Shown: piece after piece, positions 1 through 64,000 of the stretch
How the letters are laid out: every line of letters begins with the position of its first letter
How positions within the stretch are numbered: the first letter of the stretch is position 1
NCBI RefSeq assembly: GCF_011045215.1
Contig: NZ_CP049201.1
DNA: 64,000 nt
Strand: one strand, 5' to 3'
Source: Escherichia coli
Lineage (GTDB): Bacteria; Pseudomonadota; Gammaproteobacteria; Enterobacterales; Enterobacteriaceae
Program-made: the position numbers and the translations under genes
The notes under the pieces: model-generated
Told to the model about the DNA's origin: nothing
What the model saw: the letters and a program-made list of their open reading frames with translations, nothing else
Database searches by the model: none

Positions 1-298
1 TCAAACAGGCGGCAATCCCCTTCTCTGGCGTTATCTCAACAAAATTGACGTTACGCGTATCTACAATTGTCTGATTCAGAACAATATCGACACGATAAAC
101 CCCTGGCGTTATTTTTTGTCCTTTTTCGAAACGAGACAAATCGGCCACCATTGAGGGATCATCTTTGAAAAAGGCTGGATCGAACCAGGTTTCAGCTTGT
201 GCATTGAACGCTGCCGACACAAACACCACCAGCCCACCAATAAACGATGGCACTCCACCAGAGCTTAACAGGCTGTGTTGTCGGTGAGTTCTATACAT
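1..298 (-). CDS. elfC: Fimbrial outer-membrane usher, N-terminal ~99 aa only (truncated by window edge)
   Basis: Hand translation of minus strand from ATG at 298..296 gives MYRTHRQHSLLSSGGVPSFIGGLVVFVSAAFNAQAETWFDPAFFKDDPSMVADLSRFEKGQ..., a typical usher signal peptide and N-terminal domain; sits downstream of the chaperone as in chaperone-usher operons. Not in ORF track because it runs off the window. Confidence 0.7.
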   Translation of the reverse strand, partial: MYRTHRQHSLLSSGGVPSFIGGLVVFVSAAFNAQAETWFDPAFFKDDPSMVADLSRFEKGQKITPGVYRVDIVLNQTIVDTRNVNFVEITPEKGIAACL

Positions 299-322
299 CT
301 CGCTCTCTTAACTGAAGACGAA

Positions 323-1024
323 TTACGATTTACAGTTGAGTTGCGGCGTTTCCGCCCCGTAGTCATTGATGGTTCGATACGTTACGCTGCTATTTTTGGC
401 ACCCTTTGGCAGAGAGAATTGGTATTTATCAAAGGGGGAAATCATTTGATTTTTAACTAACTTTCCACCTATTTTCAGGTCTGTCAGGGTAATGAAATAA
501 GGTGTTGGGTTACTGACCGTAACCATGTCAGCTGACGAAGTGCAACGCAGTTTCGCCGGAGCCTCGCCTAAGGGATACGCTAAACCTTTTGGTCGCCAGA
601 AAAGTTTGATGACGCTTTGTGTGGCAATCTTCAGGGTATTGCCTTCTTCCCGCTTCGTTGTTGAAGGGACTGCCCGTACGCTAGTGAAGAAAAGAGTTTC
701 TCTGTCTTTCGCCAACGGCGCGCCAATGTACATAATGCGTAACAGATTCTCGTTTGCCGGATTCAGCACAAATAGCGGTGGTGTAATAATAAAGTCCGCT
801 GATTTTTTATTATCTGGGGTCATCACCCATGACTGAATCAGATAAGGAACATCCGGACTGGTGTTACGTACACCCAGTGAAATTTGCTCTTCACCTTCCG
901 AATAAACAAGACGTGTTGCTGCAAGTCCAACCCCGCCTTTACCTGCCGCCCATGTGGACGAACAGCTGAGTAATATTGCCGTTAAACTTACGGTCACAAC
1001 TCCCTTTGTTATGCAAGTTTTCAT
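323..1024 (-). CDS. elfD: Periplasmic fimbrial chaperone (PapD-like), 233 aa
   Basis: ORF track 233 aa; signal peptide, PapD-like composition; position between fimbrial subunit and usher; length matches YcbR/ElfD as recalled. Confidence 0.85.
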   Translation of the reverse strand: MKTCITKGVVTVSLTAILLSCSSTWAAGKGGVGLAATRLVYSEGEEQISLGVRNTSPDVPYLIQSWVMTPDNKKSADFIITPPLFVLNPANENLLRIMYIGAPLAKDRETLFFTSVRAVPSTTKREEGNTLKIATQSVIKLFWRPKGLAYPLGEAPAKLRCTSSADMVTVSNPTPYFITLTDLKIGGKLVKNQMISPFDKYQFSLPKGAKNSSVTYRTINDYGAETPQLNCKS

Positions 1025-1053
1025 AAACAGTCACTCTTAAAAAATATGAATAT

Positions 1054-1076
1054 CCCCTCCAGAACACTGGAGGGGT
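1054..1076 (-). terminator. Stem-loop (cccctccag/ctggagggg) followed by T-rich tract on minus strand; possible intra-operon attenuator after fimbrial major subunit gene
   Basis: Inverted repeat read directly; T-run aaaaaa on plus strand at 1039-1044 lies downstream on the minus strand. Confidence 0.35.
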
Positions 1077-1106
1077 ACTAATTAATAAAACGATTAATGA
1101 GTTCTA

Positions 1107-1655
1107 TTAATAATAGTTAATATGGAAATTTGTTACCGCATTCACATTACCTGAAGTCGCTTTACCCGTAGCGATATAATGAACTTTAAAAGTCAACGTC
1201 TGATCTCCATCTTGCAACAAAATGTTCCCGGTTTCTGTGTCTGGCTTGATGGCCGTTGTACCATCATTCATATACATTTGCAGGGCCACGTTTGTAGCAG
1301 CATCAGATGAGGCCTGGTTAGCAAACGCTGTAATCTGAGTAGTATCCGCAGTGCCATTAAAGGTGAACGTTGCATTTTTTGTTACGGTAGTATCACAATC
1401 TTTTAATTCAATTGGCACATCAGTTTGCACGCCAGAAACCTGACCATTGGTTTGCAACTTCGTGGCACTAACATCTGGCAAAGTCACCACGGAATCTTTC
1501 GTCGCAGCTACCAGGGTACAAGCTGGAGCAATAACTTTACCATTAAATGTTACTGAGCCATCCGTGATAGCATTATCATCAGCAGCCATAACGCTGGACG
1601 TTGCACATACCACAGTTATAAACGCCGTCAATACACTTTTTTTCATCGTTATCAT
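1107..1655 (-). CDS. elfA: Fimbrial major subunit (true start probably MKKSV at 1646)
   Basis: ORF track 182 aa with signal peptide (..SSVMA/ADD), Cys pair, C-terminal aromatic residues typical of pilins; adjacent to chaperone/usher genes; directly beside ssuE as in K-12. Confidence 0.8.
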   Translation of the reverse strand: MITMKKSVLTAFITVVCATSSVMAADDNAITDGSVTFNGKVIAPACTLVAATKDSVVTLPDVSATKLQTNGQVSGVQTDVPIELKDCDTTVTKNATFTFNGTADTTQITAFANQASSDAATNVALQMYMNDGTTAIKPDTETGNILLQDGDQTLTFKVHYIATGKATSGNVNAVTNFHINYY

Positions 1656-2001
1656 CCTGATCTCTTCGTAAATATGATAATGCCTTTAAATGACATCAGA
1701 CTTAATAATAACAATAATTGTCCGCCATTTAAATCAAGCATACTAAATCCAATAAGTGACAAATCTTTAATTTATAGATTTCATGAATATTTAAATATTA
1801 ATTGAACGAGTAATTCATTGATTCAACATCTAATGACTATCCAATAAATAAATATGCGTGATATATAAAGCCCTTTCTTTAGTTTATTTTCAGAAAAAGA
1901 TACACAAAATTTATATTTGGCATTTTCTTGTCTCTCCGACAGACTGAGCGAATTGTTATCAATGTTAACAAAACAAGAACAATTGGTTATAAGGAGAGAG
2001 T

Positions 2002-2577
2002 ATGCGTGTCATCACCCTGGCGGGTAGTCCTCGCTTTCCTTCTCGCTCCAGCTCCTTGCTGGAATATGCGCGGGAAAAACTAAATGGCCTGGATGTTGAG
2101 GTTTATCACTGGAATCTGCAAAACTTCGCCGCGGAAGATCTGCTTTATGCTCGTTTCGATAGTCCGGCACTCCATACCTTCACCGAACAGTTGCAACAGG
2201 CTGACGGGCTGATTGTCGCCACGCCTGTATATAAAGCCGCCTATTCCGGTGCGCTGAAAACCCTGCTCGACCTGCTGCCAGAACGTGCGTTGCAAGGCAA
2301 AGTGGTGCTACCGCTGGCGACGGGCGGTTCGGTGGCCCATCTGCTGGCGGTCGATTATGCCCTTAAGCCAGTTTTAAGTGCGCTGAAAGCCCAGGAGATC
2401 CTGCACGGCGTGTTTGCCGATGACTCGCAGGTGATTGATTACCATCACAAACCCCAGTTCACGCCGAATTTACAAACCCGTCTTGATACCGCGCTAGAAA
2501 CTTTCTGGCAGGCATTGCACCGCCGCGATGTTCAGGTTCCTGATCTTCATTCTCTGCGAGGTAATGCCCATGCGTAA
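2002..2577 (+). CDS. ssuE: NADPH-dependent FMN reductase of the sulfonate-sulfur utilisation system, 191 aa
   Basis: ORF track 191 aa; first gene of the five-gene ssu operon with overlapping downstream genes; AT-rich promoter region upstream. Confidence 0.93.
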
Positions 2578-3529
2578 CATCATTAAACTGGCGCTGGTGG
2601 GATTGCTTAGCGTCTCTACACTCGCGGTTGCTGCAGAGTCTTCGCCAGAGGCGTTAAGGATTGGCTATCAGAAAAGCAACATCAGTTCGGTGCTGGCGAA
2701 AAATTACCAAATGCTGGAAAAACGCTATCCGCAAACAAAAATCTCGTGGGTGGAGTTCCCCGCTGGCCCGCAAATGCTTGAGGCGTTAAACGTTGGCAGT
2801 ATTGATCTCGGCAGTACCGGGGATATTCCGCCAATCTTCGCCCAGGCTGCCGGGGCTGATTTGCTGTACGTGGGCGTCGAGCCGCCGAAGCCAAAAGCCG
2901 AGGTGATTCTGGTGGCAGAAAACAGCCCGATCAAAACCGTAGCCGATCTTAAAGGCCACAAAGTTGCGTTCCAGAAAGGTTCCAGTTCACACAATCTTTT
3001 ACTGCGCGCACTACGCCAGGCCGGACTTAAGTTTACTGACATCCAGCCCACTTATCTGACGCCAGCTGATGCCCGCGCCGCGTTCCAGCAAGGTAACGTT
3101 GACGCCTGGGCTATCTGGGATCCCTACTACTCCGCTGCATTATTACAGGGCGGCGTGCGGGTGTTGAAAGACGGCACCGATCTCAATCAAACCGGATCGT
3201 TTTATCTGGCAGCTCGCCCCTATGCAGAAAAAAATGGCGCTTTTATTCAGGGTGTACTGGCAACCTTTAGTGAGGCCGATGCGTTAACCCGCAGCCAGCG
3301 CGAGCAAAGCATCGCTTTACTGGCAAAAACGATGGGCTTACCGGCACCGGTGATTGCCTCTTACTTAGATCATCGCCCTCCTACCACCATCAAACCGATT
3401 AACGCCGAGGTTGCCGCCTTACAGCAGCAAACGGCAGATCTGTTTTATGAAAACCGTCTGGTGCCGAAAAAAGTCGATATTCGCCAGCGCATCTGGCAGC
3501 CCACTCAACTGGAAGGAAAACAATTATGA
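2570..3529 (+). CDS. ssuA: Periplasmic aliphatic sulfonate-binding protein, 319 aa (start ATG at 2570, overlaps ssuE end)
   Basis: ORF track frame; N-terminus [21 protein letters not shown] is a signal peptide; substrate-binding protein fold composition. Confidence 0.93.
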
Positions 3530-4671
3530 GTCTGAATATGTTCTGGTTTTTACCGACCCATGGTGACGGGCATTATCTGGGAACGGAAGAAGGTTCACGC
3601 CCGGTTGATCACGGTTATCTGCAACAAATTGCGCAAGCGGCGGATCGTCTTGGCTATACCGGTGTGCTGATCCCAACGGGGCGCTCCTGCGAAGATGCGT
3701 GGCTGGTTGCCGCATCGATGATCCCGGTGACGCAGCGGCTGAAGTTTCTTGTCGCCCTGCGTCCCAGCGTAACCTCACCTACCGTTGCCGCCCGCCAGGC
3801 CGCCACGCTTGACCGTCTCTCAAATGGACGTGCGTTGTTTAACCTGGTCACAGGCAGCGATCCACAAGAACTGGCAGGCGACGGCGTGTTCCTTGATCAT
3901 AGTGAGCGCTACGAAGCCTCGGCGGAATTTACCCAGGTCTGGCGGCGTTTATTGCTGGGGGAAACCGTCGATTTCAACGGTAAACATATTCATGTGCGGG
4001 GAGCCAAACTGCTCTTCCCGCCGATTCAACAGCCGTATCCTCCGCTTTACTTTGGCGGATCGTCAGACGTCGCCCAGGAGCTGGCGGCAGAACAGGTTGA
4101 TCTCTACCTCACCTGGGGCGAACCGCCGGAACTGGTTAAAGAGAAAATCGAACAAGTGCGGGCGAAAGCTACCGCGCATGGACGCAAAATTCGTTTCGGC
4201 ATTCGTCTGCATGTGATTGTTCGTGAAACTAACGACGAAGCGTGGCAGGCCGCCGAGCGGTTAATCTCGCATCTTGATGATGAGACTATCGCCAAAGCAC
4301 AAGCCGCATTCGCCCGCACGGATTCCGTGGGGCAACAGCGAATGGCAGCGCTACATAACGGCAAGCGCGACAATCTGGAGATCAGCCCCAATTTATGGGC
4401 GGGCGTTGGCTTAGTGCGCGGCGGTGCCGGGACGGCGCTGGTGGGCGATGGTCCTACGGTCGCTGCGCGAATCAACGAATATGCCGCGCTTGGCATCGAC
4501 AGCTTTGTGCTTTCGGGCTATCCGCATCTGGAAGAAGCGTATCGGGTCGGCGAGTTGCTGTTCCCACATCTGGATGTCGCCATTCCGGAAATTCCCCAGC
4601 CGCAGCCGCTGAATCCGCAAGGCGAAGCGGTGGCGAATGATTTTATCCCCCGTAAAGTCGCGCAAAGCTAA
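3526..4671 (+). CDS. ssuD: FMNH2-dependent alkanesulfonate monooxygenase, 381 aa
   Basis: ORF track 381 aa; luciferase-like monooxygenase composition; ATGA overlap with ssuA stop. Confidence 0.93.
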
Positions 4672-4679
4672 GGAACACG

Positions 4680-5474
4680 ATGATGGCAACGCCAGTGAAG
4701 AAGTGGTTATTGCGCGTTGCCCCCTGGTTTTTACCGGTGGGCATCGTGGCGGTGTGGCAACTGGCCTCCTCAGTTGGCTGGCTGTCGACGCGTATTTTGC
4801 CTTCACCGGAAGGAGTGGTGACGGCGTTCTGGACGCTCTCCGCCAGCGGCGAACTGTGGCAGCATCTGGCGATCAGCTCCTGGCGGGCGCTGATTGGCTT
4901 TTCAATTGGCGGATCGCTGGGGTTGATTTTGGGACTGATTAGCGGGCTATCTCGCTGGGGAGAACGGCTGCTGGATACCTCAATTCAGATGTTGCGCAAC
5001 GTGCCGCATCTGGCGCTGATCCCGCTGGTGATTTTGTGGTTTGGCATTGATGAATCCGCAAAAATCTTTCTGGTGGCGCTCGGTACGCTATTCCCCATTT
5101 ATATCAACACCTGGCATGGCATCCGTAATATCGATCGCGGGTTGGTGGAAATGGCGCGTAGCTATGGATTATCCGGCATACCGCTGTTTATCCATGTGAT
5201 CCTGCCTGGTGCCCTGCCCTCAATTATGGTCGGCGTGCGTTTTGCGTTGGGCCTGATGTGGCTGACGCTGATTGTTGCCGAAACCATTTCTGCCAATTCA
5301 GGCATTGGTTATCTGGCGATGAATGCGCGGGAGTTTTTGCAAACGGACGTGGTGGTAGTCGCTATTATTCTTTACGCCCTGCTCGGCAAACTTGCTGACG
5401 TCAGCGCGCAGCTGTTAGAGCGGCTCTGGTTGCGCTGGAACCCGGCTTATCATTTGAAGGAGGCCACGGTATGA
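4680..5474 (+). CDS. ssuC: Aliphatic sulfonate ABC transporter permease
   Basis: ORF track 264 aa, hydrophobic; operon context. Confidence 0.93.
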
Positions 5475-6238
5475 ATACTGCTCGTCTGAACCAGGGCACA
5501 CCATTGTTGCTCAATGCAGTAAGCAAACATTACGCGGAAAATATCGTCCTGAACCACCTGGATTTACATATTCCGGCAGGTCAGTTTGTGGCGGTGGTGG
5601 GCCGCAGCGGTGGTGGCAAAAGTACCCTGCTGCGCCTGCTGGCAGGTCTGGAAACGCCAACCGCTGGCGATGTGTTAGCGGGCACCACACCGCTGGCTGA
5701 AATTCAGGAAGACACGCGAATGATGTTTCAGGATGCGCGTCTGCTACCGTGGAAATCGGTGATTGATAACGTTGGGTTAGGCCTTAAAGGTCAGTGGCGC
5801 AATGCCGCGCGTCGGGCGTTGGCTGCGGTAGGACTGGAGAATCGCGCAGGGGAATGGCCTGCCGCACTTTCAGGCGGGCAGAAACAGCGAGTGGCGCTGG
5901 CAAGAGCGTTGATTCATCGACCGGGTTTATTGTTGCTTGATGAACCGCTCGGGGCGCTGGACGCCTTAACGCGACTCGAGATGCAGGATTTGATTGTGTC
6001 ACTTTGGCAGGAGCACGGCTTTACCGTACTGTTGGTGACGCATGATGTGAGCGAAGCGGTAGCAATGGCTGACCGGGTGTTGTTAATTGAAGAGGGAAAA
6101 ATTGGTCTGGATTTGACAGTGGATATCCCTCGTCCGCGTCGATTAGGGTCGGTGCGATTAGCGGAGCTGGAAGCGGAAGTGTTGCAACGGGTAATGCAGC
6201 GAGGGCATTCTGAACAACCTATTCGGCGTCATGGTTAA
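5471..6238 (+). CDS. ssuB: Aliphatic sulfonate ABC transporter ATP-binding protein, 255 aa
   Basis: Walker [10 protein letters not shown] and ABC signature LSGGQKQR in translation; 4-bp overlap with ssuC. Confidence 0.95.
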
Positions 6239-6240
6239 TA

Positions 6241-6426
<186 letters not shown>

Positions 6427-6434
6427 TGTTTGTA

Positions 6435-9047
6435 TCAAGCCAGTGCTTTGGTGATCTTCTCGTACAGATCGCCAGAGAGATTTTCCAGCCCTTTCAACTG
6501 TTCAAGCGCCGCGCGCATTTTCTCCTGACGTTTGGCATCGTAACGTTTCAGGCGAATCAGCGGTTCAATCAGACGTGAAGCCACCTGCGGGTTACGGCTG
6601 TTGAGGTCGGTAAGCATTTCCACCAGGAACTGGTAACCGCTCCCATCTTCGGCATGGAACGCTGCCGGGTTGCTGCCCGCAAACGCACCAATCAACGAAC
6701 GAATACGGTTCGGGTTGCTCATGGTAAATGAGCGATGCTGCAACAGGCCGCGCACCGTCTCCAGCACATTCGCCGCCGGGCTGGTGGCTTGCAGGATAAA
6801 CCATTTATCCATCACCAGACCGTCCTGATGCCACTTGTCGTCGTACTCCTGCATCAGCGCGTCACGGCATGGCAGCTGCGCAGCAACCGCCGCCGAAAGC
6901 GCCGCCAGCGCATCGGTCATATTGTTTGCTTCATGGTATTGCTTGCTCACCAGCACGTCAGCCAGATGCGTTTCACCAAAAGCAAGGAAGCGCAGGCAGG
7001 CATTACGCAGAGTGCGTTTTGCAATATCTTCATGCTCAACACGGTACTCGCTCTGGTAATTCGCGTTGTAAATAGCCAGCAGCTCATCCGCCAGTTCAGT
7101 CGCCAGAGTACGAGTGAGTGCTTCGCGTACTTCGGCAATAGCAATCGGGTCGATGATATCGAACAGTTCAGCCATTTCATTGACAGAAGGCAGCGTCAGG
7201 ATTTCTGCCGCCAGCGCCGGATCAATCTTCTCATCGAGCAGCACCGCGCGGAAAGCGTCAGCCACATGTACCGGCAGAGACAGCGGCTGCCCTTGCTGAT
7301 GACGGGCGACGTTCAGCTTGATGTAGGTTGCCAGCAAACTTTGCGCCGCATCCCAACGGGAGAAATCATTACGCGCATGACGCATCAGAAAGGTCAGTTG
7401 CTGATCGCTCCACTTATATTCCAGTTTCACTGGCGCAGAGAATTCGCACAGCAGCGCAGGCACCGGCTGGAAGTAGACATTCTCAAAAACAAAGGTCTGT
7501 TCCGCCTGGGTGACGTTCAGCACGGAATTCACCGGATGACCGCCTTTCTGCAACGGGATCACTTTGCCTTCGTTGTCATACAATTCGATGGCAAACGGAA
7601 TATGCAGCGGCTGTTTTTCTGCCTGATCCGGCGTGGCTGGCGTGCGCTGGCTGATGGTCAGGGTGTACTGCTCGGTTTCCGGATTGTAGTCGTCTTTGAC
7701 GGTCACAACCGGCGTACCGGACTGGCTGTACCAACGGCGGAAATGGGAGAGATCGACATTCGACGCATCTTCCATCGCCTGTACAAAATCGTCACAGGTC
7801 GCTGCGCTACCATCATGACGCTCGAAATAGAGCTGCATCCCTTTCTGGAAATTTTCTTCGCCAAGCAGGGTGTGGATCATGCGAATCACCTCCGCGCCCT
7901 TCTCGTAAACGGTCAGGGTGTAGAAGTTGTTCATCTCAATGACCATATCCGGGCGGATCGGGTGCGCCATCGGGCTGGCGTCTTCCGCAAACTGCAATCC
8001 GCGCATGGTGCGCACATTATTGATACGGTTTACCGCGCGGGAACCAAGGTCAGAGCTGAACTCCTGATCGCGGAAGACGGTTAAACCTTCTTTCAGGCTG
8101 AGCTGGAACCAGTCGCGGCAGGTCACTCGGTTACCGGTCCAGTTATGGAAATATTCATGGCCGATAACGCGTTCAATATCGAGGTAATCTTTGTCGGTGG
8201 CGGTATCGGTGCGGGCCAGCACATATTTGGAGTTAAAGATATTCAGCCCCTTATTCTCCATTGCGCCCATATTGAAGAAATCCACCGCGACGATCATATA
8301 GATGTCGAGGTCATACTCCAGGCCGAAGCGTTCTTCATCCCATTTCATTGAGTTTTTCAGCGAGGTCATCGCCCACGGCGCGCGATCAAGGTTGCCGCGA
8401 TCGACGTACAGCTCCAGTGCTACTTCGCGACCAGAACGCGTGGTAAAGGTGTCGCGCAGTACATCAAAGTCGCCTGCCACCAGCGCAAACAGGTAGCATG
8501 GTTTCGGGAACGGGTCCTGCCACTGCACCCAATGACGTCCGTTTTCCAGTTCGCCTTGCGCAACGCGGTTACCGTTGGAAAGCAGGAAGGGATATTTGGT
8601 TTTATCGGCAATAATTTTGGTGGTAAAACGCGCCAGCACGTCCGGGCGGTCGAGATAATACGTAATATGGCGGAAACCTTCGGCTTCACACTGGGTGCAA
8701 AGCGCATCGCCTGACTGATAAAGCCCTTCCAGCGCCGTATTCGCCGCCGGGCTTATTTCATTAATGATCTTAAGCGTAAAACGCTCCGGCAAATTACTGA
8801 TGACCAGTGCGCCCTCTTCTTCTTTCCAGGCGGTCCACGGCTCATCATTAATATGAACAGAAACCAGTTTGAGGTCTTCGCCGTTGAGACGAAGCGGAGC
8901 ATCTGATGCACCATGACGGACAGCCTGGCTGACCGCGGTAACGACCGTCTTTTGCGCGTCGAGGTCAAAGGTCAAGTCAATATCAGTAATCTGGTAATCC
9001 GGCGCACGATAATCGTGACGGTATTTGGCTTGTGGCTGTTGAGTCAT
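6435..9047 (-). CDS. pepN: Aminopeptidase N (M1 family), 870 aa
   Basis: ORF track 870 aa; zinc-binding HEYFHNWTGN and GAMEN motifs present in translation. Confidence 0.96.
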   Translation of the reverse strand: MTQQPQAKYRHDYRAPDYQITDIDLTFDLDAQKTVVTAVSQAVRHGASDAPLRLNGEDLKLVSVHINDEPWTAWKEEEGALVISNLPERFTLKIINEISPAANTALEGLYQSGDALCTQCEAEGFRHITYYLDRPDVLARFTTKIIADKTKYPFLLSNGNRVAQGELENGRHWVQWQDPFPKPCYLFALVAGDFDVLRDTFTTRSGREVALELYVDRGNLDRAPWAMTSLKNSMKWDEERFGLEYDLDIYMIVAVDFFNMGAMENKGLNIFNSKYVLARTDTATDKDYLDIERVIGHEYFHNWTGNRVTCRDWFQLSLKEGLTVFRDQEFSSDLGSRAVNRINNVRTMRGLQFAEDASPMAHPIRPDMVIEMNNFYTLTVYEKGAEVIRMIHTLLGEENFQKGMQLYFERHDGSAATCDDFVQAMEDASNVDLSHFRRWYSQSGTPVVTVKDDYNPETEQYTLTISQRTPATPDQAEKQPLHIPFAIELYDNEGKVIPLQKGGHPVNSVLNVTQAEQTFVFENVYFQPVPALLCEFSAPVKLEYKWSDQQLTFLMRHARNDFSRWDAAQSLLATYIKLNVARHQQGQPLSLPVHVADAFRAVLLDEKIDPALAAEILTLPSVNEMAELFDIIDPIAIAEVREALTRTLATELADELLAIYNANYQSEYRVEHEDIAKRTLRNACLRFLAFGETHLADVLVSKQYHEANNMTDALAALSAAVAAQLPCRDALMQEYDDKWHQDGLVMDKWFILQATSPAANVLETVRGLLQHRSFTMSNPNRIRSLIGAFAGSNPAAFHAEDGSGYQFLVEMLTDLNSRNPQVASRLIEPLIRLKRYDAKRQEKMRAALEQLKGLENLSGDLYEKITKALA

Positions 9048-9265
9048 AAATAACCTTTAGCATCTTTTATAGAGTCTGGTGTTCAGTCTATTCCTGTTGC
9101 GTAAATCGCGCTATGCAGAATCTTCATCTTTTCAGGTACAAACGCCTTTATTGCTACATTTTTATAACATACACCGCGTAATGCCATCGACCAGAAAGGT
9201 GGCATATGGTGTGATCGGGGTTCAATAAATTGCGAAACAAGGTATACTCCAGCAGTTCCTGAAGA

Positions 9266-9283
9266 TGTTTATTGTACTAAACG
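9266..9283. promoter_or_regulatory. NadR-type operator (NAD box) palindrome TGTTTA-N6-TAAACg in pncB promoter region
   Basis: tgtttattgtactaaacg read directly about 30 bp upstream of pncB start; consensus recalled from NadR regulon. Confidence 0.6.
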
Positions 9284-9312
9284 CTCCTGTACGAGGACGC
9301 TACTGCGCACCT

Positions 9313-10515
9313 ATGACACAATTCGCTTCTCCTGTTCTGCACTCGTTGCTGGATACAGATGCTTATAAGTTGCATATGCAGCAAGCCGTGTTTCATCACT
9401 ATTACGATGTGCATGTCGCGGCGGAGTTTCGTTGCCGAGGTGACGATCTGCTGGGTATTTATGCCGATGCTATTCGTGAACAGGTTCAGGCGATGCAGCA
9501 CCTGCGCCTGCAGGATGATGAATATCAATGGCTCTCTGCGCTGCCTTTCTTTAAGGCCGACTATCTCAACTGGCTGCGTAATTTCCGCTTTAACCCGGAA
9601 CAAGTCACCGTGTCCAACGATAATGGCAAGCTGGATATTCGTTTAAGCGGCCCGTGGCGTGAAGTCATCCTCTGGGAAGTTCCTTTGCTGGCGGTTATCA
9701 GTGAAATGGTACATCGCTATCGCTCACCGCAGGCCGACGTTGCGCAAGCCCTCGACACGCTGGAAAGCAAATTAGTCGACTTCTCGGCATTAACCGCCGG
9801 TCTTGATATGTCGCGCTTCCATCTGATGGATTTTGGCACCCGTCGCCGTTTTTCTCGCGAAGTACAAGAAACCATCGTTAAGCGTCTGCAACAGGAATCC
9901 TGGTTCGTAGGCACCAGCAACTACGATCTGGCGCGTCGGCTTTCCCTCACGCCGATGGGAACACAGGCACACGAATGGTTCCAGGCGCATCAGCAAATCA
10001 GCCCGGATCTAGCCAACAGCCAGCGAGCTGCACTTGCTGCCTGGCTGGAAGAGTATCCCGACCAACTTGGCATTGCATTAACCGACTGCATCACTATGGA
10101 TGCTTTCCTGCGTGATTTCGGTGTCGAGTTCGCTAGTCGGTATCAGGGCCTGCGTCATGACTCTGGCGACCCGGTTGAATGGGGTGAAAAAGCCATTGCA
10201 CATTATGAAAAGCTGGGAATTGATCCACAGAGTAAAACGCTGGTTTTCTCTGACAATCTGGATTTACGCAAAGCGGTTGAGCTATACCGCCACTTCTCTT
10301 CCCGCGTGCAATTAAGTTTTGGTATTGGGACTCGCCTGACCTGCGATATCCCCCAGGTAAAACCCCTGAATATTGTGATTAAGTTGGTAGAGTGTAACGG
10401 TAAACCGGTGGCGAAACTTTCTGACAGCCCTGGCAAAACTATCTGCCATGATAAAGCGTTTGTTCGGGCGCTGCGCAAAGCGTTCGACCTTCCGCATATT
10501 AAAAAAGCCAGTTAA
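9313..10515 (+). CDS. pncB: Nicotinate phosphoribosyltransferase, 400 aa (start at internal [14 protein letters not shown])
   Basis: ORF track frame 9265..10515; N-terminus from M17 matches PncB as recalled. Confidence 0.93.
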
Positions 10516-10523
10516 TATCATCA

Positions 10524-10549
10524 GGGAGCTAATCGGCTCCCTTTTTTTA
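10524..10549 (+). terminator. Rho-independent terminator of pncB
   Basis: gggagctaatcggctccc hairpin followed by TTTTTTT. Confidence 0.8.
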
Positions 10550-10684
10550 CCTTTAATTCCGAAATCTTTCGCTGCATTTGCGAATTCTGCTTGTCTGATT
10601 GCAGATGCCAGGTAACATAGGTATCCCCCCCATTTACGGGTGGACAAGTGTTTATTTTTTCCGACTATTAACAGAGAGAATATT

Positions 10685-12085
10685 ATGAGCGTTGTGCCTG
10701 TAGCCGACGTACTCCAGGGCCGCGTAGCCGTTGACAGCGAAGTCACCGTACGCGGATGGGTACGTACCCGCCGAGATTCAAAAGCTGGCATCTCCTTCCT
10801 CGCCGTTTATGACGGTTCCTGCTTTGATCCTGTACAGGCTGTCATCAATAATTCTCTGCCCAATTACAATGAAGACGTCCTGCGTCTGACCACCGGTTGC
10901 TCGGTCATTGTGACGGGTAAAGTCGTGGCATCGCCGGGCCAGGGGCAACAATTTGAAATTCAGGCCAGCAAGGTTGAAGTTGCTGGTTGGGTTGAAGATC
11001 CAGACACTTACCCGATGGCGGCAAAACGCCACAGCATTGAGTATCTGCGTGAAGTCGCTCACCTGCGTCCGCGCACAAACCTGATTGGTGCCGTCGCGCG
11101 CGTTCGTCATACGCTGGCGCAGGCGCTGCATCGCTTCTTTAACGAGCAGGGATTCTTCTGGGTTTCAACGCCACTGATTACCGCATCTGATACCGAAGGT
11201 GCAGGCGAAATGTTCCGCGTTTCTACGCTGGATCTGGAAAACCTGCCGCGTAACGATCAGGGCAAAGTGGATTTCGACAAAGACTTCTTTGGTAAAGAGT
11301 CTTTCCTGACCGTATCTGGCCAGTTGAACGGCGAAACCTACGCTTGCGCATTGTCCAAAATTTATACCTTCGGCCCGACTTTCCGTGCTGAAAACTCCAA
11401 CACCAGCCGTCACCTGGCGGAATTCTGGATGCTGGAGCCGGAAGTGGCGTTTGCTAACCTGAACGATATCGCGGGTCTGGCTGAAGCCATGCTGAAATAT
11501 GTCTTCAAAGCGGTTCTTGAAGAACGCGCAGACGACATGAAATTCTTCGCTGAACGCGTAGATAAAGATGCCGTTTCACGTCTGGAACGCTTCATTGAGG
11601 CCGATTTCGCGCAGGTGGATTATACCGACGCAGTGACCATTCTCGAAAACTGCGGCAGGAAGTTTGAAAACCCGGTTTACTGGGGCGTTGATCTCTCTTC
11701 TGAGCATGAGCGTTATCTGGCGGAAGAACACTTTAAAGCACCGGTAGTGGTTAAAAACTATCCGAAAGATATTAAAGCGTTCTATATGCGCCTTAACGAA
11801 GACGGTAAAACCGTTGCGGCTATGGACGTTCTGGCTCCGGGCATCGGTGAGATCATTGGTGGCTCCCAGCGTGAAGAACGTCTGGACGTGCTGGACGAGC
11901 GTATGCTGGAAATGGGCCTGAATAAAGAAGATTACTGGTGGTATCGCGATCTGCGTCGCTACGGTACTGTTCCGCATTCAGGTTTCGGTCTTGGTTTTGA
12001 ACGTCTGATTGCTTACGTAACTGGTGTGCAAAACGTGCGTGATGTGATTCCGTTCCCACGTACTCCGCGTAACGCCAGCTTCTAA
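10685..12085 (+). CDS. asnS: Asparaginyl-tRNA synthetase, 466 aa (start [12 protein letters not shown])
   Basis: ORF track frame 10640..12085; class II aaRS motifs; length from M16 is 466 aa. Confidence 0.95.
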
Positions 12086-12098
12086 TTTAGCGTCTACA

Positions 12099-12126
12099 AG
12101 AGCCAGCACCCGCTGGCTCTTTTTTA
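12099..12126 (+). terminator. Rho-independent terminator of asnS
   Basis: agagccagcacccgctggctct hairpin plus TTTTTT. Confidence 0.85.
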
Positions 12127-12469
12127 TCCTTTCTGTCAAGTTATCTGTTTGTTAAGTCAATCAATCTATTTGCAACCCCGCCATAACGATCATCCTGTTA
12201 CGGAATATTACATTGCAACATTTACGCACAAAAAATAACCCGCATTCTTATTGCGGATTAGTTTTTTCTTAGCTGATAGCACAATTTTCATACTATTTTT
12301 TGGCATTCTGGATGTCTGAAAGAGGATTTTGTGCCAAGTCGATAAAGTTTCCATCAGAAACAAAATTTCCGTTTAGTTAATTTAAATATAAGGAAATCAT
12401 ATAAATAGATAAAAATTGCTGTAAATATCATCACGCCTCTATGGAAATATGACGGTGTTCACAAAGTTC

Positions 12470-12545
12470 CTTAATTTTTACTTTTAGTTACATATTTTTT
12501 CTTTTTGAGACTAAATCTTTATCTTTGTAGCACTTTCACGGTAGC
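12470..12545 (+). promoter_or_regulatory. ompF promoter-proximal OmpR binding region (F1-F3-like direct repeats)
   Basis: tttacttttagttacatatttt motif and AT-rich repeats about 150-210 bp upstream of ompF ATG; assignment from recalled OmpR site consensus. Confidence 0.55.
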
Positions 12546-12686
12546 GAAACGTTAGTTTGAATGGAAAGATGCCTGCAGACACATAAAGACACCAAACTCT
12601 CATCAATAGTTCCGTAAATTTTTATTGACAGAAATTATTGACGGCAGTGGCAGGTGTCATAAAAAAAACCATGAGGGTAATAAATA

Positions 12687-13775
12687 ATGATGAAGCGCAA
12701 TATTCTGGCAGTGATCGTCCCTGCTCTGTTAGTAGCAGGTACTGCAAACGCTGCAGAAATCTATAACAAAGATGGCAACAAAGTAGATCTGTACGGTAAA
12801 GCTGTCGGTCTGCATTATTTCTCCAAGGGTAACGGTGAAAACAGTTACGGTGGCAATGGCGACATGACCTATGCCCGTCTTGGTTTTAAAGGGGAAACTC
12901 AAATCAATTCCGATCTGACCGGTTATGGTCAGTGGGAATATAACTTCCAGGGTAACAACTCTGAAGGCGCTGACGCTCAAACTGGTAACAAAACGCGTCT
13001 GGCATTCGCGGGTCTTAAATACGCTGACGTTGGTTCTTTCGATTACGGCCGTAACTACGGTGTGGTTTATGATGCACTGGGTTACACCGATATGCTGCCA
13101 GAATTTGGTGGTGATACTGCATACAGCGATGACTTCTTCGTTGGTCGTGTTGGCGGCGTTGCTACCTATCGTAACTCCAACTTCTTTGGTCTGGTTGATG
13201 GCCTGAACTTCGCTGTTCAGTACCTGGGTAAAAACGAGCGTGACACTGCACGCCGTTCTAACGGCGACGGTGTTGGCGGTTCTATCAGCTACGAATACGA
13301 AGGCTTTGGTATCGTTGGTGCTTATGGTGCGGCTGACCGTACCAACCTGCAAGAAGCTCAACTTCTTGGCAACGGTAAAAAAGCTGAACAGTGGGCTACT
13401 GGTCTGAAGTATGATGCGAACAACATCTACCTGGCAGCGAACTACGGTGAAACGCGTAACGCTACGCCGATCACTAATAAATTTACAAACATCAGCGGCT
13501 TCGCCAACAAAACGCAAGACGTTCTGTTAGTTGCGCAATACCAGTTCGATTTCGGTCTGCGTCCGTCCATCGCTTACACCAAATCTAAAGCGAAAGACGT
13601 AGAAGGTATCGGTGATGTTGATCTGGTGAACTACTTTGAAGTGGGCGCAACCTACTACTTCAACAAAAACATGTCCACCTATGTTGACTACATCATCAAC
13701 CAGATCGATTCTGACAACAAACTGGGCGTAGGTTCTGACGACACCGTTGCTGTGGGTATCGTTTACCAGTTCTAA
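12687..13775 (+). CDS. ompF: Outer membrane porin F, 362 aa
   Basis: ORF track 362 aa; signal peptide ..[11 protein letters not shown]-terminal VYQF typical of porins. Confidence 0.96.
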
Positions 13776-13820
13776 TAGCACACCTCTTTGTTAAATGCCG
13801 AAAAAACAGGACTTTGGTCC

Positions 13821-13851
13821 TGTTTTTTTTATGCCTTCCAGAGCAATCTCA
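13821..13851 (+). terminator. Rho-independent terminator of ompF
   Basis: aacaggactttggtcctgtt hairpin followed by TTTTTTTT. Confidence 0.85.
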
Positions 13852-13959
13852 CGTCTTGCAAAAACAGCCTGAGTTTTCATCAGTAATAGTTGGAATTTTG
13901 TAAATCTCCCGTTACCCTGATAGCGGACTTCCCTTCTGTAACCATAATGGAACCTCGTC

Positions 13960-15150
13960 ATGTTTGAGAACATTACCGCCGCTCCTGCCGACCCGATTCT
14001 GGGCCTGGCCGATCTGTTTCGTGCCGATGAACGTCCCGGCAAAATTAACCTCGGGATTGGTGTCTATAAAGATGAGATGGGCAAAACCCCGGTACTGACC
14101 AGCGTGAAAAAGGCTGAACAGTATCTGCTCGAAAATGAAACCACCAAAAATTACCTCGGCATTGACGGCATCCCTGAATTTGGTCGCTGCACTCAGGAAC
14201 TGCTGTTTGGTAAAGGTAGCGCCCTGATCAATGACAAACGTGCTCGTACAGCACAGACTCCGGGTGGCACTGGCGCACTACGCGTGGCTGCCGATTTCCT
14301 GGCAAAAAATACCAGCGTTAAGCGTGTGTGGGTGAGCAACCCAAGCTGGCCGAACCATAAGAGCGTCTTTAACTCTGCAGGTCTGGAAGTTCGTGAATAC
14401 GCTTATTATGATGCGGAAAACCACACCCTTGACTTCGATGCACTGATTAACAGCCTGAACGAAGCTCAGGCTGGCGACGTAGTGCTGTTCCATGGCTGCT
14501 GCCACAACCCAACCGGTATCGACCCTACGCTGGAACAATGGCAGACACTGGCACAACTCTCCGTTGAGAAAGGCTGGTTACCGCTGTTTGACTTCGCTTA
14601 CCAGGGTTTTGCCCGTGGTCTGGAAGAAGATGCTGAAGGACTGCGCGCTTTCGCGGCTATGCATAAAGAGCTGATTGTTGCCAGTTCCTACTCTAAAAAC
14701 TTTGGCCTGTACAACGAGCGTGTTGGCGCTTGTACTCTGGTTGCTGCTGACAGTGAAACCGTTGATCGCGCATTCAGCCAAATGAAAGCGGCGATTCGCG
14801 CTAACTACTCTAACCCACCAGCACACGGCGCTTCTGTTGTTGCCACCATCCTGAGCAACGATGCGTTACGTGCGATTTGGGAACAAGAGCTGACTGATAT
14901 GCGCCAGCGTATTCAGCGTATGCGTCAGTTGTTCGTCAATACGCTGCAGGAAAAAGGCGCAAACCGTGACTTCAGCTTTATCATCAAACAGAACGGCATG
15001 TTCTCCTTCAGTGGTCTGACAAAAGAACAAGTGTTGCGTCTGCGCGAAGAGTTTGGCGTATATGCTGTTGCTTCTGGTCGCGTAAATGTGGCAGGGATGA
15101 CACCAGATAACATGGCTCCGCTGTGCGAAGCGATTGTGGCAGTGCTGTAA
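13960..15150 (+). CDS. aspC: Aspartate aminotransferase, 396 aa
   Basis: ORF track 396 aa; PLP-lysine motif [14 protein letters not shown] present. Confidence 0.96.
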
Positions 15151-15210
15151 GCGTTAAAAACAATGAAGCCCGCTGAAAAGCGGGCTGAGACTGATGACAA
15201 ACGCAACATT

Positions 15211-15309
15211 GCCTGATGCGCTACGCTTATCAGGCCTACGCGTCCCCTGCAATATTTTGAATTTGCACGATTTTGTAGGCCGGATAAGGCGCTCGTGCCG
15301 CATCCGGCA
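15211..15309. repeat. REP elements (two palindromic units) between aspC and ycbL
   Basis: gcctgatgcgctacgcttatcaggcctac and gtaggccggataaggcgctcgtgccgcatccggca. Confidence 0.8.
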
Positions 15310-15372
15310 TAAACAAAGCGCACTTTGCCAGAAATCCAGGCCCGCATTAAAAGTGGGCTTTTTTATGCGCCT

Positions 15373-16020
15373 TTACCAGACGGGCATTTCGTCTTGTAGG
15401 AAGGGATTATGCAGGCGTTCATAACCAAGTGTGGATAATGGTCCGTGACCCGGAATAAATGTCACGTCATCCCCCAGTGGCAGCAATTTATCTTTGATTG
15501 AAGAAATCAGTTGATTATGATCGCCACGCGGGAAGTCACTGCGCCCTACTCCGCCTTTGAAAATAACATCGCCAGAAATCAGCAGCTTTGCCCGATCATC
15601 AAAAAACACGACATGACCCGGCGTATGCCCAGGGCAATGTAACACCTGTAAAGTCACATTCCCTATGCTGATGGTATCGCCTTCGTTCAGCCAACGATCT
15701 GGCGTCAGCGGCTGGCACTCTTCCAGACCAAACATACGACTTTGCGCAGGCAAGCCTTGCAGCCAGAACTCATCTTCTTTTTCCGGACCAAAAACCGGCA
15801 CGCCGTAATGTTGCGCCAGTTCCGCCGCTGCGCCAACGTGGTCCAGATGACCATGCGTCAGCAGGATCTGCATCAGTGTCAGGCCGCTGTCATCAACTTC
15901 CTGTTTGATTTTTTCCGCATCGCCGCCAGGATCGACCAGTGCGGCCAGGCGGGTTTGTTCACACCAGATCAATGAACAGTTCTGGGAGAATGCGGTGACC
16001 GGAATAATACGATAGTTCAT
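15373..16020 (-). CDS. ycbL: Metallo-beta-lactamase-fold hydrolase (glyoxalase II-like), 215 aa
   Basis: ORF track 215 aa; HGHLDHVG metal-binding motif in translation. Confidence 0.9.
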
Positions 16021-16046
16021 ACTGCCCCTGTTTCGTTAAGCAATTA

Positions 16047-16595
16047 CTACCAGTGCCGTGCTGGCCCGGTATCAATATGCACAAAGTTACTACGTGGGTA
16101 ATATCCTACACCACCTGCGCGCATAGATAACGCGGCTTTGCGAATATTGCTTAACGCGATACCTTCAATATGGAAATCCATCGCCTGGCCTTTAGTGTGA
16201 TAGCTTTTCTTCGCTACTCCACGGCTGCGGGCGCGTAGTTCATTGTTGGTATCAATGGAACGATAACCGGAAATGAGTTGCACCGGTTTGCGCGTGCCTA
16301 ACAACCCTTGCAGGCGATACAACTGGTCGAATAATCCTGGGTCGATGGACTTTATTTTGTTCGCGCGGTAATCGCGGAAAAAATGGTTAAGTTTTGCCAA
16401 TTCTTCCTGAATATAGCCTCTGCCATCGAAAAACTCCGCTTTGATTGACTCTCCGGTATGAAGATTATTGAGTGTCAAAATGCGCGGGCGTGGGGTAGAG
16501 AGTGTTGCAAACGCAGGGGGCGGCAGGATGGCGGCACCGAGTGCAACGCCACCAAGCGCCAGCAATTTGCGGCGATTAGCGTCGAATTTGTCCAT
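16047..16595 (-). CDS. mepK: Murein endopeptidase MepK (YcbK), Tat-exported; start probably MDKFDANRRKLLALGG
   Basis: ORF track 185 aa; twin-arginine motif RRKLLALGG; peptidase M15-like composition. Confidence 0.88.
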   Translation of the reverse strand: MDKFDANRRKLLALGGVALGAAILPPPAFATLSTPRPRILTLNNLHTGESIKAEFFDGRGYIQEELAKLNHFFRDYRANKIKSIDPGLFDQLYRLQGLLGTRKPVQLISGYRSIDTNNELRARSRGVAKKSYHTKGQAMDFHIEGIALSNIRKAALSMRAGGVGYYPRSNFVHIDTGPARHW

Positions 16596-16775
16596 GATAA
16601 TCAAGTCTACAGGTCAATGTTATCGTTTATATGCACTTCTGGCGCACAAGAGGCACCTTAACCGCCCGTAAAGCAGACGTCAAGATGACTCAACCCCAGC
16701 ATTGACGGGGGCTGCAGAGAATCACCCCCAATCATGCTAATTATTACGACAACTGATTTCCCCGAACTACTTCAT

Positions 16776-18623
16776 TTACCTGATTAATTGTTCCGCTTTC
16801 GATACGATTTGCGAGCTGGATCGCGCAGGCAGATCATAATTGTAAATATCTGTACGATACTGGGTACGACCATCTGCACCAACAAAGGCCGTCAGGTAGT
16901 AGAGATTCACCGGAATCGACTGCCGAATATTGACGTAACGTGTATCACCCTGCTTCAGCGCATCAGAAATACGTTTGTCATTCCAGCCTGCATCCTGCAA
17001 CAGCATATTCGCCAGATCGGAAGCTTTATTCACTCGTACACAGCCTGAGCTCAATGCGCGTGTATCACGCTTGAACAGATTGTGGTTCGGCGTGTCATGC
17101 AAATAAATGGCCTCTGAACTCGGCATATTGAATTTATAGCGCCCCAGCGAGTTCCGTGGGCCTGGAGCCTGCTGGAAGCGGAACGGTAAATTCGAGGCCG
17201 TGATTGTAGACCAGTCAACCTGCCATGGGTCAATCGCTTCTCTGCTGTTCCAGCCGCGCATCACCGTATAGCCATGGCTTTCGAGATATCCCGGATCGTT
17301 GCGCACTTTCGGCAGAATATCTTTGCGTGCCAGAGTTGGTGGTACGTTCCACGGCGGGTTTACCACTACGTTGTTAAGGGCACTGCTCATCATCGGCGTT
17401 TTGCGATCGGGGCGACCGACAATGACTCGCGAATCCAGCACCTGATTGCCGTTCTGATAGTAGACCAGCGAATAGGCCGGAATGTTAACCATGATCCCGG
17501 TAGAAAGCTCTGTTGGCAGCAAGCGCAATCGCTGGATGTTGAGTGCCAACACGCCAGCGCGCTGGGCGGGCGTTACGTTTAACCAGTCCCGCGTTGCCGG
17601 GCCAATAGCACCATCTGCCCCCAATCCTTGCCATGCCTGAAAACGTTTAACGGCTTCCACCAGTTCATTATCGTAGGCGGCACGAACGGCAGGCGCAGGT
17701 TTACTACGAGACGTCGTTTGCTTGTCCATCGGCTTAGTTTCTGCTGTTTCAACAGTAACAGCGGATGGGCTGACTACCGCGTCAGTTGGCGTGTCATCGC
17801 CAGGTAGCGTAATTTTCGGTCCCCCGTTCAACATGCCTGTGCGTTGCAATATTTCGCGCAACGCCGGTACGTCGTTACTCCACTGCCCTGGGCGCAACGT
17901 TGCTTTGCCGGTCAGTTGGGGCCACGGTTTGGTGTCACTGAGTAAGGCCAGTAACGATTCATGCATCGCCGCATATTGCGGATGCTGCGGTGCCAGTCCT
18001 GCAACAAACGTAGGCAATTGACCTTTATCCAGCGCTAGCTGCCATTGGTTAATCACCGAAAGCGGCGGCGTTGAAAGCGCATAAGGTTTACTGCTATATA
18101 GCCAGCGAGTGCCTTTGACCGGAATATTTGCAATGAAATGGAGATAGCCCATCATCGCATCAGAGAGCACCACGTCACGTGCCATCCCGTTAACACCAGG
18201 ATCGGTCAGTAACTCTACCCATTTATTAAACTGCGGCTGGAAACCAGCAATCGCCACCTCTGCCAGCTGTTGCTGGAAGGCTTTAACAGCATCACGGTTT
18301 TCCCACATGGGTTGCATATCGCGTGCGGCATACAACAGTTGAAGCTGGTTAAGATAAACCGGCTTGTAACCTGCGGGTAATTGAGATTCGATTTGCGTGC
18401 GGGCTTTTTCTGCCGCACCTTCAGGCAATGGCTGGATCCCCGCCATTATTGCCGTGGCTTGCGCCTGCGGCAGTGCCTCGCCCTGTTCACTGACAGCCAC
18501 CGGGCTGTCGCCAGGGATTACTTCAGGCTCATCGGCCTGCGCATTGAACAGTGGAGCGAATGTTACGGCCAGGCACAAACTGATTGCCGACAGCCGACGA
18601 CCACACATCATATTAAGCAACAT
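16776..18623 (-). CDS. ldtD: L,D-transpeptidase LdtD (YcbB), 615 aa
   Basis: ORF track 615 aa; signal peptide; catalytic motif SSGCVRV (YkuD-type Cys). Confidence 0.92.
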
Positions 18624-18883
18624 CCCTTGCCCCCTGTTTTTATCATACTCTGAATAGCCAGGCTGTTATTTTACGACTTGCCTGTACAACGCCAATACTC
18701 ACGAAAGTATGACGAGCAAGCCTGTTACTCATCAGGCTTATCTTCAGTATATAAACGCCGATACGTTTTTACATAACCTAATGTAAAGAAGTTTAAAGAA
18801 AAGCGCGCCGTAATGTGCCACTTTTTTAGTGCAGAAACGGAGTTTTCGGAAAAAGAAAAGGCGGCATTGCTGCCGCCTTAATT

Positions 18884-21800
18884 TTAACTCGCCTGAGAAG
18901 GCGCTTCGTCACTTCCTGGAAGCGTTTCAGGGAGTTGCGGCGCAAATCCTCGCAGGCCGACGACGTGAACGTGTTCGGTATTCTGGAAGACTTTACGCAC
19001 CAGTTTATAGGTGGTGCCTTTCTCCGGGCTGATATTTTCCGGCGCTGCGATGATGAGCTGCATTTGCAAACGTTCACACAATTCAAACAGCGTGGCGATA
19101 GAACGAGCATCCAGTCGCGCTGCTTCATCGAGGAACAGCAGGCGGCAAGGAGAGATATCTTTACCGCGCAGGCGGCGAGATTCATCTTCCCAGCTTTGTA
19201 CCACCATCACCAGAATCGACATACCGGTACCAATCGCCTCACCGGTCGACAATGCACCAGACTCTGCGCGCAACCAGCCATCGGAACCACGGTTAACCTC
19301 AACTTCCATTTCCAGATAGTTGCGGTAATCCAGCAGTTCTTCGCCAATGGTCTGCGGCGTGCGCTGCCCCATATCAATCTGCGGATTAAGACGCTGATAC
19401 AATTTCGCCAGCGCTTCCGAGAAGGTCAGACGGTTGCTGTTAAACAGATCCTGATGCTGCTCGTGCTGTTCAGAGAGCACATCCAACAGCATGGCGTGGG
19501 TTTCACGCACGTTCACGTTGAGGCGCACGCTGTTCACCTGACCAAACGATACGTTCTGCAACCCCTGGTTGAGCATACGGATACGGTTCTGCTCGCGCTG
19601 AATGGTTTTACGAATGATGTTCGCCACGCTGCGGGAACTGATCGCCAGTTTCTGTTCGCGGGAGGTTAACTCTTCGGTCAGACGGCTAAGTTCGATCTCC
19701 ATCTGTTCGATAGCTTCCACCGGATCATCGGTACGAATAATATCCTGACGAATACGTTCACGCAGATGCTGATAAACCGCCACGAAGAACTGAATTTTAC
19801 GCTCCGGACGTTTCGGATCTTCCGACATGCGCAGCACGTCGCGCAGATGTTCGTTATCCGCCACCGCCAGACGCAGCGCACCTAACGCCTTATCCGACAT
19901 GGAACGCAAATCATCAGCGGAGAGATAAGCCAGCTCACGACGGTGTAAGCGGCGCTCAACGCCGTTATCTTTCACCATGCGCATCACCGCACACCAGCCC
20001 GCTTTCGCGGTCACTACCTGCTCGCGCATCTCAAAGTAATCACGCTCCAGCTTGCGCAGTTTGCGGGTCAGGTTGTCCATCTCCGCTTCGCAGAAGGTGA
20101 GCGCTTTTTCCAGTTGATTGCGGCGCGAACGGTTATTGCTCAGTTGTGCATGCAGCTCGTCACGGCGAATACGTGCCCGCTCTTCTGCCCCGCTATCAGC
20201 ACGCACGCCGATATCCTGCAATTCACGTTGCAGATCGTTGAGTAGCTCTTTTTTGGTGTCGTAAGAACTTTTCAGCGAAGCCAGCACCTGGTTGTACTGA
20301 CTCAACTGCGCTGCGTGACCGCGCAACGCTTCGCGAGCGCGGGTACGCTCCGCTTCCGCCTGTTCCAGACGTTCACGCAGTTTTTCGTTGAGATCGTTGT
20401 TACCGCTAAGCATTTCTGCCGAGTCAGAATAGCTAAAGTGCGCACGACGCTGCACCACTTCCGTCAGGGCAAACGCCTGCTGACGGGCATCGCGCTGCAT
20501 CTGCTGAGAGTACGCGTAATCTTCTTTTAACTGTTCGAACTGTTCCGGGTCGCTCTGCAATACCGAAACGATCGGTTCCAGTTTCGCCAGTTGATTGCCA
20601 AACTGCTGAACAAAACGCGCGGCTTCCTGGGCTTCATCCAGACGTTCGCGGATTTCATCGACGCGATCCGCCAGGCTGTCATCAGCCAACAGGTTGAGAC
20701 GCGGCAGAATGCGGTTCAGCGCCGTAACGCCTTCTTTCGCCTGCTCAAACTGAATACGCTGCTGCTGGTTATCATTTTCATGATTACTCAACGCCCGCTC
20801 CAGTTCGACGCGACGGCTGTTCAGTTGACGGATTTCTGCTTCCGGGTCAGACTCAAACGCCACCGCCAGATGACTGCCGATAAAGCGGCTGAACGCCTGA
20901 TGCAGACGCTGGGTTTTCTGTACGTCAAAGGAGAGCGTGGCGAAGCGTTCGGAAAGCACTTCACGCTCGGCATGGAGGCTTTCAATACGGCTTTCACGCG
21001 CAGCACGACCAAACAGCGGCACTTCCGGGAAACGTGAATAACGCCACTGACGATCGGCGATTTTCACCACTACCGCTTTTTCCAGCTCATCAACGCTGAA
21101 CACGCTGTCATCGAATGACTGCGGATCCCCTTCGATCAAATAGAGATCTTCCGGGCAATCGGTCAAGCCTTCCAGATGTTCGGTTACCTGTGACAGATCT
21201 GGCACCACGATGGCGTGGCGTGACGGGCCATACAGCGCTGAGAAGTACGGCGCATCTTCAAGGCTTACGTCGTCATAAATTTCTGACAGCAGCACGCCGC
21301 CAAAACGTTCCGCCAGCGCATTCAAACGCTGGTCTTCAGAACCACCTGGCTGGCTTAAACGTTCGATCTCTTCATCGACGGCGTTTTTGCGCGCGCCCAC
21401 TTCATCGCGTTCAACAATCGCTTCGCGCTCACGCTCAAGCAACTGTTGCAGATATTCGGTGACATCCTGGCTGGAGGAGAACTCTTCGCCGCACTGTTCG
21501 CTCAACTGATTGAGGCTGTTTTGCGCTGCCAGCCAAACCGGCGCGCGCTGCATCAAACTCTGAATGCGAGACTGCAGCTGTTCCTGCTCCTGACGCAGTG
21601 CCATACGCTCTTCGCGGGCGTTAGAAACGCTGTCGGAAAGAGAGGCAATGCGCGCTTCCAGTTCCTGATGCAGGGCTTCCAGTTCGTCGATATCAAAATT
21701 CTTGCCCTGACGTTTGCAGAAATCTGCCAGCAGGCGTTCGGCTTCTTGCTGCTCGCGCAAACGCTGTTCCAGTTCGCTTAAGCGCATCCGCAGCGGCTGA

Positions 21801-23344
21801 ACCTGCTCTGCCAGGTGACGCTGATCGACCCCTTCGCGCAGCAGTTCGCGGGCGACATCCCATGCTTCGTTACGCGCCAGCGGGCCGTTGATTGCCACCA
21901 CCAGCTGATAAGCCTGCTCAAACTGGCTGTGCGCCGTCTGCGCCATGCTCATTTTCTGCTCAAGAGAGAGCATTTTTTCGGTCGCTTCCAGCTCTTTCGC
22001 CTGGAAGGTTTCCAACCATTCGGCGGCGCTGTCGGCGGTTAAGTCCGGCAGATGACACAGTTCTTTGGCGCGATTAAGTGCAGCAATCGCCTGGTTATAC
22101 TGGATCGCGCGCGTTTGCTGGACGTCCAGCGCCTGCTGGTAGTCAGCAAGCTGGCTTTTCAGCTCGTCCACTTCCAGTTCGGCAGCTTCCGCACGAGCCT
22201 CATTCTCTTCCTGGCGTTCGATGGCTTCTGCCACCACTTCGTTTTGCTCTTCCAGACGGATCTGCAGCTCATCGAGATCCGCTTCGTAGCGTTCGATCTT
22301 CTCCTGCTGACGCAGTGCGGTTTGCACCAGGTTCAGGTGATCGCTGGCCGCCTGATAATCCGCTTCCAGATCGCCTTCGGCACCGTTGTGCTCTGCCAGC
22401 TCACGCGCCATATCGACGTGTTTGTACTGCTCAGCCGCCAGTTGCTGACGCGAAGTATGTAGCTCGCGACGAAACTCCAGCGCTTTGTCGAGATGGACAC
22501 GGCGCTCGTTGGCGTGACGCATGTAGTCCGCCGCCACGTAGTTGGTAGCTTCGCTGATCAGATGCTTAAACAGGTCACGGTCCGACTGGGTGACACGAAT
22601 CGCTTCCAGCGTCATGCGGTTTTCACGCAGCGCCGCTTCCATGTCCTGGAACGCTTTCCGCACGCCGCTGTTTTCCGGCAACAGGTAGTCGCGCAGAGAA
22701 CGGGTAATGGCACTGGAGATCCCGCCATACAGCGAAGCTTCGATCAGACGATAGAATTTGCTACGGTCAGATGCGGAGCGCAGACGACGCGCGATGATGC
22801 CCAGATCGAACATCAGCGAGTGGTAATCGGTAATGGAGTTGAACTGTTTAAACTGCACGCCTTCCATCGCCTCGAGCTTGTCTTTCAGCTCGTTAAGCGG
22901 CAGCACGCGCGCCTGGCGTTCGTTCAGAGTTTCGGTCACCAGCTGTGTCGGCTGCACCGACATCGGCAGTCCCTGAATGGCAAATGGTTTGATATCCACT
23001 TTACGATCGCGTCCGGCAACCTGTTGCAGACGCACACCGACCACCACGCGCTGGTGGCGCGAGTTAATGGTGTCGAGCATCGAATAACAGACACCCGCTT
23101 TCAGCTTACCGTGCAGACCTTTATCGCGCGAACCGCTGGTGGCCCCGGCTTCCGTAGTGTTACGGAAATGCAGCAGGGTCAGGTCGGGGATCAGCGCCGT
23201 AACGAACGCCGCCATGGTGGTGGATTTACCCGCCCCGTTACCGCCAGAAAGCGTCGTGACCAGCTCGTCAAGGTCAAAAGTTCGGGCAAAAAAGCCGTTC
23301 CAGTTAATCAGCGTCAGTGAGCGAAATTTACCGCGTTCAATCAT
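18884..23344 (-). CDS. mukB: Chromosome partition protein MukB (SMC-like condensin), 1486 aa
   Basis: ORF track 1486 aa; Walker [10 protein letters not shown] near N-terminus, long coiled coils. Confidence 0.97.
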
Positions 23345-24048
23345 TATTCTTCCTCTCCGCTATCTGGCTGACTCTCTTCGGTTTCATCGTTGAGTTGCAG
23401 ATGATTTTCAATCGGCATTGCTTCGCCATCACGAATCAGGCGACGCTGTGCTTCACGGGGATCGTCGCCAGCACGCACATCGGCTCCGAAGCGGAACACC
23501 GATTCGGTAATGCGAAACTTGCTGCTGTCGTGGCCCATAAACCACACCATGCCTAAACGACGCAGACGGTTGAGCGAAGAACGTACTTTCTCCTGCAACT
23601 TCTGACGGTCAACGTCTGAACCGGTTGAACGGTTGTTCACCAGTTTCAGCAGTTTTGCTTCATCGGCCAGGGTGAGCAGTTCGTCGTACAGTTCCTGCTG
23701 GGTGAAAATCCCCTCATTCGCCAGCCGTTCCGGGCTGAGATAGAGATAACAGAGGATTTTCCCGACCATCATATCCAGTTCCGACAAGACGGAACGAGGG
23801 ATCAGCGTGATGGAACGTGGACGTAAATAGAAGAACCCTTCCGGTGCACGAATAAGCTCAACGTTATAACGCGCGTAAAACTCTTCCAGATATTCCTGAA
23901 AATCCATCAGGAATGCATGATTATCCAGTTCGTCGAGGCCAATATGGCGGCCTGAACGTAAGGCGCTGTCCAGCGCCGGAAATAACGGATTCGCCAGCGC
24001 CTGCGCCAGCTTAACCGGCATCACTTGTTCAATATTTGTCGATGACAT
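23344..24048 (-). CDS. mukE: Chromosome partition protein MukE (start MSSTNIEQ; longer ORF extends to 24075)
   Basis: ORF track frame 23344..24075; overlaps mukF 3' end; 1-bp junction with mukB start. Confidence 0.9.
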
Positions 24049-25351
24049 GCGCCTGTACCTTGGCTCCGTAATCATTAATCGGCTGCCATTTCGCTGGCAG
24101 TCCGGTGAAATCTGCTTGCGCTACGCCAAGACGTACCGCCTGATCAATAACAATGCGCGCAACGTCAAAGTGACGTGCACGCGGATACTGTGACAGATAT
24201 TCGCGTACCACCAGACCAAGATCCAGCGGCACTTGTCTGGTTTTGTACACAGCAAGTTGTTCTTCGATGATCGCCGCCAGCTGTTCGCGGATCTCGTTAA
24301 ACTCTTCGTATTCCAAATCTGGCGGAAGTTCCCCAGTCACTTCTTCATCGCGCAGTGCCATCTCTTCGTCACGCATATCCAGCAGACGATCGGCATTGGC
24401 ATAAGTTAGCGCCCACGGCTCATCAAAATAGGTTTGTACCGACTGACGTAACCGCTGAGCAAAGACGCGGTTTTTATCCATATCGATCGCGGTACGAATA
24501 AATTTATGTACGTGGCGGTCGTAGCCAATCCACAAATCGATGGATTGCTGGCCCCAACTGATAATACGGTCGAGTTTGCTCTGCAGATCGAACACCAGAC
24601 GATCGACGAAATGCAGATCGTCATGGGTCATCGTCGCATCCTGAATGCGCAACAGATTAGCCTGCAATTTGTCGCCTGCCGCTTCCAGCGTATCCTGCAA
24701 TTCACGCAGCGTTCCGGAAGTTTCCGAAAGCAACAATTCACAGCTGGAAATCGCCGCCCGCCAGTCTTTGTTCAACAACTGGGCGATATCGTCCTTCACC
24801 TGCTGCTGCTGTTCGTCCATCAGACGTTGCGTCAGGTCGATACTGTCGAAAATTTCTGCTACCGAATATTTCAGTGGCGCATAAACATTACGGTGCCAGT
24901 GAAATTCATCACCGCCCTCTTCGGCGGCATCTGCTGCGCGTTTGAGCTCACCCGCCACAATCGACAACTGCATAGAGAGGCGCAGCGTAGAAAACTCGCG
25001 CTGACGGATGTAATAGTCAGTAATGCCGATGCCGAGCGGCGTCAGACGGTAAATTGCGTTCCCTTCTGCCTGCTCGCTGGTAAAGCGGTTCAGCAGACGT
25101 TGACGCACCATGTCGTTGATCGCGTTATTGGCGCGCACGCCGATGGTTTCGCTGGTTTGCTCAAACGCATCACTCACATGGCGGAATGCATCCACCAGCT
25201 CGCCTTCACTCATCTCACCATCCAGACGCTCGCCGTTCAGCGTGGCAACCGCCAGCAGAAAAGAGAGTCGGTCTACCGGCAGCGAAATGGAGAAGTCATT
25301 TTTTCTGGCCCAGGCAACCAGTTCGGGGACTGTCTGGGAAAATTCACTCAT
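24029..25351 (-). CDS. mukF: Chromosome partition protein MukF (kleisin), 440 aa
   Basis: ORF track 440 aa; operon context. Confidence 0.95.
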
Positions 25352-26133
25352 ACTTTATCCTTGCTCTGCGGTTTGCGAGCGGTGACATGAATATAACGCC
25401 CCAGGGTAATATACGGTTCATGACGGCAATAACGCGTTTCTAATTCAAGTAATGCTTCATAGCAGTCGCGCTGCTGGTGCTTCTCGCGCAGATAATCATG
25501 AAACACGCGAACGCCTGTCTTACCCATAATTTGCCAACCAGCTTCTTCCAGCCACAGATAAACCTGCGCCGGGTCGCGTGGATAATCTGGCGAAAGCGTC
25601 CGTTTTTTCTTTTTCGGCATTCCCGCCTGCACGTAATCAAAATTCCCGGCGACCATGTTATGCATCAACAAACCATGCGCATTGTAGAACATTAACGACA
25701 ACACGCCGCCTGGACGCAACACTGACCACAGGGTCTGCAATACGCTGCGGGGATCAGCCACCCACTCGAGCACCGCATGGAACAATATCAGATCAACGGG
25801 CGTTTCCAAATGCGAAGCAACATCCTGAGCGGCGCAATGTATAAATTGCATGTTGTCGCTCACACCTTTTGCTTCTGCCGCCTGTTTTGCGCGGTCGATC
25901 ATCTGCGCAGAAAGATCGCATAAAATGACCTGATGCCCGCGCTCGGCCATTTTGATTGCGGTCTGCCCTTCTCCACCGCCCGCATCCAGCACACGCAGTT
26001 TTTGCGGACCCATTTCCGCCAGCACGCGATCGAGATCCTGCCACAGAATAGCCTGTCGAAGCTGCCCTTTGGTGGTGCCGTAAATGTTACGGGAAAACTT
26101 TTCCGCAATATCATCAAAATTGCGATCCTGCAT
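25348..26133 (-). CDS. cmoM: SAM-dependent methyltransferase SmtA/CmoM, ~261 aa
   Basis: ORF track frame 25348..26145; motif VLDAGGGEG (SAM-binding); 4-bp overlap with mukF start. Confidence 0.9.
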
Positions 26134-26268
26134 TGCTTTCTCCACCGGTTGGCTAAGACGTTTTCTGATAAAGACGCTATTTTGTCACAGCCACGGCGAG
26201 AATGAACCCGTCTGGTGTAATATCGCTGGCGATCCCTTGCTATATGGTTAAAAAAGGAACCAGAAAGG

Positions 26269-27048
26269 ATGCTTTTTACACTGAAAAAAGTGATTGGCAA
26301 TATGTTGCTACCACTTCCGCTGATGTTGTTAATTATTGGCGCTGGCCTGGCGCTGCTGTGGTTTAGCCGTTTTCAAAAAACCGGGAAGATTTTTATTAGC
26401 ATTGGGTGGCTGGCACTCTTGTTATTGAGTTTGCAACCGGTAGCCGACCGCCTGCTGCGTCCCATCGAAAGCACCTATCCGACATGGAATAATTCGCAAA
26501 AAGTGGACTATATCGTGGTGCTCGGAGGTGGTTATACCTGGAACCCGCAGTGGGCACCGAGCTCTAATTTAATCAATAACAGTCTGCCACGCCTGAATGA
26601 GGGTATCCGTTTATGGCGCGAAAATCCGGGTTCAAAACTGATCTTCACGGGAGGCGTAGCAATAACCAATACGGTGAGTACAGCGGAAGTAGGTGCCAGA
26701 GTTGCGCAATCGCTGGGCGTGCCGCGCGAGCAAATTATCACCCTGGATTTGCCAAAAGATACCGAAGAAGAAGCTGCGGCAGTGAAACAGGCGATTGGTG
26801 ACGCCCCTTTCCTGCTGGTGACCTCCGCATCACATCTGCCGCGGGCGATGATCTTTTTTCAGCAGGAAGGGTTAAATCCGCTACCAGCCCCGGCGAATCA
26901 GTTGGCCATCGACTCGCCGCTTAACCCGTGGGAACGGGCAATCCCTTCTCCGGTCTGGTTGATGCATAGCGATCGTGTTGGCTATGAAACGCTTGGCCGC
27001 ATCTGGCAGTGGCTGAAAGGTCCGTCAGGCGAGCCACGGCAAGAGTGA
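26269..27048 (+). CDS. elyC: Envelope biogenesis factor ElyC (YcbC, DUF218), 259 aa
   Basis: ORF track 259 aa; N-terminal TM segments. Confidence 0.88.
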   Translation: MLFTLKKVIGNMLLPLPLMLLIIGAGLALLWFSRFQKTGKIFISIGWLALLLLSLQPVADRLLRPIESTYPTWNNSQKVDYIVVLGGGYTWNPQWAPSSNLINNSLPRLNEGIRLWRENPGSKLIFTGGVAITNTVSTAEVGARVAQSLGVPREQIITLDLPKDTEEEAAAVKQAIGDAPFLLVTSASHLPRAMIFFQQEGLNPLPAPANQLAIDSPLNPWERAIPSPVWLMHSDRVGYETLGRIWQWLKGPSGEPRQE

Positions 27049-27918
27049 TTTTGATGCCAGATCGAAGTTGCGCCGACTAAATCGTCCGGTATTAACCAGT
27101 TGCGCAACTTCATCCCATAACACATACAACCAACGCCGCCAGATGAACGACTCCGCCACTGGCGCGCGTTGCAGGTAACTCCAGAGCAAATCTTCCGCCA
27201 GAGAATTATCCATTAGTCGGAACAGTTCGTATTCCCGCGGTGCCCAAAGCATTAGTCCCGGCCCGACCATCGCCAGTAACTGATCGCTGCGCGAATCTTT
27301 CAGCATGCTGCGTAAACAGAAGTTACCGTGAATCAACACACAATTGTCGTTAAAGCCTTCAAATAATGCCGGGAGACATTCGCGAGTGCGAAACAGGATC
27401 CGCTTATCCTGCATCGTCAGACCGGTGTTATTGAACTGATTGAGCGTGGTCCATAGCACTTCAACATGTTGCCGGTACCATGAGGGCCAGAAATTTTCCT
27501 GAGTATTGTCGACCGCGCCGACGCAACCGCGACTGTCCTGACGGTGCCAGGCCAGTAAGGCTTCAACGATTTGGTCTTTGAGCTGTTCCCAGCGTTCTGG
27601 TGTTCGGGCTGGTGCCTCCACCGAAACACCACGCATCCGCTCCAGTAGCAGGACATCAGGGCCGGGGTGTTCTTCATGCGTCATCACACCATAAATAGTC
27701 GGCATACGGACAGTCCCACTTCTTGCCAGCATGGTGGTTTTCCATGCCAGTTGTCGGGCTTTTCCGGGCGTACTAAAGCTTCTTGCCATTAACGGCATTG
27801 GGTTTCCCTGGCTGTCATACAAAGCCCACAACGCCGTATCCGCTTTTTCATTGACGCACTCAATACGACTGAGTTTTTCGCCCAGTAAATGGCTTAATTC
27901 GGCACGCAGCTGTTCCAT
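27025..27918 (-). CDS. ycbJ: Putative phosphotransferase/kinase-like protein YcbJ, 297 aa
   Basis: ORF track 297 aa; aminoglycoside-phosphotransferase-like composition; length matches recalled YcbJ. Confidence 0.8.
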   Translation of the reverse strand: MEQLRAELSHLLGEKLSRIECVNEKADTALWALYDSQGNPMPLMARSFSTPGKARQLAWKTTMLARSGTVRMPTIYGVMTHEEHPGPDVLLLERMRGVSVEAPARTPERWEQLKDQIVEALLAWHRQDSRGCVGAVDNTQENFWPSWYRQHVEVLWTTLNQFNNTGLTMQDKRILFRTRECLPALFEGFNDNCVLIHGNFCLRSMLKDSRSDQLLAMVGPGLMLWAPREYELFRLMDNSLAEDLLWSYLQRAPVAESFIWRRWLYVLWDEVAQLVNTGRFSRRNFDLASKSLLPWLA

Positions 27919-28071
27919 TCAGATTACCCTCATAAAAGCTACTGCTTTCATAATGAGCGCCAATATAAAAGATGTCACCTGAATGAGATCAATTGTTGAA
28001 AAGAAAAATTGAGGAAAATCGTAACGGTACGACACTCCTCCCAAAATTGGCTGAAGTGTCGTGAAGTGAAA

Positions 28072-28997
<926 letters not shown>

Positions 28998-29048
28998 AGT
29001 TCCTCCAGATGGATCGGGTTATGAATGCATAAATCTTATCATAATCAT

Positions 29049-30281
29049 TTATGCGACGGGGTCTATTTCCCAGCCGGTGCGGCAATCCGTAAAGAGACCT
29101 TGCGGGCAGTGTCCTAATGTCACCCGCGTTGCCTGCTGCCAGTTAGCGAAATCAGTAATCGCCTGACGTAACCCTTTTTGCAGCGTTGTCGTTGGTTTAA
29201 TACCTTCCTGTAACCACAGAGAGATAACTTCAAGGATGCCTGTCTGGCGATGCATTTTGGCATCCATTCGCCCAACTAATTGCCCACGATGTAATAACGG
29301 CAGAACAAAATAGCCATACTGGCGTTTCGGCGCTGGGGTATAGCACTCCAGCCGGTAGCTAAAATCAAAAAGCTGCTCTGCGCGTTTGCGATCCCAGACA
29401 ACAGGATCAAAAGGCGAAAGTACCGCGCTGTGCGTTGCAGTGAGCTTTCCGGCCAGCGCTCGCTCGAGTAGCGGCAGCAAATCAGCATGCAGCCAAAGAT
29501 TGCCCAATTTTTCAACATGCACAGCAATGATTTGCTGCTGTTCAGCCCTCGCTTCACGCCACGCCGCCAGTGCCGGACGTTTCAGCCGATAGTAATCTGC
29601 CAGCCACTGTTCGCGGAATATTCCCAGGCTACGCGCACTATTATCCAGCATGATGATTTCTGCTTCTGTTTGCGAAACGAGATCGCGCTCATCATCCCAG
29701 TCAGGCATGACACGGTGGGTTAAATCATAAACGCGCTGGAAGTTGCGCCGTTCAATCACCATCACCTTTCCGGCAGTAAATAAACCTTCCAGATGCCGTT
29801 TATGCGGCTTCCATTCCCACCAGCCGCTTGCACCTTTACGAGGATGCTCAAAATCGGCTGAACGTACCGGCCCCTTATCATGAATATGCTGAATTAACTG
29901 TGCAATTTCCGCCTCATGTTCCTGCATCCAGGCGTCTTTGTATTTCCAGCCCATTTTTTCAGGTGCCAGCATGCGGTGGCGAATAAGACGAAAGTCGCTG
30001 CGTGGCATAAAGCAGGCTTCATGCGCCCAGTATTCCATTAATTCGCCACGCGCCAGAGACTCATCCAGCCACTGGGCAGGATAATTTCCCAGACGACTGA
30101 AAAGCACCAGATATGGGCTACGGGCAACAATATTGATGGTATCGATTTGCAGCAAGGACATGCGGGAGATCGTTGCCGGAATATCCTCCAACGACGCTCG
30201 ACGGCGTGGTTTGTTTAACAGGCCTTGCGCGGCAAGGTGAAGATTACGCGCATCAGCAAGGGAGAGGTGCGGCAGCGACAT
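29049..30281 (-). CDS. ycaQ: Winged-helix DNA glycosylase family protein YcaQ, 410 aa
   Basis: ORF track 410 aa; length and position match recalled YcaQ. Confidence 0.85.
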   Translation of the reverse strand: MSLPHLSLADARNLHLAAQGLLNKPRRRASLEDIPATISRMSLLQIDTINIVARSPYLVLFSRLGNYPAQWLDESLARGELMEYWAHEACFMPRSDFRLIRHRMLAPEKMGWKYKDAWMQEHEAEIAQLIQHIHDKGPVRSADFEHPRKGASGWWEWKPHKRHLEGLFTAGKVMVIERRNFQRVYDLTHRVMPDWDDERDLVSQTEAEIIMLDNSARSLGIFREQWLADYYRLKRPALAAWREARAEQQQIIAVHVEKLGNLWLHADLLPLLERALAGKLTATHSAVLSPFDPVVWDRKRAEQLFDFSYRLECYTPAPKRQYGYFVLPLLHRGQLVGRMDAKMHRQTGILEVISLWLQEGIKPTTTLQKGLRQAITDFANWQQATRVTLGHCPQGLFTDCRTGWEIDPVA

Positions 30282-30317
30282 TCATGACTCCATCAATCGA
30301 ACGCTGCCGCGGCGTAA

Positions 30318-31304
30318 CTAGTTGCCAGAAGCCAGCGAGGTTAGTTGCGCAAGCAGTTTCGCTGGTTCATCACCTGAAAGCTGTGCGTCTACAGGCAAAT
30401 ACCACCAATTTTCTTCTGCAAAGGCCCGGCATTTCACCGCATCTTTTTCAGTCATTACCAGCGTTTGCCCGGCGCTTACCAACGCACTGACATCCGCATG
30501 GTTCAAAGACTGATGATCGGCCAGCGGTACACATTTTTCCGGTTGTACGCCGCACATCTTCAGCGTGGCAAAAAAGCGCGGCGGATGCCCAATCCCTGCC
30601 ATCGCCACCACATGTTCAAGCTGAGCAACGTCACAACGCGTACCGGTACGTAAATTCACCGCCTGACCCGGCAGCAGATGCATGGGGATTTCACCGCTGC
30701 GGGGGACACCGCCGTTGACGATTACCGCATCAACTGACTTTAAGCGCCCCGCTCGCTCACGCATTGGCCCCGCCGGCAACCACCAGCCATTGCCAAAGCG
30801 ACGCACACCATCAATAACGACAATTTCCACATCACGCGCCAGACGGTAATGCTGTAAACCGTCGTCGGTTACGATGATCTGCACATCAGGGTGTTGCGCC
30901 AGAATGGCTTTTACCGCATCAGAACGAACGGGAGAAACCGCAACAGGCGCATCAGTGCGTTGATAAATCAACACAGGTTCATCACCCGCCTGTGCTGTGG
31001 TGGTATCTGCCGACAATAACAGCGGATAAGATTCAGCCTTACCACCATATCCCCGCGATACGACCCCCACGCGAATACCGCACTGTTGCAACTGTTCCAC
31101 CAGCCAGACAACGACCGGGGTTTTTCCGTTGCCGCCTGCGGTGAGATTACCAACCACGACAACCGGTACGGGGGCACGCCAGGCGCGCTTCAGTTTTAGT
31201 TTATAGCAAAGACGGATCGCGCCACTCACCAGGCCATACAACCAGGAGAGTGGCAGCAATAGCCGCCACAAAGGGGATTCACCAGACCAGATTTTTTCGA
31301 TCAT
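30318..31304 (-). CDS. lpxK: Tetraacyldisaccharide 4'-kinase, 328 aa
   Basis: ORF track 328 aa; P-loop [12 protein letters not shown]. Confidence 0.95.
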
Positions 31305-33049
31305 TGGCCAAACTGCATTTTGTGAAGTTGCGCGTAAACGCCGCGGTGCTCAAGCAAATCGTTATGCGTACCGCGTTCCACAATGACACCATCCTCAACG
31401 ACCACGATTTCGTCTGCCTTTTCAATGGTAGACAAGCGGTGGGCAATCACCAGAGAGGTACGGTTTTTCTGCAACTCATCCAGTGCCGCCTGAATCGCAC
31501 GTTCGGATTCGGTATCCAGAGCCGAGGTAGCTTCATCCAGAATCAGAATCGGGCTATCACGCAGCAAGGCTCGAGCGATAGCAATACGCTGACGCTGACC
31601 GCCAGAGAGCAGCACGCCGTTTTCACCAATCACTGTATCGAGACCGTTATCCATCTTATTGATGAAGTCCATGGCGTAGGCCATACGCGCCGCTTCTTCA
31701 ATTTGCTCACGGCTGTACTGTTCAGTCCGTGCGTACGCAATGTTGTTAGCAACCGTATCGTTAAACAGATGGACATTCTGCGACACCAGAGCAACCTGGT
31801 TACGTAACGACGCCAGGGTATACTCGCGCAGATCGTGACCATCCATCAGGATTTCGCCTTCATCAATATCGTAAAAACGCGTGATCAGGCTGGCGATGGT
31901 TGATTTACCTGAACCAGAGCGTCCAACCAGAGCAACCGTCTTCCCTGCCGGAATTTTCAGGTTGATGTTACGCAAGGCGGGTACGTCACGTCCCGGATAA
32001 GTAAAGGTGACATTGCGGAATTCCACGTCGCCAGTCGCACGCTCGAGCACGCGCTTACCTTCGTCTTTCTCCTGCTCACTGTCCAGAATGGTAAACAGCG
32101 TCTGACAAGCCGCCATACCGCGCTGGAACTGGGCGTTAACGTTGGTCAGCGATTTCAGCGGACGCATAAGTGCAATCATTGAAGAGAAAACAACGGTAAT
32201 CGTACCGGCAGTCAGGCTATCCATGACACTTGGGAAGCTCGCCGCATACAGAACAAACGCCAGCGCCAAAGAGGCGATCAACTGAATGATCGGATCAGAG
32301 ATGGAAGAGGCTGAAACCATTTTCATCCCCTGAAGACGCATTCGGTTACTGACTTTATCGAAGCGTTTCGTTTCCACTTCCTGACCACCGAAAATCAATA
32401 CTTCTTTGTGGCCCTTCAGCATTTGTTCTGCGCTGGTGGTCACCTGCCCCATGGTGTTCTGCATGTTTTTACTGATGTTGCGAAAACGCTTCGATACAAC
32501 GCGAATCGCAATCGAAACAATCGGTGCCAGCACAATCAAAATGATCGACAGTTGCCAACTGTAATAGAACATCATGATGAACAGGCCGATGATCGACGCA
32601 CCTTCACGCACAACAGTAATCAGTGCGCCGGAAGAAGAAGAAGCAACCTGTTCGGAATCGTAGGTAATACGTGACAACAGCGTACCCGTTGACTGTTTGT
32701 CAAAGAATGAAACTGGCATTCCCATCATGTGACCAAACAGGCGGCGACGCATGGTCATTACCACCTTTCCTGATACCCAGGAGATACAGTAGCTGGAGAC
32801 ATAGCTGGTGATACCACGTAAAATCATCAGTCCGATCACCACCAGCGGCATCCACACCAGCACGGAGCGATCTGTTTTACCAAAGCCATCATCAAGAAGT
32901 GGCTTAAGGAGCGATAACATGAAGGTATCGCTGGCTGCGTTGAGGATTAACGCTACGCCCGCCACGATCAGACCCGCTTTAAAAGGCGCAATGGTTGGCC
33001 ACAGTCGGCGGAACGTCTGCCACGTAGAGAGATCTTTGTCGTTATGCAT
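31301..33049 (-). CDS. msbA: Lipid A/LPS flippase ABC transporter MsbA, 582 aa
   Basis: ORF track 582 aa; Walker [10 protein letters not shown], signature LSGGQRQR; 4-bp overlap with lpxK. Confidence 0.96.
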
Positions 33050-33085
33050 TCAAAAAACCAGCATTTGTTGAAATAGCCGCATATT

Positions 33086-35350
33086 CTACCCGTTATCCAC
33101 TGGCACGCCAAACCACTGATGATACCAACGAGGTAAAATTTGCTCCCTGAGGCTGCTAATCCGCCAGCCTTGTGCTGAAAAATTGACCGTTAGTTGCCCC
33201 TGATGAGGAGTATCAAGCCACGTATAACCCTGTTGTTGATAGCGATGCTTAACTTTGTTAGAGGGCAGTCGCCATGCGTTATAGCGCGATGCCGATGCGA
33301 GTGCCACTTTTCCATTCACTCGCTGAATTAATGGCAACGATGATGAGGTATTACTGCCATGGTGAGGTACCTGAAGCAATGTTGCCTGCACTTGCTGCCA
33401 GTAACGGCTTAGCATCTTTTGTTCAGCGGGGACTTCAATATCACCGGTTAGAAGAATGCTATTCGTCCCGTCATCAACCTTAACCACACAGGAATGGTTA
33501 TTTCCTTTATCGTTGCTAGCTTGTAAAGGCCAGTGCACGCTGAAACGCAATCCTTGCCATTGCCACGCTTCGCCACGCACACAGGGCTGATGATGTTCCC
33601 AGTTTAACGGACTTCTGATCCATAACATCGGCCATGTGTGCAATATTGAGTCCAGCCCTCCCCGGTGATCCAGATGTTCATGACTCAGAATAACGCCTTC
33701 CGGTTCAAGATTATGCCAGTGGAGCCAGGGGATAATCAGTTGTTGCCCACTATCCCCTTCAGGCCAGGCCAGTCCCGTGTCATAGAGAATCGCTTTGCCG
33801 TTTCTGGCTATCACCATTGCCAGCCCTTGCCCGACATCAAGCATGTACACTTGCCACTCGTCAGGTCGAGGTTTTTGCCACAGCGGCCAGCACATCAGCA
33901 AGCCTACAGCCACACACATTGCTGGCAACGTTCGCCAGGCGTTTAATCGCCATACCACCAGTAAGAACCATGGGGAAAATGATAGCCATTGCCAACGTTC
34001 AGCAATGTTGATCCACCCTTCTGGCAAACTCTTTAACCCCCAGAAAAGTAAAGCCAAAGACCGGTCGGCAAGAAACCATAACCCTTGCTCCAGGATTAAC
34101 GGCCCGCTTGAATGCACAACCATCGCGGCGAGGATCAACGGAACCGTGATAAATGTCACCAAGGGAATTGCTAATAGATTTGCAATAAACGAGGTCAGAC
34201 TAATGCCATGAAATATGACGATTTGCACGGGCATAAGCAGAAGTGTGATTCCCAGTTGCAGATGGATGAGGGAAACAACTGCACGCAATACCGGCGGCAG
34301 TTGCCACTCAGGACAGGGAAACCACTGATACCAAAATATCAATGCCGCGACCGCAGCGGCAGAGAGCCATAAACTTTGCGAGAGAATGGCAACAGGATCC
34401 ATCAGCAAAATTGCCGCCAGACAACATATCCATACATCCCAGCCACTCCACTGTCGCCCACTTAACTTAAGCATTCCCCACGTAGCAAGCGCCACAACGG
34501 TACGCAATGCAGGAGGTTGCATTCCCGTCAGCCAGGCATAAAAAGCAGCACAGCAGATTCCGCCAATTAATGGCATTTGCCAGTGGATCCAGCGCCCAGG
34601 CAGAAAAATTTGTCCACTGCGAATGAGTCCGGCAGCCAGCAACGCCGCAAAAGCGATGTGCAATCCCGATATCGCCATTAAATGCGCCGTTCCAGTATCA
34701 CGCATGATATTTTTGATTTCTTTAGGGACGGATAACCGTTCCCCCATACCTAAACCAAGAATAACCGCATTCCACGGATAGGGTTGCAGCGTTGTTTGTA
34801 GTGACGCCAGATACTGTGCACGCAGGCTACAATTCGGTTCAATAACACTTGCCTGCAGAAAGCGGCCGGTGAGCGGCTGATGCTGGGCAATGGCATAACG
34901 CTGGCTATCAAAGCCGCCATCATTAAGTTGACCATGAACGGCACGAACTTTGAGTTTCATTGACCACAGTTGTCCGGCACAAACCGCTTGCGGAAGATAT
35001 TCGCCATACAGCACAAGGCCTGGCGCAGGGAATATACGTCGACCTTGTAGATGAGTAATTTGACCGTAATGAGTGGTCATGCCGTCAGTTGCAGTGATCT
35101 CAACAATTGCATCCTGCGTCGCGCCAGTTAAGGTTTCTCCTGCCCACAAAATTTGCTTTGCCGCTAATATACCCCAAATGAAAAACAGCAACGTCAGCGC
35201 GATATAACGTACGGTTTTAACAGGGATAAATGCCAGTACGCAGGCGAAGAGAGTCAGAAACGCAAGGGTTAATGTCCCAGGCAAATGGGGCAAAAGCAGC
35301 AACGGAAAAATTCCGCTAATTATGCATACGCCGACTGTCGTTATTTTCAT
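33086..35350 (-). CDS. ycaI: ComEC/Rec2-family inner-membrane protein with C-terminal metallo-beta-lactamase domain, ~754 aa
   Basis: ORF track frame 33086..35380; polytopic N-terminal region and motif SHEHLDHRGG near C-terminus. Confidence 0.9.
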   Translation of the reverse strand: MKITTVGVCIISGIFPLLLLPHLPGTLTLAFLTLFACVLAFIPVKTVRYIALTLLFFIWGILAAKQILWAGETLTGATQDAIVEITATDGMTTHYGQITHLQGRRIFPAPGLVLYGEYLPQAVCAGQLWSMKLKVRAVHGQLNDGGFDSQRYAIAQHQPLTGRFLQASVIEPNCSLRAQYLASLQTTLQPYPWNAVILGLGMGERLSVPKEIKNIMRDTGTAHLMAISGLHIAFAALLAAGLIRSGQIFLPGRWIHWQMPLIGGICCAAFYAWLTGMQPPALRTVVALATWGMLKLSGRQWSGWDVWICCLAAILLMDPVAILSQSLWLSAAAVAALIFWYQWFPCPEWQLPPVLRAVVSLIHLQLGITLLLMPVQIVIFHGISLTSFIANLLAIPLVTFITVPLILAAMVVHSSGPLILEQGLWFLADRSLALLFWGLKSLPEGWINIAERWQWLSFSPWFLLVVWRLNAWRTLPAMCVAVGLLMCWPLWQKPRPDEWQVYMLDVGQGLAMVIARNGKAILYDTGLAWPEGDSGQQLIIPWLHWHNLEPEGVILSHEHLDHRGGLDSILHTWPMLWIRSPLNWEHHQPCVRGEAWQWQGLRFSVHWPLQASNDKGNNHSCVVKVDDGTNSILLTGDIEVPAEQKMLSRYWQQVQATLLQVPHHGSNTSSSLPLIQRVNGKVALASASRYNAWRLPSNKVKHRYQQQGYTWLDTPHQGQLTVNFSAQGWRISSLREQILPRWYHQWFGVPVDNG

Positions 35351-35503
35351 GCACCCCTCCCTGTTTATGGAAGTGTGCAATTTTGTTGAGCGGTTGTCTG
35401 GTGGGAATTTTGCGTTCCCCGAGGCACGTTCAGAAGAATTTAACGAGAGGGTGAAAACTGCTCAAAACTCTGCGAGGCAGCTTCCAGTTCCAGATTAGAT
35501 AAA

Positions 35504-35531
35504 TGAAAAAAGCACCCGACAGGTGCTTTTC
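35504..35531 (-). terminator. Rho-independent terminator downstream of ihfB
   Basis: agcacccgacaggtgct hairpin flanked by A-run (plus) giving T-run on minus strand. Confidence 0.8.
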
Positions 35532-35555
35532 TCTCGTTCAAGTTTGAGTAAAAAC

Positions 35556-35840
35556 TTAACCGTAAATATTGGCGCGATCGCGCAGTTCTTTACCAGGTTT
35601 AAAGTGAGGAACGTATTTTCCTTCCAGTTCTACTTTATCGCCAGTCTTCGGATTACGTCCGGTACGTGGTGCGCGGTAGTGCAAAGAGAAACTGCCGAAA
35701 CCGCGGATTTCAATACGCTCGCCCTGCGCAAGAGTCGAGGCCATATGCTCCAGCATCTCTTTTACTGCATCTTCAACCGTCTTGGCGGGAATGTGCGATT
35801 GCTGGGTGGCAAGTCTTTCTATCAATTCTGACTTGGTCAT
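35556..35840 (-). CDS. ihfB: Integration host factor beta subunit, 94 aa
   Basis: ORF track 94 aa; sequence [94 protein letters not shown]. Confidence 0.98.
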
Positions 35841-35889
35841 GATTCCTCCGGTTCCTTAAAGGCAAATTAAGCGGCTGCTGTTGCTGCAT

Positions 35890-35920
35890 TGATTAAGGGC
35901 GGCCGTAGCCGCCCTTAGTG
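35890..35920 (-). terminator. Stem-loop after rpsA (weak terminator allowing read-through into ihfB)
   Basis: aagggcggccgtagccgccctt perfect hairpin; no strong T-run. Confidence 0.5.
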
Positions 35921-35999
35921 CTTGATTACAGGACGAAACCTGCAATCTGTCAAGTAAACTCAACAAACTTCGGAATAAAAATCCCGAAGAGTCAGAGAA

Positions 36000-37673
36000 T
36001 TACTCGCCTTTAGCTGCTTTGAAAGCTTCAGCCATTGCGTTGTTGGAGAAGTTTGCATCTTCCTGTTTGTTAACAGTTGCGATTGCATCTTTCTCGTCAG
36101 CTTCGTCTTTCGCACGAACAGACAGGCTGATTGCACGGTTTTTACGATCAACGCCGGTGAATTTAGCTTCAACTTCGTCGCCAACGCTCAGAACCAGGGT
36201 AGCGTCTTCAACGCGGTCACGGGATGCTTCAGAAGCACGCAGGTAACCTTCAACGCCGTCAGCCAGTTCTACGGTTGCGCCTTTAGCGTCAACTGCAGTT
36301 ACTTTACCGGTTACGATAGCGCCTTTCTTGTTCAGAGCAACCCAGTTGTTGAACGGATCTTCTGCGAGCTGTTTAACGCCCAGGGAGATACGTTCACGTT
36401 CTGCGTCAACCTGCAGAACAACTGCAGCGATTTCGTCGCCTTTTTTGTATTCACGAACTGCTTCTTCGCCTGCAACGTTCCAGGAGATGTCAGACAGGTG
36501 AACCAGGCCGTCGATGCCGCCGTCCAGGCCGATGAAGATACCGAAGTCAGTGATAGACTTGATTTTACCTTCAACACGGTCGCCCTTGTTGTGGGTTTCC
36601 GCGAACTGCTGCCACGGGTTAGCTTTGCACTGTTTCAGACCCAGGGAGATACGACGACGTTCTTCGTCGATATCCAGAACCATAACTTCCACTACATCGC
36701 CAACGTTAACAACTTTGGACGGGTGGATGTTTTTGTTGGTCCAATCCATTTCGGAAACGTGTACCAGGCCTTCAACGCCTTCTTCGATTTCAACGAAGCA
36801 GCCGTAGTCGGTCAGGTTGGTCACGCGACCAGTCAGTTTGGTACCTTCCGGATAACGTTTAGCGATAGCTACCCACGGATCTTCGCCCAGCTGTTTCAGG
36901 CCCAGGGATACACGGGTACGTTCGCGGTCGAACTTCAGCACTTTAACAGTGATTTCGTCGCCCACGTTGACGATTTCGCTCGGATGCTTAACGCGTTTCC
37001 AGGCCATGTCAGTGATGTGCAGCAGGCCGTCAACGCCGCCCAGATCAACGAATGCACCGTAGTCAGTGAGGTTCTTAACGATACCTTTAACTTCCATGCC
37101 TTCCTGCAGGTTTTCCAGCAGCTGATCGCGCTCTGCGCTGTTTTCGGATTCGATAACGGCACGACGAGAAACAACAACGTTGTTGCGCTTCTGATCCAGC
37201 TTGATTACTTTAAATTCAAGCTCTTTGCCTTCCAGGTGCAGAGTGTCACGCACCGGACGAACGTCTACCAGAGAACCTGGCAGGAACGCACGAATACCGT
37301 TCAGCTCAACAGTGAAGCCGCCCTTAACTTTGCCGTTGATAACACCGGTAACAGTTTCAGCATCTTCGTAAGCTTTTTCCAGCGTGATCCAGGCTTCGTG
37401 ACGTTTAGCTTTCTCACGGGACAGCAGAGTTTCACCGAAGCCGTCTTCTACTGCGTCCAGAGCAACGTCAACTTCGTCACCTACCTGGATTTCCAGCTCG
37501 CCCTGGGCGTTTTTGAACTGCTCAGCCGGGATGGCGGACTCAGATTTCAGACCAGCGTCAACCAGTACTACGTCTTTGTCGATAGCAACAACAACGCCAC
37601 GAACGATAGAACCCGGGCGGGTTTCGATTTCTTTTAAGGACTCTTCAAAGAGTTGAGCAAAAGATTCAGTCAT
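36000..37673 (-). CDS. rpsA: 30S ribosomal protein S1, 557 aa
   Basis: ORF track 557 aa; N-terminus [26 protein letters not shown]; six S1 repeats. Confidence 0.98.
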
Positions 37674-37783
37674 GTTTAATCTTCAGGTTTATATTTAACG
37701 TCCACCTGGCTCCATGCCGGATGGGGTTGTTTAACATACCCGCTGTCATTCCATTGCAACGGGGGTACTGCAAATTCGGTCGC
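37674..37783 (-). promoter_or_regulatory. rpsA leader / translational autoregulatory region (no canonical Shine-Dalgarno)
   Basis: Region immediately upstream of rpsA ATG lacks GGAGG-like SD and is AU-rich with short GC stems; assignment from known S1 autoregulation. Confidence 0.45.
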
Positions 37784-38467
37784 TTATGCGAGAGCCAATT
37801 TCTGGCGCGCGTATTGTAGCGCTTTTTCAATCACTTGCTCAATGCTTAAGGTGGTGGAATCCAACACTAAAGCATCGGCTGCCGGAACCAGTGGCGCTAC
37901 CGCTCGGTTACGATCGCGGTCGTCGCGTTCTTTGATCTCGGCCAAAAGGCGCTCAAAGTTAACACTAAAGCCCTTCTCCTGCAACTGTAGCATGCGGCGA
38001 TGCGCACGTTCTTCCGAGGAGGCGTCAAGGAAAATTTTCACTGGCGCATCAGGGAATACCACCGTTCCCATGTCGCGGCCATCGGCAATCAGGCCTGGTA
38101 ATTCGCGAAACGCGCGTTGGCGACGCAATAATGCTTCACGAACGCGTGGGAATGCCGCGACTTGTGAAGCTGCATTCGCCACTTCCTGAGTACGAATTTC
38201 GCCGCTGACATCTTCCCCTTCGAGGATCACTTCCAGATTGCCATTGGTTGACACAAAACGTACATCCAGATGGGATGCCAGCGGCACCAGCGCATCTTCC
38301 GATGCAACATCAACATGGTGATGTAATGCCGCTAGTGCCAGTACGCGATAAATTGCACCCGAATCCAGCAGATGCCATTGCAACGCTTCCGCCATAGCCT
38401 TACACAAGGTGCCTTTCCCTGCACCGCTTGGGCCATCAATGGTAATAACCGGGGCAATTGCCGTCAT
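37784..38467 (-). CDS. cmk: Cytidylate kinase, 227 aa
   Basis: ORF track 227 aa; P-loop GPSGAGKGT. Confidence 0.96.
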
Positions 38468-38639
38468 CTTTATCTCCTTAAAACAGGCGTACCGTTAACA
38501 TAACCGCGCGCATTATACGCGCCGACGCCACAAATCGTTAACGTTGTGTGCAAAAACCAGTTTTGTCTGTATTCAGATGGGGATTTATTGCGCAATTATA
38601 GCGGGCTGGCAGAAGACCAGCCCGAAAGATGACAATGAT

Positions 38640-39404
38640 TTACTTACCAGAGGCGATACGATCACGGATGTGTTGCGCACGCTCTGTTGATGGTGGGTGA
38701 GAGTCAAACATGGACTGGGTGCGACCGCCATCCAGGCTAGCCAGTTTTTCAAAGCTGCCAACCAGCCCCTGGGTGCTGATGCCACGTTTCTTCAACAGAT
38801 CAAAGGAGAAATCATCTGCTTCGGACTCTTTATCGCGGGAGTATTTCGCATTGATAGCGCCTTCTGCGATATCACCCAATTGTGAGCGGGAAAGCTGGGA
38901 AGCCACACCGCTGGTAGCTGAAATGGCATCGCGTGCGGCAACGATCGCATAAGAAGCTTTCATTTCAGCCAGCGAGTGACCCAACGCGACGTGGCCCAGT
39001 TCATGGCCCAGAACGCCTTCAATTTCGTTATCGTTCATCATGTCCATCAGGCCACTGTAAACACGAACACAGCCGTTCGCCATCGCCCATGCGTTGACGT
39101 CGCTGGTCATATAAACCTTATAGTTGACCGGCGTGCCATTAATATTGTTACCCAATGCTTTGGCGATTTTTGCCAGACGTTTACCGTACTTGCTGGATTT
39201 ACTTGCGACTTGATTGCCGCTGTCCATTTCGGCACAGCCCTGATTGGCAATCGCTTTTGCATCGGCATCGCTTAATGTTGCTGCTTTATAGGCATTTAAA
39301 CCGGAGCTGATAGCCATATTGGTATCAATACCGTGGGTATTTTGACACCCCGACAGTAATGCTGCAGAGGTCACAATCGCCAGCAGTAATTTAGTATTCT
39401 TCAT
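38640..39404 (-). CDS. loiP: Outer-membrane M48 metalloprotease LoiP (YcaL), lipoprotein
   Basis: ORF track frame 38640..39428; lipobox LLSGC and zinc motif HELGH in translation. Confidence 0.9.
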   Translation of the reverse strand: MKNTKLLLAIVTSAALLSGCQNTHGIDTNMAISSGLNAYKAATLSDADAKAIANQGCAEMDSGNQVASKSSKYGKRLAKIAKALGNNINGTPVNYKVYMTSDVNAWAMANGCVRVYSGLMDMMNDNEIEGVLGHELGHVALGHSLAEMKASYAIVAARDAISATSGVASQLSRSQLGDIAEGAINAKYSRDKESEADDFSFDLLKKRGISTQGLVGSFEKLASLDGGRTQSMFDSHPPSTERAQHIRDRIASGK

Positions 39405-39572
39405 GTGAATCATCCGTTGATTAATCATATATAAATATTATGTATCAACAACTTACATTGACAACTGACGCTACCATTAATCAAAATGACTCACAAGGTC
39501 CGAAAAAAAACGCCGGCAATGTGCCGACGTTTTGATAAAGAAAGTTTTGGCTATTTATTGGACGTTATTCAT

Positions 39573-40856
39573 TCAGGCTGCCTGGCTAATCCGCGCCAGC
39601 TGCTCGAAATAATCCGGAAATGTTTTGGCCGTACATTTGGGATCAAGAATCGTCACTGGTGTATCTGACAACGCCACCAGCGAAAAACACATCGCCATCC
39701 GGTGATCATTGTATGTCGCGATCTCGGCAAAGTTCAGTTTTTCCGGTGGAGTGATACGAATGTAATCGTGCCCCTCTTCTACTTCCGCACCGACTTTACG
39801 CAGTTCTGTTGCCATCGCAAACAGGCGATCGGTTTCTTTAACACGCCAGTTATAGATATTGCGCAGCGTGGTGGTGCCTTTTGCAAATAACGCCGCCGTG
39901 GCAATGGTCATCGCCGCATCAGGAATATGGTTCATATCCATATCAATAGCGTTCAGTTCACCACGCGTGCAGGAAATATAATCATCGCCCCAGCAAATGG
40001 TCGCGCCCATTTTTTCCAGCACATCAGCAAAGCGAATATCACCCTGCATACTGTTACGTCCAATACCGGTCACTTTTACAGTGCCGCCTTTGATTGCTGC
40101 TGCTGCCAGAAAGTAAGAAGCCGAAGATGCATCGCCTTCGACCAAATAAGTACCCGGAGACTGATAAGACTGCCCGCCTTTTACGACAAATTGTTGATAG
40201 TGCTGATTTTCAATTTCAACACCAAACGTCTTCATCAGATTGAGTGTGATGTCGATATAAGGTTTAGAAACCAGATCGCCTTTAATACGAATCACCGTAT
40301 CTTCCGGCGCAAGAGGCGCAGTCATTAACAGTGAGGTGAGGAATTGGCTGGAAACGGAGCCATCAACGTCAACGTTGCCGCCAGTAAAGCCGCCCTGTAA
40401 ACGCAACGGCGGATAATTTTCTTGTTCCAGGTAAGTGATCTTCGCCCCGCCCAGGCGCAGCGCATCCACCAGATGACCAATCGGGCGCTCTTTCATACGC
40501 GGCTCACCGGTCAGCACAATATCATTGCTACCCAGACAAAGAGCTGCCGCCAGCGGACGCATCGCCGTTCCGGCGTTACCGAGGAACAACTCCAGGGCAC
40601 CTTCTGCGTGTAATGGACCGCCGTTACCGATAATTTCGCAACGTGTACGATCGGCTGAAAGCGTATAGCTTACCCCTAACGCTGTTAATGCATTCAGCAT
40701 ATGGCGCACGTCATCGCTATCCAGCAGATTGGTTAATACTGTTTTGCCGTGTGCTAATGCCGCCAGCAATAAAGCGCGGTTAGAAACGCTCTTGGAACCG
40801 GGCAGATTAATAGTGCCATCGACACGAGCGATGGGTTGTAACGTCAGGGATTCCAT
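39573..40856 (-). CDS. aroA: 3-phosphoshikimate 1-carboxyvinyltransferase (EPSP synthase), 427 aa
   Basis: ORF track 427 aa; N-terminus [35 protein letters not shown]. Confidence 0.97.
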
Positions 40857-40879
40857 GAACTCAACTCTCTACAACAGAA

Positions 40880-40907
40880 ATAAAAACCCCACAGGCTGGC
40901 TGTGGGG
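40880..40907 (-). terminator. Intercistronic stem-loop/attenuator between serC and aroA
   Basis: ccccacag...ctgtgggg hairpin followed on minus strand by T-rich tract. Confidence 0.55.
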
Positions 40908-40926
40908 ATTAAGCAAAATTTCGGCA

Positions 40927-42015
40927 TTAACCGTGACGGCGTTCGAACTCAACCATGAAGTCTGTCAGCGCTTTAACGCCTTCCAGCGGCATGGCATTAT
41001 AAATAGACGCGCGCATTCCGCCGACCACACGGTGACCTTTCAGTGCATGAAGGCCTGCAGCAAAAGACTCTTCAAGGAACAATTTGTCAAGCGCACTGTC
41101 AGCCAACTGGAACGGCACGTTCATCCGCGAACGGTTAGCTTTCGCCACGTCATTGCGGTAGAAATCGCTGTTATCAATCACCCCATATAGCAGTTCTGCT
41201 TTTTGCTGATTGATTTTATCCATTTCAGCTACACCGCCGTTCGCTTTCAGCCATTTAAAGACCAGACCAGATAGATACCAGGCAAATGTCGGCGGCGTGT
41301 TAAACATGGAGCCGTTATCGTTGAGGATGGAATAATCCAGAATCGACGGACACGCGACATTCGCTTTGCCCAGCAAATCTTCACGGACGATGACGATTGT
41401 CAGGCCTGCCGGGCCGATATTTTTCTGCGCGCCAGCGTAAATTACACCATAACGGCTGACGTCAATCGGACGGGAAAGAATGGTTGAAGAGAAGTCGGCG
41501 GCGACCACCACATCTTTGCCGAAGTCTGGCGTTTCGTCGATGGCGATACCGTCGATGGTTTCATTCGGGCAGTAATGCATATAAGCAGCATTATCAGAGA
41601 GTTGCCATTCACGCATTGGCTTAACCGCGCGCAGACCATCAACAGTCACTTTGGCGTCAAAGACATTAGGCGTGCAGTATTTTTTCGCTTCTTTAATGGC
41701 ACTTGCCGCCCAGTAACCGGCATCAACATAATCTGCGGTGGTTTTATCACCGAGAATATTCAGCGGTACCGCAGCAAACTGACCGCGACCACCGCCATGG
41801 CAGAATAATACCTTGTAGTTGGAGGGGACATTAAGAAGATCGCGAAAATCCTTCTCGGCTTCCTCTGCAACCTGAATGAACTCTTTGCCACGGTGACTCA
41901 CTTCCATCACCGACGTACCAAGACCGTTCCAGTCGCGCAGTTCCTGTTGAGCCTGTTTAAGCACCTCTGCCGGTAGCATTGCCGGACCAGAACTAAAATT
42001 GAAGATTTGAGCCAT
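40927..42015 (-). CDS. serC: Phosphoserine aminotransferase, 362 aa
   Basis: ORF track 362 aa; N-terminus [15 protein letters not shown]. Confidence 0.97.
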
Positions 42016-42213
42016 TTCCCCTCACCACGTTGCGTTGCTATTAACCCGCGGTCAATCGATTGCGACCACAGGTAATACATTATTCCTGTGGCTATCGGTT
42101 TTATCATTCAGTGACACACATCGCAATGAGTAAAACCGTTGAGGGCAAAAATGTGGCTTGCATCACACAAAAGAATCTCTCGGATTATTAGCAAAAAGCC
42201 GATGTTTTTACTG

Positions 42214-42906
42214 TCAGGTCACCCGTTTTGCCCGACTTGCCTTCGTCCATTCTGGGTTTGCACAGCGCGGACATAATTGTTTTTCCCCCGCTTTCATATG
42301 AATGATTTCACTACAACGAATACAGGCATAGTCCGCCGACTCCGGCACCACTTTGTAACGCTGCGTACAATCACTGGGTAAAATAAGTAAACCCGATTTC
42401 ACCTTGTCATCTTCAAAGAAATAGACACTGATTTGCCCGTTGGTTTCGAGAATCGCCAGACGTACCTGCCCCAGCTGCTCCACGCCACGCAATCGTAGCT
42501 CCATAAAGAACTCAAATTCCGTCATGTTGGAGTTATTGAGTTTCGACCAGGCCAGCTCGCCATCTTCAATAATGACAACTGGCTTGCCTTCCAGAAGATC
42601 TTCCAGTTTTTCACTGTGCGCCATCAACCACATTACCAGGCGGTATAACAACGCCAGAGTAATAAAGACGATAAGTACCGGGACCATCGGCACATCATCA
42701 TAAAACGCCACATCTCCCGCCGCTGATCCCAGCGTCAGAATGATTAAAACTTCAAACAGCGACATCTGCCGCACACCGCGTCTTCCGGTCATTTTGAGGA
42801 ACAAAAAGACCAGTACAAAGGTATAAAGACTACGTAGTGCAACTTCGCCAAGGAAATCAAAAGGCACTTTATCAAATGCCATACGGTGGAGATCGAACGC
42901 CTTCAT
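42214..42906 (-). CDS. ycaP: Inner-membrane protein YcaP (DUF421), 230 aa
   Basis: ORF track 230 aa; two N-terminal TM segments. Confidence 0.85.
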   Translation of the reverse strand: MKAFDLHRMAFDKVPFDFLGEVALRSLYTFVLVFLFLKMTGRRGVRQMSLFEVLIILTLGSAAGDVAFYDDVPMVPVLIVFITLALLYRLVMWLMAHSEKLEDLLEGKPVVIIEDGELAWSKLNNSNMTEFEFFMELRLRGVEQLGQVRLAILETNGQISVYFFEDDKVKSGLLILPSDCTQRYKVVPESADYACIRCSEIIHMKAGEKQLCPRCANPEWTKASRAKRVT

Positions 42907-43035
42907 TTTTATGCTCTTAACGTGGTTTATCCGCTAAAAGCATAGTCAACAGTTCATCGGCATGGCGGCGGTGATAGCGCCTTTGAGATAAAACCCGTAT
43001 TATTGCGCGCTTTCCGTACGACTAAAGTGATTTTC

Positions 43036-44796
43036 ATGACGCAAACATTTATCCCCGGCAAAGATGCCGCACTGGAAGATTCCATCGCTCGCTTCCAGCA
43101 AAAACTTTCAGACCTCGGCTTTCAGATTGAAGAGGCCTCCTGGCTGAATCCCGTGCCTAACGTCTGGTCTGTACATATTCGCGACAAAGAGTGCGCACTG
43201 TGTTTTACCAACGGTAAAGGCGCAACCAAGAAAGCGGCGCTGGCTTCTGCACTCGGTGAATATTTCGAGCGTCTCTCAACCAACTACTTTTTTGCTGATT
43301 TCTGGCTGGGCGAAACCATCGCCAACGGTCCATTTGTGCATTATCCCAACGAAAAATGGTTCCCACTGACCGAAAATGACGATGTGCCAGAAGGGCTGCT
43401 CGATGAACGTCTGCGCGCATTTTACGATCCGGAGAATGAATTGACCGGCAGTATGCTGATTGACCTACAATCCGGTAACGAAGATCGTGGTATTTGCGGT
43501 CTGCCGTTTACACGTCAGTCTGATAATCAGACCGTTTATATTCCGATGAATATCATTGGTAACTTGTACGTTTCTAACGGTATGTCTGCTGGCAATACCC
43601 GTAACGAAGCACGCGTTCAGGGGTTGTCCGAAGTTTTCGAACGCTACGTGAAAAACCGCATTATTGCTGAAAGCATCAGCTTGCCGGAAATCCCGGCAGA
43701 CGTGCTGGCACGTTATCCAGCAGTAGTTGAAGCGATCGAAACACTGGAAGCAGAAGGTTTCCCGATCTTCGCATATGATGGTTCCCTTGGCGGCCAGTAT
43801 CCGGTGATTTGCGTGGTACTGTTTAATCCTGCTAACGGCACCTGCTTTGCCTCTTTCGGTGCGCATCCTGATTTTGGCGTAGCACTGGAACGTACCGTGA
43901 CCGAGCTGCTGCAAGGTCGTGGCCTGAAAGATTTGGATGTGTTTACTCCGCCAACCTTCGATGATGAAGAAGTCGCTGAACATACCAACCTCGAAACGCA
44001 CTTTATCGATTCCAGCGGTTTAATCTCCTGGGACCTGTTCAAGCAGGATGCCGATTATCCGTTTGTGGACTGGAATTTCTCCGGCACCACGGGAGAAGAG
44101 TTTGCTACGCTGATGGCTATCTTCAACAAAGAAGATAAAGAAGTTTATATTGCCGATTACGAGCATCTGGGCGTTTATGCTTGCCGTATTATCGTGCCTG
44201 GCATGTCCGATATTTATCCGGCTGAAGATCTGTGGCTCGCGAATAACAGTATGGGCAGCCATTTACGTGAAACGATTCTTTCGCTACCAGGCAGCGAGTG
44301 GGAAAAAGAAGATTACCTGAACCTCATCGAGCAACTGGATGAAGAAGGTTTTGATGACTTTACCCGCGTGCGTGAGCTGTTGGGTCTGGCGACCGGGTCG
44401 GATAACGGTTGGTACACCCTGCGTATCGGTGAATTAAAAGCCATGCTGGCGCTGGCTGGTGGCGATCTGGAACAGGCTCTGGTCTGGACCGAATGGACGA
44501 TGGAGTTTAACTCATCGGTATTCAGCCCGGAACGCGCCAACTATTATCGCTGCCTGCAAACGTTGTTATTACTGGCACAGGAAGAAGATCGCCAGCCGCT
44601 GCAATATCTGAATGCGTTTGTTCGCATGTACGGCGCAGATGCCGTGGAAGCCGCCAGTGCGGCAATGAGCGGCGAAGCGGCGTTTTATGGCTTGCAACCA
44701 GTAGATAGCGATCTGCACGCGTTTGCTGCACATCAGTCACTGTTGAAGGCCTACGAAAAGCTGCAGCGCGCCAAAGCAGCATTCTGGGCAAAATAA
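43036..44796 (+). CDS. ycaO: YcaO-domain protein (ATP-dependent amide-activating family), 586 aa
   Basis: ORF track frame 43003..44796; start at MTQTFIPGKD; length matches recalled YcaO. Confidence 0.92.
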   Translation: MTQTFIPGKDAALEDSIARFQQKLSDLGFQIEEASWLNPVPNVWSVHIRDKECALCFTNGKGATKKAALASALGEYFERLSTNYFFADFWLGETIANGPFVHYPNEKWFPLTENDDVPEGLLDERLRAFYDPENELTGSMLIDLQSGNEDRGICGLPFTRQSDNQTVYIPMNIIGNLYVSNGMSAGNTRNEARVQGLSEVFERYVKNRIIAESISLPEIPADVLARYPAVVEAIETLEAEGFPIFAYDGSLGGQYPVICVVLFNPANGTCFASFGAHPDFGVALERTVTELLQGRGLKDLDVFTPPTFDDEEVAEHTNLETHFIDSSGLISWDLFKQDADYPFVDWNFSGTTGEEFATLMAIFNKEDKEVYIADYEHLGVYACRIIVPGMSDIYPAEDLWLANNSMGSHLRETILSLPGSEWEKEDYLNLIEQLDEEGFDDFTRVRELLGLATGSDNGWYTLRIGELKAMLALAGGDLEQALVWTEWTMEFNSSVFSPERANYYRCLQTLLLLAQEEDRQPLQYLNAFVRMYGADAVEAASAAMSGEAAFYGLQPVDSDLHAFAAHQSLLKAYEKLQRAKAAFWAK

Positions 44797-45127
44797 AATC
44801 AAATAGCCTACGCAATGTAGGCTTAATGATTCGTCTGAGTTATATTACGGGGCGTTTTTTTAATGCCCCGCTTTACATATATTTGCATTAATAAAATAAT
44901 TGTAATTATAAGGTTAAATATCGGTAATTTGTATTTAATAAATACGATCGATATTGTTACTTTATTCGCCTGGTGCTCCCTTTTAATTAACTGTTTTAGC
45001 GGAGGATGCGGAAAAAATTCAACTCATTTGTTAATTTTTAAAATTTATTTTTATTTGGATAATCAAATATTTACTCCGTATTTGCATAAAAACCATGCGA
45101 GTTACGGGCCTATAAGCCAGGCGAGAT

Positions 45128-45141
45128 ATGATCTATATCAA
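45128..45141. promoter_or_regulatory. FNR-type site (aTGAT-N4-ATCAA) in focA-pflB promoter region
   Basis: atgatctatatcaa palindrome read directly, followed by tataat at 45151-45156. Confidence 0.6.
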
Positions 45142-45201
45142 TTTCTCATCTATAATGCTTTGTTAGTATCTCGTCGCCGACTTAATAAAGAGAGAGTTAG
45201 T

Positions 45202-46059
45202 GTGAAAGCTGACAACCCTTTTGATCTTTTACTTCCTGCTGCAATGGCCAAAGTGGCCGAAGAGGCGGGTGTCTATAAAGCAACGAAACATCCGCTTAAG
45301 ACTTTCTATCTGGCGATTACCGCCGGTGTTTTCATCTCAATCGCATTCGTCTTCTATATCACAGCAACCACTGGCACAGGCACAATGCCCTTCGGCATGG
45401 CAAAACTGGTTGGCGGCATTTGTTTCTCTCTGGGGCTGATTCTTTGTGTTGTCTGCGGAGCCGATCTCTTTACTTCCACAGTGTTGATTGTTGTTGCTAA
45501 GGCGAGTGGGCGCATCACCTGGGGTCAGTTGGCTAAAAACTGGCTAAATGTCTATTTTGGCAACCTGGTCGGCGCACTGCTGTTTGTACTTTTAATGTGG
45601 CTTTCCGGCGAGTATATGACCGCAAATGGTCAATGGGGACTAAACGTCCTACAAACCGCCGACCACAAAGTGCACCATACTTTTATTGAGGCCGTCTGCC
45701 TTGGTATCCTGGCAAACCTGATGGTATGTCTGGCAGTATGGATGAGTTATTCTGGCCGCAGCCTGATGGACAAAGCGTTTATCATGGTGCTGCCGGTCGC
45801 GATGTTTGTTGCCAGCGGTTTTGAGCACAGTATCGCAAACATGTTTATGATCCCGATGGGTATTGTAATCCGCGACTTCGCATCTCCGGAATTCTGGACC
45901 GCTGTCGGTTCTGCACCGGAAAATTTTTCTCACCTGACCGTGATGAACTTCATCACTGATAACCTGATTCCGGTTACGATCGGTAATATTATCGGCGGTG
46001 GTTTGTTGGTTGGGTTGACATACTGGGTCATTTACCTGCGTGAAAACGATCACCATTAA
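45202..46059 (+). CDS. focA: Formate channel FocA, 285 aa, GTG start
   Basis: In-frame GTG at 45202 preceded by AAAGAGAGAG; N-terminus (V/M)KADNPFDLLLPAAMAKVAEEAG; the longer track ORF 44863..46059 runs through the AT-rich promoter region. Confidence 0.9.
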   Translation: MKADNPFDLLLPAAMAKVAEEAGVYKATKHPLKTFYLAITAGVFISIAFVFYITATTGTGTMPFGMAKLVGGICFSLGLILCVVCGADLFTSTVLIVVAKASGRITWGQLAKNWLNVYFGNLVGALLFVLLMWLSGEYMTANGQWGLNVLQTADHKVHHTFIEAVCLGILANLMVCLAVWMSYSGRSLMDKAFIMVLPVAMFVASGFEHSIANMFMIPMGIVIRDFASPEFWTAVGSAPENFSHLTVMNFITDNLIPVTIGNIIGGGLLVGLTYWVIYLRENDHH

Positions 46060-46113
46060 TGGTTGTCGAAGTACGCAGTAAATAAAAAATCCACTTAAGA
46101 AGGTAGGTGTTAC

Positions 46114-48396
<2,283 letters not shown>

Positions 48397-48437
48397 TTAG
48401 ATTTGACTGAAATCGTACAGTAAAAAGCGTACAATAA

Positions 48438-48466
48438 AGGCTCCACGAAAGTGGGGCCTTTTTTAG
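48438..48466 (+). terminator. Rho-independent terminator after pflB
   Basis: aggctccacgaaagtggggcct hairpin followed by TTTTTT. Confidence 0.8.
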
Positions 48467-48587
48467 CACGTGAGCCTTTTTTGTCAGCTATCTATACTTT
48501 AAGGTGACTGCCAAAACAGACTCGACGTAGCCTTCGAGCTGCGCACCAACACGGCCTCAGATGGGCCACATCTGGAGAAACACCGCA

Positions 48588-49328
48588 ATGTCAGTTATTG
48601 GTCGCATTCACTCCTTTGAATCCTGTGGAACCGTAGACGGCCCAGGTATTCGCTTTATCACCTTTTTCCAGGGCTGCCTGATGCGCTGCCTGTATTGTCA
48701 TAACCGCGACACCTGGGACACGCATGGCGGTAAAGAAGTTACCGTTGAAGATTTGATGAAGGAAGTGGTGACCTATCGCCACTTTATGAACGCTTCCGGC
48801 GGCGGCGTTACCGCATCCGGCGGTGAAGCAATCCTGCAAGCTGAGTTTGTTCGTGACTGGTTCCGCGCCTGCAAAAAAGAAGGCATTCATACCTGTCTGG
48901 ACACCAACGGTTTTGTTCGTCGTTACGATCCGGTGATTGATGAACTGCTGGAAGTAACCGACCTGGTAATGCTCGATCTCAAACAGATGAACGACGAGAT
49001 CCACCAAAATCTGGTTGGAGTTTCCAACCACCGCACGCTGGAGTTCGCCAAATATCTGGCGAATAAAAATGTGAAGGTGTGGATCCGCTACGTTGTTGTC
49101 CCAGGCTGGTCTGACGATGACGATTCAGCGCATCGCCTCGGTGAATTTACCCGTGATATGGGTAACGTTGAGAAAATCGAACTTCTCCCCTACCACGAAC
49201 TGGGCAAACACAAATGGGTGGCGATGGGTGAAGAATACAAACTCGATGGTGTTAAACCACCGAAGAAAGAAACCATGGAACGCGTGAAAGGTATTCTTGA
49301 GCAGTACGGTCATAAGGTAATGTTCTAA
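48588..49328 (+). CDS. pflA: Pyruvate formate-lyase activating enzyme (radical SAM), 246 aa
   Basis: ORF track frame 48561..49328; start [20 protein letters not shown]; radical-SAM CxxxCxxC motif CLMRCLYC. Confidence 0.96.
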
Positions 49329-49337
49329 TTTCCCCGT

Positions 49338-49372
49338 AAAGCGGCAACTTTATTGAGTTGCCGCTTTTTTAT
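49338..49372 (+). terminator. Rho-independent terminator of pflA
   Basis: aaagcggcaactttattgagttgccgcttt hairpin followed by TTTTTT. Confidence 0.8.
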
Positions 49373-49537
49373 TCCGCGCTGCATAAATAATTCAGAGCTC
49401 TATTTCTAACGCCCTTACAGCACAGCTTCCAAATGTATTACCCAAACCGCCAGTATATGTCCTGCGGCTTGCGCGCATTTCTCGATTATGTAAAAACGGG
49501 TCAGATCTGCCAGAGTCAGCGTCACCGACCACAATAA

Positions 49538-50968
49538 TTATTTACTATTCGCTTTACGCGCCAGCAGCGGGAATATCAGTCCTAATCCTACCAGCACAAA
49601 CGGCGTTGCAACATTCAGCGCCAACTGGAAGGTCCACTCTGCAGTGAAGGCTTCCATTTTCGGGAAGATCCCCGTCAAACAGGCAAAGGCAGTAAAGGCA
49701 AAACACCAAATCCCGACGGTCATTGCCAGAGGCTTATTACGAATAAAGACATACTCTGGTGTATATTTCTGCGCCAGGCGAACGACTGCAATAAATGCAA
49801 CAAATACCCATAAATAACGCAGCGGCATCACTACCGAGTTAAGATTCAACAGCCATTTATAGAGATTGTTCATATCACCGATGCCGAGAGTCGGCAGCAT
49901 AATCAGGATCGCCACCAGCACCAGGGTCAGAAAATAGCCATTAACGGGCGTACCAGAAGCGTTGGTACGACATAAACTGGCTGGAATATATTTGCTGTCA
50001 GCATCGCCTAATAGCACTTTAAGCGGGGCATCAATCGAGAATACCAGCGCAGCTACTTGTCCCAGGGTATTCGCAATGGCGTAAATCACCATTAAAGTAT
50101 TACCCATGTTGTAATACTCGCCCAGCTTCTGAAAGGCGTAATACTGACCGTTAGTCATTAAGTCATCCGGGATATTACGCGAGTCAAACATCATCCCCAT
50201 CGCCAGTGAGCCCAGAATGGCACAAACCGCAACCATCACCGCCAGGCATAACATCCCTTTTGGAAATTCTTTTCCTGGGTTGCGCGTTTGATTAACGTAA
50301 GGAGAAATCTTCTCAGCTCCGCCAACCGCGAAAACCAGCATTGAAATAGTGGTAATGTAGGTAAAGTCGATATGAGGAATGAACGTTTCCCAGGTAATGT
50401 TTGTGGTCGCAATATGCACTTCAGTAATCGCAGGCGCGGTTACCGCCATCGCCACATACAGGAGCGACATAACAAACATCGCAATCCCTGCCACAGAACC
50501 GACGATTTTCAGCGATTTCATACCGCGTGAAGCAACCCACATAAAGAAGATAAACAGCACCAGCGTTAACCCCTGTAACGCTACGACTGAATATTCTTTG
50601 ATTAGCGAACCGTCGCCTTTCATCGCCCAACCGAGCGCAATCAGTATTGCCTGGGGTTTTTGTGCCAGATAGGGAATATGCACCACCCAGTAGGTCCACG
50701 CGGCGAGGTAAGCCAATCCGGGTCCCATCGTGTGTTTAATCCAGGTACTGACCCCGCCCTTCCCATCTTTGAAGGTCGAGCCTAACTGACCAACAATTAG
50801 TGCATAAGGTGTGAAATAGAGCGCAAAGATAAACACCCATGAAAAAACAACCACCAGCCCCTGGTTGGCATAGTTATTAACAACGTTGCCAAAACCCCAG
50901 ACAGTGATAAAAGACATCAGCGCAATGTTGTACCATCGCAGCTGTTTTTCCTGAACATTCCCAGCCAT
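49538..50968 (-). CDS. ycaM: APC-family amino acid/polyamine transporter YcaM, 476 aa (start MAGNVQEKQ)
   Basis: ORF track frame 49538..51160; polytopic membrane protein; start chosen at internal ATG by length match to recalled YcaM. Confidence 0.85.
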   Translation of the reverse strand: MAGNVQEKQLRWYNIALMSFITVWGFGNVVNNYANQGLVVVFSWVFIFALYFTPYALIVGQLGSTFKDGKGGVSTWIKHTMGPGLAYLAAWTYWVVHIPYLAQKPQAILIALGWAMKGDGSLIKEYSVVALQGLTLVLFIFFMWVASRGMKSLKIVGSVAGIAMFVMSLLYVAMAVTAPAITEVHIATTNITWETFIPHIDFTYITTISMLVFAVGGAEKISPYVNQTRNPGKEFPKGMLCLAVMVAVCAILGSLAMGMMFDSRNIPDDLMTNGQYYAFQKLGEYYNMGNTLMVIYAIANTLGQVAALVFSIDAPLKVLLGDADSKYIPASLCRTNASGTPVNGYFLTLVLVAILIMLPTLGIGDMNNLYKWLLNLNSVVMPLRYLWVFVAFIAVVRLAQKYTPEYVFIRNKPLAMTVGIWCFAFTAFACLTGIFPKMEAFTAEWTFQLALNVATPFVLVGLGLIFPLLARKANSK

Positions 50969-51177
50969 AGACAAATCCTTCGCCAAAATTAAAGGGGCAT
51001 CTGTAAAACGAGGGATTATGCGCGGCAAATAAGAAGTGCGGAAATAGCGAAATGCAAAATTATAACCTGCTGCACATTTTATTTTTAAACGAATAAAATT
51101 TGGAAAAAAGCAAGTCAGATAGAAGAAACAAAAAAGCAGAGTGTGAAACAGTAAGTTCACACTTTGCTTGAATTCAT

Positions 51178-52326
51178 TTACACGTGAGCAACGGGTTTCG
51201 GAGTATGACCGGCGTTGCGAAGCAGCATCAGCAAATAGATAAACGATACGCTGGCGATCATGATAAACAATAAATTATCGGAGAAATTCTGCATTAGCAT
51301 AGCGGTAAATGACGGGCCAAGCAGACTTCCCACGGTATAGCTCAACAGTAAGGCCTGGTTCATCGCCACCAGTTGATGATGTTCAACTTTCTCGCAAGCC
51401 CAGGCCATCGCCACCGGATATAGCGTAAAGCCAGCGGCACCGAGGATGAATAACGCTGGGGCCATCGCCGCCTGGCTAAGCATCGCGATACTGCCGAGAA
51501 TGACGACAAAGACCTGAACACGCAACACCAGCAGTCGACCAAACTTATCCGCCAGACGTCCAATCGGCCATTGTCCGAGGATACCCGCACTGACCAGTAC
51601 CGCCATCCAGAAACCAATGCTGGCATTGCTCACCCCTTTGTGATTGAGGTACAGCGGCATCAGGCCATATAGAGATCCCAGCACGATTCCTGAGATAATG
51701 CAGCCATTCACGCCAAGCCGCGCCTGACGGAGTTTTAGCATTGACGTAATTGACGTCGAATCATGGTTTTCAGCCTGCTGATTCAGGACACGCGTAAACA
51801 ACAGCGGTAAGATCCCTGCCAACGTCAAACCTGTAACCCACGGCAATACGCTCATCAGCTCGGTTGAGACTTTGCTGACCAGTAACTGGCCTAAAAATGT
51901 TCCCACGTAATAAACCATCATATACGCAGCAAGCAAACGCCCACGGTTACGTGACGTCCCACTGCACATCAGCGCGCTCTCAACGACTACCCAAATCATG
52001 GCACAGCCGACGCCCGCGACAAAACGCCACGCCAACCAGCTCCAGAAACCAATCATCAGGCCAAGGCCGGCACAGCCAGCGGCAAAAATGAAGGAGGCCA
52101 GATAATAGCTGCGGTTAAAGCCAATGCGTTTAATGACATACCCTGTCAGCAATGTACCGACAAGGTTGCCGGTAAAATAGGATGAGCTGACAACGCCTAC
52201 CTGCCATGTGGACATGTGTTCCTGGGCGAGCCAAAGCGGCACGAGTGTATTTAACACCGCGATCGCCAGAGTCAACAAAAGCAGGCCAGACAGCAAAAGC
52301 ATGACAGGCCGGGTATACGTGGACAT
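51178..52326 (-). CDS. ycaD: MFS transporter YcaD, 382 aa
   Basis: ORF track 382 aa; 12-TM MFS-like hydrophobicity. Confidence 0.88.
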
Positions 52327-52640
52327 GAATTAAAACCGTGAGGAAGTTCAAATTTCATGCGCATCATGCCACCGCAAAAAACATTGTCAATGGGTGAAAA
52401 TACGCGCATATCGCAGCGGCGGTATTATCGATTTATATTACTCATTCATAACGCTAATGCTGAAGAGATGATTAATCTCATCTGATTGTTTTTATTGATC
52501 TAACACAAATTTCATACGCTTCGTTCAGTCGAAAAATTTCATGGTCACAGCAAACTCATATTTCCCGTCTATGCTTTCAGAGCAATGCATCGCGTCTGAC
52601 CGATTTCAGACGTACCACTGACTCTCGAAAGGAGAAGAGG

Positions 52641-53267
52641 ATGACCAAACCGTATGTTCGTCTTGATAAAAATGATGCTGCCGTTTTGCTTGTTGATCAC
52701 CAGGCTGGTTTACTTTCCCTTGTACGGGATATCGAACCCGATAAGTTTAAAAATAACGTGCTGGCGCTGGGTGACCTGGCTAAGTATTTCAACTTACCAA
52801 CTATTCTTACCACCAGTTTTGAAACCGGTCCTAACGGCCCATTAGTTCCAGAGCTGAAAGCACAATTCCCCGATGCACCTTACATTGCTCGCCCTGGCAA
52901 TATTAACGCCTGGGATAACGAAGATTTTGTAAAAGCAGTCAAAGCGACAGGTAAAAAACAGTTAATTATTGCCGGTGTGGTAACCGAAGTTTGCGTGGCA
53001 TTCCCGGCGCTTTCAGCCATTGAAGAAGGGTTTGATGTCTTTGTTGTGACTGACGCGTCAGGGACCTTTAATGAAATTACCCGGCATTCGGCATGGGATC
53101 GCATGTCGCAAGCAGGTGCGCAATTGATGACATGGTTCGGCGTGGCTTGCGAGCTGCACCGTGACTGGCGTAATGATATTGAAGGACTGGCGACGTTGTT
53201 CTCTAACCACATTCCTGATTATCGTAATTTGATGACCAGTTATGACACGTTAACGAAGCAGAAATAA
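52641..53267 (+). CDS. ycaC: Isochorismatase-family hydrolase YcaC, 208 aa
   Basis: ORF track 208 aa; catalytic Cys context GVVTEVCV. Confidence 0.88.
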   Translation: MTKPYVRLDKNDAAVLLVDHQAGLLSLVRDIEPDKFKNNVLALGDLAKYFNLPTILTTSFETGPNGPLVPELKAQFPDAPYIARPGNINAWDNEDFVKAVKATGKKQLIIAGVVTEVCVAFPALSAIEEGFDVFVVTDASGTFNEITRHSAWDRMSQAGAQLMTWFGVACELHRDWRNDIEGLATLFSNHIPDYRNLMTSYDTLTKQK

Positions 53268-53272
53268 AAGAG

Positions 53273-53293
53273 AACCGGGGCCGAAACCCCGGT
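53273..53293. terminator. Bidirectional terminator hairpin between convergent ycaC and dmsC
   Basis: aaccggggccgaaaccccggtt perfect palindrome in the 35-bp gap. Confidence 0.65.
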
Positions 53294-53302
53294 TGTTACT
53301 GA

Positions 53303-54166
53303 TTAGCTTGCGACGGCCATCCCCACGGTCATATGCAAACCATAGAATACGCCGCGACCGATTAATTCCCCTGCCAGAAGCAGAATGAATGAGACGGATA
53401 GTAGCGGAACCGCAGGCTGATAACCTTTTAGCTGTGGTGCAATCCACAAGCACAGGGCAACGGCCAAAAGCACGATTCGCCAGGACATCAGCGCACCATA
53501 GTCCGGCACCAGCGCTGCGGCCTGCTGCACAGAACTATGAATAGTTGCCAGCTCTGTGCCCTGCATCACTGACATCACGCCACTCACCACCAGTGCCAGT
53601 ACAGAAATGGCTGGCAGCAGACGCATCGCCCAGCCATCGACGCCAGCCAGACTCAGCAACAGGTAACCCAGTAACGGGCCGCCCATGAACATCGTCAGGA
53701 AGAAGCCCATCGGCGTCCAGATGCTGTACCAGGTCGGAACGGTATCAATGCTGTTATACACACGCACCATCATCCAGACAAAGACGACGCCAAGAACCAT
53801 CGTCACCACCAGCCATAGCGTACGCAATGCAGGTGACAGCTTTTTCAGCGTTGCCAGCAACCAGCCGATGCCGCCTACAGCAAAAAAGATCGAACCGCTG
53901 GCGATTTCGTTACTGAGTGCTGAAGCCCCTACCCGGTTGAGCGAGTTAAAGGCGCGCATCGGTGAACCAAGATGGAGCATAGAGGCGATAAAGCCAATGC
54001 CCATCAGCACCCATAAGCCAAACATGCAGGCGATAACACGCTGCTGGGCTTCTGCTCGCTGGTCGCCTTTGAGCAGCGCCAAAGCCAGAACGATAAAACC
54101 ACCCGCCACACATTGCCCGAAGACCGTGAAGATCATCAGCGGCCATTCATGCCATCCACTTCCCAT
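53303..54166 (-). CDS. dmsC: DMSO reductase membrane anchor subunit, 287 aa (start MGSGWHEW)
   Basis: ORF track frame 53303..54229; hydrophobic; overlaps dmsB stop. Confidence 0.9.
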   Translation of the reverse strand: MGSGWHEWPLMIFTVFGQCVAGGFIVLALALLKGDQRAEAQQRVIACMFGLWVLMGIGFIASMLHLGSPMRAFNSLNRVGASALSNEIASGSIFFAVGGIGWLLATLKKLSPALRTLWLVVTMVLGVVFVWMMVRVYNSIDTVPTWYSIWTPMGFFLTMFMGGPLLGYLLLSLAGVDGWAMRLLPAISVLALVVSGVMSVMQGTELATIHSSVQQAAALVPDYGALMSWRIVLLAVALCLWIAPQLKGYQPAVPLLSVSFILLLAGELIGRGVFYGLHMTVGMAVAS

Positions 54167-54167
54167 C

Positions 54168-54785
54168 TCACACCTCATTCGGGTTTGCCAGATAGCCAGT
54201 GGTATCCCCGGTCGGGCGGCTATTGGCATTGGGTTTGATCACAATATTCGGTTTGGTAAAGTGAGCTCGCGGCAACGGCGCAACGGCCGCCAGATCGCCA
54301 TGTTTTTTACGCAGCTCGTCGATAGGGCCGAAATCCAGCGCCCGCAGCGGACAAGATTCAACACAGATCGGCTTTTTACCCTCCGCAACACGGTCATAAC
54401 AACCATCGCATTTGGTCATATGGCCTTTCGTTTCGTTATATTGCGGTGCGCCATACGGGCAAGCCATATGGCAGTAGCGGCAGCCAATGCACACATCCTC
54501 ATCGACCACAACAAAACCATCTTCACGTTTATGCATCGCACCGCTCGGGCAGACTTTAGTACAAGCCGGATCTTCGCAGTGGTTGCACGAAATCGACAGA
54601 TAGTAGGCAAACACGTTCTGGTGCCAGACACCGTTATCTTCCTGCCAGTCGCCACCAGCATATTCATAAATGCGGCGGAAGCTGACTTCTGGCGTCAAAT
54701 CTTTGTAGTCTTTACAAGCCAGCTCGCAGGTTTTGCAACCGGTGCAACGGCTGGAATCAATAAAAAATCCATACTGGGTTGTCAT
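54168..54785 (-). CDS. dmsB: DMSO reductase iron-sulfur subunit, 205 aa
   Basis: ORF track 205 aa; four ferredoxin-type Cys clusters (CTGCKTCELAC, CNHCEDPAC, CIGCRYCHMAC, CDGCYDRV). Confidence 0.96.
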   Translation of the reverse strand: MTTQYGFFIDSSRCTGCKTCELACKDYKDLTPEVSFRRIYEYAGGDWQEDNGVWHQNVFAYYLSISCNHCEDPACTKVCPSGAMHKREDGFVVVDEDVCIGCRYCHMACPYGAPQYNETKGHMTKCDGCYDRVAEGKKPICVESCPLRALDFGPIDELRKKHGDLAAVAPLPRAHFTKPNIVIKPNANSRPTGDTTGYLANPNEV

Positions 54786-54795
54786 CGGTTACTCC

Positions 54796-57240
54796 TTACA
54801 CCTTTTCAACCTGAACAAGGTTTGTATGTGACGGATTCCCCTTAGCGAGAGGAGACGGACGTTGAGTGGTCAGTACGTTAATACAACCACCCTTATCGAC
54901 ACGTTTTGCATCCGGGTCATACCAGGCACCTTCACCCAGTGCGACCACACCCGGCATCATTCGTGGCGTCACTTTCGCCTCAATATGAACCTCACCACGA
55001 TCGTTAAAGATCCTGACTTTATCGCCGTTGTGGATACCGCGTTTTTGGGCATCAAGCGGGTTGATCCACATTTCCTGACGGCAAGCCGCTTTCAGCACAT
55101 CAACGTTGCCGTAAGTTGAGTGAACGCGAGATTTATAGTGGAAACCTGTAAGCTGCAGCGGATACTGTTTGTTCAGCGGATCCTGATAACTTTCAAAGCC
55201 CGGCGTGTAGATCGGCAGTGGATCGATCACATCGCCTTCTGGCAATTCCCAGGTAGCGGCAATGTCAGCCAGCGCCTGCGAATAAATCTCAATTTTGCCC
55301 GATGGCGTAGTCAGTGGGTTTGCCTGCGGATCTTCACGGAAGGCTTTATAAGCAACGTGATGCCCTTGTGGGTCGCGCTTTTTAAAGATCCCCTGCTTGC
55401 GGAACTCTTCAAACGTTGGCAGTTCAGGAATCGCTTCCCGCGACTGGGCATACAGATGCCGCATCCACTCTTCCTGGGTACGGCCTTCAGTAAACTGTTG
55501 CTCAACGCCAAGACGTTTTGCCAGTTCGCTGGTCATTTCATAGATGGTCTTACATTCAAAGCGCGGTTTAATCACCTGATCGTTGAAAATCACGTAAGAC
55601 ATATTCCCGCAGGATGCATCCAGTGCAAAGTCCATCTGTTCGGAAGCGGTACAGTCAGGCAGCAGGATGTCAGCATATTTCGCCGATGAAGTCATGTGGC
55701 AGTCGATAACCACAATCAGCTCGCACTTCTTATCATCCTGGAGGATTTCATGGGTACGGTTGATTTCAGAATGCTGGTTAATCAGGCAGTTACCGGCATA
55801 GTTCCAGATCATTTTGATCGGCACATCCAGCTTATCTTTCCCGCGCACACCATCACGCAGCGCCGTCATTTCCGGGCCACGTTCAATGGCATCGGTCCAC
55901 ATAAACATAGAAATGCTGGTCTGGATCGGGTTTTCCAGAGTCGGCATACGGACAAACGGTAAGCTGTATGAACCTTCACGCGCGCCGCTGTTCCCTCCAT
56001 TAATACCAACGTTACCGGTCAGAATCGCCAGCATCGAGATAGCACGGGTTGCGATTTCACCGTTAGCGTGACGCTGCGGGCCCCATCCCTGGCTGATAAA
56101 CGCCGGTTTGGTACTGCCGATTTCACGAGCCAGTTTGATGATTTTGTCTGCCGGAACACCGGTGATTTGCGAGGCCCATTCCGGTGTTTTAGCCACGCCA
56201 TCTGGCCCTTCACCCAGAATATAAGCTTTATAGTGGCCATTTTTCGGCGCACTGGCTGGCAGGGTTTTCTCGTCATAGCCAACGCAATATTTATCGAGGA
56301 ATGCCTGATCCACCAGGTTTTCGGTGATCATGACATACGCCAGACCGTTAACCAGTGCGGCATCTGTTCCTGGACGAATAGGGATCCACTCATCTTCGCG
56401 CCCGGCACCGGTGTCGGTATAGCGCGGATCGATGATGATCATGCGGGCATTAGATTTCTGACGCGCCTGTTCAAGATAGTAAGTCACCCCACCGCCACTC
56501 ATTCGCGTTTCGCCAGGGTTATTACCAAACAGCACTACCAGCTTACTGTTTTCGATATCCGACGGGCTGTTGCCATCTGCCCAGCCGCCCTAGGTATAGT
56601 TCAGACCTTCCGCAATTTGCGCGGAAGAGTAGTCACCGTAATGGTTCAGATAACCGCCGCAGCAGTTCATCAGCCGCGCGACCAGGGTATTTCCCGGCGG
56701 CCAGGAGCGGGTCATGGTGCCACCCAGCGTACCGGTGCCATAGTTAAGATAGATGGATTCGTTGCCGTACTCTTTGATCAGGCGCTGCATATTGGTCGCG
56801 ATGATGTCGTAGGCTTCTTCCCAGCTAATGCGCTCGAATTTGCCTTCACCGCGCGCCCCGACTCGTTTCATCGGATATTTCAGGCGGTCCGGATTATAGA
56901 CACGGCGACGCATGGAACGCCCACGCAAACAGGCGCGAACCTGGTGCAGGCCGTCGTAATTGTCATCGCCGGTATTGTCCGTTTCGACATATTTGATTTC
57001 ACCGTCCACGACGTGCATACGTAGCGGGCAGCGACTACCACAGTTAACTGTACAGGCGCTCCAGATAACCTTTTCGTCTGATTTTGTTGGAATGGCGCTA
57101 TCGACAGCGTGCGCAATCCGACTAAAAGGTAATGTTAATGCGCTGCTGGCCATTGCCAGGCCGCCGATCGCTGTCGTTTTTACCAAACCACGGCGACTCA
57201 CCTCAGCAGCCAATACCGCATCAGGGATTTTCGTTTTCAT
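54796..57240 (-). pseudogene. dmsA: DMSO reductase catalytic subunit dmsA interrupted by an in-frame TAG (amber) at 56590-56592
   Basis: Two same-frame ORFs (56590..57240, 216 aa with Tat signal SRRGLVKTTAIGGLAMA; 54796..56535, 579 aa) are separated only by a TAG; hand translation gives ...AEGLNYT*GGWADGNSPSDIENSKLVVLFGNNPGE, which is continuous DmsA sequence with a stop where Tyr is expected. Confidence 0.75.
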
Positions 57241-57410
57241 AATGGCTCACTCAAGCTTGCTCACGATTGATTCCAGTAACAAACCGTATTGTGTAATTAT
57301 TTCTATAGCAGATCGCTATATAGGCTTGTATACATCGAATAATTTGAAAATCAAAGAGATAGGTAGATTTTCACTCGAAAGTAGTATTACGTGTAAGTGA
57401 GGAGTAATTA

Positions 57411-57424
57411 TTGTTCGGTATCAA
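57411..57424 (-). promoter_or_regulatory. FNR site TTGATACCGAACAA in dmsA promoter
   Basis: Minus-strand reading of ttgttcggtatcaa gives TTGAT-ACCG-AACAA; about 170 bp upstream of dmsA start codon. Confidence 0.65.
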
Positions 57425-57436
57425 AGGGAGACAAAA

Positions 57437-57458
57437 AAAGCGCCCGCAGGCGCTTTTT
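57437..57458 (-). terminator. Rho-independent (bidirectional-looking) terminator after serS
   Basis: aagcgcccgcaggcgctt hairpin flanked by A-run and T-run. Confidence 0.85.
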
Positions 57459-57478
57459 AGATTCAGAAAAATTAGGTA

Positions 57479-58792
<1,314 letters not shown>

Positions 58793-58861
58793 TTAAATGG
58801 GAGATGTGGCCACAGCCTGCGACCACAGGGATACAGTAACAACATTACCGCAACGATAACA

Positions 58862-60205
58862 TTAACGGTAGCGTTTTATGGGGCTATTTTGATCCTGTTC
58901 AGCCAGCCAGGCGAGCTTTTCGCCAATCTTGCCTTCAAGGCCCCTGTTTGACGGGAAATAATAGCGTGTTTGTGCTATTTCCGGCGGGAAGTAAACCTCA
59001 CCGGCAGCATAAGCGTTTGCTTCATCATGAGCGTAACGATATTCCTGCCCATAGCCCATTTCCTTCATTAATTTCGTCGGCGCATTACGCAAATGAACCG
59101 GTACGTCATAATCCGGACGTTCGCGAGCATCGGCCAACGCGGCTTTAAACGCAGTGTAGACAGCGTTACTTTTTGGCGCGCAGGCCAGGTAAACAATCGC
59201 CTGAGCAATGGCGCGTTCACCTTCCGCCGGGCCAACGCGAGTAAAGCAATCCCAGGCTGCAATTGCCACCTGCATCGCTCGTGGATCAGCATTACCCACA
59301 TCTTCAGACGCAATCGCCAGACAGCGACGCGCAACATATAACGGATCGCCACCGGCAGTAATAATTCGCGCATACCAGTACAGCGCCGCATCGGGTGCGC
59401 TACCACGTACCGATTTATGCAGTGCGGAAATGAGATCGTAAAAGCGATCACCTTTGTTATCAAAGCGGGCACTACGTTCACCTGCGATTTCGGTCAGTAA
59501 TTCAGGCTTCAGGACCCGCTTACCGCTATCATCGACTTCGGCCATATCCGCCATCATTTCCAGCGTATTTAACGCCCGGCGCGCGTCGCCATTCACCAGT
59601 TCAGCAATGGCGCGTCGTGTTTCATCTGGCAGAACAATATCCTGACCACCATAGCCACGGGTTTTGTCTTCCATCGCCTGAGTTAGTACTTGCTGAATAT
59701 CCTCTGTACTCAGGGATTTCAACAGATAGACACGGGCACGGGAAAGCAGTGCCGAATTAAGCTCAAACGACGGGTTTTCAGTGGTTGCGCCAATAAAAGT
59801 GATGGTGCCGTCTTCAATATGTGGCAGAAATGCATCCTGCTGGCTTTTGTTGAAACGGTGAACTTCGTCAACAAAAAGAATAGTGCGGCGACCTGCATTG
59901 CGGTTTTGCCGGGCGCGCTCGATCGCCTCGCGAATCTCTTTCACGCCAGAGGTGACGGCAGAAATACGTTCCACATCAGCGTTCGCATAGCGGGCAATCA
60001 CTTCAGCGAGGGTTGTTTTGCCGGTACCCGGTGGCCCCCAGAGGATCATAGAATGTAAATGCCCGGCTTCGATAGCGCGCGGCAACGGCTTCCCCGCAGC
60101 CAGCAAATGTTGCTGGCCGATATACTGTGCTAAATTTTCTGGCCGCATACGCGCGGCCAGAGGTTGAAAAGTATTATCCGAAAAATCGAGCGACAGATTG
60201 CTCAC
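58862..60205 (-). CDS. rarA: Replication-associated recombination protein A (AAA+ ATPase, MgsA/YcaJ), 447 aa
   Basis: ORF track 447 aa; Walker [12 protein letters not shown]. Confidence 0.95.
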
Positions 60206-60215
60206 TCAGGTGCCT

Positions 60216-60827
60216 CTACTTACGTTGATCATCTACCGTGACGCCTTGCGGCGGGGTGAAGGTAAATTTCGCTGCATCCACAGCCCCATTTTGCTGGGAT
60301 TTCAGTTGATAACTGCTGCGCTGATCGTCCTGCTCCACCGCGCTAAACTGATGGATTGTGCCATCACGTCCCACGTTAATGGTGAACTGCTTCAGATTGC
60401 CATTGCTGGCTTTCGGCGTCAGGACAAAGTCATCGCCATTCTGTTTGATATTGTACTGCTGCCAGTCGCTGGACTGGTTGCGGGCAATCAGCATAAACGG
60501 CGTATTACCGGTGGCATCTTTCAGCCAGGTTGCCGTAGCTTGCTCAACGAACGGGTTATAGAACCACAGTGTTTTACCGTCAGAAACCAGAATGCTTTCA
60601 TCAGGTTGTGTCATATGCCAGTTGAATAAGTTTGGACGTTTCACCCACAGATCGCCCTGACCTTCCTGCACCGCCGCGCCGCTACCATCAGTCACTTTTT
60701 GTGTGAAGCTGGCGTGGAAGCTGCTGACTTTATCCAGGCGGCTTTTCAGATCGCTTGCGGCATCAGCCCAAACGCTGCTTGCTACTAAGCTTGAGAGTAA
60801 TGCACAGGTGATGGCAATTTTTTTCAT
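60216..60827 (-). CDS. lolA: Periplasmic lipoprotein carrier LolA, 203 aa
   Basis: ORF track frame 60216..60830; signal peptide [21 protein letters not shown]. Confidence 0.95.
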
Positions 60828-60939
60828 CATTATTCCTCAAATTACGTCACTCCCGATCGGGAGTTCCCTCTACTCTCTATTCCAGGCTAATAATCAGCTT
60901 GAGGAAAGAAGAAAATACTGAATTTTCAGTTGATAGAGT

Positions 60940-60972
60940 GCCGGATGCGACGCTACCGCGCCTTATCCGGCA
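60940..60972. repeat. REP-like palindrome between lolA and ftsK
   Basis: gccggatgcgacgctaccgcgccttatccggca. Confidence 0.6.
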
Positions 60973-60981
60973 ATGCATTAA

Positions 60982-63900
60982 TTAGTCAAACGGCGGTGGG
61001 GCCAGCACTTCACGATTACCGTTGTGCCCCTGTTCGCTGACAATCCCCTGCGCTTCCATCTGTTCGATAATACGCGCTGCACGGTTATAACCAATGCGGA
61101 ACTGACGCTGTACGCCAGAAATTGACGCTTTGCGTTTTTCAGTGACAAACTGCACCGCCTGATCGAACAACGGATCCAGTTCTTCAGCGCCATCGAAACC
61201 GCCCGCGCCACCTTCGCTTTCACTGTCGGAAGTGATGCCATCAACATACTGTGGGCGACCACGCGCTTTCCAGTCCTGCACCACGGCATGAACTTCCTGA
61301 TCGCGAACAAAAGCACCATGGACACGTACCGGCAACGTGGAGTTCGGCCCAGAGTAGAGCATATCCCCCATACCCAGCAGTGATTCCGCGCCAGCCTGAT
61401 CAAGAATGGTACGTGAGTCAATCTTACTGGATACGGTAAAGGCGATACGGGTCGGAATATTCGCTTTAATCAGACCAGTAATAACATCAACCGATGGACG
61501 CTGAGTTGCCAGTACGAGGTGGATACCCGCGGCACGGGCTTTTTGCGCCAGACGTGCTATCAGCTCTTCCACTTTTTTACCTACCGTCATCATCAGGTCG
61601 GCAAATTCGTCAACCAACACCACAATGTATGGTTCTTTTTTCAGCACCGGATGCTGGGCATCCATACTGTCACCCGGCTTCCAGTACGGGTCTGGAATCG
61701 GACGCATCATGCGATCGGCTTCAGCAATTTTTTCGTTATAACCCGCCAGATTACGCACACCCAGCGCAGACATCAGTTTATACCGACGCTCCATCTCGTT
61801 AACACACCAGCGCAGCGCGTTGGCGGCATCTTTCATATCAGTAACGACTTCCGTTAACAGATGCGGAATGCCTTCATAAACCGAAAGCTCCAGCATTTTC
61901 GGGTCGATCATGATGAAACGCACATCTTCTGGCTGTGCTTTATAAAGCATGCTCAGGATCATCGCGTTCACACCGACAGATTTACCGGAACCGGTAGTCC
62001 CCGCAACCAACAAGTGCGGCATTTTCGCCAGATCGGCAACCACCGGCTCACCGGCGATATCTTTACCCAGCACCACGGTTAATGGCGACGGATTATCGCG
62101 GAATTTGGCGTTATCCAAAACTTCGCGCAGATAAACGGTTTGTCGTTTTTTATTCGGTAACTCCAGACCTACATAGGGTTTGCCAGGAATAACTTCAACG
62201 ACACGCACCGCCACCGTCGAAAGTGAACGGGCAAGGTCCCGTGACAAGTTAGAAATGCGCGCCGCTTTTACGCCCGGTGCCAGGTTCAATTCAAAGCGAG
62301 TGATAACCGGCCCCGGAGAGTAATTGACGACATCGGCTTTAATACGGAAATCAGCCAGACGCGCTTCCACCAGGCGAGCCATTTGTTCAAGCGCAAAGGT
62401 ATCTACCGGCTCCACTTCGCTCGGCGGCGGTGTCAGCAAATCCAGAGAAGGCAGCGGCGTCGTCGGTTTATGCAACGGACGGCTGTCGCCATTACGCATC
62501 AACAGCGGATGAAGCAGGGTATCCTGCTGCTGCGGTGCAACCGGTTGTTGCGGCTGCTGTACAGGTTCAACAATTGGCGTAAACAACGGTTCGTGTGGAC
62601 CATCATCCAGCAACGCTTTCATTGGCGAAAATTCAAAATCATCCAGCGAGAACGGATTCGCCCCAGCCGGTTGTTCGCCGGAATAACGTTGTTGTTGAGT
62701 TTGCGCAAACTGACGAGCCAGTTCAGCCTCTGCCGCAGCATCTGCATCTTCTGCGTTTACGGGCACATCATGTTGATACTGTTCGCCATAGCGTTGCTGC
62801 TGTGTCTGGGCGAACTGACGTGCCAGTTCATCCTGCTGCATCGCATCGATTTCATCATCGTTGTACTGATCGCCAGAATCGTACTGATTGCGCTGGGCTT
62901 CACGGGCTTTTTCTTCCGCCGCACGCTGTGAGGGCAGCTTAATACCGTAAGACGCCAGTTCACGACGAGTTGGCACGCGGATACGTTTCGGTCGTGGCAA
63001 CTGCGGGCCAATCCCCTCTTTGACCTGCGGACGCGGTCCACCGCTATTTGCCAGACTGAAGACTGGCGCGGCAACGGTTGCGGCAGCCCCCGTCGCCAGT
63101 GTCGCTTTTTTCACGCCAGATGCCAGCGGAGAAACAGCGGCAGCGGTTTCTACTGGAGGTACTGCTGCAACAGAAAGTGCTTTCAGCGAAGATTTGATCG
63201 GTTCTGGTTCTTTAACCGGTTCTGGAATCGGTTGATACCAGGCCGCAAGTTGTTCACGTTCACGGGCTCGCTTCTCTTCCACTTCTTCAAAGTAGTAAAG
63301 CGGCGGACGCGCGGGTTTTGTCTCTTCTACAACGGGTTCAGGCTCCACAACAGGCTGCTGTTCAACAGGTTGCGGCTGTTGGTACAACGGCTCCTGAGCG
63401 GCTGGCTGCTGATAAGTTTGCTCAGTCTGGTATGTAGACTGTGGAGCAAAAGTGGATTGCTGCTCTTCGGCTTGCCAGGCGTTACCTGCCACCGGTTGTT
63501 CTGGCGCAGGGGCATAATACGGCTGTTGCGCAGGCTGTTCCGGCGCAGTTGCGTAATACGGTTGCTGAACAGGTTGTTCCGCCGCAGGAGCGTAGTAAGG
63601 TTGTTGCGCAGGTTGTTCAGCTGCAGGTGCATAATACGGCTGCTGCGGCTGTACTGGTTGTTGCAGCGGCTCATTATATTGCACTGCAGGCTGCGCATAT
63701 TGTGACTGCTGTGGGTAACCTTCCGGTGCAGGAGCAATAACCGGCTCTCCCGTTTGTGGACCCGGTACAGGCTGCCAGGCTACTGTAGGTTGCGAAGGTG
63801 GAACATCAACAGAGGCAACAGGCGGCGTCTGAGTCACAGGTTCAACCGGCGCAGCCCAGCTTTGTGTCGCCGTGGTAGCAGCAGCTGCCACAGCGACAGG

Positions 63901-64000
63901 TTCGGTAATTGGCGCACCGTTTAATAATGGATCGTATTCGTCATATTCTGGCTGCGTTGCACGATTGCCCGAAAATAGGACGTCGTCCGGGTCGGCAGCC
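60982..64000 (-). CDS. ftsK: DNA translocase FtsK, C-terminal ~1005 aa (N-terminal membrane domain lies beyond the window)
   Basis: Minus-strand frame open from 60982 to the window edge (I checked there is no stop between 63891 and 63999); Walker A GTTGSGKS and Pro/Gln-rich linker present. Confidence 0.95.
63490..63645 (-). repeat. Four imperfect 39-bp tandem repeats encoding [13 protein letters not shown] in the FtsK linker
   Basis: Translation [13 protein letters not shown] / [13 protein letters not shown] / [13 protein letters not shown] / [13 protein letters not shown]; both DNA strands are open in several frames here. Confidence 0.8.

Follow-up and report, generated by a model that had tools for sequence, protein, structure and literature searches.

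The dmsABC locus and its neighbourhood

The stretch of DNA analysed here, referred to as the window, comprises 64,000 nucleotides of Escherichia coli sequence and carries the genes of anaerobic DMSO reductase on its minus strand. The gene of the catalytic subunit, dmsA (54796..57240, minus strand), is 2445 nt long and aligns without gaps and with 99.8% identity to the annotated dmsA of E. coli Combat11I9 (NZ_CP021726.1). No closer complete E. coli genome was found, and Combat11I9 served as reference for dmsA and for the gene-by-gene comparison. The dmsA gene of the window contains one in-frame stop and is a pseudogene as encoded. Directly downstream, as expected for dmsA and in the order of annotated genomes, lie dmsB and dmsC. 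The dmsB gene (54168..54785, minus strand), which encodes the iron-sulfur subunit, is intact (TIGR02951, 268.3 bits; cutoff 214.1) and differs from the reference by one amino acid; it starts 10 nt past the dmsA stop codon and has a strong SD (-8.7 kcal/mol). The gene of the membrane anchor subunit, dmsC (53303..54166, minus strand), is also intact, with 864 nt, 98.4% identity to annotated dmsC and no stops, and PF04976 matches the homologous 287-aa DmsC products. On the other side of dmsA, the serS-dmsA intergenic region (57241..57478, minus strand) holds the serS terminator together with the promoter region of dmsA, with one promoter-like site at 57434..57407. No rearrangement was found there, and the alignment to the reference is gapless across 51796..60240.

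Alignment of 48 reference genes, from elfD to lolA, to the window revealed that only dmsA has an internal stop or frameshift. The other complete genes are collinear and of full length, with per-gene identities of 97.5 to 100% except for a divergent ompF allele, and ycaM is frameshifted in Combat11I9 but intact in the window. A second lesion in ftsK was ruled out, since the partial ftsK translates without a stop inside the window; the ftsK ORF that seems to begin within the window is a product of the way ORFs are listed. The earlier claim that dmsA is the sole lesion in the window was thus upheld by all 47 of the other complete genes and by the partial ftsK. No IS elements or rearrangements were found across the 64 kb. 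The lack of IS elements, and of any second pseudogene among the 48 collinear genes, allowed genome decay of the Shigella type to be discarded. The locus resembles the known E. coli dmsABC operon in its arrangement (serS-dmsABC-ycaC), its gene lengths and its dmsA nucleotide identity, and differs from it at codon 217, a stop in the window that leaves a product of 216 aa and, at best, another of 579 aa.

An amber codon replaces Tyr217 of dmsA

The premature amber codon occupies positions 56592..56590 of the minus strand, where the reading is AAC TAT ACC TAG GGC GGC TGG. It is flanked by two open reading frames in the same frame, one of 216 aa that begins at an ATG (56590..57240) and one of 579 aa that begins at a GTG (54796..56535), and the frame of about 814 codons expected for dmsA is therefore interrupted by an internal TAG at codon 217. 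Conceptual translation across the stop gives uninterrupted DmsA sequence (...AQIAEGLNYT * GGWADGNSPSDIENSKLVVLFGNN...). The dmsA genes of the window and of Combat11I9, both of 2445 nt, differ at five positions and show no gaps: codon 217 is TAG in the window and TAC in the reference, and the remaining four differences are synonymous third-position changes. The coding-strand change is a single C-to-G transversion (C651G; position 56590 on the plus strand of the window), with no indel or rearrangement. A conserved sense codon has been replaced by a stop while the length of the gene is unchanged, which is the pattern of a nonsense pseudogene.

These data agree with the first-pass annotation, which had described a dmsA gene split by a single TAG at 56590-56592: the sequence and the ORF listing confirm the split, the gapless 2445-nt alignment confirms that the DmsA translation continues across the stop without rearrangement, and the reference alignment identifies the proposed one-codon Tyr-to-stop change as TAC to TAG. 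In the remaining 813 codons there are no non-synonymous changes relative to the closest allele, and no indels or decay were detected downstream of the stop.

Ancestral codon and distribution of the allele

It had been suggested that alignment to reference genes would give TAC or TAT as the ancestral codon, and we found TAC nearly everywhere and TAT in a handful of genomes. A 41-mer centred on codon 217 and carrying TAC matched 5,390 of 5,426 complete E. coli genomes (4,484 exactly), and the corresponding TAT 41-mer matched nine (seven exactly). With queries of 71 and 401 nt, the TAG allele had no exact match in the 5,426 complete E. coli genomes, and the best match among them differs at the stop base alone. 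Neither the GTDB species representatives nor the JGI metagenomes contain the exact TAG-bearing 29-mer. As a positive control, the same 29-mer scans with N at the variable base recovered 19 loci, of which 16 carry TAC and 3 TAT; E. albertii, two Citrobacter and 16 gut-metagenome contigs are among those that read TAC or TAT. Tyr217 is therefore conserved outside E. coli as well, whereas the TAG allele is private to this lineage.

A comparison over 25 kb gave 99.4% identity to the best complete genomes (O55:H7 and O157:H7), and the closest complete genomes overall are 99.2-99.4% identical. By these sequence comparisons the source is a wild-type-like E. coli that has no close relative among the 5,426 complete RefSeq genomes and is no K-12 laboratory strain.

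Other dmsA haplotypes in a public protein collection encode the same 579-aa C-terminal sequence. The absence of non-synonymous changes and the presence of only four synonymous differences from the closest allele suggest that the lesion is recent, and dmsA was presumably under purifying selection until very recently. The undecayed sequence past the stop indicates either a very recent lesion or an artefact, and is no argument against loss of function.

Products of the interrupted gene

The N-terminal fragment (216 codons; 56593..57240, minus strand) covers profile positions 1-216 of NF011566 and comprises the Tat signal and the Fe-S cluster domain, together with the beginning of the molybdopterin domain. 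The twin-arginine (Tat) signal expected of DmsA lies at residues 14-45 (57106..57201, minus strand; TIGR01409, 21.1 bits, cutoff 16.7) and is present on this fragment alone. The C-terminal ORF (579 codons from the GTG at codon 236; 54796..56535, minus strand; profile positions 237-814 of NF011566) has no signal peptide and covers the remainder of the molybdopterin domain as well as the molybdopterin-binding domain. PF04879 and PF00384 match the 216-aa product and PF00384 and PF01568 the 579-aa product, so that the split falls inside PF00384. Against the NF011566 cutoff of 1600 bits, the N-terminal fragment scores 498.1, the C-terminal fragment 1387.5 and the protein with Tyr217 restored 1957.1. 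The gene is dmsA by descent, and its encoded products are not full members of the DmsA family because both fragments score below the cutoff.

The YGDYSS motif of DmsA (residues 201-206) aligns with YGDH of the perchlorate reductase PcrA, a motif that we take to hold the molybdenum-ligand aspartate. DmsA-Ser176 in the older 785-residue numbering would presumably be Ser205 here. In that case the stop would follow closely after the ligand region and precede nearly all of the cofactor-binding fold.

In E. coli, translation is known to restart beyond early nonsense codons, as in lacI, and an active split enzyme could in principle be assembled from halves made separately, with a restart at GTG236 or ATG247. 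GTG236 is only 57 nt past the stop, and its SD-like match (-5.3 kcal/mol) is close in energy to that of the native dmsA start (-4.7 kcal/mol). However, this match abuts the GTG instead of lying 5-9 nt upstream, and ATG247 has almost no SD (-1.9 kcal/mol). In addition, residues 217-235 would be in neither piece and the break lies inside PF00384. No promoter-like site was found on the coding strand between the stop and dmsB. The GTG had already been judged a poor independent start in the first-pass annotation, and the abutting SD-like match, the lack of an internal promoter-like site in this interval and a product devoid of the Tat signal all point the same way. The related proposal that the UAG is a site of programmed recoding meets the difficulty that every relative examined has an ordinary Tyr codon, and therefore this is not a conserved recoding site; Rfam found no recoding element in 53000-59000. 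Selenocysteine uses UGA, and to our knowledge E. coli has no pyrrolysine machinery. We regard a split enzyme or programmed recoding as scarcely credible.

Downstream of the stop, the 1.8 kb of dmsA left untranslated contain C-rich, G-poor windows, which makes Rho-dependent polarity on dmsBC plausible.

Authenticity of the stop codon

Exact look-up of both fragments in the public protein collection, followed by retrieval of the contig, led to run SRR11014969. Its Logan re-assembly (k=31) carries the same TAG in contig 10, which is 23,845 nt long and unbroken at the site, and its identity to the window over 51796..60240 (8.4 kb), TAG included, is 100%. The Y217* TAG allele was seen only in the window and in SRR11014969. 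Since an independent pipeline working on raw reads crosses the site without a break, the stop was not produced by one particular assembler, and G evidently predominates in the SRR11014969 reads. The run may derive from the same isolate, so it may not be an independent confirmation. Inspection of the raw reads had been recommended at this codon, and the recommendation has been followed in part: re-assembly of the SRR11014969 reads gives the same base, as evidence at the level of the contig and not of a read pile-up.

Among spontaneous transversions, C to G is uncommon, and this was counted against a genuine mutation. A templated (quasi-palindrome) origin of C651G was ruled out, since no nearby template, direct or inverted, is longer than 5 nt, below the null median of 6-7.

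The surroundings of codon 217 are also peculiar in public assemblies. Public collections contain hundreds of contigs, drawn from many lineages and produced by several assemblers, that stop at dmsA nt 636-650, most of them at nt 647-650. Other public contigs start at nt 638-646, a pattern that looks as if both sides were heterogeneous within a sample. Contig counts per cluster are unreliable (for P0033, 3 contigs are listed against 159 index blocks) and were not used as frequencies. Products cut at the neighbouring codons 211, 217, 218, 220 and 221 were absent from the public protein collection.

Several origins of these contig ends were considered and rejected. Shared k-mers with ynfE/ynfF were excluded, as these genes have no common word of at least 17 nt with dmsA in K-12; a second genomic copy was excluded because a search relaxed to E <= 10 still gave 5,426 places for 5,422 records; a common TAC/TAT polymorphism was excluded by the rarity of TAT (9 records, 7 of them exact matches, among 5,426 genomes); and a single clone was excluded by contigs with 26-89 differences per 3.6 kb. 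An attachment site for a phage in dmsA was discarded, since the 'phage' records with dmsA in them are P2-like prophages whose boundaries were drawn too wide: they sit next to serS, ahead of a dmsA that is intact, and L018 is arranged likewise. A transposable element with target-site duplication was also discarded, with both sides being pure wild-type dmsA without foreign bases. SNP bubbles in the de Bruijn graph of mixed samples partly account for the pattern, because the right-hand contigs start at nt 638, next to a common SNP at nt 637, but they do not account for the left ends at nt 647-650.

These observations bear on whether the TAG might have arisen through faulty sequencing or consensus calling, or by mutation in the sequenced culture, with the natural strain carrying TAC and a working dmsA. 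Such an origin would fit an allele found in one other dataset alone, possibly from the same isolate, and absent from the 5,426 complete genomes and two large public collections. The altered base lies directly 5' of GGCGGC, and the contig breaks at nt 647-650, explained only in part by SNP bubbles, could mean that sequencing or assembly runs into difficulty here. On the other hand, a Logan contig that is unbroken over 23.8 kb is what would be expected if essentially all reads had G and not a mixture of C and G, the right-hand contigs of other samples all read TAC and give no sign of a common miscall as G, and no further error that breaks a frame is seen in the rest of the 64-kb window. Taken together, we consider an error or a culture-acquired mutation unlikely.

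Other dmsA knockout alleles and possible suppression of the stop

Inactivated dmsA genes are found in other natural E. coli. The complete genome of 0H15 (NZ_CP081677.1) has a 14-bp deletion at dmsA nt 629-642 and that of A1_181 (NZ_CP040067.1) a 296-bp deletion in dmsA; RefSeq annotates both genes as frameshifted pseudogenes. The lesions in draft and metagenome contigs include a 13-bp deletion, insertions of TA and of A, two different 1-nt deletions, and W220* as TAG or TGA. Y215* also occurs in such contigs, as TAA on at least three dmsA backgrounds and as TAG once. The change T645A (Y215*) would perfect a short inverted repeat, GGTTT/AAACC, with a stem of only 5 bp. These pseudogenes are similar to that of the window in the region hit (nt 629-663) and in the intactness of the rest of the operon, and the Y217* TAG mutation of the window is distinct from theirs. 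Because other natural E. coli carry different dmsA knockouts, the gene is evidently dispensable in nature.

At least 12 distinct knockout alleles in public data were assigned to dmsA nt 629-663, an interval of 35 nt, although the crowding arises largely from the fragment look-ups, which recover only lesions that give the queried fragment lengths. On its own, the crowding of alleles near codon 217 is no evidence of a hot spot. Were nt 629-663 nevertheless a genuine hot spot of mutation or rearrangement, as the number of alleles, the occurrence of Y215* TAA on at least three backgrounds and the contig ends at nt 647-650 might suggest, DMSO respiration would be turned off repeatedly by a process specific to this site, with the TAG of the window as one of its fixed products. 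We hold such a hot spot to be distinctly unlikely.

The knockout alleles are also relevant to the possibility that the stop is real but read through, either by an amber suppressor tRNA (glnV/supE inserting Gln or tyrT/supF inserting Tyr) or by near-cognate decoding. The first-pass annotation had raised amber suppression as a caveat, which is a reasonable one. The perfect conservation, as protein, of the 597 codons downstream of the stop would be consistent with read-through, and a very recent mutation predicts the same. No tRNA gene was found within the 64-kb window. It speaks against suppression that supE alleles are common in K-12 laboratory derivatives, whereas the strain is not such a derivative, its closest complete relatives being only 99.2-99.4% identical. 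Basal read-through of UAG in suppressor-free E. coli is about 0.1-1%, too low for normal levels of the enzyme, and the frameshifts and deletions in natural dmsA genes are beyond rescue by any suppressor, which indicates that outright loss is tolerated. Read-through is accordingly very improbable.

Two known situations are comparable in part. The rpoS amber alleles of E. coli K-12 are laboratory alleles that a suppressor tRNA can rescue; as in dmsA of the window, they consist of an in-frame UAG in an otherwise intact, suppressor-rescuable gene, but the window strain is not a K-12 derivative. Genes of anaerobic respiration, including dms genes, decay in host-restricted Salmonella serovars and in Shigella. 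The likeness is the loss of a terminal reductase for an alternative electron acceptor, and the difference is that the window has a single lesion in an intact 64-kb region and no sign of genome-wide decay.

Predicted effect on DMSO respiration

In our reading, a genuine and recent C to G mutation (TAC to TAG) has very probably turned Tyr217 into an amber stop in this lineage and left it without a catalytic subunit. Translation would stop after 216 of 814 residues. The resulting fragment would still carry the Tat signal as well as YGDYSS and the Fe-S cluster domain of the N-terminus, and about 73% of DmsA, including most of the domains that bind Mo-bisMGD, would be lost, so that no catalytic subunit would be formed. 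In E. coli, DmsA and DmsB are exported by means of the Tat signal of DmsA, with the chaperone DmsD (PMC12096835). DmsB, which lacks its own signal peptide, is exported along with DmsA, and about 1.8 kb of dmsA mRNA upstream of dmsB would remain untranslated. Because the export of DmsB depends on DmsA, and because of the untranslated mRNA ahead of dmsB, the whole DmsABC complex would be missing or very scarce. We infer both a loss of enzyme activity and polarity on dmsBC.

With a non-fermentable carbon source and DMSO as sole electron acceptor, the strain would be expected to show no anaerobic growth. Loss of DmsABC activity had been anticipated in the first-pass annotation, and the expectation is backed by the phenotype of delta-dmsA E. 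coli, which does not grow by anaerobic DMSO respiration (PMC12096835). Six other S-/N-oxide reductases give partial redundancy (PMC12096835), and reduction of TMAO and of other S- and N-oxides by TorA, TorZ, BisC, YnfEFGH and MsrP would probably be retained.

Significance

The dmsA amber codon reveals no new mechanism. It is an ordinary, strain-private and apparently recent nonsense pseudogene of a well-known, dispensable and partly redundant gene, and in annotation dmsA is best flagged here as a pseudogene and not as two genes. For the strain it predicts a specific metabolic defect, no anaerobic growth with DMSO, with otherwise mild consequences; mild effects may also extend to the repair of oxidised sulfur and nitrogen compounds and to adherence to host cells, functions recently attributed to DmsABC. 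For the species, the allele is one more case of the repeated loss of dmsA in natural E. coli, and it fits the redundancy among the seven S-/N-oxide reductases.

Knockout alleles and contig ends within dmsA

At least 12 further independent knockout alleles of dmsA, the catalytic subunit gene of anaerobic DMSO reductase, are found in public E. coli assemblies at window positions 56578-56612 (dmsA nt 629-663), all of them no more than 35 nt from the amber codon of the window (56592..56590). These alleles, drawn from the retrieved loci L002-L012, L046, L048-L055 and L065, comprise deletions of 13 bp and 14 bp, two different 1-nt deletions, the insertions +TA and +A, W220* as TAG and as TGA, and Y215* as TAG and, in at least three backgrounds, as TAA; their clustering results in large part from the search design. 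Strain A1_181 carries a 296-bp dmsA deletion that includes the site of the window's stop.

Public contigs, hundreds in all, terminate at dmsA nt 647-650 or start at nt 638-646; they come from lineages that are not related and were built by more than one assembler. In the contigs with edges at window positions 56591-56605 (nt 636-650; loci L014-L021, L056-L061 and L066-L083), the sequence is wild type right up to the edge in every case. The causes ruled out for these edges are repeats and paralogs, a phage attachment site, the insertion of an element, and a single clonal origin. SNP bubbles explain the contig starts at nt 638 but not the ends at nt 647-650.

The serS-dmsA spacer

In other strains, a P2-like prophage with integrase, C repressor and Cox lies at the serS terminator, immediately upstream of the dmsA promoter, at the equivalent of about window position 57456 (contig L018, 1-2785; record L062, ON470599.1, 11683-33684), and the window carries no prophage at this site. 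Prophage boundaries were set too wide in the GenBank 'phage' records vB_EcoM-569R5 and vB_EcoM-705R2, as well as in a P88-like record, and these entries therefore take in as much as 11 kb of host DNA, from ycaO to dmsA. In the same spacer, positions 57331-57465 (plus strand) match the enterobacterial sRNA family STnc130 (Rfam RF02084) over its full length, with 140 bits where the gathering score is 55; the match lies on the strand opposite to dmsA and overlaps both the serS terminator and the dmsA promoter region.

Other genes of the window

Truncation of ftsK (60982-64000, minus strand), as resembled by a 969-aa ORF with an in-window start in the ORF listing, was rejected, since the translated frame stays open to the window edge and the gene thus merely continues past it. 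The open frame that holds dmsC (53303-54229, minus strand; 308 aa, against 287 aa as annotated) reaches 21 codons further upstream than the annotated start, into the end of dmsB; it is a mere upstream ORF extension and no lesion. The ycaM frame (49538-50968, minus strand) is whole in the window and frameshifted in the closest reference genome, Combat11I9, which has a 111-nt gene remnant between ycaM and pflA where the window has only a 210-nt spacer. The ompF gene (12687-13775, plus strand) is a divergent allele, with 90.8% identity and 21 gap positions relative to Combat11I9 and a product of 362 versus 357 aa, while its neighbours are 98-99.8% identical. A porin gene kept variable by diversifying selection, or one exchanged by recombination, would be expected to show this pattern.

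Follow-up and report, generated by a model that had tools for sequence, protein, structure and literature searches.

A Canonical FNR-Dependent Control Region Upstream of a Probably Young Amber Codon in dmsA of Escherichia coli

Introduction

Can an intact operator upstream of a broken gene tell us when the gene was broken? This question is raised by the serS-dmsA spacer (57241-57478) of an Escherichia coli chromosome, in which an FNR-type box stands upstream of a dmsA gene that carries a single in-frame amber codon. In the original prediction, the intact box was taken to argue that the TAG codon is recent or an artefact rather than the result of old decay. A 2025 study describes dmsABC as conserved in E. 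coli and as supporting host interaction (PMC12096835); in the literature, we found no report of dmsA pseudogenes or of dmsA as a target of parallel loss.

The window, by which we mean the whole 64-kb stretch of DNA that was analyzed (64,000 nucleotides), is an E. coli-type chromosome segment in which the K-12 order (ftsK, lolA, rarA, serS, dmsABC, and ycaC onward) is reversed. On the minus strand, the upstream gene serS (57479..58771), a 430-aa open reading frame for serine--tRNA ligase that is annotated as serS in matching genomes, differs from its K-12 counterpart by 9 synonymous and no missense changes. It is followed on the same strand by dmsA (54796..57240, with its ATG at 57240..57238), which is full length at 2,445 nt, has no indels, and is interrupted by one amber codon, by dmsB (54168..54785; 205 aa, intact, with the substitution K203N), and by dmsC (53303..54166; 287 aa, intact in length, with the lineage-defining substitutions L36Q and M106T).

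Results

We compared the 238-bp spacer (57241-57478) with that of K-12 MG1655 and observed two differing positions, 57474 and 57312, with zero differences from 57313 to 57473; both positions fall outside the named promoter elements. The spacer was also 100% identical to that of E. coli Combat11I9, where dmsA is annotated as intact. At position 57312, which lies at +65 in the leader and five bases from a ModE-like motif, three alleles (A, G, and T) occur in the population: K-12 dmsA P1 has A, other strains have G, and the stretch has T on the sense strand, creating a GATC. The T allele is likewise present in strains annotated with an intact dmsA. In E. albertii, the promoter blocks, the Shine-Dalgarno sequence, and the terminator were all invariant, and the intervening stretches varied. 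As one part of the overall explanation, we consider 57241-57478 to be very probably an ordinary E. coli serS-dmsA spacer with the canonical, unchanged control region of dmsABC.

The FNR box itself, TTGATACCGAACAA, occupies 57411..57424 on the minus strand (plus strand ttgttcggtatcaa), and compared with TTGAT-N4-ATCAA it shows one mismatch (AACAA for ATCAA), matching 9 of the 10 specified positions. It is located 171-184 nt upstream of the dmsA ATG, and the hairpin of the serS terminator lies 11 nt upstream of the box. Direct reading of the sequence and location of the hairpin at 57435-57458 by folding confirmed two statements of the original prediction, namely that a one-mismatch FNR site is present on this strand and that it lies between the serS terminator and dmsA. 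As a bare motif, the box is within chance expectation: a scan of the 64-kb window returned 6 matches with at most one mismatch versus 2.9 expected, and 8 of 100 shuffles reached 6. We accept the site as real because it is identical to a characterized K-12 promoter, not because of its motif score. The box equals the class II box of K-12 dmsA P1 (centre -41.5) base for base, it shows no change in E. albertii or in any of the E. coli and Shigella loci examined, and together with the block downstream it is written in upper case (conserved) in the consensus of Rfam RF02084. ChIP-seq in K-12 detected FNR at dmsABC, which is listed as directly activated and has its site at -41.5 (Myers et al. 2013, PMC3688515, Table 1). 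The class II geometry at dmsA is also reported in another source, according to which NarL gives protection over a large region, the FNR and RNA polymerase sites included (PMC11363960), and the control of dmsA by ModE and FNR is stated in PMC12096835. The FNR site of the dmsA promoter is, in short, an already known, textbook feature.

With the box centre at 57417.5 and the published distance of 41.5, the start (+1) of dmsA P1 would lie at 57376 on the minus strand, giving a leader of 136 nt. If so, a -10-like hexamer, AATACT (57383..57388, minus strand), spans -12 to -7; the block that holds it, CGTAATACTACTTTCGAGTGAA, is invariant in E. albertii. A script search with the pattern TACYYMT yielded predicted NarL-type heptamers on the minus strand at -30 (TACTCCT, 57406..57400), at -10 (TACTACT, 57386..57380), at +12 (TACCTAT, 57365..57359), and at +16 (TATCTCT, 57361..57355), and their placement over the core promoter is consistent with the NarL protection at dmsA published in PMC11363960. 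A sigma-70 scan gave the candidate TTGTCT-16-AATAAT (57434..57407), which we rejected as the working promoter; its position overlaps that of the FNR box, and matches of this kind were as numerous as the shuffles predict. From its identity to functional alleles, transcription of dmsA is predicted to be intact in the source strain.

A scan of GTDB representatives with the promoter block across genera, for which the degenerate pattern was too strict, yielded E. albertii and, apart from it, just one E. coli-like contaminant contig, which leaves a conservation footprint limited to E. albertii and the Rfam consensus; the contig, CACSKA010000082.1, measures 391 bp, belongs to a Chryseobacterium sp. 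assembly, has an exact E. coli-type dmsA promoter block, and is most likely contamination. Elsewhere in the window, a second FNR-type box with one mismatch, ATGATCTATATCAA, was observed at 45128-45141 on the plus strand, 61-74 nt upstream of focA (45202), and fits the known FNR-activated focA-pflB promoter region.

Within the leader, the block at 57317..57335 (no strand assigned), which is conserved in E. albertii, contains a ModE-like operator of the form TATAT-N7-TAYAT (TATATAGGCTTGTATAC), a candidate for the ModE site. A Shine-Dalgarno-like GAGTGAG (57246..57252, minus strand) stands 5 nt upstream of the dmsA ATG and is the same in K-12 and E. albertii. The fold of the 157-nt leader was unremarkable (z -0.96), and the Rfam scan of the leader found no riboswitch (e.g., Moco); a structured leader is unsupported by either result. 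At the other end of the spacer, the intrinsic terminator of serS (57435..57458, minus strand) forms a stem-loop, GCGCC-TGCG-GGCGC, between an A-run and a T-run. Its GC stem (57440-57444 paired with 57449-57453) is followed by 7 T and is extended by A/T pairs to 57435-57458; the RNA fold reached -16.3 kcal/mol (z -4.3), and none of 200 shuffles was equally stable. The terminator is invariant in E. albertii and looks bidirectional. A consensus terminator scan found nothing at the spacer, a false negative that arose because the T-run is taken up into the A/T-extended stem, and the hairpin was recovered by folding. Other E. coli, among them ST131 EC958, have a P2-like prophage (integrase, Cox) inserted between serS and dmsA; in these loci, homology to the stretch restarts at 57456 or 57450, within the serS terminator, and the FNR box and all sequence downstream of it are kept.

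An alternative reading of this conservation is that the block at 57331-57465 is maintained mainly as a small RNA of the plus strand rather than as the dmsA promoter. A full-length match to Rfam RF02084 (STnc130) was indeed obtained at 57331..57465 on the plus strand, antisense to the promoter and early leader of dmsA, scoring 140.1 bits where the gathering score is 55, with E = 1.6e-25 to 3.2e-25, and the terminator hairpin could act both ways. However, the sole real helix of the model is the terminator, which serves there as the 3' hairpin, its other "helix" comprises 2 pairs and is unformed in the stretch, and the columns that it conserves most strongly are complementary to the FNR box, the -30 NarL heptamer, and the -10/start region. 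A scan of 57150-57560 revealed no sigma-70 consensus on the plus strand, the literature lists STnc130 just as a "putative sRNA" adjoining dmsA in Salmonella (PMC3632133), and FNR binding and FNR-dependent activation are experimentally established at this place (PMC3688515). We judged the small-RNA reading unlikely, did not assign the region as an sRNA gene, and read the conservation of RF02084 as probably that of the dmsA promoter viewed from the opposite strand.

The amber codon lies at codon 217 of dmsA (Y217*; 56590..56592, minus strand), where a change at 56590 converted the tyrosine codon TAC of K-12 into TAG. With this codon as the exception, DmsA equals K-12 at 813 of 814 codons without indels, and of the 34 nucleotide differences in dmsA, 33 were synonymous, 0 were missense, and 1 was nonsense, at a synonymous distance of 0.059. 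The absence of missense changes over ~1,880 nonsynonymous sites places a 95% upper bound of ~0.0016 substitutions per site on the time spent under neutrality, which is <3% of the synonymous distance between the stretch and K-12. The 41-mer with the TAG was centred on the changed base, such that every 28-nt seed must include that base, and it was found in 0 of 5,426 complete E. coli genomes; as a positive control for this design, the TAT variant of codon 217 was recovered in 15 genomes. Exact scans gave zero matches to the Y217* 41-mer in GTDB representative genomes and zero matches to the Y217* 30-mer in JGI metagenomes. Moreover, lineage sequences at least 99.96% identical to the stretch still have TAC at codon 217. 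A single lesion, a signature of purifying selection elsewhere in the gene, and absence from close relatives, the marks of a young pseudogene, were all observed. As a part of the same overall explanation, Y217* is in all likelihood a real mutation of very recent origin that is confined to the sub-lineage of this strain. The idea that the TAG is recent rather than a trace of old decay was correct, although on grounds other than the FNR box, being borne out by the comparison of synonymous with missense differences in dmsA, by the TAC of the relatives, and by the absence of the codon from the complete genomes. In a K-12-like background (SRR21846741), a 1-bp deletion of the same C, at the equivalent of 56590, also yields TAG and a 216-aa product, and this deletion represents a separate lesion of independent origin or else an error in the reads.

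Might the TAG be a sequencing or assembly artefact in a gene that is really intact? Its uniqueness against 5,426 complete genomes, and its nature as a lone base change where the gene is otherwise perfect, are what such an error would look like. However, an independent de novo assembly of reads (SRR11014969, Logan) has the same base and was 100% identical to the stretch over 9.9 kb, TAG included, and amber codons have arisen in this lineage by three substitution types (C>G, G>T, and C>T), unlike systematic error. SRR11014969 may be the same isolate as the source genome, in which case it excludes assembly error and not mutation during laboratory passage. An artefact, which the original prediction had left as an alternative, is accordingly very improbable given this read-based assembly. 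Apparent additional carriers of exact 216-aa or 611-aa products were set aside; most of these contigs simply end at that codon and are not evidence of carriage.

The possibility that dmsABC is an old, decaying pseudo-operon in the source genome fared slightly worse still. DmsC L36Q changes a residue that did not vary among 11 homologues of four genera (Escherichia, Salmonella, Citrobacter, and Enterobacter), and DmsB carries K203N. However, K203N also occurs on other backgrounds with an intact dmsA and was ruled out as a sign of decay, dmsA has accumulated 33 synonymous and 0 missense differences relative to K-12 and no indels, close relatives have TAC at codon 217, and the spacer is unchanged. 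Furthermore, dmsB and dmsC are full length without stops or indels, and the truncations of DmsB or DmsC that mark the truly old Shigella cases are absent from the source genome. Further lesions in the promoter, dmsB, or dmsC, which had been proposed as the finding that would speak for long-term decay, were sought, and none that is disabling was found, with the caveat that DmsC L36Q may be another functional lesion of the operon, older and invisible as a stop codon. At the other changed residue of DmsC, position 106 is variable, and M106T introduces the natural residue of Citrobacter.

Although the TAG codon thus appears young, the intact FNR box does not carry this conclusion. The earlier reasoning, in which the intact box was taken to show that the TAG is recent, had no discriminating power; Shigella loci with a Q100* allele in dmsA keep the same box. 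This allele, which yields products of 99 aa and 705 aa, carries the name of Shigella boydii, has a one-residue variant in S. flexneri, and was present on 807 and on at least 1,000 contigs. The Q100* loci had an identical TTGATACCGAACAA in 10 of 10 cases, with spacers 2-3 bases from that of the stretch, and some of those of the S. boydii type (loci L046 and L049) have a DmsB of 122 aa, with homology breaking at window position 54446; in S. flexneri, at least 1,000 contigs encode a DmsC of 263 aa. In addition, nine independent frameshift or nonsense alleles of dmsA also keep TTGATACCGAACAA, including a 13-bp deletion, 1-bp and 2-bp insertions, and 1-bp deletions, some of which may be assembly errors, as error-ridden assemblies exist. 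Two of the loci that keep the box have a 219-aa N-terminal DmsA product. A look-up of a 144-aa C-terminal product was unusable, as most of what it recovered were long-read assemblies full of errors, with serS fragmented too. By simple arithmetic, an unconstrained 14-mer at a synonymous distance of 0.059 remains unchanged with a probability of ~0.43. An intact FNR box is without dating information because young and even old dmsA pseudogenes retain it.

To characterize the lineage, we used the exact DmsC protein (L36Q plus M106T) as a query that is blind to the state of dmsA; DmsC alleles with L36Q alone or M106T alone were not on record. The look-up returned 11 contigs, one of them a 5.41-Mb chromosome, of which four lineage sequences were read directly (SRR11014969, GCA_016672445.1, SRR8297627, and GCA_910665095.1), and the other seven or eight similar places could include an intact dmsA. 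The four sequences, some of which may be the same isolate assembled twice, were at least 99.96% identical to the stretch over 9.2-9.9 kb, and their spacers were 100% identical. Three amber alleles were observed: Y217* (TAC>TAG, C>G at 56590) in the stretch and SRR11014969, E612* (GAG>TAG, G>T at 55407) in GCA_016672445.1 and SRR8297627, and Q100* (CAG>TAG, C>T at 56943) in GCA_910665095.1. The three events are independent because no carrier departs from the wild-type codon at the two sites where the others are mutated. Among the complete E. coli genomes, E612* was found in 0 of 5,426 and Q100* in 4 of 5,426, and broader relatives with the same YcaM allele (O157/O55-like) have an intact dmsA. 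The only other variable sites of the lineage within the 9.9 kb were DmsB K203N and YcaM W193R. Since 3.7% of single-base changes in dmsA yield a stop, the probability under neutrality that two further dmsA changes are both nonsense is P = 1.4e-3, and the disabling mutations in dmsA exceed the neutral expectation among the four lineage sequences read.

A further alternative, that the amber codon is suppressed or read through (e.g., by a suppressor tRNA elsewhere) so that the operon is functional and only amber codons are tolerated, could draw on all three lineage alleles being TAG when TAG makes up only 39% of the stops reachable by one substitution in dmsA, but we give it hardly any weight, as three of three falls short of significance (given the first, 0.39 squared is ~0.15), the 64-kb window contains no tRNA gene, the ~50 other genes of the window are without an in-frame stop, against a general amber tolerance, and three hits in one gene would be left unexplained.

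Several further features of the region were observed. The locus (53303-57478) is a mosaic, in which the serS-dmsA part is closest to strains like Combat11I9 (5 differences in dmsA), and dmsBC through ycaM is closest to O55:H7/O157-like genomes (2-3 differences, but 27-28 in dmsA). SRR8297627 is near-identical downstream of 58666, yet shows 22 mismatches in the ~1.1 kb of 58667-59740 (the serS 5' end and rarA), a pattern that indicates a recombination tract between members of the lineage. Compared with K-12, the pflA-ycaM interval (49329-49537) lacks ycaK and has ycaN cut to its last ~113 nt; ycaM directly adjoins pflA, the same arrangement as in O157/O55-like genomes. The gene ycaI (33086-35350) has 23.5 nonsynonymous differences from K-12 and a pN/pS of 0.23, the top ratio among the long genes of the window. 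Finally, ssuE and ssuA (2002-3529) are unusually divergent from K-12, with pS of 0.15 and 0.18 versus 0.02-0.09 in their neighbours, and this divergence suggests an imported segment.

Discussion

Taken together, we proposed, with a probability of roughly 85%, that a known and intact control region here precedes a young and genuine amber lesion, and that the FNR box carries no information on the age of that lesion. For the reading of genome scans, the lesson is that a break in a gene cannot be dated from a short operator that is still intact upstream, and that the informative tests are the ratio of synonymous to missense changes and the comparison with sister genomes.

The combined picture suggests the following course of expression. 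Downstream of the serS terminator, transcription would start from a class II FNR-activated sigma-70 promoter at the calculated position 57376, and FNR would still switch dmsA on anaerobically, given the identity of the promoter to functional alleles; the NarL heptamers over the core promoter would mediate repression by nitrate. The transcript would then pass the predicted ModE-like operator in the 136-nt leader before reaching the Shine-Dalgarno sequence and the ATG. Translation of dmsA would stop at the amber codon 217 and release a fragment of 216 residues, which contains the Tat signal and the Fe-S cluster domain (Pfam) and is without most of the molybdopterin domains. This fragment is presumably non-functional, such that no DMSO reductase would be made, and the 1.8 kb left untranslated would be expected to expose dmsBC to Rho-dependent polarity.

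Beyond the single strain, the parallel stops suggest a selected or permitted loss of DMSO reductase with the promoter staying intact. In its stronger form, the proposal is that a rare phylogroup-E-like lineage has repeatedly and independently acquired amber knock-outs of dmsA, with the promoter untouched and the loss positively selected; we advance this form tentatively and consider it somewhat less probable than its negation. As for a trigger, DmsC L36Q might make anaerobic expression of the complex costly, and polar stops in the first gene would then be the easiest relief; alternatively, the activity of DmsABC itself may be harmful in the niche of the lineage. If the loss was selected, it would point to a cost of expressing a reductase of DMSO or of S-/N-oxides in some niches. 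The modest biological lead is that one lineage carries three independent amber knock-outs of dmsA and that Shigella has fixed one of these three changes.

Several known systems are instructive for comparison. With respect to K-12 dmsA P1, the FNR box, the -10 element, the NarL heptamers, the ModE-like motif, the leader, the Shine-Dalgarno sequence, and the start codon of the stretch are identical, and the differences are the T allele at 57312 and the amber codon in the gene downstream. The RF02084 family, a putative sRNA, has virtually no structure beyond the terminator that it shares with the stretch. The dmsA pseudogene of Shigella resembles that of the stretch in its single-base amber mutation and in its unchanged FNR box and spacer; however, the Shigella Q100* allele is widespread and accompanied by secondary truncation of DmsB or DmsC, whereas Y217* is limited to one sub-lineage without such truncation, and in Shigella the FNR box of dmsA has outlived the gene. 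Parallel loss of genes is exemplified in E. coli and Shigella by the pathoadaptive loss of cadA and by the recurrent null alleles of rpoS, and the dmsA alleles described here resemble loss of the cadA and rpoS type in that different disabling point mutations occur in close isolates while the regulatory region is left untouched.

Follow-up and report, generated by a model that had tools for sequence, protein, structure and literature searches.

FtsK has an N-terminal domain anchored at the septum and a C-terminal motor that translocates DNA, and the two are joined by a linker. This linker is unstructured and Pro/Gln-rich, its length and composition vary between species, and parts of it have been reported to contact FtsQ, FtsL, FtsI and FtsZ (PMC5357621). 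Its precise function has been called unclear (PMC2680272). The region, termed FtsK-L, was described by Bigot et al. (2004), Massey et al. (2006) and Dubarry et al. (2010), all cited here through PMC5357621 and PMC6137255.

Tandem repeats in the linker-coding part of ftsK are familiar from bacterial typing. CVN001 is the ftsK locus of the generic Escherichia coli MLVA scheme of Lindstedt et al. (as cited in PMC5217547 and PMC11773471); its alleles carry four to eight repeats (PMC5217547), and its primer sequences have been published (PMC11773471). SENTR2, a locus of the Salmonella Enteritidis MLVA, is a repeat of 39 bp in ftsK, present in 9.3 copies (PMC2430564). An 84-bp indel in the Salmonella ftsK linker, at codons 757–784, corresponds to the loss of two of nine repeats (PMC6137255). 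When Salmonella ftsK alleles with a two-unit difference in this repeat were exchanged, survival in egg white, the sole phenotype assayed, was unchanged (PMC6137255).

A separate tandem array in the ftsK linker is described here from a stretch of 64,000 nucleotides of E. coli DNA (assembly GCF_011045215.1, contig NZ_CP049201.1), referred to below as the window. The ORF list, Pfam matches and RefSeq annotation of matching loci identify the 3′ part of the ftsK coding sequence, 1,005 codons, at positions 60982–64000 on the minus strand, with the stop at 60982 and the frame open at the window edge. The 5′ end of the gene, about 324 codons that include the membrane domain, lies beyond position 64000. 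The partial product shows the FtsK alpha domain that begins the motor (PF17854, residues 516–616, E = 7e-30; 62152–62454, minus strand), the FtsK/SpoIIIE P-loop ATPase domain (PF01580, residues 624–837, E = 5.5e-88; 61489–62130, minus strand) and the FtsK gamma domain (PF09397, residues 940–1000, E = 1.7e-28; 61000–61182, minus strand). The gamma domain of FtsK is KOPS-binding. The three domains occur in the order found in an FtsK/SpoIIIE DNA translocase, and all of them score above the curated Pfam cut-offs.

The genomic context is also that of ftsK. RefSeq loci that match the gene have the order lrp-ftsK-lolA-rarA(-serS), and positions 40000–62300 of the window align in a single piece to a region with rarA, ycaO, pflB and dmsA, the best match among complete E. 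coli genomes being 99.5% (O157:H7). Loci homologous to the window gene at 99–100% identity encode full-length FtsK of 1,329–1,368 aa, which is the range annotated at the 20 complete-genome loci that were read; the product of the window allele would be about 1,290 aa.

The array, here termed R1, lies at 63490–63645 on the minus strand and consists of four in-frame units of 39 bp (13 aa): u1 (63607–63645), u2 (63568–63606), u3 (63529–63567) and u4 (63490–63528), all on the minus strand. All three Pfam motor matches lie downstream of it, and the Pro/Gln-rich stretch upstream of the motor gave no Pfam domain match in a search with the partial product. These matches and the RefSeq annotation bear out the placement of the array between membrane and motor domains by a sequence-only reading of the window. 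The array was characterized with Tandem Repeats Finder, a repeat-family search, the unit sequences with their pairwise identities, and a codon-shuffle control. Tandem Repeats Finder calls a 39-bp period with 3.9 copies (63494–63647, 77% matches, score 175), as well as a 78-bp period over the same array (1.9 copies, 81%, score 206). The identity of R1 with itself at a lag of 39 bp is 0.761, as against a mean of 0.364 (s.d. 0.045, maximum 0.573) in 10,000 codon shuffles; the best in-frame lag other than 39 reaches 0.421. The four in-frame 13-aa units named in the sequence-only reading are thus confirmed by repeat search, translation and shuffle control.

Each unit encodes 13 Pro/Gln/Tyr-rich residues, and the consensus proposed in that reading is approximate, as units 3 and 4 carry T or P substitutions. 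At the nucleotide level the units are 74–82% identical in pairwise comparison, and every one of them carries diagnostic substitutions. A pair of units differs by 4–8 synonymous and only 1–3 non-synonymous codon changes. The longest exact in-register match between R1 units is 7–14 bp.

The window contains a second array position, R2, approximately 1 kb downstream of R1 and in the same linker. It is reduced here to a single 13-aa unit, seen in translation at 62521–62559 (minus strand), and it corresponds to the MLVA locus CVN001. The CVN001 primers match the window without mismatch (ECMLV4-R, 62432–62453, plus strand; ECMLV4-F, 62654–62674, minus strand) and delimit an amplicon at 62432–62674. 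They flank R2, not R1; R1 is outside the primers and does not form part of CVN001. Most E. coli have about five to nine tandem R2 units. The single-unit allele of the window is rare, with 14 carriers among the 5,426 complete E. coli genomes when only E-value-gated, uninterrupted alignments are counted.

R1 varies between strains. Of the 5,426 complete E. coli genomes, all but one (5,425) gave a match to a 601-bp query that included the array. In a sample of 40 records taken at even intervals, the match covered 601, 562 or 523 bp, i.e. four, three or two units, in 13 records each. For full counts, queries were made of each array form with 150 bp of flank on either side, and the E-value limits were so strict that an alignment had to run through from one end to the other to pass them. 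By this measure R1 has four units in 1,825 genomes, three in 1,846 and two in 1,730 of the 5,426. The three classes cover 5,401 of 5,425 genomes, with 24 outside them. It should be pointed out that the genome collection is biased to clinical lineages and is without Shigella, and ‘one third each’ describes the collection, not nature. The expectation of the sequence-only reading that linker length differs between strains is therefore correct. With units arranged head-to-tail and a copy number that differs between strains, R1 is a VNTR in the general sense of the term.

The diagnostic substitutions allow the shorter alleles to be read unit by unit. The allele of K-12, YJ3 and O157:H7 consists of u1 and u4 with no mismatches, a clean 78-bp deletion. 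Strains O6:H16, 90-3040, 503829, NIST0056 and ESM2.2 carry u1, u2 and a u3/u4 hybrid, again with no mismatches. UTI89 and 4973 have u1, a u2/u3 hybrid and u4; E01 has a u1/u2 hybrid followed by u3 and u4; ARB0349 has u1 and a u2/u4 hybrid; and 2014C-4135 has a u1/u2 hybrid and a u3/u4 hybrid. Since the shorter alleles are composed of intact or hybrid copies of u1–u4, they are best read as in-register deletions from a four-unit parent, and the six derived structures point to at least six independent deletions of this kind. This number rests on the hybrid-unit structures; the ftsK gene tree is blurred by recombination and was used in a supporting role only.

The opposite course, from two units to four by recent duplication, appears implausible. 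The divergence of u2 and u3 from u1 and u4 is 18–26%, whereas no two alleles show more than 65 differences in the 2,805 positions of ftsK outside the repeat (~2.3%), which argues that u2 and u3 are not recent duplications. Other members of the genus also have the array: E. albertii and the SCPM-O-B-8794 lineage have four units, E. whittamii has five, and two further species have two. Judged from these sequences, the four-unit R1 of the window is the presumptive ancestral full-length form in Escherichia, and that of K-12 a derived short form.

The R1 position was followed outside the genus with the help of a conserved 25-residue linker motif, encoded at 63218–63291 (minus strand) about 65 codons downstream of R1. 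The motif, written as a degenerate pattern with one match in the window, served as an anchor for the equivalent linker position in other genera, and the linker was recovered in this way from 59 Enterobacteriaceae species genomes. Kluyvera and one gut isolate have at the R1 position a 13-aa unit, QPQQPAYEQPQYA, in 8–14 copies. The Klebsiella oxytoca group, Raoultella and some Enterobacter have a 24-aa unit in 4–6.5 copies, and Superficieibacter and Pseudocitrobacter have other units. In this linker comparison, Salmonella and Citrobacter show no array at the R1 position and keep the flanking conserved motif. At the R2 position a 13-aa unit is common to Escherichia, Salmonella and Citrobacter; other genera have units of 12, 14 or 15 aa. 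The presence of arrays in several genera indicates that tandem Pro/Gln/Tyr-rich arrays are a general, lineage-specific feature of the FtsK linker.

Three long off-frame ORFs are present in the linker, at 63232–63705 (plus strand), 63327–63737 (minus strand) and 63441–63740 (plus strand). All three are in the mechanical ORF list, as the sequence-only reading had noted. They are wholly inside the ftsK coding sequence, and RefSeq annotates ftsK alone in the homologous stretch; they were rejected as real genes and are probably spurious. The repeat had been offered as their cause, but the stop-poor Pro/Gln codon composition of the linker as a whole would seem to explain them better than R1 does.

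The interpretation favoured here is that R1 is very probably a four-unit spacer array, in which short alleles have arisen by rare in-register deletions and differences in copy number are nearly neutral. A four-unit ancestor would have lost 39 or 78 bp in register between microhomologies of at most 14 bp, either by replication slippage or by unequal exchange, routes suggested by the hybrid junction sequences. Deletions of this type would leave intact or hybrid units and an unbroken reading frame, and the resulting alleles would then be stably inherited within lineages. The changes would add or remove 13–26 residues in a linker of about 640 residues. R1 most probably serves as no more than extra flexible spacer, and copy differences would accordingly be close to neutral. 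Two observations sit less easily with this picture: the R1 peptide is far better conserved than the DNA that encodes it, which would not be expected of a pure spacer, and the near-equal thirds of two, three and four units could reflect selection instead of the lineage make-up of the database, which runs counter to near-neutrality.

The sequence-only reading had called the array prone to slipped-strand or recombinational change and had raised the possibility of collapse or expansion in the assembly. The hybrid units agree with change by slippage or recombination; the word ‘prone’ does not fit the data. A hypermutable contingency locus, with frequent slipped-strand mispairing within populations, is suggested by the head-to-tail units, the strain-variable copy number and the use of the neighbouring ftsK array as a VNTR typing marker, but for R1 it is very improbable. 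The unit is 13 codons long, so a change in copy number cannot disrupt the frame or switch the gene off; the frame is kept in the window and in all 20 alleles read, and R1 does not switch expression through frame or promoter spacing. A phase-variable locus was rejected for the same reason, all copy changes being in frame. Nor are the units near-identical and fast-slipping, with their 74–82% identity and exact in-register matches of 14 bp at most, and the clones sampled show no internal variation: K-12 derivatives, and likewise O157:H7 strains, which have two units, are uniform in the samples. In addition, 1,669 of the 1,730 two-unit alleles share 99% identity or more with the K-12 allele, which indicates one old deletion that was widely inherited and not repeated new events. 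Because of the short exact matches, the shared two-unit haplotype and the uniformity within K-12 and O157:H7, R1 is regarded as a slowly changing length polymorphism, stably inherited within lineages, that changes on evolutionary and not on culture timescales. An assembly artefact, with the four copies of the window a mis-expanded repeat, can be practically discounted. Short-read drafts do break here, as shown by the 981-bp contig P0018 (90 member sequences), which ends in R1 and R2, and by the draft sequence P0014, which begins inside R1. However, at least two complete genomes share with the window, at 100% identity, a 456-bp stretch across R1, the 1,825 four-unit genomes align end to end over the array, and the unit-specific substitutions make R1 unambiguous to assemble. 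The artefact was rejected on the strength of the identical four-unit sequence in complete genomes, and the worry over collapse or expansion is unfounded for R1. Assembly collapse is of more concern for R2, which is much more self-similar.

A functional role for the unit is unlikely. R1 could be a multivalent short linear motif, for example for divisome docking, with copy number tuning valency or tether length and being kept polymorphic by selection. The peptide has been kept while the DNA diverged, with synonymous well in excess of non-synonymous differences; Escherichia species have kept the array, at two to five units; unrelated genera possess distinct arrays at this linker position, those of Kluyvera (13 aa) and of the K. 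oxytoca group and Raoultella (24 aa) among them; the two-, three- and four-unit alleles are near-equal in frequency; and linker parts are reported to contact FtsQ, FtsL, FtsI and FtsZ (PMC5357621). These points favour a functional motif. On the other hand, Salmonella and Citrobacter do without the array yet keep the neighbouring motif, E. coli lineages have lost units repeatedly and in differing combinations, no partner or phenotype is known, and frequencies from a clinically biased database are an unreliable guide to selection. A fuller version of the idea is quite improbable. In it, selection would hold the number of units at two, three or four, each seen in about one third of the E. coli genomes; as a conserved short linear motif, the unit would tune either the engagement of the linker with the divisome or the reach of the motor from the septum, and the analogous arrays in other enterobacterial genera would be convergent counterparts. 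A functional test of R1 copy number was not found in the searchable literature.

The practical consequences of the R1 polymorphism, a near-neutral one on the spacer interpretation, are small. Differences in FtsK length between E. coli strains are natural, produced by two separate 39-bp arrays, and are not annotation errors. R1 is a stable three-state marker with hybrid-unit signatures and could serve to mark lineages, unlike the faster CVN001. Short-read assemblies often break at R1 or R2, and ftsK is consequently fragmented in many draft genomes. If R1 copy number does affect linker function, the natural alleles would provide a ready-made series for its study; nothing found suggests such an effect.

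With regard to known systems, the R1 polymorphism exemplifies a well-known trait of ftsK, and it is visible in existing annotations. In the literature on ftsK repeats and typing, no scheme or paper was found that uses or describes the R1 polymorphism, and only the other array is covered. CVN001, i.e. R2, resembles R1 in being in the same gene and the same linker, in its 39-bp, 13-aa Pro/Gln-rich unit, in its reading frame and in its strain-variable copy number. It differs in being a separate array with more alleles and with units that are far more alike, the longest exact in-register match being 28–65 bp in R2 as compared with 7–14 bp in R1. SENTR2 and the Salmonella 84-bp indel are likewise 39-bp coding tandem repeats in the FtsK linker that are polymorphic between isolates, but these correspond to R2, and Salmonella lacks R1 at the corresponding place in the linker.

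The linker arrays of other genera share with R1 the tandem Pro/Gln/Tyr-rich character and the location, immediately upstream of the conserved motif; they differ in unit sequence, unit length (12, 13, 20 or 24 aa) and copy number (4–14). From these sequences they appear to be independent expansions and not orthologous units. R1 is itself within FtsK-L as described in the works cited through PMC5357621 and PMC6137255; it resembles the domain described there in composition, is equally unstructured and, as the domain does from one species to another, varies in length and sequence. Those works deal with variation among species and with deletions made by engineering, whereas R1 provides a within-species case, a single 13-aa array in which the allele structures are resolved.

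The second ftsK array, R2 ([17 protein letters not shown] locus CVN001), is represented in the window by one 39-bp unit on the minus strand at positions 62521–62559, which lies within the CVN001 amplicon (62432–62674). This compares with six units in K-12 and approximately 5.4–9 units in the sampled genomes. FtsK would have a length of approximately 1,290 aa with the window allele. The single unit reflects either a real deletion of 234 bp or a repeat that collapsed in this one assembly. Among the 5,426 complete E. coli genomes, only 14 carry the single-unit allele according to uninterrupted alignments, and these carriers represent three or more sequence backgrounds (identities of 100%, 99.8% and 98.6%), with hosts that include panda, swine, chicken and human. 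One of the 14 genomes has three units rather than four in R1, the tandem array of 13-aa units situated in the Pro/Gln-rich FtsK linker.

Some R2 arrays contain a 5-aa partial unit, QQPQY, as observed at the ftsK loci of strains 504239 (L002), ESM2.2 (L016) and UTI89 (L020). The partial unit leads to fractional copy numbers of 4.4 and 6.4, and the FtsK proteins with these arrays are 1,334 and 1,347 aa long. In strains that carry the partial unit, CVN001 fragment sizes would sit between those of the integer alleles.

Many database proteins are annotated as 'FtsK, partial', and their source contigs, approximately 0.6–1.3 kb in length, start or end within R1 or R2. Fragments of this type at contig ends are the entries P0018, P0014, P0035, P0040, P0043, P0047 and P0066. 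The P0018 contig, for example, is 981 bp in length, with its ends in the final unit of R1 and the initial unit of R2, and the entry has 90 member sequences. Salmonella FtsK fragments that have hundreds of members also end within R2. The R1 and R2 arrays are routine break points of short-read assemblies. The single-unit R2 junction of the window recurs in the 582-bp contig of P0066.

The ftsK repeat flanks in the window show 100% identity with unrelated strains, whereas over positions 40000–62300 (22 kb) the closest complete E. coli genomes, those of O157:H7 strains, reach only 99.5%. The 40000–62300 region looks mosaic. In addition, a few ftsK-linker matches are found on plasmid records (8, 10, 4 and 3 places in four separate searches), and therefore some plasmid-labelled sequences contain fragments or copies of chromosomal ftsK. 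In the complete genome of strain 2014C-4135 (locus L004), the ftsK neighbour lrp is annotated as a frameshifted pseudogene at locus positions 1619–2112. The frameshift may reflect either a sequencing error or true loss of this global regulator.

The linker also contains a dispersed direct-repeat pair, D3, at positions 62683–62729 and 62788–62834 of the window, whose copies are 81% identical and 105 bp apart. Read from the minus strand, the pair encodes [14 protein letters not shown](S)GEQ twice in the linker. Unlike R1 and R2, the D3 peptide pair is also present in FtsK of Salmonella, E. albertii and Raoultella, and on the basis of this distribution of sequences it may be a conserved functional motif.

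In other enterobacteria, tandem peptide arrays are found at the same two linker positions, and these differ by genus (loci L021–L079). The array consists of 13.6 copies of a 13-aa unit in Kluyvera genomosp. 3, 6.4 copies of 24 aa in Klebsiella michiganensis and 7.2 copies of 20 aa in Raoultella sp. BIGb0138, while Pseudocitrobacter vendiensis has 8.2 copies of a 12-aa unit at the R2 position. These FtsK linker arrays look like independent expansions.
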